Positions 1 through 24,205 of a stretch of DNA of 24,205 nucleotides are shown here, piece after piece. The first letter of the stretch is position 1. Each line of letters opens with the position of its first letter. The stretch is from the IMG/VR virus record IMGVR_UViG_3300035703_000051, one strand, 5' to 3'. The notes below the pieces were generated by a model that was given only the letters and a program-made list of their open reading frames with translations, did no database searches and had not been told where the DNA came from. Origin of the DNA: an uncultured virus (IMG/VR IMGVR_UViG_3300035703_000051). Taxonomy: Duplodnaviria; Heunggongvirae; Uroviricota; Caudoviricetes. A program made the position numbers and the translations under genes.

Positions 1-183
1 CATGGGCATGCGATTGATTTGGTCTTCCAAGATGTCGATCCTACGTTTTTGAGAATTTGTGTAATCAAAAGCGTGTTGGATGCGCTCTTGCTGTCTATCT
101 AATATTTTATTGGCGACCCAGGAGCCGCCTGTAACAGCTGATACGATTGCAGTTAAACCAATCGCAAAATATTCTGGACCCAC
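1..183 (-). CDS. Membrane protein, single TM plus coiled coil (holin-like?), runs off window edge
   Basis: Manual translation from GTG at 183: MGPEYFAIGLTAIVSAVTGGSWVANKILDRQQERIQHAFDYTNSQKRRIDILEDQINRMPM...; directly downstream of terL; not in ORF track. Confidence 0.6.
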   Translation of the reverse strand, partial: MGPEYFAIGLTAIVSAVTGGSWVANKILDRQQERIQHAFDYTNSQKRRIDILEDQINRMPM

Positions 184-212
184 TGGATTACATGTTTTTT
201 ACTATTCTAAAT

Positions 213-1739
213 TTAGTAATCAAGTTGTAAATTACCTTTTTTCATTAACCCATTTACTAACCAAACCAAAGCATCAACACAGTCATCGTGCCCACTAACT
301 CCAAAGTTTGTTAGTTCTTCAAACATGGCAGTGAAATTACGATAACGATTAAAGATAATCTTGCGATCTTCAAACATACCCATAATGCCACGGAATCGAG
401 CCAATTTATCAGCGCGGAATCCTTTGACGGGATGCCAAAGAATGTTATACAGACCTTCATTATTTAAACAAATTCGTTTGAAATCAGCCTCCAGGGATGC
501 CTGGTACTGAACAGCTTCTGACCATACGTCACACGTGGAGAATGTCGGGAAGTAATTACCGTTGTCATCTTTGCCAATAATGGACCAATCATTCATCAGT
601 TCTTTAAGAGCATCTAGTTTTTCAAGGTTACCCATGACGCGCATGCGCCGATAGTCAATGATGTGAATTCGATCTTCAATGCGGCCACCGAGAACAAATA
701 CGGTGTAATCGTTTTTCTCTTTTGTACCAGCAGACAAGTCGACCCCAATCCCTAACGTGTCAAATTCTGTTGCGATTTCTGCTTTGACAATCAGCTCAGG
801 CGCAAGCGATAGCTCGTTTTGCCTGATGATTTTATTCATGTACTGGAAAGAAAAAGCAATCGGTGCTTGCCGTTTCTTTTCCTTCAAATAATCCAATGAC
901 CACATCTCCGGCCAATACGACACTTCTTCTCCGGTTTTAGGATCAGTATTAATTGCTGACAGTACAATCTGAGACCAATTATTTTGTGTATTAAAGGTAG
1001 TTGCATGAATGTCGTCATGCCTGAAGCGTGTACCAAGACAGATGGCACGTGCACCTTCAAACATCGTTGGTGCAATCACCGCGTTCCAGTTTTCTTGCAT
1101 CTGCTTACGGATGTCAGGATTTGCGATATCCGCAGCCGACTTAATGGCGTCATCAATCATCACAAGATGAGAACGCTTGGAGGTCACCGAACCTTTAAGG
1201 CCTGCAGCGCAAAGCGTGAATTGTTCTTCACCAGTGGTATCAATACCAGCGAATTTATGGTCGATAGACCAGTACTCGTTACTGGTTACGTTCTTTAAAA
1301 GACGTACTGTTGGGAAAACTTCTTGATATCGTTTGCTTTCAATGATGCGTTTAATAGTTGCTGATTTAGAGCGAGCAATATCAACGGTATAAGAGAGATA
1401 AAGAATCTGTAATGGAAGCTTGGCAGCAGTATGGATACCAATTGCCCAAGCAGTCAAAAGACCCAAAACTGTACTCTTGGCAGATCCTCGTGGAGCAAGG
1501 AGATCGATATTTGGACCAGCAATTTTGATTAAACAGGAACTATCTTCGTTTGTAACAAAATGACGATGCCAATCCTTGTGGTGCTCAGCCGGAGGTTTAT
1601 CTGCAACGTATTCACAAAAGAAAGCAAAATCTTCCCTTGCTTTTTGAAGAAGTTCTAAGTTACGTGGCTTCTTAATTTGTTGATTTTGCGCTGCAGCTTT
1701 AGCGTTGCGGCGATGCGCAAGATAAAGATAAGAAGGCAC
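213..1739 (-). CDS. terL: Phage terminase large subunit
   Basis: Walker A-type APRGSAKST, Walker B LVMIDD, coupling motif GTR, RNase H-fold nuclease motifs IGVDLSAG...NDYTV and HDDCVDALVW; 508 aa. Confidence 0.95.
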   Translation of the reverse strand: MPSYLYLAHRRNAKAAAQNQQIKKPRNLELLQKAREDFAFFCEYVADKPPAEHHKDWHRHFVTNEDSSCLIKIAGPNIDLLAPRGSAKSTVLGLLTAWAIGIHTAAKLPLQILYLSYTVDIARSKSATIKRIIESKRYQEVFPTVRLLKNVTSNEYWSIDHKFAGIDTTGEEQFTLCAAGLKGSVTSKRSHLVMIDDAIKSAADIANPDIRKQMQENWNAVIAPTMFEGARAICLGTRFRHDDIHATTFNTQNNWSQIVLSAINTDPKTGEEVSYWPEMWSLDYLKEKKRQAPIAFSFQYMNKIIRQNELSLAPELIVKAEIATEFDTLGIGVDLSAGTKEKNDYTVFVLGGRIEDRIHIIDYRRMRVMGNLEKLDALKELMNDWSIIGKDDNGNYFPTFSTCDVWSEAVQYQASLEADFKRICLNNEGLYNILWHPVKGFRADKLARFRGIMGMFEDRKIIFNRYRNFTAMFEELTNFGVSGHDDCVDALVWLVNGLMKKGNLQLDY

Positions 1740-1768
1740 AATAAATAAGCAGTTAATAAAATACTAAC

Positions 1769-1909
1769 TTATTTTTGTTTTTTAGTTTTTTGGTATTGAC
1801 GAGCTTTTTCTAATGCTGCTTTTCTTTTTTCTTTGTCTGTAACTTTATCGTCACCCGTATCTCTTGATTTGAAATGTGCCAAAATCTCTGGCGGCATTTT
1901 ATTAGACAT
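1769..1909 (-). CDS. Small basic hypothetical protein (46 aa)
   Basis: Manual translation MSNKMPPEILAHFKSRDTGDDKVTDKEKRKAALEKARQYQKTKKQK; start overlaps the upstream ORF end; fills gap before terL. Confidence 0.65.
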   Translation of the reverse strand: MSNKMPPEILAHFKSRDTGDDKVTDKEKRKAALEKARQYQKTKKQK

Positions 1910-2081
1910 TTTGGTTTGGTAATACAGTTTTATTATTAAAGCCCGCTAGTTGAATCTCTTTTGCTCCAGCAACATTTTGAGCCGGTTGGTTAATAGAACG
2001 ACCCATGCGATTCCTTTGAATCTCACGCACAATACCAGATAATTTACCAGCAAATTCACTGGCGTCTACGTTGGCACCCAT
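1902..2081 (-). CDS. Small hypothetical protein (59 aa)
   Basis: Manual translation MGANVDASEFAGKLSGIVREIQRNRMGRSINQPAQNVAGAKEIQLAGFNNKTVLPNQNV; TAGAAT motif upstream. Confidence 0.6.
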   Translation of the reverse strand: MGANVDASEFAGKLSGIVREIQRNRMGRSINQPAQNVAGAKEIQLAGFNNKTVLPNQNV

Positions 2082-2114
2082 ATGTTTTGAAATTTATTTT
2101 TTATTCTAAATGTT

Positions 2115-2651
2115 TTATTCTTCTAGTTGCATGCGAGCCCAGACACTCATCGATGCTTCATGCAAAGGCGATTCAATGGGATCATCTTTAAAAATAAACA
2201 TGAGTTCACGAATGGCACGATCAGCACCAGCCATCAATAAACCCTTGCGGTCTTTGGTTGAAGTGTATTGCTCAATCTGTTGAATTGTGCCACGTAATTC
2301 CTTTTGCATCGAAGCAATACGTGCCACACCTGCATCGCGTTTGACAACACCAGCTTCTACGTCATCACGCAGTTTCCTAATGTCTTCCCGCATCTCATCA
2401 ATTTCATACAGGAGTACCTTCCGGTGATCTGGTTTTGGGTAATGTTTATTTACCCAAAGATCACATGCAGTGATACTGCCACGGTAATCAAGAAACCGTG
2501 CATACAGAAAACATTCAATAACCGAATAGTTTTCTGAACAAAAAGAAATAAACGCCTCCTGGGAGGCGGAGTCTAAGTTATCGACCCAGATGTCGAAAAC
2601 CTCAATATTTATAAGCTCGTTGGGCCTGGCGGTAATCCCTTGCTTCGTCAC
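2115..2651 (-). CDS. Helical hypothetical protein, candidate terminase small subunit; start uncertain
   Basis: ORF track 2115..2732; the nearest canonical start to the globular-looking part is GTG at 2651; coiled-coil segment EIDEMREDIRKLRDD; lies shortly upstream of terL. TerS role is positional inference only. Confidence 0.5.
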   Translation of the reverse strand: MTKQGITARPNELINIEVFDIWVDNLDSASQEAFISFCSENYSVIECFLYARFLDYRGSITACDLWVNKHYPKPDHRKVLLYEIDEMREDIRKLRDDVEAGVVKRDAGVARIASMQKELRGTIQQIEQYTSTKDRKGLLMAGADRAIRELMFIFKDDPIESPLHEASMSVWARMQLEE

Positions 2652-2874
2652 TTTCGGAGAAACGCTGGGCTTGTTCTGCCCCCGTACGCTGCTCTTGTGC
2701 TCCTCGGCTGATGGTTTCACGTTCTTGTGCACCAGATTCCCTCATTTTTTCTTTAGTAGAGCCAACGGAAACATCTTGGAAAATTTTAACGGCAGCAGCT
2801 GCTTTTTTGGCTTTGTCCTCATCGAACAAAAAACCGTATGGATCAGTATCGGCACCAAAAAAATCGTCTGCCAT
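2602..2874 (-). CDS. Hypothetical protein, putative virion component (charged/Gln-rich helix)
   Basis: 90 aa ORF tightly packed in the late operon; GAQE motif repeated. Confidence 0.7.
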   Translation of the reverse strand: MADDFFGADTDPYGFLFDEDKAKKAAAAVKIFQDVSVGSTKEKMRESGAQERETISRGAQEQRTGAEQAQRFSESDEARDYRQAQRAYKY

Positions 2875-2876
2875 TG

Positions 2877-3065
2877 TTAAGCCGTCTCCTTGTTCTGTGT
2901 TGACTCTTTTTTATCTTCTTCCTCGAAAGGAGATTTTTCTTTTACTTGTTGTTCGTCTGCCCGAGTTTTGGCATAACGATACGCTAACTCTGCAGCTTGC
3001 TTATAGCGACTTAAATCTGACTCAATGCCGGATTGGTTTTGTTGTGCTGCAGAGTCAGGGCTCAT
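2877..3065 (-). CDS. Hypothetical protein (62 aa)
   Basis: Tiles between neighbours with 2-10 nt gaps. Confidence 0.65.
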   Translation of the reverse strand: MSPDSAAQQNQSGIESDLSRYKQAAELAYRYAKTRADEQQVKEKSPFEEEDKKESTQNKETA

Positions 3066-3075
3066 TTCAAGAAGA

Positions 3076-3330
3076 TCAGAAGTTACTCATCATGGAGGCT
3101 AAACCCTGAGTCATGATGTCGCGGCGACCTTCAGTACTCTTCTGACGTTGTTGGCGCATCTTGGATCCTTCCAGGCGGCCCAGGAGATCTTCGAATTCAG
3201 AGATATTAAAGGATTTTGCGCCGTATTCACCTTCAGCTGCTTGTTTTTTAAGAGCAGTAGCAGTAGCATTGTCAATTTCGCCCCTGGCAAGAGCGGCATC
3301 AATACCAGCAATCGTATCGGCGTAAGCCAT
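3076..3330 (-). CDS. Hypothetical protein (84 aa), putative virion component
   Basis: ATG start, tiles the operon, helical composition. Confidence 0.7.
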   Translation of the reverse strand: MAYADTIAGIDAALARGEIDNATATALKKQAAEGEYGAKSFNISEFEDLLGRLEGSKMRQQRQKSTEGRRDIMTQGLASMMSNF

Positions 3331-3375
3331 AATCAGTTCTCAAAAGAAACTAAAAGTATTTTAACGCATTTAGAT

Positions 3376-4290
3376 TTAGAAACTAAATGCGTTAATTAAA
3401 GCGTTTCGATACCCAGCTTGTTCTCCAATACGTGCAATATCCTTTTGGCCCGCTTGACGTGCCTCTTCTTGTTTGACACCAAGTTCACCCGTAATTCTAG
3501 AAACTTCTTTTGCGCTTTCTCCACGAATACCTTCTACTTCTTTTAAGCCCGTATTGATAATTGATTGCAGGTCAAGCCTATTTTTTCCTTCGATTTCTGT
3601 AACTTTAGTAGCTTTTGCAAAATCTTGATCTGCAAGATATCGTTTAGCTTCTAAATCTCGGTCGGCCATGTATTTGTTTGCAGCAGCTGAAATATCTGCT
3701 GTTTTAACAGAGTAACCGCCTTGAATGTTGGCTACATTGGCAGCAGTTACACCTTGAATTTGGGTAATTTCTTTTTGGATGTCACCATTTAATCTGGTTA
3801 AAATTCCAGCGGATAATACGGCGAATTCAGGTTCTGAATAACGCCCTTCAGGAATACTAGGACCAGATATATGTCGCCCTTCTTTTTTGCCATAAATATC
3901 GTAATGTTCTTTCCCCCAGGCTTCTTTTGTTATTGCTCTTGTTTCAGGGGCATGAAATGACGACGGCGAAAGGCGCTTGTTCCAGGCTTCTGCAAGATCT
4001 GGGTTAGTGTCAACATAAGTTTTATAATCAAAAAAATCTATACCAGGCGTATAAGCAGCTTGTGGAGCAGAAGGTTGAGGAGCAAGAGGAGGAGTAGGAT
4101 CGGGTAGTGTTCTATTTTCAGGTGCACCATATTCATTCCAATGCCATTGTCCCCATTCAGATTTTGATTTACCACTGGGATTAAACCAGTTACTTCTCAT
4201 TCCTTGTATCGGCTTACCTGCTTGATAAGCCGCTAAAACATCAGGATAGGCATTAACATAGGCTTCGTAAGCATCTACAGGATTTGCCAT
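3376..4290 (-). CDS. Putative internal virion/DNA pilot-like protein with two Y-x-x-YV-x-x-x-PD...WG-x-x-H...YG-x-x-E-x-R repeats and an 11-residue-period coiled coil
   Basis: Repeats YEAYVNAYPDV...EWGQWHWNEYGAPENR and YKTYVDTNPDL...AWGKEHYDIYGKKEGR; C-terminal hendecad pattern. Confidence 0.6.
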   Translation of the reverse strand: MANPVDAYEAYVNAYPDVLAAYQAGKPIQGMRSNWFNPSGKSKSEWGQWHWNEYGAPENRTLPDPTPPLAPQPSAPQAAYTPGIDFFDYKTYVDTNPDLAEAWNKRLSPSSFHAPETRAITKEAWGKEHYDIYGKKEGRHISGPSIPEGRYSEPEFAVLSAGILTRLNGDIQKEITQIQGVTAANVANIQGGYSVKTADISAAANKYMADRDLEAKRYLADQDFAKATKVTEIEGKNRLDLQSIINTGLKEVEGIRGESAKEVSRITGELGVKQEEARQAGQKDIARIGEQAGYRNALINAFSF

Positions 4291-4336
4291 GATTATTTCT
4301 TGTTGTTAAATATATTGTAAATTAAAAACGTGTACA

Positions 4337-4990
4337 TTATTTACCGACAGCTCCAAGCATCGTTGCGTATTCATCTAAGGTAGGACCTGATTTAAATGTA
4401 TCAATTCCACTTTTTACTTTTTTAGGATCAAAAATTACAGCTTGTTTTCTATATTCAGGACTCGAAAGAAGTGTTTCACCAAGAAACGCTTGGAAATCAG
4501 CTCCTTTATTAATCCCTAAACCTTGCGCAGCACTAACATAGTTTTGAAATTCCGTATCTCCAATACTGCGTCCAAGTAATTGTTCAAAGGCTAAAGAAGC
4601 AGCTGGTTTATAACGGCTATAGCTTTCAGCTGGGGCAAAACCCATCTGAAGATTGCTAAGTTCTTCCGCTTGTTTAAAACCTTGTGAAAGATCACCGCCT
4701 ACTGATTTGACAAGATCAAGATATGAATACCTGGCTTCCTCTGGGGTTAGTTGACCTCGTGCAACTTGATTACTAATTGAAGTAAGAATAGTTGGTAATG
4801 CTCTTTTAGTTTCGCTTCGTGCGCCTTTGCTCTCTTCAATATAAGAACGTGCAATATCCGAAGGATTGCTAGACATTTTTGAATTTGTATCTAAAAGTGA
4901 CTGTCTAATTTGTGCAGAGAAATTGTCATCATATGGATCTTCATATGAACCAGTGGATGCTCGTCTTTCCGCTGCCCAATTGTATCCCAT
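4337..4990 (-). CDS. Hypothetical virion-associated protein
   Basis: 217 aa ORF in the late operon; helical segment FEQLLGRS...LLSSPEY. Confidence 0.7.
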   Translation of the reverse strand: MGYNWAAERRASTGSYEDPYDDNFSAQIRQSLLDTNSKMSSNPSDIARSYIEESKGARSETKRALPTILTSISNQVARGQLTPEEARYSYLDLVKSVGGDLSQGFKQAEELSNLQMGFAPAESYSRYKPAASLAFEQLLGRSIGDTEFQNYVSAAQGLGINKGADFQAFLGETLLSSPEYRKQAVIFDPKKVKSGIDTFKSGPTLDEYATMLGAVGK

Positions 4991-5019
4991 TTTTATACCT
5001 TATTTAAATCCATTGTAAT

Positions 5020-5472
5020 TTAAATAAACCTCCGGAATGGGTCCATTTCTTTTCCGTAGGCTTGTTGACGTATTCCGGCTAATTCTTGAGAAAGGCGCAT
5101 TCTTTCTCTAGCCAGTGTATTTGGACTAAAGGATAAAGCACCTGTTAATTTTGCTTCATCAAAAGCATTTGCTCGCTCCATGGGCCCACCGATATATCGA
5201 TCAAATTCTTTTGCAGCAACTTCTGTACCAAAACCAAGCAGCGGAGCTTCCCGTGAAGCTTTTTCAATTGCTCGAGCTTGCGTTTCTGCTGCCTGTTTTG
5301 CTTTATCAGCAGCTTTTTTAGAACCACTGGCGCCAATACCACCGCTGATTAGGCTTGCGCCTCCTCCAATCAGACTTGCACCAATTAAGGGATCCATTCC
5401 TGCTTTAGGTAATAACGTGTTTGTTGTCGAACTTAGGTAACTGGTTGTTGGTACAGTACTCGTTCCTGCCAT
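5020..5472 (-). CDS. Putative internal virion (ejection) protein; alternative start at 5397
   Basis: MDPLIGASLIGGGASLISGGIGASGSKKAADKAKQAAETQARA: Gly-rich hydrophobic segment followed by an Ala/Gln helix, the pattern of small podovirus ejection proteins. Confidence 0.6.
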   Translation of the reverse strand: MAGTSTVPTTSYLSSTTNTLLPKAGMDPLIGASLIGGGASLISGGIGASGSKKAADKAKQAAETQARAIEKASREAPLLGFGTEVAAKEFDRYIGGPMERANAFDEAKLTGALSFSPNTLARERMRLSQELAGIRQQAYGKEMDPFRRFI

Positions 5473-5487
5473 TATTCTAACCTTTTG

Positions 5488-5937
5488 TTACGAAAGCCAT
5501 TTGCGATTAGCGTATGGATTGCTTGAATAGATGCCAGCTAGTAAACCTGGAGTTCTACTAGCAATTTCAATTGCAGCAGCCGGATAAGATAAACGAGCAA
5601 TAGACTCAAAACCTTGCATAATTTGACCAGGTAATGCAGTCAGCATTTTAATTTTTGCTGCTTCTTTGCCTTCTTGAGCTCGCATCTGACGAACACGCTC
5701 AAAATCTTCCAATTGACGAGAGCGTTCACGTTCATCGCGACCTTCTAAGTAAGTAAATAAAGCTCCTGTTGAAGGATCAATTCCAGAAATGGAAGCGTAA
5801 TTAAATCCACCTGTATAACCAGGTGTCATTTGGCTTGGAGTAGGAGCTACGAAAGACCCAAATGCATTGGGAGAAACAGCAGCAAGTGGATTACCTGCCA
5901 GACGAATACCAGAGTATGTCGGATTTGCCATGATCAA
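5488..5937 (-). CDS. Hypothetical virion-associated protein
   Basis: 149 aa ORF overlapping the upstream stop. Confidence 0.7.
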   Translation of the reverse strand: MIMANPTYSGIRLAGNPLAAVSPNAFGSFVAPTPSQMTPGYTGGFNYASISGIDPSTGALFTYLEGRDERERSRQLEDFERVRQMRAQEGKEAAKIKMLTALPGQIMQGFESIARLSYPAAAIEIASRTPGLLAGIYSSNPYANRKWLS

Positions 5938-6824
5938 CCAATTCCAATGGTAGGTGCAGCAAGAGCGGTGACATATGGGTTAGTAGCAATTGCTTGACGC
6001 ATGAAGGCACCACGCTCGCGCTGGGCTTCAAGCGTTTGGTTAATCGCACCACCGAGGATCATTTGTTGCTGATAGGCATTGTTTTGAGAGTTGATTAATG
6101 CCTGTGCGCGGGTGAGATCAGCGTTTTGTTCTGCCTGAAGAATGGAGAAACCTGCTTGACGTGCACGCAGATCTTCATCATTTAATTTTTTGGTCAGATC
6201 AATTGTTGCTCCAACACGTGTCTGAAGAGCATTACGTTCTTGGGTCTGACCAAGCTCGCTGAGCTGCTGCATGTACTTCAGCTGTTGTGCAGAAGCATTG
6301 AGTGGCAAATCACCAAATGGGGTTGGAATACTTACTGCTTGAGGAGTTTTATCCAGTGCAGCTTTAGTGCCACCAACTAGAGCACCACCTGCCATAGAAC
6401 CAATGGTTGTGCCAATTGCTGCTCCAACAGGCCCAAAGCCTGCACCAACTACGCCACCAATAAGACCGCCAACGGTCGTACCAGCAGCACCTGCAATATC
6501 ACCTTGCATCAAAGCTGGAACACCAGCAAGAACAGCACCGCCACCAACAATGCCACGTTTGGGTACTTTCTGTAATGCAGCACCTGCTTGCTCTGCAAGT
6601 TGACCAGCGCCCGTTGCAATTACTTCACCGGCTTTACCAACTTTTACCTTACCTTCTTCAATAAGTTTTTTAAGCTGTTCACGTGTGGAAGCTTCAGCAA
6701 AAGTAGCTGGATCAATATTTACATTTCCCGCAAAAGTACCACCCGCTTGAGAAGGGCGCACTCGTGGATTTACGGGTGATTGAAGACCAAGCGACGGATT
6801 AGTTGGGTCAATAGAGTAATACAC
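5934..6824 (-). CDS. Putative ejection/membrane-spanning virion protein with glycine zipper
   Basis: GAAGTTVGGLIGGVVGAGFGPVGAAIGTTIGSMAGGALVGG (GxxxG repeats) followed by a Gln-rich helical region. Confidence 0.6.
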   Translation of the reverse strand: MYYSIDPTNPSLGLQSPVNPRVRPSQAGGTFAGNVNIDPATFAEASTREQLKKLIEEGKVKVGKAGEVIATGAGQLAEQAGAALQKVPKRGIVGGGAVLAGVPALMQGDIAGAAGTTVGGLIGGVVGAGFGPVGAAIGTTIGSMAGGALVGGTKAALDKTPQAVSIPTPFGDLPLNASAQQLKYMQQLSELGQTQERNALQTRVGATIDLTKKLNDEDLRARQAGFSILQAEQNADLTRAQALINSQNNAYQQQMILGGAINQTLEAQRERGAFMRQAIATNPYVTALAAPTIGIG

Positions 6825-6841
6825 TTTACGTCTACTTTTTT

Positions 6842-7738
6842 TTAAATTCTATCAGCACTCAACGTTTCATATTCAGCAGTCGTTGGTAATGTTGGTCGAT
6901 TACCAGCAGCAATAACTTCATTAATTACATTACCTGTCAAGATGCCACCAAGTGATCCAGCAAGTCCTGCAAGACCAAGACGTGATGCCCTTGGTTGTTT
7001 AGTTGTCCGTGAAGCAATACCTAATGCAGCGGCACCACCTGCCACTCCGAGAGCTGATGGAATAGTTATTGGGTAACCGAGTAAACGAGCTTCTGGAACA
7101 CCTTGTAAATTCTCTGAGGTTCCTTTTAACACACCAAGGAATCCACGATCTTGGTAATAACTACGCAAGAAATTACCGTAACGTTCTGGAGTTAAATCTG
7201 GGATATCTTTTTTAGCTTCTTCGTATGCAAGAGGACGACCAGTACGTCCCAAGAAGAAACGTTCGAATGTTTCTTGTACTGGCTGCTCGGTTTCACGACG
7301 GTCTTCCGAGCCTTCTGCAGCATACGTCTGAGCAAAACCTTTTGGTCTGCCCATTTCACCAACATTCAGTAGATCATACGCACCAGATGTTGCAGCGGCT
7401 GGTGCTAATGCCGCTGTCATAACTAAACCAGTTTTAAGTGGTCCTAATTTTGCTGCTGTTTCTTTTCCTAATGCTGCACTAGCGGCTATATCTGCAATAG
7501 CATTTGGATGATTTGCACGCCACCAAAGAGTGCGAGTCCCGTCGTTTGTTAAATCTGTTACAACACGTGCTGCATACGCGCCAAGAAATTGAACAGGCGT
7601 TTCACGCATCGTGATGCCTTCTTGGGCGATACCCTTTTTGAAACCTGGATCACCAACAGAAAGAGTTTTTGTATCGTACTTTTTCTGTCGTTGTTCTGTT
7701 GTTTTAAATCCTTTAATAAAATCAGAAGCAAAACTCAT
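6842..7738 (-). CDS. Putative virion protein with C-terminal hydrophobic helices
   Basis: 298 aa; hydrophobic segments SALGVAGGAAALGIA and LGLAGLAGSLGGILTG. Confidence 0.65.
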   Translation of the reverse strand: MSFASDFIKGFKTTEQRQKKYDTKTLSVGDPGFKKGIAQEGITMRETPVQFLGAYAARVVTDLTNDGTRTLWWRANHPNAIADIAASAALGKETAAKLGPLKTGLVMTAALAPAAATSGAYDLLNVGEMGRPKGFAQTYAAEGSEDRRETEQPVQETFERFFLGRTGRPLAYEEAKKDIPDLTPERYGNFLRSYYQDRGFLGVLKGTSENLQGVPEARLLGYPITIPSALGVAGGAAALGIASRTTKQPRASRLGLAGLAGSLGGILTGNVINEVIAAGNRPTLPTTAEYETLSADRI

Positions 7739-8307
7739 TACATTAACCTCACGCCTGCTTGATCTAAAGCTTGTTGAGCTCTTGCTGGGACAGGTAACGC
7801 ATACTGCGGTTGTGTTAAAGGATTGATATATTGATTCAAGAATTCAATTCCAGCCATTTGAAATTGTGTGCCAGGTGCAACAGCTTGTGGTAACTGAAGA
7901 TCATTAATCTGTTGACGTTGCAACATTTGATGGTACAACGTTTGATCTTGTGAACTAATTGTTGGTTCAATCGGCATGCCTGGCATTAAACCAGCAGACA
8001 AACCAGCAGACAAAACAGAACCACCTAAATTAGCTGCAGTTTCAAGTTTTGAGTATTCTGGCGCTGCTTCATATTTACCTGCGGCATTACGGACAAAATT
8101 AGTTGTTGATTGTTTAGGTGGTCGTATTTTTCTTGCAAGTGCAGTTAAAGGATATGTCACACCAAAATCAATCAGTGCGGAACCAACTCCAACACCTGGG
8201 CCACCAGCGAGAGTACCAAATGCACCAGCAAGTACACTGCCAGTACCAACGTTGGCGGCAATATCTTTATTTTTAGAAAAGAACTTACCTAACCCCGCTA
8301 ATCTCAC
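7738..8307 (-). CDS. Putative virion protein, Gly/Ala hydrophobic segments and Gln-rich tail
   Basis: 189 aa; stop overlaps next start by 1 nt. Confidence 0.65.
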   Translation of the reverse strand: MRLAGLGKFFSKNKDIAANVGTGSVLAGAFGTLAGGPGVGVGSALIDFGVTYPLTALARKIRPPKQSTTNFVRNAAGKYEAAPEYSKLETAANLGGSVLSAGLSAGLMPGMPIEPTISSQDQTLYHQMLQRQQINDLQLPQAVAPGTQFQMAGIEFLNQYINPLTQPQYALPVPARAQQALDQAGVRLM

Positions 8308-8346
8308 CGTATTTGTTTCAACTTAATTCAATTGTACAAGAGGTTA

Positions 8347-8940
8347 TTATCCCTTCTTCTCTTCTTCTTCTTCTTTACGTTTTGGAATTGATGAGCCAGG
8401 AGGAGCTCCAAGACTTCCTTTGTCTTTTGATAGTAGTTGAGATACTGATGTCTGACCTTTTTCTTCAGAATCCACTTGCCTTGTAGCTGCTGCCATAAGG
8501 AAACCACGGGGATCCGGATCGGAAGCACGTGGCATCGGGTTTTTAACTTTTTTATCTGCTGAAATTGTAGGACTAAGACGATATGTTTCAGGCCATAATT
8601 CGTTAAAACCTGGTTGCATTTCTGGCCGTTGCGCTGTTAATGCTCTACCGTTTTTAAAATCATATTCAGAAAGACGATCAAAATTTGGCATCCCAGCAAA
8701 GACTTGATATTCTTCGGCGGTTTGCCCAATAAAATTAAGGCCAGGGTTTAGTGACAACTTACGTGTCATCATTTTACGCAACAAGTCAGATTGCGTAAAA
8801 CGAGATGGATTCCAAGGATATTGACCTAATGATGCAGAAGATTGAAACAGTTCATCAAAGTTAAGCTGTTTCTTTTTTACAAAAGGTTCTTTTGTGTAAT
8901 CAATATATCGGCCTAGATCCAGGCGTGCATCTTTAGCCAT
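8347..8940 (-). CDS. Hypothetical protein
   Basis: 197 aa ORF, ATG start, tiles the operon. Confidence 0.75.
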   Translation of the reverse strand: MAKDARLDLGRYIDYTKEPFVKKKQLNFDELFQSSASLGQYPWNPSRFTQSDLLRKMMTRKLSLNPGLNFIGQTAEEYQVFAGMPNFDRLSEYDFKNGRALTAQRPEMQPGFNELWPETYRLSPTISADKKVKNPMPRASDPDPRGFLMAAATRQVDSEEKGQTSVSQLLSKDKGSLGAPPGSSIPKRKEEEEEKKG

Positions 8941-8946
8941 TACTCT

Positions 8947-9156
8947 TTAGTTTTTTTTCTTCTTATGTAATCCTACCAATGTTTGACGAAGTCGTGCTTG
9001 CTTTACTGTTTTTTCATCGTAATCATCAGGATTAGACAAAACATTTTCCTGAAGTTGAGCAGATGTAATTCCACGACGTTTAGCTTTGGCGGTGAAGGCA
9101 CCCTCCTTCATCTCCATGCCTTGAATCCACTTTTTGTTTTTCTTTTTTTCGGCCAT
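8947..9156 (-). CDS. Small basic phage protein (KWIQ...GAFTAKAK...ARL type)
   Basis: 69 aa, Lys-rich; this pattern recurs in small phage late proteins; function unknown. Confidence 0.75.
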   Translation of the reverse strand: MAEKKKNKKWIQGMEMKEGAFTAKAKRRGITSAQLQENVLSNPDDYDEKTVKQARLRQTLVGLHKKKKN

Positions 9157-9158
9157 GA

Positions 9159-12100
9159 TTAACGATTACGGCGTTTGCCAGCACGACGACCCGCTTGGGC
9201 CATCAATTGTTGTGTAATTACTTCCAAATTAGAAGGAAGTGTTTCAGAGGAAAAACGAGTTTCTTTAGGTTCAATTTTAGCAATCTGTTCCCTTAAAGCT
9301 TGTAGTTCAGCTCCAGGTCCTGTAGTGGCAGAAGAAAGACGTTGTTGCAGCTCACCAGGGCGACGAGGCATTAAAACACCAACGTTCGCAACGCCAAGTG
9401 CTTCTTCGCCAAAGTCTTTCATCTGCTCCCAATCAGTTTCACCTTCTCCCATGCGAGCCCAAGACTCCATGCTCTTAGGAGACTCACGAATATCAAGGGA
9501 TGGAGGACCAACATACTTGCGAGTTAGAGTTGGCTCGACAACGGAACCACCTGCAAAGCCAAGTTTTTGTGCTTCTTCTCTGGAGAGGGGATAAACATCA
9601 CCTGTTTTTTGATTAACCGTTACAAAAGACTTACGTGACGGGCGGCTGCCAGGGCGACCAATCACTCCTTCGATAAAATCAAATGCAGTTGGAGAATCTA
9701 AAACAGGTAAAGTAATTCCCTTTTGTTCTGCCAACATGCGATTAGCAAGTGAACCAAGTTCCGCATAATCAGTAGCGCCAGTTGCAAAACGCAATCCATT
9801 CAAGAAACCAGCAAGTTCAGTGCGTTTAATTTGACCAGCCGCACTAACTGTTTCCCCTGTTTTGGCATCAAGAACTTGAAGCGGTGCTTGAACAATTGTC
9901 TCGGCAGCTTCAAATACATCATTGGTGAATTTGCCATATTTACCTTCTCGTTCAATTTGACCAACCGGTGGAGCACCCTGTTTTAAAGGACGCTTAACAG
10001 CCATTGGTTGAGTGGTAATAAATTCAAGTTGTTGTCCAGGGGATACATATAACTCAGCACCGTTTACATCTTTTGCAACCCCAATTTCGTTTAACTGACT
10101 TAAATCAGTAATACCAAATTCACCAAGGTTGCCATTCTCATCAACAACTTGTGTTTTGTTGACGAGCATTTTGGTACCAGCCTTGGTTGTGTGCGGTGCA
10201 TAGTACAAGTTATAAACAGGTTCCTGTACTGGAGGTTCAGCGACACCGCCAACTAAACGTCCTTTCTGAGACCCACGACCAAACTCGGGTGTCACGTCAG
10301 GTTGCGCTTTTTGACTTTGATTAAGCGCAGTTTGAAAATAAGAGGTTTCTCGTGCGTCAGCAATAAATTGATCTGCGGTATAAGGACTAACAATCTTCTG
10401 GTGCGCCCGTACCAAAGCGCGGCCTGTTGCTTTGTACTGTTCAGCATCTAAACGATTGGCAACAGTTGGATTTGCTTCTGCAACGGCAATGGCTCTGTTT
10501 TTATCAACTAAGAACGGAACATCCAGATTTATTTGTTCACCGCGTTCAATGGCTTCTACTGTTTCGCTAGGGAGAACATCGCGATATAAAACGGTTTCGG
10601 TCATTTTGACCAGATTGCCTTCCTCGTTGCGTGTTTCAACGTTACGCAAACGCACTGGCATATCTAAGTCATAAGAATCAACCAGGCGATTCCTGCGTGC
10701 TGGACGAGTAATGCTGGATTGACCGCCGGAGAGGTGAGTACGGACTTGATCATCCCAGTAATCACGGAAATTGTTGATTGCTTCTTGGTACTGCTCTGAC
10801 TGCATCATTGGAACAGAAGCGGTACTGACGCCACCGGTAAGACCCGTCAGTGCCTCACTGATTGGTTCCCACTGCTCTTCATCATCTTGGCTGCGGGTGC
10901 GAACAGGGCGTGGTTGTTGAGATGCAAAAGCCGAGCGTTTGATCTCACCTTCTGGAAGAACTGCGTATTCGTCGCCTTCAGTACCTTCTCCGCCACGAAT
11001 TTTTACTGTCCTTGCACCAGCAGCATACTCACCGCCAATCAAACGACCAGCTCGATCAAACTCAGGGGCATTGACATCCAGTGTACGTGCAAAGTTTTGC
11101 GGACCAACCGTCGCTGCGTTATAGCCTGGATCTAAGAATTCAGATTTGCCGTATTGAGCAAATGCATTGATACGTGCATTGATCTCAAACTCATCAAGAC
11201 CAGAGTCGTAAAGTTTTTGAAGCGCAGGAGATGTCTCAGTTGCACCAGCACGACTCAAGGACATTGTCTTACGACGAGCGCGTTGAGTAACTTGATCTTC
11301 CCCTGCTTCTACGGCATTAACCTGTTGGTTACGTGCTTGATTTAAAAGCTGATCTTGAATCGAAGTAAGGTCAGTAAATGCACCAGGTTGGTTGGCGCGT
11401 GTTGGCAATGGTGTAGAAGGCGCTTCTGGTACTGCTGTTTCACCTGAACGCAGTTTTTCAAAATACTCCGCACCAAGAACTCGTTTTTCTTTTACGTCTT
11501 CTGCATTGACAAGACGACGATATAAAGCTTCATTTTGTTGCAAAAACTCATCAACATCAAAAGCACGTGTCTGTGCTTGAGGTTCAGAGCGAATCTCTTC
11601 AAGAACATCATCAATCAGTTGTTCATTGCTTTTTGCAATTCTTGCTTGACGCGAAAGTTCAGAACCATATTCAAATGGAACCGCACGTTCGTAATCTGCT
11701 TCGTATTTTTTAAGCAGTTCATCGGCAACATCGACTGTTGCTTGAGGAATTGCTGCAGATCGTTGTTGAAGAGAAGAAAGAGGTACCATTCGCCCCTGGC
11801 GACGCACCATTCGTTCTTGACGAGGGGGTGGAGCGGGAAGATCTACGGTCGATTGTGGGATTGCTGCAACTTTTGATGGTGCAACAGGTACTGGTTTGTA
11901 TTCCTGCTTGATTTTTTGTACAGCAGCCTCTGGAACTTTGGTTAATTGCGTTCCAGGGGCAGCCGAAACTGGTTTTGCACGTCCACCGGCCAGCATGCGG
12001 CGTCCAGCAAGGCCCGCACCCACTAAAGTGCCCAGTCCCAAGGCTGCAATACCCAAGGTTTCCAGCAGATTGGAGCTTTCTTGCGGTTGACGCACCTGAT

Positions 12101-12215
12101 TACGCCGAAACTCTGCAACTTCAGGGGCAAGTTCCGCCCTTTCTTCCGGATCTTCTGGGTATGGAGTCCCAGTGGCACGGCTGTATGCAGCAAAATCAGC
12201 GGGAGAAAGGGCCAT
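9159..12215 (-). CDS. Large (1018 aa) putative internal virion protein with N-terminal TM-like helix
   Basis: Long uninterrupted ORF; LGIAALGLGTLVGAGLAG segment; internal repeat AAIPQSTVD / AAIPQATVD; no recognisable enzyme motif. Confidence 0.7.
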   Translation of the reverse strand: MALSPADFAAYSRATGTPYPEDPEERAELAPEVAEFRRNQVRQPQESSNLLETLGIAALGLGTLVGAGLAGRRMLAGGRAKPVSAAPGTQLTKVPEAAVQKIKQEYKPVPVAPSKVAAIPQSTVDLPAPPPRQERMVRRQGRMVPLSSLQQRSAAIPQATVDVADELLKKYEADYERAVPFEYGSELSRQARIAKSNEQLIDDVLEEIRSEPQAQTRAFDVDEFLQQNEALYRRLVNAEDVKEKRVLGAEYFEKLRSGETAVPEAPSTPLPTRANQPGAFTDLTSIQDQLLNQARNQQVNAVEAGEDQVTQRARRKTMSLSRAGATETSPALQKLYDSGLDEFEINARINAFAQYGKSEFLDPGYNAATVGPQNFARTLDVNAPEFDRAGRLIGGEYAAGARTVKIRGGEGTEGDEYAVLPEGEIKRSAFASQQPRPVRTRSQDDEEQWEPISEALTGLTGGVSTASVPMMQSEQYQEAINNFRDYWDDQVRTHLSGGQSSITRPARRNRLVDSYDLDMPVRLRNVETRNEEGNLVKMTETVLYRDVLPSETVEAIERGEQINLDVPFLVDKNRAIAVAEANPTVANRLDAEQYKATGRALVRAHQKIVSPYTADQFIADARETSYFQTALNQSQKAQPDVTPEFGRGSQKGRLVGGVAEPPVQEPVYNLYYAPHTTKAGTKMLVNKTQVVDENGNLGEFGITDLSQLNEIGVAKDVNGAELYVSPGQQLEFITTQPMAVKRPLKQGAPPVGQIEREGKYGKFTNDVFEAAETIVQAPLQVLDAKTGETVSAAGQIKRTELAGFLNGLRFATGATDYAELGSLANRMLAEQKGITLPVLDSPTAFDFIEGVIGRPGSRPSRKSFVTVNQKTGDVYPLSREEAQKLGFAGGSVVEPTLTRKYVGPPSLDIRESPKSMESWARMGEGETDWEQMKDFGEEALGVANVGVLMPRRPGELQQRLSSATTGPGAELQALREQIAKIEPKETRFSSETLPSNLEVITQQLMAQAGRRAGKRRNR

Positions 12216-12343
12216 GGAGCTAAATATGTTTAATATTGCTTGATATTTTTATTTTAGAGGGAAGAATTTAAAAAAATAAGTGTTATAGACTTAAAGCACG
12301 ACCAAGTTTTGCCCCTGGTTGGGGTAAAAATAAAAATTAAGCC

Positions 12344-12550
12344 ATGGACGCAAGAGATAGAATGCAACGGGTCATTGGCCTAGAAGCAATTAAAAGCAAA
12401 GCAGAAGATTTATTGAAAGAGGGGAAGACTCCTTTTGAAATTCAACGTTTTGTATCAGGTGCTAAAGGAGAATTAGCGAAACAAAAGCCTGATTGGGAAA
12501 GTTATGCGGCCGCTGTTAAAGCATCTAAAGCAGCACAAAACACTTTTTAG
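12344..12550 (+). CDS. Hypothetical protein (68 aa)
   Basis: ATG ORF divergent from the late operon, followed by a terminator. Confidence 0.7.
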   Translation: MDARDRMQRVIGLEAIKSKAEDLLKEGKTPFEIQRFVSGAKGELAKQKPDWESYAAAVKASKAAQNTF

Positions 12551-12575
12551 TTAATTAATGCAAGGTTTAAAAAGT

Positions 12576-12600
12576 ACCGGGGATAAAACCCCGGTTTTTT
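12576..12600 (+). terminator. Rho-independent terminator
   Basis: ACCGGGG-ATAAAA-CCCCGGT followed by a T run. Confidence 0.8.
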
Positions 12601-12633
12601 GTTGCATTTTTTGGGGTAATTAGGGAAAATACA

Positions 12634-12666
12634 TACAAAAATAAGTTGTAAATTACAAAAATAAGT
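12634..12666. repeat. 13-bp direct repeat TACAAAAATAAGT x2, 20-bp period
   Basis: Copies at 12634-12646 and 12654-12666. Confidence 0.8.
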
Positions 12667-12845
12667 ATTTATTACTACAGAAAGAGCCCCTATATATGGC
12701 GAATAGGGTACAGAATTACCTGACTCTTCTCCAACACCCCAACCGAATTGAATCCTGTATAGAAAAAAAGAAAGGTGGGGAGGGTTGATATAGATAACGG
12801 GGGCTGCGCATCCGTAACACGCAGAGTACCATTGCATTCCGTACC

Positions 12846-13127
12846 ATGGAAACCAACGCAATCCGTCGGTGGCAGTATGACTGGCGCTTGAATGTAGGCG
12901 AGCGTCCGCTTGAGCAGAACGCGGAGCTTTTCCACAGCTATGTGGAGATGGCGTACACGTTGCTCGAGGAGTTTAGCTCAGCCGAGTTCATGTACCACGA
13001 GGTTAGGAGCGTATGTTCGCCCAAGTATCTGTTCAGTGTTGTATGTGATATGCGAAGCGAGAAGCTGAGCATGCGCATTTACAATACTGACTCAGGCATC
13101 AAGGCGATTAGCATCCACAAAGTCTGA
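12846..13127 (+). CDS. Hypothetical early protein (93 aa)
   Basis: ATG ORF; first gene of the plus-strand early block. Confidence 0.65.
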   Translation: METNAIRRWQYDWRLNVGERPLEQNAELFHSYVEMAYTLLEEFSSAEFMYHEVRSVCSPKYLFSVVCDMRSEKLSMRIYNTDSGIKAISIHKV

Positions 13128-13128
13128 C

Positions 13129-13170
13129 GGTTATCTTTTCCCCTGGTGAGAGCCAGGGGTTCATATAGCC
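13129..13170 (+). promoter_or_regulatory. Bulged stem-loop right after a stop codon (family A-like; candidate RNase III site)
   Basis: GGTTAT/ATAGCC lower stem, pyrimidine-rich internal loop, CCCCTGG/CCAGGGG upper stem. Confidence 0.5.
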
Positions 13171-13291
13171 CTCAACACCGTACATTCTGTACAGAATTCC
13201 TTGTTTGATACGTTCGCGTATCGAGCATGAGGTTGGGAAAACCCCCGCCCCGCAACGGGTTTCAATTAGGACAGTAATTAATCTTGCACCT

Positions 13292-13316
13292 CGTCAAGCT
13301 GGACGTTAAACGTAGC
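13292..13316 (+). ncRNA. Candidate H-type pseudoknot leader element (family C, copy 1)
   Basis: CGTC-AAGCTG-GACG-TTAAAC-GTAGC; loop GCTG can pair with TAGC. Confidence 0.45.
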
Positions 13317-13339
13317 ATGCACATCTACACCACACCATC

Positions 13340-13528
13340 ATGATCAAAGCAGAACACACATTTGCAGCAGTCATCATCTGGGCATTTGGTCTCGGCATCC
13401 TTGCAGGTCCAGTCGCTGGTTACCTTATTGATAAGGCAACTGCCAAGCAATGTATTAACCATGACTGGCCCAGGGAGGCTGATCAAATCCACCGTGACTG
13501 GTGCATTGCCAACGGCTACAAGATCTAG
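13340..13528 (+). CDS. Small single-TM membrane protein with Cys pair
   Basis: Hydrophobic N-terminus, then C...WCIANGY; C/A-rich leader. Confidence 0.75.
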   Translation: MIKAEHTFAAVIIWAFGLGILAGPVAGYLIDKATAKQCINHDWPREADQIHRDWCIANGYKI

Positions 13529-13593
13529 CTGATTCGTTAAAGCGAGCGACCAGGTGCAAACCCTGGTCCAGCACTTGCCACAATTCCGTGGCA
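13528..13593 (+). ncRNA. Candidate three-way-junction element with T-loop-like arm
   Basis: GCTG/CAGC closes TTCGT-TAAA-GCGAG and GACCAGG-TGCAAAC-CCTGGTC; followed by a TGCCAC/GTGGCA hairpin. Confidence 0.5.
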
Positions 13594-13611
13594 TTTACTC
13601 AACACAACACC

Positions 13612-13884
13612 ATGCAAACACCTGCACTGGTCTACAAGCCATCCGCTGAAAAGCAGTATCGCGTCACATGGTATGGCGGCGAATCAACCATGCTTCGATT
13701 CGAGAAGCTATGGAATACATTCGACCCAGATACCAACGCTACCTACCAGGAATGGTTGGAGCGTCACGTACGTACTCTCGGCGGTGGCATTCCCAGTTCC
13801 ATGAAAGAGATGCTGTCTGAAATGGAGGATTACTACCATTACGGCATCGAGATGGAACAAGAGTACAAGCGTCAACTCATGTGA
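13612..13884 (+). CDS. Hypothetical early protein (90 aa)
   Basis: ATG at 13612 after ACTCAACACAACACC leader. Confidence 0.75.
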   Translation: MQTPALVYKPSAEKQYRVTWYGGESTMLRFEKLWNTFDPDTNATYQEWLERHVRTLGGGIPSSMKEMLSEMEDYYHYGIEMEQEYKRQLM

Positions 13885-13885
13885 C

Positions 13886-13934
13886 TCCTGCTCTAAGGGG
13901 CTTCGGCCCTTTACTGCAGGACTCAACATCCTGC
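13886..13934 (+). promoter_or_regulatory. Structured intergenic repeat family A, copy 1
   Basis: TCCTGC-TCT-AAGGGGC-TTCG-GCCCTT-TACT-GCAGGA-N7-TCCTGC. Confidence 0.65.
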
Positions 13935-13953
13935 TCACATTCAACTCAACACC

Positions 13954-14145
13954 ATGACTGCACTTAACTTCAGGAAGAACGTACGTGAATTCCTGCCTTG
14001 GGTGAAGGCAACAGCTCAATCTGTTACCAAGGAATGTCAATCGATTAATGCATCGGAGAAGCTGCATGACATCCGCTGTCGTGCTGCTGCACTCATGATG
14101 CCTAACGATATGGCATTTATCATCACACCCAAGCAAGACATCTGA
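13954..14145 (+). CDS. Hypothetical early protein (63 aa)
   Basis: ATG after ATTCAACTCAACACC leader. Confidence 0.7.
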   Translation: MTALNFRKNVREFLPWVKATAQSVTKECQSINASEKLHDIRCRAAALMMPNDMAFIITPKQDI

Positions 14146-14148
14146 ACC

Positions 14149-14355
14149 ATGACTAACAATCATCTGACTGACTCTGTTATCGCCATCGTTCTTGGCACTG
14201 GTGTCGGCATGATCCTGTCTGTTTTCGGACAGAAGATGCTCAACCAGCACTACAAGAACACATGCCACGAGAAGCCAGGTCATAACCTGGTGCTATCACG
14301 TGGATTCCTTGGCGATACCTACTACTGCATCAACAGCAAGTACATCGTCAAATAG
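14149..14355 (+). CDS. Small single-TM membrane protein with Cys pair
   Basis: VIAIVLGTGVGMILSVFG then C...YCINSKY; same layout as 13340..13528. Confidence 0.75.
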   Translation: MTNNHLTDSVIAIVLGTGVGMILSVFGQKMLNQHYKNTCHEKPGHNLVLSRGFLGDTYYCINSKYIVK

Positions 14356-14357
14356 AT

Positions 14358-14729
14358 TCCTGCTCTTAACCCTTCCGTTTGATGCGCTCTTGGCACAATG
14401 GTGGTTTCCACCGAAGTATCAAGCTTCTTTCTGAATCATATGCAGACCATCCTGTCATCCATGCAATCTTTAAGTTGTATTCTTCTAACGCAACACGATT
14501 GAATGCTGGATGATTAGATGGATTGCGCAATCGATTCCAGAGTATTTTGCTACGTCCAATGTACAAGATATTGTCATTGGCATCAATCAATGCATAACAT
14601 CCAGGGACAGCTGGTATCTGCTTGGCTTCCTGCCAAGTTACAGATTGCCAGTTGACTGGATTCATTTCCATTGATCAAGCATAATACGTTTGCGTATCGA
14701 TGGTGGGTTTTCTGCAGGATTCTCCTGCA
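14358..14729 (+). repeat. Structured intergenic repeat family A, copy 2, interrupted by the GIY-YIG gene
   Basis: Left arm TCCTGCTCTTAACCCTTCCGT (14358-14378) and right arm CGATGGTGGGTTTTCTGCAGGA-TTC-TCCTGCA (14698-14729) match copy 3. Confidence 0.75.
14366..14671 (-). CDS. GIY-YIG nuclease (stand-alone catalytic domain)
   Basis: PGCYAL-x6-LYIGRS...NRL...H...E motif as in the UvrC N-terminal domain; antisense to neighbours. Confidence 0.85.
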   Translation of the reverse strand: MEMNPVNWQSVTWQEAKQIPAVPGCYALIDANDNILYIGRSKILWNRLRNPSNHPAFNRVALEEYNLKIAWMTGWSAYDSERSLILRWKPPLCQERIKRKG

Positions 14730-14755
14730 CCACACCACACGACACCACTTGGATC

Positions 14756-15001
14756 ATGACAATGACTCCTAAAGCTGTTGAACATCTACTCACGCAAGAT
14801 GCCCGCCTGCTTGCCAGGAGGGATGCCCCTGTTATTGACCAAGAACTAGAGAGCCAGCGTCAAGCTGCTCTCGATTTGTTCTTCCAATGGCAAGACGGGA
14901 TGCGTGAATTCCAGGACCTTCTACCGTTCTGCGTTGTTCTCCAACGTAAAGTAGATCTCAACCAAGATCTGCTTCGCTGGGAACGCAAGAACATAGACTG
15001 A
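14756..15001 (+). CDS. Hypothetical early protein (about 81 aa)
   Basis: ATG at 14756 (or 14762) within ORF track 14690..15001. Confidence 0.7.
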   Translation: MTMTPKAVEHLLTQDARLLARRDAPVIDQELESQRQAALDLFFQWQDGMREFQDLLPFCVVLQRKVDLNQDLLRWERKNID

Positions 15002-15002
15002 C

Positions 15003-15074
15003 TTCTGCACTTAACCCTTCCGTCAGTACACATGTACTACGACGGTGGGTTTTCTGCAGGACTCACCTCCTGCA
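15003..15074 (+). promoter_or_regulatory. Structured intergenic repeat family A, copy 3
   Basis: TTCTGCACTTAACCCTTCCGTC-AGTACACATGTACTAC-GACGGTGGGTTTTCTGCAGGA-CTCACC-TCCTGCA. Confidence 0.7.
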
Positions 15075-15092
15075 TCCATTGCACACAACACC

Positions 15093-15296
15093 ATGCGAAC
15101 TATTTATTCCATGGGCAAAGGCAAGTACATCACCCTCGATTCTTATGGTGAGAATCATGAGAATCGACTTTGGTCAATTGGTATTGCACTCTTTGCCCTC
15201 ATCATTGCCTCATTCACAGTACCTGCACTGATCGGCATTGACATCACCAACATCAATCAACAGAACAATGGGAATCCACATCGCACTAGTCGCTGA
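15093..15296 (+). CDS. Small membrane protein
   Basis: TM segment LWSIGIALFALIIASFTVPALIGI; C/A-rich leader. Confidence 0.7.
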   Translation: MRTIYSMGKGKYITLDSYGENHENRLWSIGIALFALIIASFTVPALIGIDITNINQQNNGNPHRTSR

Positions 15297-15495
15297 TCGT
15301 TCCGGTCGTTATGCCCATGTCTGGGGCAATGCACGGACCTTTCATCAGTTCTTTGATCAACTCGAAGACATTGGCTGCGAAGTGATCGAGGATCAATCTG
15401 AAGATTGGGACGGTTGCACCAGAGATGAAATTGCTGAGGACTGCTTGTCAGTGCATCAGTTGCTCAACGACTCGGACTTCATACCCCACGAGTAG
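15268..15495 (+). CDS. Acidic hypothetical protein (75 aa)
   Basis: ATG at 15268; D/E-rich C-terminal half. Confidence 0.65.
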   Translation: MGIHIALVADRSGRYAHVWGNARTFHQFFDQLEDIGCEVIEDQSEDWDGCTRDEIAEDCLSVHQLLNDSDFIPHE

Positions 15496-15592
15496 TGCAC
15501 TCCAAATCCAACACGCTACGGCTGGTACTTGCATCCTTGTATGTACCAGCTATTCTCTACCTGCATCCACTGCACTCATCCCAATCCAAACC

Positions 15593-16033
15593 ATGGACGC
15601 TCTCAGCCAACTTGATGTCACTAGCCCCGATCACGTCTCTGTTATCACCAGGGACGGGAAGGTAACCATCTCAGTCTTGAAAGATGGTACGTCTGTGACC
15701 CTTGGCTTCCAGATCCGTAATCCACGCCTTGATTCTTCCCCTCTTCCCCCTCTGCAACAGTCAGTACCGATGATTGTGAAGAAGGGGGACCAGGACAGAG
15801 TTAAGCCTGTTGGTGCACCTGGTACTACGCATGTGCGTTACCGTGGACCAATCCCTAAACTTAACCCAATTTCAGTACGTGATATCAAACTCTTGCTTAA
15901 TGATTCTAAATTCATGAGTAGATTCACAAGCAAGACAAGTGCATATGAAGCAATCGGTCGACAGTACAACGTGACAGGCTGTGCTATTGGCAATATTGCT
16001 CGTGGCATTGCTTGGAATCAAGTCAAAGTCTGA
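15593..16033 (+). CDS. Protein with C-terminal helix-turn-helix
   Basis: KLNPISVRDIK...AYEAIGRQYNVTGCAIGNIARGIAW resembles the HTH modules appended to phage HNH nucleases. Confidence 0.65.
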   Translation: MDALSQLDVTSPDHVSVITRDGKVTISVLKDGTSVTLGFQIRNPRLDSSPLPPLQQSVPMIVKKGDQDRVKPVGAPGTTHVRYRGPIPKLNPISVRDIKLLLNDSKFMSRFTSKTSAYEAIGRQYNVTGCAIGNIARGIAWNQVKV

Positions 16034-16043
16034 CCACACAACA

Positions 16044-16094
16044 CCTGGGCTTCCACTATTGAGAACTCTTCTCAACTGTGGTGTAAGTCCCAGG
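16044..16094 (+). ncRNA. Structured intergenic repeat family B, copy 1
   Basis: CCTGGGC-TT-CCAC...GTGG-TGTAAGT-CCCAGG. Confidence 0.65.
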
Positions 16095-16123
16095 ATCAAC
16101 CGTTCAATTACTCAATTCAAACC

Positions 16124-16252
16124 ATGACCAACCTCGATAACAACTACGAAGCTGACTACATGGATGCAATGGCAGATCGCCTTGCAGACATCGAAGAAGC
16201 TATGCGTGAATCAGAGCCACAAGAATGGGAGGGCTACGATGACGAATCGTAA
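16124..16252 (+). CDS. Very acidic small protein (42 aa)
   Basis: Manual translation MTNLDNNYEADYMDAMADRLADIEEAMRESEPQEWEGYDDES; ACTCAATTCAAACC leader; below ORF-track cutoff. Confidence 0.7.
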   Translation: MTNLDNNYEADYMDAMADRLADIEEAMRESEPQEWEGYDDES

Positions 16253-16327
16253 TCACGAAGATGACATCTTTATTGTCATCATTGCCATCATCTCCATTCT
16301 TGTTACCACACTCATCGATTCAATCCA

Positions 16328-16696
16328 ATGTCTTATCTCTCTGAACTCCAGAAGTTCTACCCCAAGTCCTACAAGTTGCGTTACGCAATCCAACGCTACA
16401 ACACCCACAAGGACTGGGAACACGAAGACCCAACGACTATCACCATCCACGAAACCACGCTCAACTACGGCGGTCCAGAAGAAGGTGGATGGTGGTACCA
16501 TGCAGGACTCCCAGTCCTCACCCACTGCATCTTCTCCAAGAAGCAAGCGGTCCAAACCTTCATCCAATACTTCGACGAGTACGAAATCAAAGACCAGCCC
16601 GACCTCGGGCTCACGTCGACGTACTCGAACTACGAAGTCAACTTCTCCAACGGATACGCTAAGGTCTACCCCGAATCCAAACCACACTATTGCTGA
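16328..16696 (+). CDS. Hypothetical protein (YGGPEEGGWWY motif)
   Basis: 122 aa with strongly C-ending codons; TGATG overlap with next gene. Confidence 0.8.
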   Translation: MSYLSELQKFYPKSYKLRYAIQRYNTHKDWEHEDPTTITIHETTLNYGGPEEGGWWYHAGLPVLTHCIFSKKQAVQTFIQYFDEYEIKDQPDLGLTSTYSNYEVNFSNGYAKVYPESKPHYC

Positions 16697-16947
16697 TGAC
16701 AACAGAAGTACTACCTCAGGTTCGGGGATTGACAACCAATCAACGCAACCTATATCTCTACTTCTTGGCACACAAGAAGAAGCATAAGAACACTCCGTGT
16801 TATGTACCACGGTGTTCAACACAAGTCTCTCGGCTTGATCAATATCTCAATGCATTGGTCAAGCTGGAACAATACGGTTTAATGCGCGTTGACAGAAGCA
16901 GTGCTAACTACACTGGCTGGATCATGCTTGATCCCAAGTCAACGTAA
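16696..16947 (+). CDS. Putative winged-helix DNA-binding protein
   Basis: GLTTNQRNLYLYF...YLNALVKLEQYGLMRV pattern. Confidence 0.55.
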   Translation: MTTEVLPQVRGLTTNQRNLYLYFLAHKKKHKNTPCYVPRCSTQVSRLDQYLNALVKLEQYGLMRVDRSSANYTGWIMLDPKST

Positions 16948-16964
16948 GTGTTATATGCGCATAC

Positions 16965-17022
16965 CCTGGGCGTCCGTACTCGTTGTGCAGATAGCACAGA
17001 AGGAGACGGTGTAAGTCCCAGG
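16965..17022 (+). ncRNA. Structured intergenic repeat family B, copy 2
   Basis: CCTGGGC-GT-CCGT...ACGG-TGTAAGT-CCCAGG. Confidence 0.65.
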
Positions 17023-17052
17023 ACTCAACTCAACCTCAACATCAAACTAACC

Positions 17053-17325
17053 ATGGACCAAAAGCAAACCTATCCTCAGAACGAGTATTACTACCTGGAA
17101 GAAGTCCGTTCCATCCTCAAGAATGTCCTAGCTCGTGAAGCGAAGCGACATCAGATGGATCAACATCTTGTTCCAGGTACAGAAGATGTAATCACAGAGA
17201 TCATTGCCATGCTGGAAGAACAGCTGGACTATGATCCAACACCAAATGAACTTGGTGAACCACCAATTACATCGGATGAAATGCATACAGCTGCATGGAA
17301 AGAACATGTAGCAATGCATTCATAA
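17053..17325 (+). CDS. Hypothetical protein (90 aa)
   Basis: ATG at 17053 after a long G-free leader. Confidence 0.75.
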   Translation: MDQKQTYPQNEYYYLEEVRSILKNVLAREAKRHQMDQHLVPGTEDVITEIIAMLEEQLDYDPTPNELGEPPITSDEMHTAAWKEHVAMHS

Positions 17326-17338
17326 ATCTTAGTCTCAC

Positions 17339-17362
17339 CCCCTGCTTTCTTAGCAGGGGTTT
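17339..17362 (+). terminator. Terminator-like hairpin
   Basis: CCCCTGCT-TTCTT-AGCAGGGG followed by TTT (short U tract). Confidence 0.5.
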
Positions 17363-17394
17363 AAGTTACAATAAGCAGGATTTTATTTCTTGTC

Positions 17395-17754
17395 ATGCCT
17401 GGAGGTTGGTTAACACCTGAAGCTCGCAAACGTTGGGAGCAAGCCAATCCTGAAAAGATGGCTGCGCAGCAGCAGCGACAAAAGATGAAGAGACAAACTC
17501 CAGAAGGACGCAAGAAACGAAATGCTGCAACTTTAGTTCAGAAAAGAGTAGCAAGAGGTAAATACCCCAAGGTATCTGTATTTAAGTGCGTTGATTGTGA
17601 GCGTCAAGCTCAACATTATCACCACACTGATTACGATTTACCTTGGTTGGTAGTTCCTATGTGTTATTTTTGTCACAGACAAGAACATTTACGTCTTGCT
17701 CCCCCCAATCCCCCGAAGGGAGTACCAGGGGATATCTCTTCTATAGATAGATAA
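17395..17754 (+). CDS. HNH-type (His-Me finger) endonuclease
   Basis: CVDC...HYHHTDY...VVPMCYFCHRQEH with a basic N-terminus. Confidence 0.7.
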   Translation: MPGGWLTPEARKRWEQANPEKMAAQQQRQKMKRQTPEGRKKRNAATLVQKRVARGKYPKVSVFKCVDCERQAQHYHHTDYDLPWLVVPMCYFCHRQEHLRLAPPNPPKGVPGDISSIDR

Positions 17755-17840
17755 TCATCCCCCAGATATAAGCATTACTTATACATCATTCATTCCTTGA
17801 CAACCCTGGTAGACTTCACTCGTTACTCAACTCATCACCA

Positions 17841-18050
17841 ATGACAAATCCCAACACTCCACGCATTCCTGATTCAATTGACATCCAAAGACTCCAAGCT
17901 ATGCAGCTTGTAGCCAAGATGAAAGAATCAGCAGAGAAACATGGCATCGGTTTTATTGGGGGCTTTATTGCCCCCAATGGAGAGAAATTCGTCATGACAA
18001 ATATGGATGACGATGATGCCATGACACTTATGCCGGAAGATCTCAAATGA
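17841..18050 (+). CDS. Hypothetical protein (69 aa)
   Basis: ATG after ACTCAACTCATCACCA; ATGA overlap with next gene. Confidence 0.75.
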   Translation: MTNPNTPRIPDSIDIQRLQAMQLVAKMKESAEKHGIGFIGGFIAPNGEKFVMTNMDDDDAMTLMPEDLK

Positions 18051-18247
18051 CTAAAGAACATTCACCAATCAACTTTGATAAAACGATTGCTGGATTCAAT
18101 GTCACAGAACATGGAATCAAATCGTTTACTAAATCGTTTCAGCTTGGTCCGTTCCAGCTCACACTCAATGCTCGTGAGTCTGGTGTCCGTGGATCAATCA
18201 GTATCCCTGGTACAGGACTAAGCAAACGAAACATTAAATTATTCTAA
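18047..18247 (+). CDS. Small beta-rich protein, DUF4236-like
   Basis: LGPFQLTLN...SISIPGTGLS resembles the DUF4236 C-terminal motif. Confidence 0.5.
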   Translation: MTKEHSPINFDKTIAGFNVTEHGIKSFTKSFQLGPFQLTLNARESGVRGSISIPGTGLSKRNIKLF

Positions 18248-18248
18248 A

Positions 18249-18310
18249 GATCTGGGCATCTATTCAGCAACGCCGCGTCCAGGACAAGCTGGAAGTGTAA
18301 GTCCCAGATC
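18249..18310 (+). ncRNA. Structured intergenic repeat family B, copy 3
   Basis: GATCTGGGC-ATCT...AG-TGTAAGT-CCCAGATC; outer stem covaries relative to copies 1 and 2. Confidence 0.65.
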
Positions 18311-18334
18311 CCGTCCACCTACTCAACTCAAATC

Positions 18335-18520
18335 ATGTCTGCTTACACCGATGACATCAACTTGTTTGATCGAATCAATCTTGCTGCCTGCGCTGTGCGC
18401 AGAGCACAAGGATGCATACTTGACGAACAACGTTTCAATGCTGAGTACGAAAGTGCTCGTGCATGGAACAAGTACAAGTGTGTCATTACCAAACACTATT
18501 CCTACGTGGATGACAACTGA
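18335..18520 (+). CDS. Hypothetical protein (61 aa)
   Basis: ACTCAACTCAAATC leader; TGATG overlap with next gene. Confidence 0.7.
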   Translation: MSAYTDDINLFDRINLAACAVRRAQGCILDEQRFNAEYESARAWNKYKCVITKHYSYVDDN

Positions 18521-18762
18521 TGACAGTCCTTGCAATTGAAGACACTCACTTCACTCAAACCCATGTCACAGTTACAGCAGTTGTTGACGACATGCGCCTG
18601 CTCTATCGGGCGACTCGCTTCGAACCTGAAGAGTGGGCTCCTGCATTGTGTCGAGCAACTATTGAACTGGATCCAGAGGAATCAATCCCTCTTGACGAAG
18701 ATGGCTTCTGTAGCTATCTTGATGACCTCGATCCTCAATGGGAACTCATCGAGTGTGACTAA
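18520..18762 (+). CDS. Acidic hypothetical protein (80 aa)
   Basis: Coupled start; D/E-rich. Confidence 0.7.
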   Translation: MTVLAIEDTHFTQTHVTVTAVVDDMRLLYRATRFEPEEWAPALCRATIELDPEESIPLDEDGFCSYLDDLDPQWELIECD

Positions 18763-18771
18763 CTAAGTCAC

Positions 18772-18800
18772 GCGTCCTGAGCATGACGTTAAACTGCTCA
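18772..18800 (+). ncRNA. Candidate H-type pseudoknot leader element (family C, copy 2)
   Basis: GCGTC-CTGAGCAT-GACGT-TAAAC-TGCTCA; loop TGAGCA is perfectly complementary to TGCTCA. Confidence 0.55.
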
Positions 18801-18829
18801 ACACTACGAACCAACTACGAACTCAACTC

Positions 18830-20536
18830 ATGCATTTCCAACTTCCTTCTCACCTCCAACAAGAACTCCTTGCTTACGACCCACAGCTCAAGGCTTTGGT
18901 ACGTGAGCAACAACCTAAGAAGACCACCAAGAAAGCTAAGTATCCACTGGGTAACATTCCGCATCTCATCCCTGAGACTGTGGTACGCAGCAGCTTGCAG
19001 CAAGATGCAATCGACCGTATCAATGGTGAGCTAGCACCAGGGAGATTCCATACATTTACCAAGGTGGTTGATGTGGCTACACCTCAGGCACGCACTGTGC
19101 CATTTGCCATCATCTATCACTTCGAGCAATGCTGGTATGCAGCATGGCTTCCGCAGCGTGGCGAAGACTATCTCTATGGCTACGCCTACGCATTCAAGAA
19201 CACTGCAGCAGCAGCTAAAGTCGTACCCAACCACATCTGGAACAGTAAAGATCAATGTACTGAGCACCAAGTGGGTCGCGGTCTGCAGACCTTTACTTAC
19301 TCTGCAACTGTTACCAAGCAAGACATCATTGCTGGTGCAGATGGACGCAAGTGGCGTGCCATGGGAATAGCTTCTTATTACCAGAAAGCACGTGAGATCA
19401 ACCAGGCCATTAATGCGTTTGAGCAAGAGCTGATGGCAACCATTCCAACATGGAATGATTCACGCAGCATCTTTGATCGCCTTAAGTGCACCAACGTGCT
19501 TGATGCATTAGATCTACCTAGTTACTTTACAAATCGCGTAAAGGATAAAGACAGCTTTCAACTTACTGTTGATTCATTAATTGCTACATCAAAGAAAGCT
19601 GGCGACTATGGTAGCTATCCCCATTTCCATTCAATCTTGACAGGCATTGAACATATCATTACAACTCCATGGATCAAGAAAGAATTGCAATATGAATTAG
19701 ATCGTTCTACTGCAGTATGGAATACTCCAAGCAATAATTTGCGTAAATCAATTAAGTATGGTTTTAACGCATTTGAGCATATCTGTAATTCAATTCATTT
19801 CATTAATCAGATCTGGCCTGATTGTCCCATCGATCACTATCGTACGTACTACGAAGAACTGCGTCATGTCAATCTTGGTCATCTGCGTCGTAGCGATCAG
19901 ATGATTAACTGGCTGCGTGAGCATATGCCTGTTACATCAATGTTTAATATCCTGCGTAAGTTCCATGAATCAGAAACTAATGGACGTGTAAGTACACTGA
20001 GTGATCATGATTACCCAATCAAATCATTCTGGGAACTTAACGATACATTCTCCATGATCATGCGTGTTTTGCAAGATGGTAAAACACTTGAGCCTCCCAA
20101 GCGTTGGCGTATGCCTGATTTCCATGACTATGTGCAAGCAGAAGCATGGAAGGTTACCAACAAGAATGAATCACTGCACCAGGATCTATTCCCTGCACCT
20201 GTCAAGGTCAGCATGGATGGCAGTGAATGGACATTCATTCAACCCATCGACACCCATCAGCTGGCCCAGTGGGGTCAAGCTGTACGCAACTGTGTTGGCT
20301 CTGCGTCCCAGTATGCAGAGAACATCAAGAAGCGCAAGCACTTCATTGTGCTCTGCATGATTGATGGCAAGCCAACCTTTACCATCCAACTGGATGTATC
20401 CATGGGTGTGATGAACGTCAAGCAGATTGCTGGCGTAGGCAACCAGCGATTAGATGATGATCAACGTGAGCAGTACTCACAAGCATTCAAGCAAGCCTTG
20501 CAATCTCGTGAATCTGAGCTAAGCTCTAAGAGCTGA
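18830..20536 (+). CDS. PcfJ-like domain protein
   Basis: C-terminal FHD...QPIDTHQLAQWGQAVRNCVGS...Y...FTIQL...KQIAGVGN matches the PcfJ-like signature. Confidence 0.75.
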   Translation: MHFQLPSHLQQELLAYDPQLKALVREQQPKKTTKKAKYPLGNIPHLIPETVVRSSLQQDAIDRINGELAPGRFHTFTKVVDVATPQARTVPFAIIYHFEQCWYAAWLPQRGEDYLYGYAYAFKNTAAAAKVVPNHIWNSKDQCTEHQVGRGLQTFTYSATVTKQDIIAGADGRKWRAMGIASYYQKAREINQAINAFEQELMATIPTWNDSRSIFDRLKCTNVLDALDLPSYFTNRVKDKDSFQLTVDSLIATSKKAGDYGSYPHFHSILTGIEHIITTPWIKKELQYELDRSTAVWNTPSNNLRKSIKYGFNAFEHICNSIHFINQIWPDCPIDHYRTYYEELRHVNLGHLRRSDQMINWLREHMPVTSMFNILRKFHESETNGRVSTLSDHDYPIKSFWELNDTFSMIMRVLQDGKTLEPPKRWRMPDFHDYVQAEAWKVTNKNESLHQDLFPAPVKVSMDGSEWTFIQPIDTHQLAQWGQAVRNCVGSASQYAENIKKRKHFIVLCMIDGKPTFTIQLDVSMGVMNVKQIAGVGNQRLDDDQREQYSQAFKQALQSRESELSSKS

Positions 20537-20545
20537 AGCCACAGC

Positions 20546-20579
20546 AGGGGCGTCCTATCCTCGTTATATGGGCGCTCCT
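20546..20579 (+). promoter_or_regulatory. Intergenic hairpin
   Basis: AGGGGCGTCC / GGGCGCTCCT 10-bp stem, 7 nt before the ATG at 20587. Confidence 0.45.
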
Positions 20580-20586
20580 TTAACTC

Positions 20587-20805
20587 ATGTCTGATTACAC
20601 AGATGATCAATTGCTTGCCATGGCAATGGCAAACATCGGTGAATACATTCATGACAATTCACCGCAGTACATCCTGATCGAAGACGATCCACGCAACGAG
20701 GAAGACTACGACACATGGGAGTATGGCACTGAGCCATTACCTCATGACCACACTTGGCACTCAACATCAATTGATGTAGAGGTAAGTCCAAGTGTGGCCG
20801 ACTAG
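20587..20805 (+). CDS. Very acidic hypothetical protein (72 aa)
   Basis: About 18 D/E versus 1 R; stop lies inside the tRNA. Confidence 0.7.
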   Translation: MSDYTDDQLLAMAMANIGEYIHDNSPQYILIEDDPRNEEDYDTWEYGTEPLPHDHTWHSTSIDVEVSPSVAD

Positions 20806-20871
20806 CCCAACGGCAGAGGCAAACGACTTAAAATCGTTCAAGTCCCGGTTCGAATCCGGGGTCGGCTACCA
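20796..20871 (+). tRNA. trnL: tRNA-Leu (anticodon TAA), short variable loop, encoded CCA
   Basis: Acceptor GGCCGAC/GTCGGCT, D arm GCC...GGC, anticodon arm AACGA-CTTAAAA-TCGTT, T arm CCCGG-TTCGAAT-CCGGG, A73, CCA. Confidence 0.92.
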
Positions 20872-20894
20872 ATCCAACATTCAACTCAACCATC

Positions 20895-21257
20895 ATGCAA
20901 ATCTTTGCTGCATTTAAAGCTTTCATTCCTGAGTTTCATGCATACTCAGATGATGAGCGTCGCTACAACATCGGTGCTACATGGACCGATAACAATGGCT
21001 TGCAGGATTACCACAACCTGCAGGTTAAGTACGTTCGCAACTCAGAACGTCTTGCGCTCCAGGGTGATCCGCAGCCTGATGGCAGCTGGAAGTACGTTGA
21101 ACCCAACGGTGCTGTCCACATCATCTCAGCTGAACGTGCTCGGCACTTCATGGAAAAAACCCATGAGCATGCAACACTCATGTGCGGCATGATCGAGCGC
21201 CTCAAGCAGGCTGGTCTCGCTGATCAATTCATTGACACCAGCGCAGAACCTGTTTAA
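20895..21257 (+). CDS. Hypothetical protein (120 aa)
   Basis: ATTCAACTCAACCATC leader; terminator downstream. Confidence 0.75.
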   Translation: MQIFAAFKAFIPEFHAYSDDERRYNIGATWTDNNGLQDYHNLQVKYVRNSERLALQGDPQPDGSWKYVEPNGAVHIISAERARHFMEKTHEHATLMCGMIERLKQAGLADQFIDTSAEPV

Positions 21258-21276
21258 ATAGCACGTGGGTGGATAG

Positions 21277-21301
21277 GCCCTCACGCAAGTGGGGGCTTTT
21301 T
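21277..21301 (+). terminator. Rho-independent terminator
   Basis: GCCCTCAC-GCAA-GTGGGGGC-TTTTT. Confidence 0.75.
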
Positions 21302-21305
21302 ACTT

Positions 21306-21668
21306 ATGACATTCCAACGACCTCAGCTCTCTCAATGTCCTGTTTGCAAAACACACAGTCTCATTACCATCGAGTCTCGCAAAACTGAACATGGTACACG
21401 TCGTCGTAAAGAATGCGAACATTGCAAGCATCGCATTACAACACATGAAGTATCTGTTGACTTTTATAACGAAGCAAAACAGAACATGCTTCTTGTATCT
21501 AAACTTTATGCGTTACTAAACAGTAACACTTTATTTCTTCAACCAGTAATAATCAAATGTATGGACTGTTGCCACAACCAAGGTGACAACTGTGCATTTG
21601 GTTTTCCTGAACACGACACACCTGATTCTTTTGATTGCAATCACTATGAGCAACAAACGTCAGTTTGA
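21306..21668 (+). CDS. NrdR-type zinc-ribbon protein lacking the ATP cone
   Basis: CPVC...IESRK...TRRRKECEHCKHRITTHE matches the NrdR N-terminal ribbon; second Cys cluster at the C-terminus. Confidence 0.7.
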   Translation: MTFQRPQLSQCPVCKTHSLITIESRKTEHGTRRRKECEHCKHRITTHEVSVDFYNEAKQNMLLVSKLYALLNSNTLFLQPVIIKCMDCCHNQGDNCAFGFPEHDTPDSFDCNHYEQQTSV

Positions 21669-21945
21669 TTACAGCATCGGCGATCGCGTAGCAGAACGCC
21701 CTAAGATCCATGGCGTTTTTGCTACACGTCTTGATTCTATTGAACGTATTAAACAGTATCGTCAACAACGATACGGTGAAGTAGTTGGCATTAACTACAA
21801 GAAGAATTCACGCGGACAACAACAACGATTCTTATTAATTAAATGGGACTATCTTGGTACAGCAACTGAACATGCTGTTGCCAGAATCTGTCCCGTGTCA
21901 GAATTAGAAAGACTATCAAATCAAACCATCGTACCAGGTGAATGA
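21646..21945 (+). CDS. Hypothetical protein, SH3-like pattern
   Basis: YSIGDRV...GEVVGI...LLIKWD pattern. Confidence 0.65.
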   Translation: MSNKRQFDYSIGDRVAERPKIHGVFATRLDSIERIKQYRQQRYGEVVGINYKKNSRGQQQRFLLIKWDYLGTATEHAVARICPVSELERLSNQTIVPGE

Positions 21946-22201
21946 CATGGAAAAGAAGACACTTCCTTTGTGGATGGAAATGAAACATCTAGATGAATCA
22001 TGGCATTCAAATCCTGGTCAAAAGTATGGCAAGTTCATGCGCATGATTGCTGAACGCATCACAACTGAACTAGCTGAAGTTGGTGGTGACCTTACGATTC
22101 GCATGCATACCATCGATGATGTGCTTGCTTGGTTAGAAGAGCAAGCCATTAAAGGTGATAATGATGTCCGTTACAACTATGATTGGGAGCGCAAAATCTA
22201 A
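21938..22201 (+). CDS. Hypothetical protein (87 aa)
   Basis: Tiles between neighbours. Confidence 0.7.
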   Translation: MNDMEKKTLPLWMEMKHLDESWHSNPGQKYGKFMRMIAERITTELAEVGGDLTIRMHTIDDVLAWLEEQAIKGDNDVRYNYDWERKI

Positions 22202-22202
22202 C

Positions 22203-22658
22203 ATGAATTCTAAACAGTGTACTAAGTGTAATCAAACAAAATCATTAACTGATTTTCATAAAGTAAATGCAAACACTGAAAGACGTAGAAGCATTTGCAA
22301 GTCTTGTCACAATGAAACATACAAGAGTAATTACAAAAAGAATCCTGAGAAGTATAGAGAGTATACAAACTCAAAACTGTATCGGCCAGAATTAAAACGT
22401 AAAGCAAATTTAAAAACTTTTGGTTTAACAATCCAACAGTATGAAGAAATGTTGCAACAGCAAAACGGTGTTTGTGCAATTTGTTTAGAAACCTGTACAA
22501 GCAAAAAGCGATTAGCCGTTGATCACTGCCATCTAACTGGTAAAGTACGTCAGCTTCTATGCAGACGATGTAACCAGTCAATGGGCAAGTTTAATGACGA
22601 TCCAGTTCTTTTACAAAAAGTTGTTGACTATTTATTAAAATGGCAAACGTCAAACTAG
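22203..22658 (+). CDS. Endonuclease VII-family nuclease (probable homing endonuclease)
   Basis: QNGVCAIC...LAVDHCHLTGKVRQLLCRRCN motif plus N-terminal CxxC...CxxC. Confidence 0.88.
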   Translation: MNSKQCTKCNQTKSLTDFHKVNANTERRRSICKSCHNETYKSNYKKNPEKYREYTNSKLYRPELKRKANLKTFGLTIQQYEEMLQQQNGVCAICLETCTSKKRLAVDHCHLTGKVRQLLCRRCNQSMGKFNDDPVLLQKVVDYLLKWQTSN

Positions 22659-23281
22659 TTTGGGCTACACCAGATGCAGAAAAACTTGTGGTCAAAATGG
22701 CACGAGTTTCAAATCCTAAGAACGAAGATAACTGGGAAACTGGACCAAAACTTCTTCGTTACTGTTTGAAAAATAAACACTTTTCTATATTTGAAATGGC
22801 AAACATGTGCGTTGAGATTGAAACCACACGTGCAATCTCACCGCAAATCTTGCGTCATCGTTCATTTTCGTTTCAGGAATTTAGTCAGCGTTATGCAGAT
22901 ACCAGCGAGCTTGGCTCTGCTGTAATACCTCATTTGCGTCGGCAAGACGCCAAGAACAGACAGAACAGTATCGATGATCTATCACCTGAATTAGTAGGTA
23001 CCTACTACAGACGGATCAGTGAATTGTACGAAGATGCTGAACACCTTTATCGCGAGATGGTCAGCAACGGCATTGCTAAGGAATGTGCCAGGTCAATCCT
23101 GCCACTTTCGACACAGACCCGTCTGTTCATGAACGGTACACTCAGGTCGTGGGTACACTACCTTGATCTACGCTGCTCCAATGGAACTCAATTCGAACAC
23201 CAGCAAATTGCAAGAGAGATCAGAAAAATCTTCTGCAAAGAATTCCCCATCATCGGAGAAGCTGCCTTCTCAGAAGAATGA
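22640..23281 (+). CDS. thyX: FAD-dependent thymidylate synthase
   Basis: HFSIFE, RHRSFSFQEFSQRY (RHRx7S), ECARSILP motifs. Confidence 0.96.
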   Translation: MANVKLVWATPDAEKLVVKMARVSNPKNEDNWETGPKLLRYCLKNKHFSIFEMANMCVEIETTRAISPQILRHRSFSFQEFSQRYADTSELGSAVIPHLRRQDAKNRQNSIDDLSPELVGTYYRRISELYEDAEHLYREMVSNGIAKECARSILPLSTQTRLFMNGTLRSWVHYLDLRCSNGTQFEHQQIAREIRKIFCKEFPIIGEAAFSEE

Positions 23282-23312
23282 GGAACTCAAGGATGATGTA
23301 AACAAATGGCGA

Positions 23313-23429
23313 TCAGAAGGTCGCGGTTGTTTGTTTTTCTAATTGTTTGATGGCATGCTTGGACTCCACATCCTTACGTGCTACTTTCTTTTTCTTATCC
23401 ACCAAGTAAACAATCAATGCCTTGTTCAT
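23313..23429 (-). CDS. Small basic peptide (38 aa) coupled to the DUF4278-like gene
   Basis: Manual translation MNKALIVYLVDKKKKVARKDVESKHAIKQLEKQTTATF; ATGA overlap with the upstream stop. Confidence 0.55.
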   Translation of the reverse strand: MNKALIVYLVDKKKKVARKDVESKHAIKQLEKQTTATF

Positions 23430-23578
23430 TTGATCTGGCCTCCAGTGACAAATGGAAAGTAGCAGATGTTACGGTACGTCAGGCAGAGCCAGGGACGGTG
23501 GGCTAAATTCCACCAACCAATGTCCGTCTTGGACTGCTCATCCTTGTCGTACTTGACACCGCGATAAGTAAGCGTCAT
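23426..23578 (-). CDS. DUF4278-like small protein (YRG motif)
   Basis: MTLTYRGVKYD...LTYRNICY: duplicated LTYR(G)xxY motif typical of cyanobacterial/cyanophage DUF4278. Confidence 0.75.
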   Translation of the reverse strand: MTLTYRGVKYDKDEQSKTDIGWWNLAHRPWLCLTYRNICYFPFVTGGQIK

Positions 23579-23584
23579 TATTCT

Positions 23585-23608
23585 GTAGCGGTTGATACGG
23601 AAAGTATA
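23585..23608 (-). promoter_or_regulatory. -10 box (TATACT) with NtcA-like GTA-N8-TAC site over the predicted transcription start
   Basis: GTAGCGGTTGATAC at 23585-23598; plus-strand AGTATA at 23603-23608. Confidence 0.5.
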
Positions 23609-23667
23609 TGACCGTTCATGTATATGATGTCGTTCACCAAGTAACACAACTACAAACTGATTCAACG

Positions 23668-24003
23668 ATGACTAAAGAACACCCGATCAATCCCCCGCCG
23701 GAGCTGGTTGAAGAGTGGGCGCATCTTTTCGTTGACCACACCGACACAGAAGTTTTCAGCGCTGTTGCCCAATGGGGCGCAGACCAGGAGCTGGAGGCGT
23801 GCTGCCACCTGCTGACACAGCAAGGGTTTGACTTTGTTAACGACCTCCGCGCCGCCCGCCGCCCCAAGCCGCCGAGCTTGAAGGAACAGGCGCTGATCCA
23901 CTTTGAGTCATTTGCAGCGACATTTGAAACATCTGGAGGAGATTCCGACTTGATTCGCCGCGCCCTTGAACAACTACCCGACTACACAAGTGAGGAACTC
24001 TAA
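23668..24003 (+). CDS. Hypothetical phage protein (HPIxPPPELV...QWGADQELEACC type)
   Basis: ATG at 23668; 1-nt overlap with next gene; locally higher GC. Confidence 0.75.
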   Translation: MTKEHPINPPPELVEEWAHLFVDHTDTEVFSAVAQWGADQELEACCHLLTQQGFDFVNDLRAARRPKPPSLKEQALIHFESFAATFETSGGDSDLIRRALEQLPDYTSEEL

Positions 24004-24194
24004 TGCAGATTTTGATCAACCGCATTCGTTTCTGGTTGACTAAGCGTTGCGCTGACTGCGATGGTCCTATTGGTCAGGATAAAGGTCCGCCTGATGGATG
24101 GCAACTAGAGGACGGTAGAACCGTTTGCCACGCCTGTTGCGTTGCAGATTTCAGGAAGATCTTGGATAAAACTTTAAGCCAACACCCATCGTAG
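24003..24194 (+). CDS. Small Cys-rich (Zn-finger-like) protein
   Basis: CADC...CHAC motifs. Confidence 0.65.
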   Translation: MQILINRIRFWLTKRCADCDGPIGQDKGPPDGWQLEDGRTVCHACCVADFRKILDKTLSQHPS

Positions 24195-24205
24195 CCGCTT
24201 CCACT

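Follow-up and report, generated by a model that had tools for sequence, protein, structure and literature searches.

Four Families of Predicted Structured RNA Elements in the Early-Gene Spacers of a Freshwater Cyanophage

What are the recurring, apparently foldable sequences between the early genes of an uncultured virus, and what might they do there? The window, meaning the whole 24,205-nt stretch of DNA analysed here, comes from a freshwater cyanophage and is related to Synechococcus phage S-EIVl. An earlier note made from its letters had described the early region as a series of cassettes, each consisting of a stop codon, a structured element, a G-free leader and an ATG, and had read them as a candidate RNA processing and regulatory toolkit, an interpretation that is partly supported by our analysis. 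According to the gene calls, twelve plus-strand spacers longer than 40 nt lie between positions 13128 and 18830, and covariance models or pattern searches place members of an element family in eight of them (Table 1), confirming the proposed structured cassettes. Family D is represented once, A three times (one copy split), B three times and C once. The remaining four spacers comprise two with degenerate relatives, C-like at 13292 and A-like at 15496–15592, and two beside an HNH-endonuclease island, while in gene pairs free of such a module stop and start codons overlap. On the comparative evidence, the four families are previously uncatalogued folded RNA elements.

Table 1. Positions of the predicted elements and of the encoded tRNA in the window.
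Feature	Position	Strand	Evidence and remarks
Degenerate C-like element	13292..13320	+	CGUC/GACG stem 1 and UUAAAC retained, stem 2 weak (~3 bp); read from sequence
Family D module	13527..13592	+	Model R2, 71.9 bits, E 1.2e-21
Family A copy 1, short-P2 form	13882..13942	+	Model R3, 47.2 bits, E 6.9e-11
Family A copy 2, split	14354..14736	+	R3 matches both halves
Family A copy 3, long-P2 form	14999..15081	+	R3, 94.9 bits, E 2.3e-24
Hybrid or degenerate module	15496..15592	+	Own hairpin 15522–15551, then A-like 3′ arm and leader (CCUGCAUCCACUGCAC...)
Family B copy 1	16042..16097	+	Model R1, 31.7 bits, E 2.5e-6; ATG 16124
Family B copy 2	16963..17025	+	R1, 33.3 bits, E 8.5e-7; ATG 17053
Family B copy 3	18249..18311	+	R1, 38.1 bits, E 3.1e-8; ATG 18335
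Family C H-type pseudoknot	18773..18800	+	Alignment A6 and pair counts; independent set
tRNA-Leu(UAA), CCA encoded	20796..20871	+	Rfam tRNA, 56 bits; ARAGORN

Several individual assignments had to be revised. The element at 13528, taken before as a singleton, belongs to the large family D, and the sequence at 14358 is a member of family A as proposed, but is interrupted by a 327-nt insertion. Of the two C members suggested, the one at 18772 was confirmed, whereas that at 13292 is only degenerate C-like and was not matched in the C pattern search. It lies within the 212-nt spacer preceding gene 13340–13528, which also carries a hairpin (13141–13160) and a palindrome (13207–13222); at 13129, where an A-like element had been suspected, the A model finds nothing; other hairpins occupy that spacer, along with an orphan palindrome resembling the A apex. 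Spacer 15496–15592 belongs to the repeat family D1 with 77 % identity to 15069–15103 (direct repeats), and the family A model R3 gave no match in it.

The claim that loops are conserved while stems change in a compensatory manner was borne out across relatives. In 26 related viral contigs, compensatory base changes in all four families far exceed shuffled and slid controls, whereby the alignments, fitted to covariance models, are biased toward the modelled structure and the shuffles overstate significance because the sequences share ancestry. We counted 93 G·U against 11 A·C pairs, so that the mRNA-sense strand is what folds, and the suggested selection on single-stranded structure stands together with the covariation. 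This comparison shows that the early spacers carry four families of cis-acting RNA predicted to be structured on the mRNA-sense strand.

The same pair counts, the covariation of a pseudoknot and a three-way junction, and the location of all copies on the coding strand make it very improbable that the modules act at the DNA level, as PeSL-like promoter-terminator cassettes, single-strand hairpin promoters, or sites of recombination or homing whose RNA fold would be incidental. Only four sigma-70-like sites were found in 12200–19000 (9.6±3.0 in shuffles), none of them in a module, and no module scores as an intrinsic terminator: terminator-like sites occur only at 12576–12595 and 17339–17359, both outside the modules, which are devoid of T runs. 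What such a reading would explain is the gain and loss of cassettes bounded by modules, and the presence of a GIY-YIG-like gene in the palindromic apex of family A in two phages. PeSLs of T4-type phages likewise begin at the upstream stop and extend as far as the downstream ATG (PMC2839356) and are repeated composite motifs in plastic regions, flanking ORFan cassettes that differ between relatives (PMC2839356, PMC4122927). They combine promoters that are strong and sigma-70-like with terminator stem-loops, after which comes a Shine-Dalgarno sequence (PMC2839356; PMC4122927), whereas the modules described here lack promoter and terminator consensus, are predicted to form complex covarying folds (pseudoknot, three-way junction, two-state element) and precede G-poor leaders. 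A second comparison is offered by the SAS/ESAS repeats of Cluster K mycobacteriophages, which, like the modules, are phage-specific, stand just upstream of the starts of a gene subset of different families, share a single orientation, do not occur in the host genome and have an inverted repeat with variable spacer upstream (PMC3203893); both are suspected of taking part in translation initiation. SAS itself, G-rich and 13 nt long, overlaps with the ribosome-binding region (PMC3203893), while the conserved parts of our modules are folded domains 17–35 nt upstream of the AUG, and the AUG-adjacent leader is G-poor and predicted to be unstructured.

The layout of these units is uniform: upstream stop, folded module, G-poor leader of 17–35 nt, AUG. 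Modules begin 0–10 nt past the upstream stop or include it, the UGA lying in a helix in families A and D. The leaders are not strictly G-free, as had been stated, but G-poor: G makes up 6 % of the 25 nt that precede 11 starts, compared to 22 % of early coding sequence, and no Shine-Dalgarno match was found in them. From −20 to +10, the predicted unpaired probability is 0.65 at the 11 early starts versus 0.44±0.14 at random early-region positions. The reading we prefer, at about even chances, is that the modules serve as post-transcriptional punctuation, setting processing or stability boundaries and keeping initiation regions open. The long early transcript would be processed or shielded at stable boundary structures, leaving the upstream piece with a 3′ structure and the downstream piece with its open leader; the modules might also keep the initiation region, which lacks a Shine-Dalgarno sequence, from pairing with upstream sequence, and would make each downstream cistron an autonomous unit. 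What speaks against this reading are the near-invariant loops, UAAGU in B, UUAAAC in C and UGCAA in D: they suggest that a specific partner recognises them, and boundary structures as such name none.

Family A is best described as a three-arm element with two mutually exclusive predicted helices, P1 and P3. Copy 1, whose first bases are the UGA stop of gene 13612–13884, carries a P2 hairpin GGGGC-UUCG-GCCCU and a leader up to ATG 13954, and its alternative states were calculated at −26.4 (P1) and −20.0 kcal/mol (P3); copy 3 likewise starts with the UGA stop of gene 14756–15001, its leader extends to ATG 15093, and the two states lie at −31.2 and −29.4 kcal/mol. In copy 2 (5′ half 14354–14375, 3′ half 14703–14736; R3 matches to 14354–14423 and 14658–14736), the P2 apex is split by the insertion at 14376–14702, which bears a reverse-strand 101-aa GIY-YIG-like ORF (14366–14671; weak GIY-YIG match, E 0.0023). 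A homologous ORF occupies the identical A site in contig L024, and in contigs of runs X2 and X3 position 14375 is joined to 14703 via 15 different letters that restore the hairpin apex. Pairing amounts to 97.0 % for P2, 92.3 % for P1 and 91.1 % for P3, against shuffle means of 68.5, 85.9 and 86.1 %; the three arms covary jointly, but vary so little that few independent changes are available to decide between P1 and P3. The P1 state, a long interrupted hairpin of ~17–27 bp in which UGA pairs with UCA, is the more stable one in 35 of 37 copies, the mean difference being 3.8 kcal/mol. UGA is an in-frame stop in 27 of the 37, and the 3′ arm ends 17–29 nt before the ATG in all but one. The 5′ arm with the UGA stop would pair with the middle arm, which can pair with the 3′ arm instead, and a ribosome terminating at this UGA should flip the element.

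Family B is a hairpin whose internal loop carries an invariant UAAGU. In copy 1, an outer stem CCUGGG/CCCAGG is followed by the internal loop CUU/UGUAAGU and a variable upper hairpin, and copy 3 begins 1 nt past the stop of gene 18047–18247. The exact 13-nt core occurs three times in the window (0.41 expected; 0 of 100 shuffles reached three). Pairing was found in 97.5 % of cells, compared to 28–80 % in slid controls, and 43 cells show double changes versus 6.7±2.1 in shuffles (0/500 equal). UAAGU is present in 61 of 62 copies, the end of the model lies 20–29 nt before the ATG in 49 of 62, and 73 of 75 hits are on the gene strand. An ORF ends at most 14 nt before the core in 73 of 102 contexts, but in only 13 of 101 on the opposite strand. 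The core also occurs in unrelated phages of widely different G+C content and context. Outside the S-EIVl group it is followed by ~60 nt and GGAG before a capsid-like gene, or by GGCNN repeats downstream, so the fixed spacing to AUG is not universal.

In T7, the early mRNA is cut at intergenic RNase III stems, and RNase III substrates comprise about two double-helical turns that include an internal loop. This was the analogy put forward in the earlier note; cutting at sites of this type would leave a stabilising 3′ hairpin, and like them the modules are structured, intercistronic, placed right after stop codons and part of an early polycistronic transcript. The asymmetric internal loop between two helices in B fits this picture, and the P1 state of A, alone among the modules, approaches substrate length. 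Most modules, however, seem too short or have another shape than a hairpin: minimal B elements reach only 28 nt, with 5–6 plus 2 bp, and neither the compact pseudoknot of C nor the three-way junction of D is a simple hairpin. As a general explanation the analogy is not supported, and we consider RNase III sites improbable.

Family C is an H-type pseudoknot in which both stems are kept by compensatory change. The intact copy in the window combines stem 1 CGUC/GACG, stem 2 UGAGCA/UGCUCA and loop 3 UUAAAC with a 29-nt leader that ends at ATG 18830, the start of a 568-aa PcfJ-like gene. Across both stems 95.7 % of cells are paired and 62 carry double changes (20.4±3.1 in shuffles), with 99.5 % pairing in stem 1 and 93.2 % in stem 2, where five of six pairs show double changes. 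In an independent set of 136 contexts, retrieved with the 3′ strand of stem 2 left out of the search pattern, this stem is paired in 755 of 816 cells. The C pattern matched 55 times on the plus and once on the minus strand, and stem 2 lies 19–35 nt from the ATG in 50 of 52 copies.

Compact pseudoknots with an A-rich third loop and three-way junctions with conserved loops, as in C and D, could suggest riboswitches or self-cleaving ribozymes, the latter mentioned as an option before. Searching Rfam 15 over the whole window at E≤1 returned only the tRNA (20796–20868), and at E≤10 the region 13100–18900 gave four chance snoRNA/lncRNA hits, all of them on the other strand, and no module was matched. 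This agrees with the proposal of several distinct families, four in number and all absent from Rfam, and leaves no supporting evidence for ribozymes. As the modules moreover stand before small ORFan genes of many unrelated families and take one another's places, and C stem 2 is a stable 6-bp Watson-Crick helix with no obvious ligand-dependent step, we find either function for some of the modules hardly credible.

Family D is predicted to form a three-way junction in which the stacked helices, together with a 7-nt loop, imitate the acceptor/T-arm minihelix, the top half of a tRNA. At 13527–13577, P1 (GCUG/CAGC) and the 7-bp P3 with loop UGCAAAC sum to 11 bp beside a P2 hairpin; a 3′ hairpin GCCAC..GUGGC (13577–13592) and a leader (13593–13611) lead to ATG 13612. 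Pairing reaches 95.5 %, with 102 double-change cells (27.8±4.1 in shuffles) and compensatory changes at 12 of 16 pairs, and 39 of 40 hits lie on the gene strand. P1 and P3 together span 11–13 bp in 29 of 30 copies and in 105 of 116 of a second set, their lengths trading off (7+5, 7+4, 6+6, 6+7), while their 3′ strands are continuous and gap-free in 29 of 30. The loop reads U-(G/U)-C-R-A-N-N and so conforms to the T-loop consensus of 7 nt with U54, C56, R57 and A58; 28 of 30 loops begin with UGC(A/G)A or UUCAA and the other two are UUCAAUU-type and AUCAAAU, whereas UGCAA at the start of all 116 loops of the second set was demanded by the search pattern. Only one hairpin replaces the D and anticodon arms, and neither ARAGORN nor the Rfam tRNA model recognised a D copy as tRNA.

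tRNAs punctuate mitochondrial transcripts, and tRNA-like structures such as "t-elements" act as processing signals. Family D resembles these in its 12-bp acceptor/T minihelix, continuous 3′ strand and T-loop-like 7-nt loop, and a true tRNA occupies an equivalent slot of the same phage operon: after tRNA-Leu(UAA), transcribed in the same direction, come a 23-nt C/A-rich leader and ATG 20895 in the geometry of the modules. In L009, L010 and L015 a B-like element extends up to the first base of tRNA-Leu, and in a 109-kb contig of unrelated origin 5 nt separate a B core from the tRNA-Asn behind it. As a copy of the minihelix, D may be read by host tRNA-processing enzymes. Unlike the tRNAs and tRNA-like signals just named, it includes the upstream stop codon in its 5′ helix strand (in 99 of 111 cases the UGA in P1 closes an ORF with 33 or more open codons), and an RNase P cut 5′ of P1 would remove this stop, making simple tRNA-style 5′ processing awkward. 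That host tRNA-processing or related endonucleases cut the early transcript at the modules as a phage form of tRNA punctuation, with A as a ribosome-decided switch, seems rather unlikely to us. If true, mimics of the tRNA top half (D) and further compact coaxial folds, the pseudoknot (C) and the hairpin (B), would stand where tRNA-Leu also stands, each cut unit would have a protected 3′ structure and an open leader without Shine-Dalgarno sequence, and the UGA-containing helix of A would let the terminating ribosome decide the fold.

Comparison of gene and module maps over 20 genomes bears on a further explanation, namely that the modules are operators for trans-acting phage or host RNA-binding proteins, each family being a sub-regulon that times early genes; such proteins would repress or activate translation globally, in the way of T4 RegA or gp32. 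Near-invariant loops and internal loops amid variable stems, the fixed spacing to AUG and the clustering of families along the operon (D, then A, B, C) would suit operators. B and C, however, replace each other at orthologous junctions: after gene 15593–16033 we find B in seven genomes and C in five, after gene 18047–18247 B in eight and C in three, and before the 568-aa gene, where C is usual, L009 has B. The early proteins of the window match no RNA-binding family, and the B core in unrelated phages makes a lineage-specific protein unlikely for B, so that we regard operators as a doubtful candidate. For modules acting as punctuation, repeated copies would, as a by-product, provide homologous joints for cassette exchange. 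As the swapping of early genes envisaged at the outset would predict, modules flank cassettes that are exchanged between relatives, some genomes have stretches like "[B] gene [B] gene [B]" that others lack, and contig joints at 13527, 13883, 18251 and 18773 coincide with module starts.

The window is related to Synechococcus phage S-EIVl, which was the sole match of positions 12300-19100 among 50,697 GenBank phages (72% identity over 18%). Structural genes, including the large terminase (213-1739), occupy the - strand up to 12215, and from 12846 the + strand encodes about 19 small ORFs without recognised function, up to a 568-aa PcfJ-like gene (18830-20536) that is followed by tRNA-Leu(UAA), an NrdR-like zinc ribbon, endonuclease VII and ThyX. 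With the 568-aa protein as query we retrieved 26 related loci from IMG/VR at 48-74% identity, each of which includes up to 8 kb of early region, and after removal of identical copies 19 of these loci and S-EIVl formed the comparison set beside the window. A bidirectional terminator-like hairpin at 12576-12595 lies 3' of gene 12344-12550.

Four new families of structured RNA, A to D, lie on the sense strand at a fixed place between the stop of one early gene and the start of the next. Between 13128 and 18830, 12 + strand spacers are longer than 40 nt, eight of which hold a family member; degenerate relatives occur in two (13292, 15496), and two flank an HNH-endonuclease island. The spacer at 13129, likened to family A in the earlier note, was not recognised by R3, the covariance model of that family. 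Where no module intervenes, neighbouring genes overlap or abut, as at 14145/14149, 18050/18047 and 18520/18520. A 212-nt spacer also contains an orphan palindrome, GAUACG-UUCG-CGUAUC (13207-13222), whose loop reads AAUU in related strains, giving the same 16-nt palindrome as the apex of long A elements.

Members of the four RNA families in the + strand spacers of the window
Family	Position	Location	Recognised by
D	13527	+ spacer	covariance model or pattern
A	13882	+ spacer	covariance model or pattern
A	14354/14658	+ spacer	covariance model or pattern
A	14999	+ spacer	covariance model or pattern
B	16042	+ spacer	covariance model or pattern
B	16963	+ spacer	covariance model or pattern
B	18249	+ spacer	covariance model or pattern
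C	18773	+ spacer	covariance model or pattern

The 25 nt preceding the 11 module-associated starts consist of 42% C, 33% A, 20% T and 6% G, compared with 22% G in early coding sequence, and are unlike the A/T-rich leaders of the late genes on the other strand. By reading, neither early nor late leaders contain a Shine-Dalgarno (SD) match. The predicted unpaired probability from -20 to +10 is 0.65 at the 11 early starts, compared with 0.50 at 15 late starts and 0.44±0.14 at 40 randomly chosen positions of the early region.

Family B has the consensus CUGGG-C-R-U-CC-[variable hairpin]-GG-UGUAAGU-CCCAG. Its covariance model R1, seeded with eight minimal copies, matched 75 times across 21 sources, with 73 matches on the gene strand; the 64 distinct rows are paired in 97.5% of cells (slid controls 28-80%), and their 43 double-change cells compare with 6.7±2.1 after shuffling, a value that none of 500 shuffles reached. 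The outer stem occurs as CUGGG/CCCAG, CUAGG/CCUAG, CUUGG/CCAAG and CAUGGG/CCCAUG. The inner stem shows covariation in both of its pairs (CG to UA). A T-arm-like hairpin GG-UGUAAGU-CC within B is thereby ruled out, as the G before the loop covaries with the 5'-strand C (CG 47, UA 6, AU 1). The internal loop carries UAAGU on its 3' strand in 61 of 62 copies and mostly C-purine-U on its 5' strand. A pseudoknot of the UGUAAGU strand with the leader was likewise rejected, the longest complementary runs being no commoner in 55 leaders behind B than in 28 behind D or 37 behind A.

From the end of the B model to the ATG we count 20-29 nt in 49 of 62 copies, and 31 of 62 begin within 10 nt past an ORF end. 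In five complete relatives all 20 B matches fall inside a single early region of about 8-9 kb. The exact pattern is present in 119 IMG/VR stretches and had no match in 185,579 prokaryote genomes, and the 39-nt minimal element found none at E<=1 in 50,697 GenBank phage records. Among unique contexts of the B core, an ORF ends at most 14 nt upstream in 73 of 102 (opposite strand, 13 of 101), and an ATG follows at 15-40 nt behind a spacer with at most 10% G in 53 of 103. As ORFs end before B in most contexts and the downstream contexts vary, B is primarily a post-stop element, which favours a role on the 3' side of the upstream message.

Several contexts of B differ in their surroundings. G+C-rich phage contigs (L102, L078, L111, L051 and other IMG/VR loci) show CCUGAUG, the B core and then long runs of a five-base GGCNN repeat, and in a 112-kb contig (L149, 1520-1625) as well as many small contigs the core sits between a structural gene and a capsid-like gene and has a different grammar downstream, where a palindrome (UGGUUGCAACCA) is succeeded by UUUGAAG and the ribosome-binding site GGAG. 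In the window, the leader of the first early gene (12800-12845, start 12846) contains the hairpin CUGCGCAUCCGUAACACGCAG, the 5' half of which is like a minimal B element.

Family C, CGUC-C-UGAGCA-U-GACG-UUAAAC-UGCUCA, had 55 + strand matches to a loose pattern and a single one on the - strand. Stem 1 is paired to 99.5% in 49 distinct copies, with CG, GC and UA as outer pair and UA and AU inside, and stem 2 to 93.2%, five of its six pairs showing double changes; 62 double-change cells were counted against 20.4±3.1 shuffled, and slid controls paired to 23-47%. A separate scan of IMG/VR, with a pattern from which the stem 2 3' strand was left out, matched at least 139 stretches, and in 136 unique contexts from it 755 of 816 stem 2 cells were paired, with GC/AU/GU alternation. 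Judged by this covariation, C is a compact H-type pseudoknot with predicted loops of 1, 1 and 6 nt. Stem 1 begins 3-11 nt past a stop in 29 of 53 copies, exactly 5 nt in 17, and stem 2 is followed by an ATG at 19-35 nt in 50 of 52.

Families A and D have a stop codon built into the fold. For D, RNAalifold on 15 seeds gave a three-way junction, and the resulting model R2 found 40 matches, 39 on the gene strand, with 95.5% of cells paired, 102 double-change cells against 27.8±4.1 shuffled and 12 of 16 pairs compensatory. In 99 of 111 contexts, the UGA within the conserved CUGA of the P1 5' strand terminates, in frame, an ORF of 33 or more open codons. Helix P3 has a 6-7-bp stem and a 7-nt loop, mostly UGCAAAC (variants UUCAAUU, UUCAAUC and AUCAAAU), and its 3' strand runs without a gap into that of P1. 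The individual lengths of P1 and P3 trade off; their sum is 12 bp in 17 of 30 copies, 11 bp in seven, 13 bp in five and 10 bp in one, and 11-13 bp in 105 of 116 further IMG/VR contexts. The acceptor/T-arm minihelix of tRNA comprises 7+5 bp with a continuous 3' strand and a 7-nt loop with U54, C56, R57 and A58; D is thus alike in its defining dimensions, but has a single side hairpin (P2) where tRNA has the D and anticodon arms. 3' of D follows a hairpin (GCCAC..GUGGC) or a small pseudoknot whose stem 2 covaries (GCGG/CCGC versus GCCG/CGGC). The pattern occurs in at least 120 IMG/VR stretches and, among 185,579 prokaryote genomes, in one 4.7-kb contig of a metagenome-assembled genome. The pseudoknot variant (5217-5260 in S-EIVl, 966-1000 in the viral sequence L015, and others) is followed by AGGAG and a GUG start, and the gene behind it represents the only type of early gene whose ribosome-binding site is classical; the GenBank start of this gene in S-EIVl is an ATG within the pseudoknot.

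A genuine tRNA takes an equivalent slot. The tRNA-Leu of the window (20796-20871, CCA encoded) is followed by a 23-nt C/A-rich leader and the ATG at 20895, which is the geometry of the modules; in three relatives a B-like element (CUUGG/CCAAG) ends at the start base of the tRNA-Leu called by ARAGORN (L009 9938-10071, L015 9937-10069, L010 10457-10576), and in an unrelated 109-kb contig (L148, 1581-1689) a B core precedes tRNA-Asn by 5 nt. An unusual T loop, UGCAAGU, occurs in the tRNA-Leu of some relatives. Punctuation of transcripts by tRNAs and tRNA-like processing signals are known systems, and they would represent the closest functional analogy to D.

The layout of A is UGA-N-[5' arm UCCUGCA]-CUUAA-[P2, short or long]-UUUUC-[middle arm UGCAGGA]-[loop CUCAACA]-[3' arm UCCUGCA], with 41 distinct + strand rows, mirrored by weaker - strand matches because A is quasi-palindromic. 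In 37 intact copies P2 is paired to 97.0% (shuffles 68.5%), and the middle arm pairs with either the 5' arm (P1, 92.3%) or the 3' arm (P3, 91.1%; shuffles about 86% each), the three arms co-varying as a trio (GCAGGU/AUCUGC/ACCUGC, GCAGGG/CUCUGC/CCCUGC, GCAGUC/GACUGC/GACUGC). P1 and P3 are mutually exclusive, and the P1 state, in which the stop UGA is predicted to pair with UCA of the P3 loop, is the more stable one in 35 of 37 copies by a predicted mean of 3.8 kcal/mol. In 27 of 37 copies the upstream ORF ends in frame at this UGA, and the ATG follows the 3' arm at 17-29 nt in 36 of 37. A ribosome terminating there would have to open the entire P1 5' strand and would free the middle arm for P3 pairing; from these modelled states we infer that A may be switched from P1 to P3 by the ribosome.

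Compensatory changes in all families, and 93 G·U against 11 A·C cells in B, C and D, bear out the earlier proposal of selection on single-stranded structure, as a fold of the other strand or a symmetric DNA cruciform would not give such a bias. A reading of the modules as promoters was rejected, with no sigma-70-like consensus in any module and 4 sites in the region against 9.6 expected, and no terminator-like hairpin with a T run was seen in them. No Rfam 15 family matched the modules even at E<=10.

We propose that the modules punctuate the early polycistronic RNA, which they would divide at processing or stability boundaries, and that they would insulate the open, SD-less initiation regions. 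The earlier comparison to RNase III processing in T7 suits at most the long state of A. The main rival is that the modules are protein operators, for which the invariant loops speak, as they argue for a specific partner; Pfam and PHROGs revealed neither an RNA-binding nor an RNase candidate in the early proteins of the window. The modules provide testable candidates for the way in which a phage controls processing, stability and translation of its polycistronic early RNA in cyanobacteria, for a tRNA mimic whose stem includes a stop codon and for a two-state element that senses the ribosome. The SD-less translation units follow a regular grammar for a cyanophage, a stop in or next to a fold, a G-poor leader of fixed length and AUG. 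The four covariation-supported families, absent from catalogues, are abundant in uncultured freshwater phages, and S-EIVl is one cultured phage that carries them and is usable experimentally.

The families are interchangeable. A gene and module map of 20 genomes revealed conserved synteny and clusters of the families that succeed one another along the operon as D, A, B and C. After the 15593 gene the junction holds B in seven genomes and C in five, after the 18047 gene B in eight and C in three, and before the 568-aa gene usually C, with B in L009. Additional genes are found in units of '[B] gene' or '[D] gene'; five genomes, for example, contain f2 [B] f9 [B] f10 [B]. Contigs from three other metagenome runs, aligned to the window at >=85% likeness, show joints at the starts of D (13527) and A (13883) and from the start of B (18251) to that of C (18773), whose short sides of only 19-40 nt indicate differently arranged relatives and do not prove deletions; one further contig has a minimal B before the 13612 gene. 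The relatives show cassette mosaicism with joints at module starts, as the earlier idea of the repeats as recombination points for swapping early genes predicts. PeSLs of T4-type phages likewise span stop to ATG and act in shuffling, but are promoter and terminator DNA signals (PMC2839356, PMC4122927); the modules widen the idea of regulatory cassettes as gene-shuffling joints from such DNA motifs to RNA. The SAS/ESAS elements of Cluster K mycobacteriophages share the association with starts and the lack of a known function, but are G-rich 13-mers at the ribosome-binding site (PMC3203893). In literature listings on S-EIV1 and on cyanophage intergenic or covarying RNA motifs, and in the passages on PeSLs and SAS/ESAS, we found no description of the modules; the S-EIV1 genome paper may bear on this.

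Two endonuclease-like ORFs lie in the early region. An HNH-endonuclease-like gene (17395-17754, phrog_2340, E 1.1e-11) lies in an A/T-richer island (17345-17709) bounded by GGGG/CCCC hairpins, which contigs of three other runs replace by GA (joint 17344 to 17710). The palindromic apex of one A module carries a 327-nt insertion (14376-14702). Its 101-aa - strand ORF (14366-14671) has a GIY-YIG-like motif, which Pfam matched weakly (E 0.0023). In L024 (3540-3845) the same A site is occupied by a homologous ORF of 101 aa, while its close relatives L019 and L020 keep the module intact, and contigs of the metagenome runs X2 and X3 are without the insertion, which looks like a free-standing homing-endonuclease gene targeting the repeated module.

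Follow-up and report, generated by a model that had tools for sequence, protein, structure and literature searches.

A widespread hairpin element with a conserved asymmetric internal loop at early-gene borders of S-EIVl-like cyanophages, possibly a punctuation signal of polycistronic transcripts

An uncatalogued hairpin element, without a match in Rfam 15, occurs in four copies in the window, by which we mean the whole 24,205-nt stretch of DNA analysed here, which belongs to an S-EIVl-like Synechococcus phage, a freshwater cyanophage. All four copies of this element (family B) lie on the plus strand 5′ of early genes, one of them 5′ of a tRNA, and the three main copies have the same layout, from which copy 4 departs slightly: a basal stem P1 (CUGGG/CCCAG plus covarying extensions), a 5′ loop strand C-N-K, a variable and covarying P2 hairpin, and a 3′ loop strand UGUAAGU. 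We tentatively propose that the element is an RNA punctuation signal in polycistronic early transcripts, which a factor may read and which may mark or protect transcript ends. The copies, their parts and the sequences that follow them are listed below, with fold z-scores calculated for each copy against 200 shuffles.

16044..16094, plus strand: copy 1; covariance model 42.6 bits, E 2e-11; -24.6 kcal/mol, z -5.4
16044-49 and 16089-94, plus strand: P1 of copy 1, CCUGGG/CCCAGG
16050-52 and 16082-88, plus strand: loops of copy 1, 5′ CUU and 3′ UGUAAGU
16053-56 and 16078-81, plus strand: P2 of copy 1, CCAC/GUGG with a 7-bp UUGAGAA/UUCUCAA on top
16095..16126, plus strand: leader after copy 1, 29 nt, G-poor, ending in UUACUCAAUUCAAACC, and ATG at 16124 of a 42-codon ORF
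16965..17022, plus strand: copy 2; covariance model 33.3 bits; z -4.0
16965-70 and 17017-22, plus strand: P1 of copy 2, CCUGGG/CCCAGG
17010-16, plus strand: 3′ loop of copy 2, UGUAAGU, opposite 5′ loop CGU
Within copy 2, plus strand: P2, CCGU(A)CUC/GAGACGG plus UGUGC/GCACA
17023..17055, plus strand: leader after copy 2, 30 nt, beginning with ACUCAACUCAACCUCAAC, and ATG at 17053
18249..18310, plus strand: copy 3; covariance model 30.7 bits; z -2.5; P2 stem present in the centroid fold
18249-56 and 18303-10, plus strand: outer stem of copy 3, GATCTGGG/CCCAGATC
Within copy 3, plus strand: P1, GAUCUGGG/CCCAGAUC, beginning 1 nt 3′ of the upstream TAA
18296-18302, plus strand: 3′ loop of copy 3, UGUAAGU, opposite 5′ loop CAU
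Within copy 3, plus strand: P2, CU(A)UUCAGC/GCUGGAAG, with inner stem TTCAGC/GCTGGA containing one U-G pair
18311..18337, plus strand: leader after copy 3, 24 nt, CCGUCCACCUACUCAACUCAAAUC, and ATG at 18335
20748..20797, plus strand: copy 4, a divergent variant; covariance model 14 bits, E 0.027; z -5.3
Within copy 4, plus strand: P1, (CC)ACACUUGG/CCAAGUGU(GG), that is CUUGG/CCAAG, a compensated form of CUGGG/CCCAG
20782-87, plus strand: 3′ loop of copy 4, GUAAGU, opposite 5′ loop CA
Within copy 4, plus strand: P2, CUC-A-ACAUC/GAUGU-A-GAG
20796..20871, plus strand: tRNA-Leu(UAA); RF00005, 56 bits; exactly between copy 4 and the next leader
20872..20897, plus strand: post-tRNA leader CAAUCCAACAUUCAACUCAACCAUC and ATG at 20895

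Copies 1 to 3 had been reported by the initial annotation, and all three were confirmed at the same places. The sequence GTGTAAGTCCCAG, which forms the 3′ side of the hairpin in each of them, was found exactly at 16081, 17009 and 18295 and on the plus strand only, with no further match in the window when up to 2 mismatches were allowed; its chance expectation was 0.41, and three matches were reached in 0 of 100 shuffles. The outer stems (CCTGGG/CCCAGG in two copies, the longer pairing in the third) and the inner stems (CCAC/GTGG, CCGT/ACGG and that of copy 3) were as it had described them, and the apical parts of the three copies show no mutual resemblance, as it had also stated. The insert above the core ranges from 8 to about 46 nt, and the minimal form of the element is 28 nt. 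The annotation had recognised no named family, and cmscan of the whole window against Rfam 15 with permissive filters likewise returned nothing at any of the four copies at E<=1.

The heptamer UGUAAGU required a different description. It had been taken for a bulge, and is neither a bulge nor a hairpin loop but the 3′ strand of a 3x7 internal loop, with C-N-K opposite. K-turn, loop E/sarcin-ricin and UAA/GAN motifs were rejected by eye against their consensus sequences, as the element has neither the G-A pairs nor the GAA strand that these demand. The parallel drawn earlier between GG-TGTAAGT-CC and the T arm of tRNA does not hold: the dinucleotide immediately 5′ of the heptamer is where the variable P2 stem ends, differs between copies (GG, UG, AG, GA and others) and pairs with the bases after C-N-K, and the CC pairs with the distant CUGGG. 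Mimicry of a tRNA T arm is thus out, since the stem-closing pairs do not flank a 7-nt loop on both sides. The heptamer is invariant, as claimed, within the three main copies of the window, but in six related genomes only U-A-A never varies; A5 was kept at 31 of 31 sites, U1 at 26 (C in 2, G in 3), and G2 was A or U in 2. According to the available text of PMC4810234, a T-loop is a pentanucleotide closed by a U1-A5 reverse-Hoogsteen pair, so that the suggested T-loop agrees with the constant A5 and not with the C or G at U1 in 5 of 31 sites.

The family is widespread, with 119 matched stretches among phage contigs and 5-7 copies in each related genome, all in gene orientation. The initial annotation had regarded occurrence in either orientation as the mark of a DNA site. 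Only one orientation was found: at E<=0.05 in six genomes, 27 of 27 sites lay on the sense strand of the following genes, a 28th hit being a weak reverse echo of one site. Half-elements were absent from these six genomes, as every intergenic, gene-oriented TAAGTCC has its 5′ arm. The initial annotation had suggested a structured element whose core is conserved and whose upper part varies and covaries, and the covariation bears this out. In the alignment of the short class (30 copies), 97% of cells were paired with 27 double-change cells, and in that of 114 model hits (87 distinct) 95.9% were paired with 122 double-change cells; 0 of 500 shuffles were as high in either case, and slid controls of the larger alignment paired at most 52%. 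Such pairing and double changes above shuffles indicate that the structure is under selection. The near-invariant P1 is itself compensated where it departs from CUGGG/CCCAG, to CUAGG/CCUAG (L124:10669), to CUUGG/CCAAG (L121:1898, L122:10607 and the tRNA-linked copies) and, within a coding region, as CACACUUGG/CCAAGUGUG versus CAUACUUGG/CCAAGUAUG. Among pattern matches in viral contigs, 60 of 109 had all four of four P2 pairs. In bacterial and archaeal genomes the pattern matched at least 120 loci in unrelated taxa, a set that is uninformative on cyanobacterial hosts; none of the 121 matches listed had 4/4 P2 pairs, the leader context appeared in none listed, and these matches are chance look-alikes.

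The copies in the window begin 1-17 nt 3′ of a stop codon and are followed by an ATG, which the three main copies reach over a G-poor leader of 24-30 nt. Among 60 context-selected copies, leaders were 17-36 nt long and 30 of them 29-31 nt, the context filter (G-poor leader) being too strict, with 21 well-paired copies classed as negatives. The leaders have no Shine-Dalgarno site, and a consensus scan of the four sites showed the space from hairpin to ATG to be too short for a sigma-70 promoter and without signs of one. An intrinsic terminator was rejected, since the sequence 3′ of P1 (GAUCAACC, GACUCAAC or AUCCCGUC) has no U tract and all 13 terminator-like sites lie away from the copies. Hairpins of the terminator type with T runs do occur in the same co-oriented array, at 17339-17359, at 21275-21298 and before the family A hairpins nearby. 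The element of some relatives comes directly after a promoter-like or operator-like sequence (TTGACA..TATAAA in L123; GCCAATAC palindromes), and is thus not always intercistronic. Additionally, different genes follow the same upstream sequence and element in different contigs, and one syntenic slot carries different apical classes when relatives are compared.

Copy 4, which the initial annotation had missed, lies within the last codons of the ORF at 20587-20805, and its 3′ end shares the first two bases of tRNA-Leu. The same arrangement was found in L121, L122, L123 and L124. In 5 of 5 relatives having the tRNA, its 5′ end falls 0-2 nt from the 3′ foot of P1, and this spacing holds even with a different, 86-nt form of the tRNA. 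ARAGORN and RF00005 gave no tRNA call at the hairpins, calling only the true tRNA-Leu. Since a tRNA stands between hairpin and leader in all five, the function of the hairpin needs no continued linkage to the leader.

The element most likely acts as RNA. We suggest that it would act in cis on the sense strand of an early operon, as part of a polycistronic transcript that the host polymerase would produce. Its fixed base, P1 and the 3x7 loop, would be a docking site under an exchangeable upper hairpin; the partner might be a host or phage nuclease or RNA-binding protein, or the base might itself form a compact tertiary fold. Two options named by the initial annotation, a protein-binding leader and a nuclease substrate, are plausible. 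The message would be cut or ended at the 3′ foot of P1, leaving a hairpin to cap the 3′ end of the upstream cistron, and the unit after it would start with a G-poor leader lacking a Shine-Dalgarno site; one such junction is occupied by a tRNA, which RNase P and a 3′ tRNA nuclease excise. As a by-product, the element may have become a module boundary at which related phages swapped downstream genes, as the sequence comparisons suggest. The covarying structure, the single orientation, the position in gene gaps, the absence of half-elements, the tRNA next to the foot of P1, chance look-alikes that lack the fold, and the absence of a sigma-70 promoter sign before the ATG all counted for punctuation. 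In a relative rated 100% complete, the 48 ORFs of 140 aa or more, many of them without any family, yielded no recognisable polymerase, sigma factor or RNase family; this fits host transcription of long units. Against punctuation, a plain hairpin protecting 3′ ends would need no conserved loop, ribosomes would unfold an RNA hairpin at the location of copy 4 inside a reading frame, and the element is not intercistronic in every relative. More speculatively, and in our view doubtfully, the conserved core (P1 with C-N-K/UGUAAGU) might be a tertiary knot that either brings in a host nuclease of tRNA processing or decay or makes an exoribonuclease stall, is functionally interchangeable with a tRNA at gene borders and serves as a joint for early-gene swaps.

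Two known systems resemble this proposal. Dunn and Studier reportedly described RNase III processing sites R0.3-R1.3 in the early mRNA of coliphage T7, where the RNase III hairpin remains on the upstream product as a 3′ stabiliser. Those sites, too, are related internal-loop hairpins in co-directional early-gene gaps, 5′ of the ribosome entry region. In comparison, the loop sequence and P1 of our element are far more conserved and its upper stem is free to vary in length (8 to about 46 nt); a cyanobacterium serves as host, and with the element known here from sequence, the likeness is one of position and anatomy. In mitochondria, polycistronic transcripts are punctuated by tRNAs, and t-elements play such a part in plant mitochondria. 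The likeness here is a folded element at gene borders where a true tRNA can sit (hairpin/tRNA/leader in five phages), whereas the element is not tRNA-shaped and neither ARAGORN nor the Rfam tRNA model gives a call.

The stems are nearly perfect Watson-Crick palindromes and would suit DNA hairpins as well as RNA. A hairpin-type promoter, less likely in our judgement but a serious rival, would act at the DNA level, extruded or single-stranded, with transcription starting just after P1 by an unrecognised phage polymerase or a modified host one; the leader would then start the mRNA, and the tRNA its own transcript from +1. The hairpin promoters of the phage N4 virion RNA polymerase are short hairpins that need a giant virion polymerase, and share with our element covarying stems, conserved positions near the start point, a single orientation and a place before early genes. 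A promoter would account for a conserved block, GUGUAAGUCCCAGG, directly 5′ of the leader, for a tRNA 5′ end 8-9 nt after the heptamer in five phages and for the narrow leader lengths (29-31 nt in 30 of 60); the coding-region location of copy 4 would be unproblematic, and family A hairpins after T-run terminator-like hairpins would call for a restart. The almost purely Watson-Crick stems also agree with it: G-U pairs in P2 numbered 29 of 565 on the sense and 23 of 558 on the antisense strand, and this equal rarity does not discriminate between RNA and DNA pairing. Among 73 copies, whole elements folded better in the sense orientation in 48 and worse in 21, an advantage that stems from the constant P1 and loop, as the variable P2 region was unbiased (36 better, 28 worse). 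Against a promoter, no giant virion polymerase gene is recognisable here and, as noted, the complete relative showed no polymerase or sigma family; PF00940 was found in 0 of 3 records, a weak point since the control was also 0 of 14. In no register does the heptamer show the A(-11)/T(-7) pattern of a sigma-70 -10 box, N4 stems are of 5-7 bp with 3-nt loops against an insert of 8 to about 46 nt here, and no terminator precedes 3 of the 4 window copies.

An element that serves the gene downstream as a translational operator or 5′ stabiliser, which we consider unlikely, would control ribosome entry or shield the message from RNase E/J decay, with a loop-bound protein or the hairpin itself acting on the nearby leader. 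The roughly fixed distance between hairpin and ATG points this way, as do copies just after promoter-like sequences, which would lie at transcript 5′ ends. Moreover, GUAA, the core of the heptamer, has its complement UUAC in 29 of 68 leaders against 13.1 expected, a count that none of 1000 shuffles reached, and most of these lie 2-4 nt after P1. However, UUAC is part of a generic leader, UUUACUCAAC, that is likewise present 3′ of unrelated hairpins in the window (13590), and the three main window copies have no UUAC beside P1. A GUAAG/UUUAC pseudoknot just 3′ of P1, sterically possible and enriched in one subclass, was not adopted for these same two reasons. In five phages, excision of the tRNA between hairpin and leader would break the link that an operator needs.

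Processive antitermination of the nut/put kind, in which the nascent hairpin would bind the polymerase, alone or with a factor, and carry it past terminator-like hairpins, appears very unlikely to us. Such T-run hairpins are indeed present within the co-oriented array, and a conserved loop on a helix may resemble the recognition hairpins of those systems, but the 4-7 copies are spaced by about 1 kb, with one for each gene or gene pair when a single copy in each operon would suffice, no boxA-like partner was seen, and no Nus-like or N-like protein was identified. Least credible of all is a small self-cleaving ribozyme or a tRNA-mimic substrate of RNase P/Z: a conserved unpaired core does lie beside a helix, a tRNA can occupy the adjoining place, and UGUAA fits U1/A5 of a T-loop in most copies, but nothing came up in support of the ribozyme named by the initial annotation, Rfam 15 gave no ribozyme or tRNA-like match, UAA alone is invariant among about 10 conserved loop nucleotides with U1 lost at 5 of 31 sites, and the element has neither an acceptor/T-stem stack nor a CCA-like tail.

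Among freshwater cyanophages, the S-EIVl type is a widespread lineage whose early genes nearly all lack annotation, and its host largely lacks Shine-Dalgarno-led initiation. Easily recognised and placed before many early genes, the element offers a way into the organisation, timing and stabilisation of messages in these phages, and its small core, modular upper stem and naturally compensated variants lend themselves to probing, pull-downs and end mapping. Should it turn out to be a fold that recruits or resists nucleases, it would be a bacterial-virus counterpart to tRNA punctuation or viral xrRNAs, and would explain why gene exchange breaks at the same spots in these phages.

Punctuation, our preferred reading, can also be set beside two further types of element. 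In the available text of PMC2839356 and PMC4122927, the PeSL of T4-type phages consists of a stem-loop terminator, an AT-rich region, a strong sigma-70 promoter and a Shine-Dalgarno sequence. Like PeSLs as described there, our element is a repeated intergenic stem-loop unit 5′ of small early or ORFan genes, and related phages have the same unit before different genes, a probable mosaic boundary. Unlike them, it has a gap of 17-36 G-poor nt between hairpin and ATG, with no -35/-10, Shine-Dalgarno site or U tract, and its conserved asymmetric loop has no counterpart in those descriptions. A PeSL cassette so defined was rejected on the short, G-poor leader and the absence of a promoter at four sites in the consensus scan.

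According to the available text of PMC6546385 and PMC10520033, coremin, or xrRNA-C, of plant viruses is an exoribonuclease-resistant RNA made of two successive hairpins (3 and 4 bp) with a YGAD or YGNNAD loop and a conserved spacer of 10 nt. Both it and our element are of small size, carry a conserved A-rich single strand 3′ of a hairpin (GUUAAAC in coremin, UGUAAGUC here) and are proposed protectors of RNA ends; unlike coremin, the element is one closed hairpin whose conserved strand belongs to an internal loop. As none of the defining features in those accounts was found, with no YGAD loop and no spacer with a second hairpin, identity with coremin/xrRNA-C was rejected. A separate coremin-like sequence lies in the window at 13293-13311.

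The window is a piece of a tailed-phage genome, and its sole relative in a search among 50,697 phage records was Synechococcus phage S-EIVl (KJ410740), with 73% identity over 24% of the 3.6-kb query. Gene blocks and family B hairpins are arranged as follows.

213-1739, minus strand: large terminase, a structural gene
Up to 12215, minus strand: structural block, a run of ORFs without annotation after the terminase
From about 12340 onward, plus strand: long array of small genes leading into replication and nucleotide genes
Replication and nucleotide genes reached by that array: endonuclease VII, ThyX and NrdR-like zinc ribbon
16044-16094, 16965-17022 and 18249-18310, plus strand: family B copies 1 to 3
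20748-20797, plus strand: family B copy 4

The sequence GTGTAAGTCCCAG forms the 3′ side of a hairpin at each of its exactly three exact occurrences in the window. Allowing up to two mismatches gave no extra match there, and three matches were reached in none of 100 shuffles. When re-read in the sequence, the stems were as the initial annotation had described them, and fold z-scores against shuffled controls were -5.4, -4.0 and -2.5. Copies 1, 2 and 3 lie 10, 17 and 1 nt after the preceding stop codon, and are followed by G-poor leaders of 29, 30 and 24 nt and then by ATGs at 16124, 17053 and 18335. The leaders (window 16095-16123 and others; 68 unique ones in all loci) have no Shine-Dalgarno sequence. 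A G-free motif, (UU)UACUCAACUCAA, is found 3-6 nt upstream of the ATG and is common to all hairpin families and the tRNA. Between copies 2 and 3, a terminator-like hairpin (CCCCUGC..GCAGGGG plus UUU, 17339-17359) precedes a 119-codon ORF (17395-17754) matching a PHROG endonuclease family (phrog_2340, E 1e-11), which looks like a mobile gene inserted between two family B units.

The layout of the element was fixed by comparison with relatives, using an exact-pattern scan of IMG/VR that gave 119 stretches, with 2-4 copies in many contigs. The order of parts was identical in genuine copies:

P1: CUGGG/CCCAG, often with 1-5 further complementary pairs that differ among copies (CC../..GG, GAUC../..GAUC, CAAG../..CUUG)
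5′ loop: 3 nt, C-N-K, CAU being commonest
P2: hairpin free to vary in both sequence and length; at the short end 2 bp plus tetraloop (as in the smallest element, 28 nt, at L121:7463 in a related phage stretch), at the long end about 40 nt folded as a three-tier stem
3′ loop: 7 nt, UGUAAGU, directly adjoining P1

Because real copies share this order, the heptamer makes up one side of a 3x7 internal loop, and a hairpin loop closed by GG/CC was rejected. The proposed parallel with the tRNA T arm fails, since the flanking GG is part of P2. In the commonest, 39-nt class (e.g. L008:197-243 and L121:5279-5325 in related stretches), GUAAGU is also present in the apical loop (..CGACGUAAGUACGG..), so that these short-class copies show the hexamer twice. 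UUAC, the complement of heptamer GUAA, is enriched in leaders (29 of 68, vs 13.1 expected).

With the structure written by hand for 30 short-class copies, 97% of cells were paired and double changes occurred at all four P2 pairs; none of 500 shuffles scored as high, and with the partner slid out of register no more than 50% were paired. These copies served to build a covariance model, which gave 114 hits in 100 sources. In the alignment fitted to this model, 87 distinct rows had 95.9% of cells paired and 122 double-change cells (0 of 500 shuffles as good), although most rows had been pre-selected by the exact P1 and heptamer pattern and are thus uninformative on variation in those parts. All four P2 pairs were present in 60 of 109 unique pattern matches in viral contigs, compared with 0 of the 121 matches listed when a similar pattern was run against genomes of bacteria and archaea, the negative control. 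Unbiased variation was read from six genome regions by model search with filters off, which revealed the compensated P1 variants CUAGG/CCUAG and CUUGG/CCAAG. The motif initially called invariant is exact in the three window copies, but across 31 sites only U3-A4-A5 is fixed. Substitutions occur at position 1 (C or G) in 5 sites, at position 2 (A or U) in 2, and at positions 6 (A) and 7 (C) in one site each. A T-loop is weakly compatible with the heptamer, the unconserved U1 standing against it under the rule as given in an excerpt of PMC4810234.

Model hits numbered 5-7 in each related genome and 3 in S-EIVl, and they cluster in the early region. With a threshold of E<=0.05, 28 hits representing 27 sites came from the six regions, the 28th being a reverse echo of one site. 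Orientation is uniform, with all three GTGTAAGTCCCAG matches on the plus strand and all 27 sites on the same strand as the genes that follow them. No intergenic, gene-oriented TAAGTCC lacking its 5′ arm was found in the six genomes. Whatever its mechanism, family B is, by sequence comparison, probably a mosaic joint, since identical upstream sequence and element lead into genes that differ from contig to contig, and copies of different apical classes occupy one syntenic slot (after ..UUCUAAAGAUC, before AUGUCUGC..).

A weak model hit at 20749-20796 (14 bits, E 0.027) corresponds to the fourth copy, on close reading a well-formed variant (fold z-score -5.3) with a P1 of 8-10 bp, (CC)ACACUUGG/CCAAGUGU(GG), a P2 stem, and loops of 2 nt on the 5′ side and GUAAGU on the 3′ side. 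The copy falls within the final codons of ORF 20587-20805, with its 3′ foot meeting the first base of tRNA-Leu(UAA) (20796-20871), and the tRNA is followed by a leader of the usual kind and an ATG (20895). This order was kept in 4 of 4 related genomes examined, one of them with a different, 86-nt form of tRNA-Leu, and in a relative with the tRNA-linked hairpin a synonymous C-to-U in the 5′ arm is compensated by G-to-A in the 3′ arm. At the same spot S-EIVl has no tRNA, and a hairpin in weakened form only. The arrangement shows that the hairpin's role needs no lasting join to the downstream leader, and it marks the 3′ foot of P1 as a natural boundary. Four phages have a tRNA of 76 nt in this slot, a short length for a leucine tRNA, and one (L122:2656-2741, a related stretch) has a tRNA of 86 nt. 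ORF 20587-20805 (72 codons, conserved in S-EIVl) runs through copy 4 and has its stop codon within the tRNA gene, so RNase P cleavage would strip the stop codon from its message.

A Rfam 15 search of the window returned no match at E<=1, in agreement with the initial annotation, which recognised no named family. An intrinsic terminator is excluded because there is no U tract. Neither a sigma-70 promoter nor a Shine-Dalgarno site was found between hairpin and ATG, so family B is not a promoter-early stem-loop (PeSL) of T4-type phages as Arbiol and Comeau define it in the excerpted text (PMC2839356, PMC4122927), and it has none of the defining features of coremin xrRNA given in excerpts of PMC6546385 and PMC10520033. 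Family B is a real, widespread, uncatalogued structured element, and falls among phage early-region intergenic stem-loop signals.

Since the stems are near-perfect palindromes, sequence alone is no proof of RNA. Of 73 copies, 48 had the better whole-element fold on the sense strand and 21 on the antisense strand, the sense advantage coming from the constant part; within P2, the variable region, G-U pairs were equally rare (29/565 sense vs 23/558 antisense) and fold energies had no clear strand bias. We tentatively read family B as an RNA signal that punctuates a polycistronic early transcript made by the host. Its fixed base (P1 plus asymmetric loop) would be read by some factor or fold, and the foot of P1 would be the point at which the transcript is cut or ends, leaving the 3′ hairpin on the upstream piece while the downstream unit begins with its leader; a tRNA can stand in at the same joint. 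A hairpin-type promoter, which we consider unlikely, would suit the conserved block near the leader and near the tRNA +1, the position of copy 4 within a coding region and the narrow spread of leader lengths. An RNA is favoured by the absence of a sigma-70-like box, the highly variable length of the distal insert and the lack of a terminator ahead of three of the four window copies, which follow genes. It is also favoured by the result for 48 ORFs from a relative with a completeness rating of 100%, among which no polymerase, sigma or RNase family was recognised, many of these ORFs being family-less; in the PF00940 polymerase search the control was silent as well. A translational operator or 5′ stabiliser is a less probable reading, an antitermination signal is improbable, and a ribozyme or tRNA mimic very much so.

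A second hairpin family (family A, CUGCAGGAYUC..CCUGCA) occurs about 25 nt upstream of ATGs at 13905-13936, 14705-14731, 15047-15076 and about 15555. Each copy is preceded by a GC-rich, intrinsic-terminator-like hairpin with a T run, and the two together leave no space in which a standard promoter could precede the following gene. Just upstream of the first early ATG (13341), a coremin-like stretch (13292-13329; partly coremin-like sequence at 13293-13311) contains in order a GUC/GAC stem (loop AAGCUG), GUUAAAC and a possible 4-bp GUAG/CUAC hairpin. GUUAAAC equals the first 7 nt of the coremin spacer of plant viruses; the loop departs from the coremin YGAD/YGNNAD rule. GCUGGACGUUAAACGUAGCA of this stretch recurs in L121 and L122, there with a family B variant after it. 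Operator-like palindromes, GCCAAUAC/GUAUUGGC and UAUUCGC/GCGAAUA, immediately precede several of the family B copies in related stretches (L123:4040-4078, L001:7283-7305, L121:6218-6250), and a related UAUUGGCAAUAUUGC is found at window 15985-16001, within the coding end ahead of copy 1. UA(A/C)AAAAAUAAGU, which shares UAAGU with the family B heptamer, occurs three times (12269-12281, 12634-12646 and 12654-12666) in the AT-rich control region from which the gene blocks diverge.
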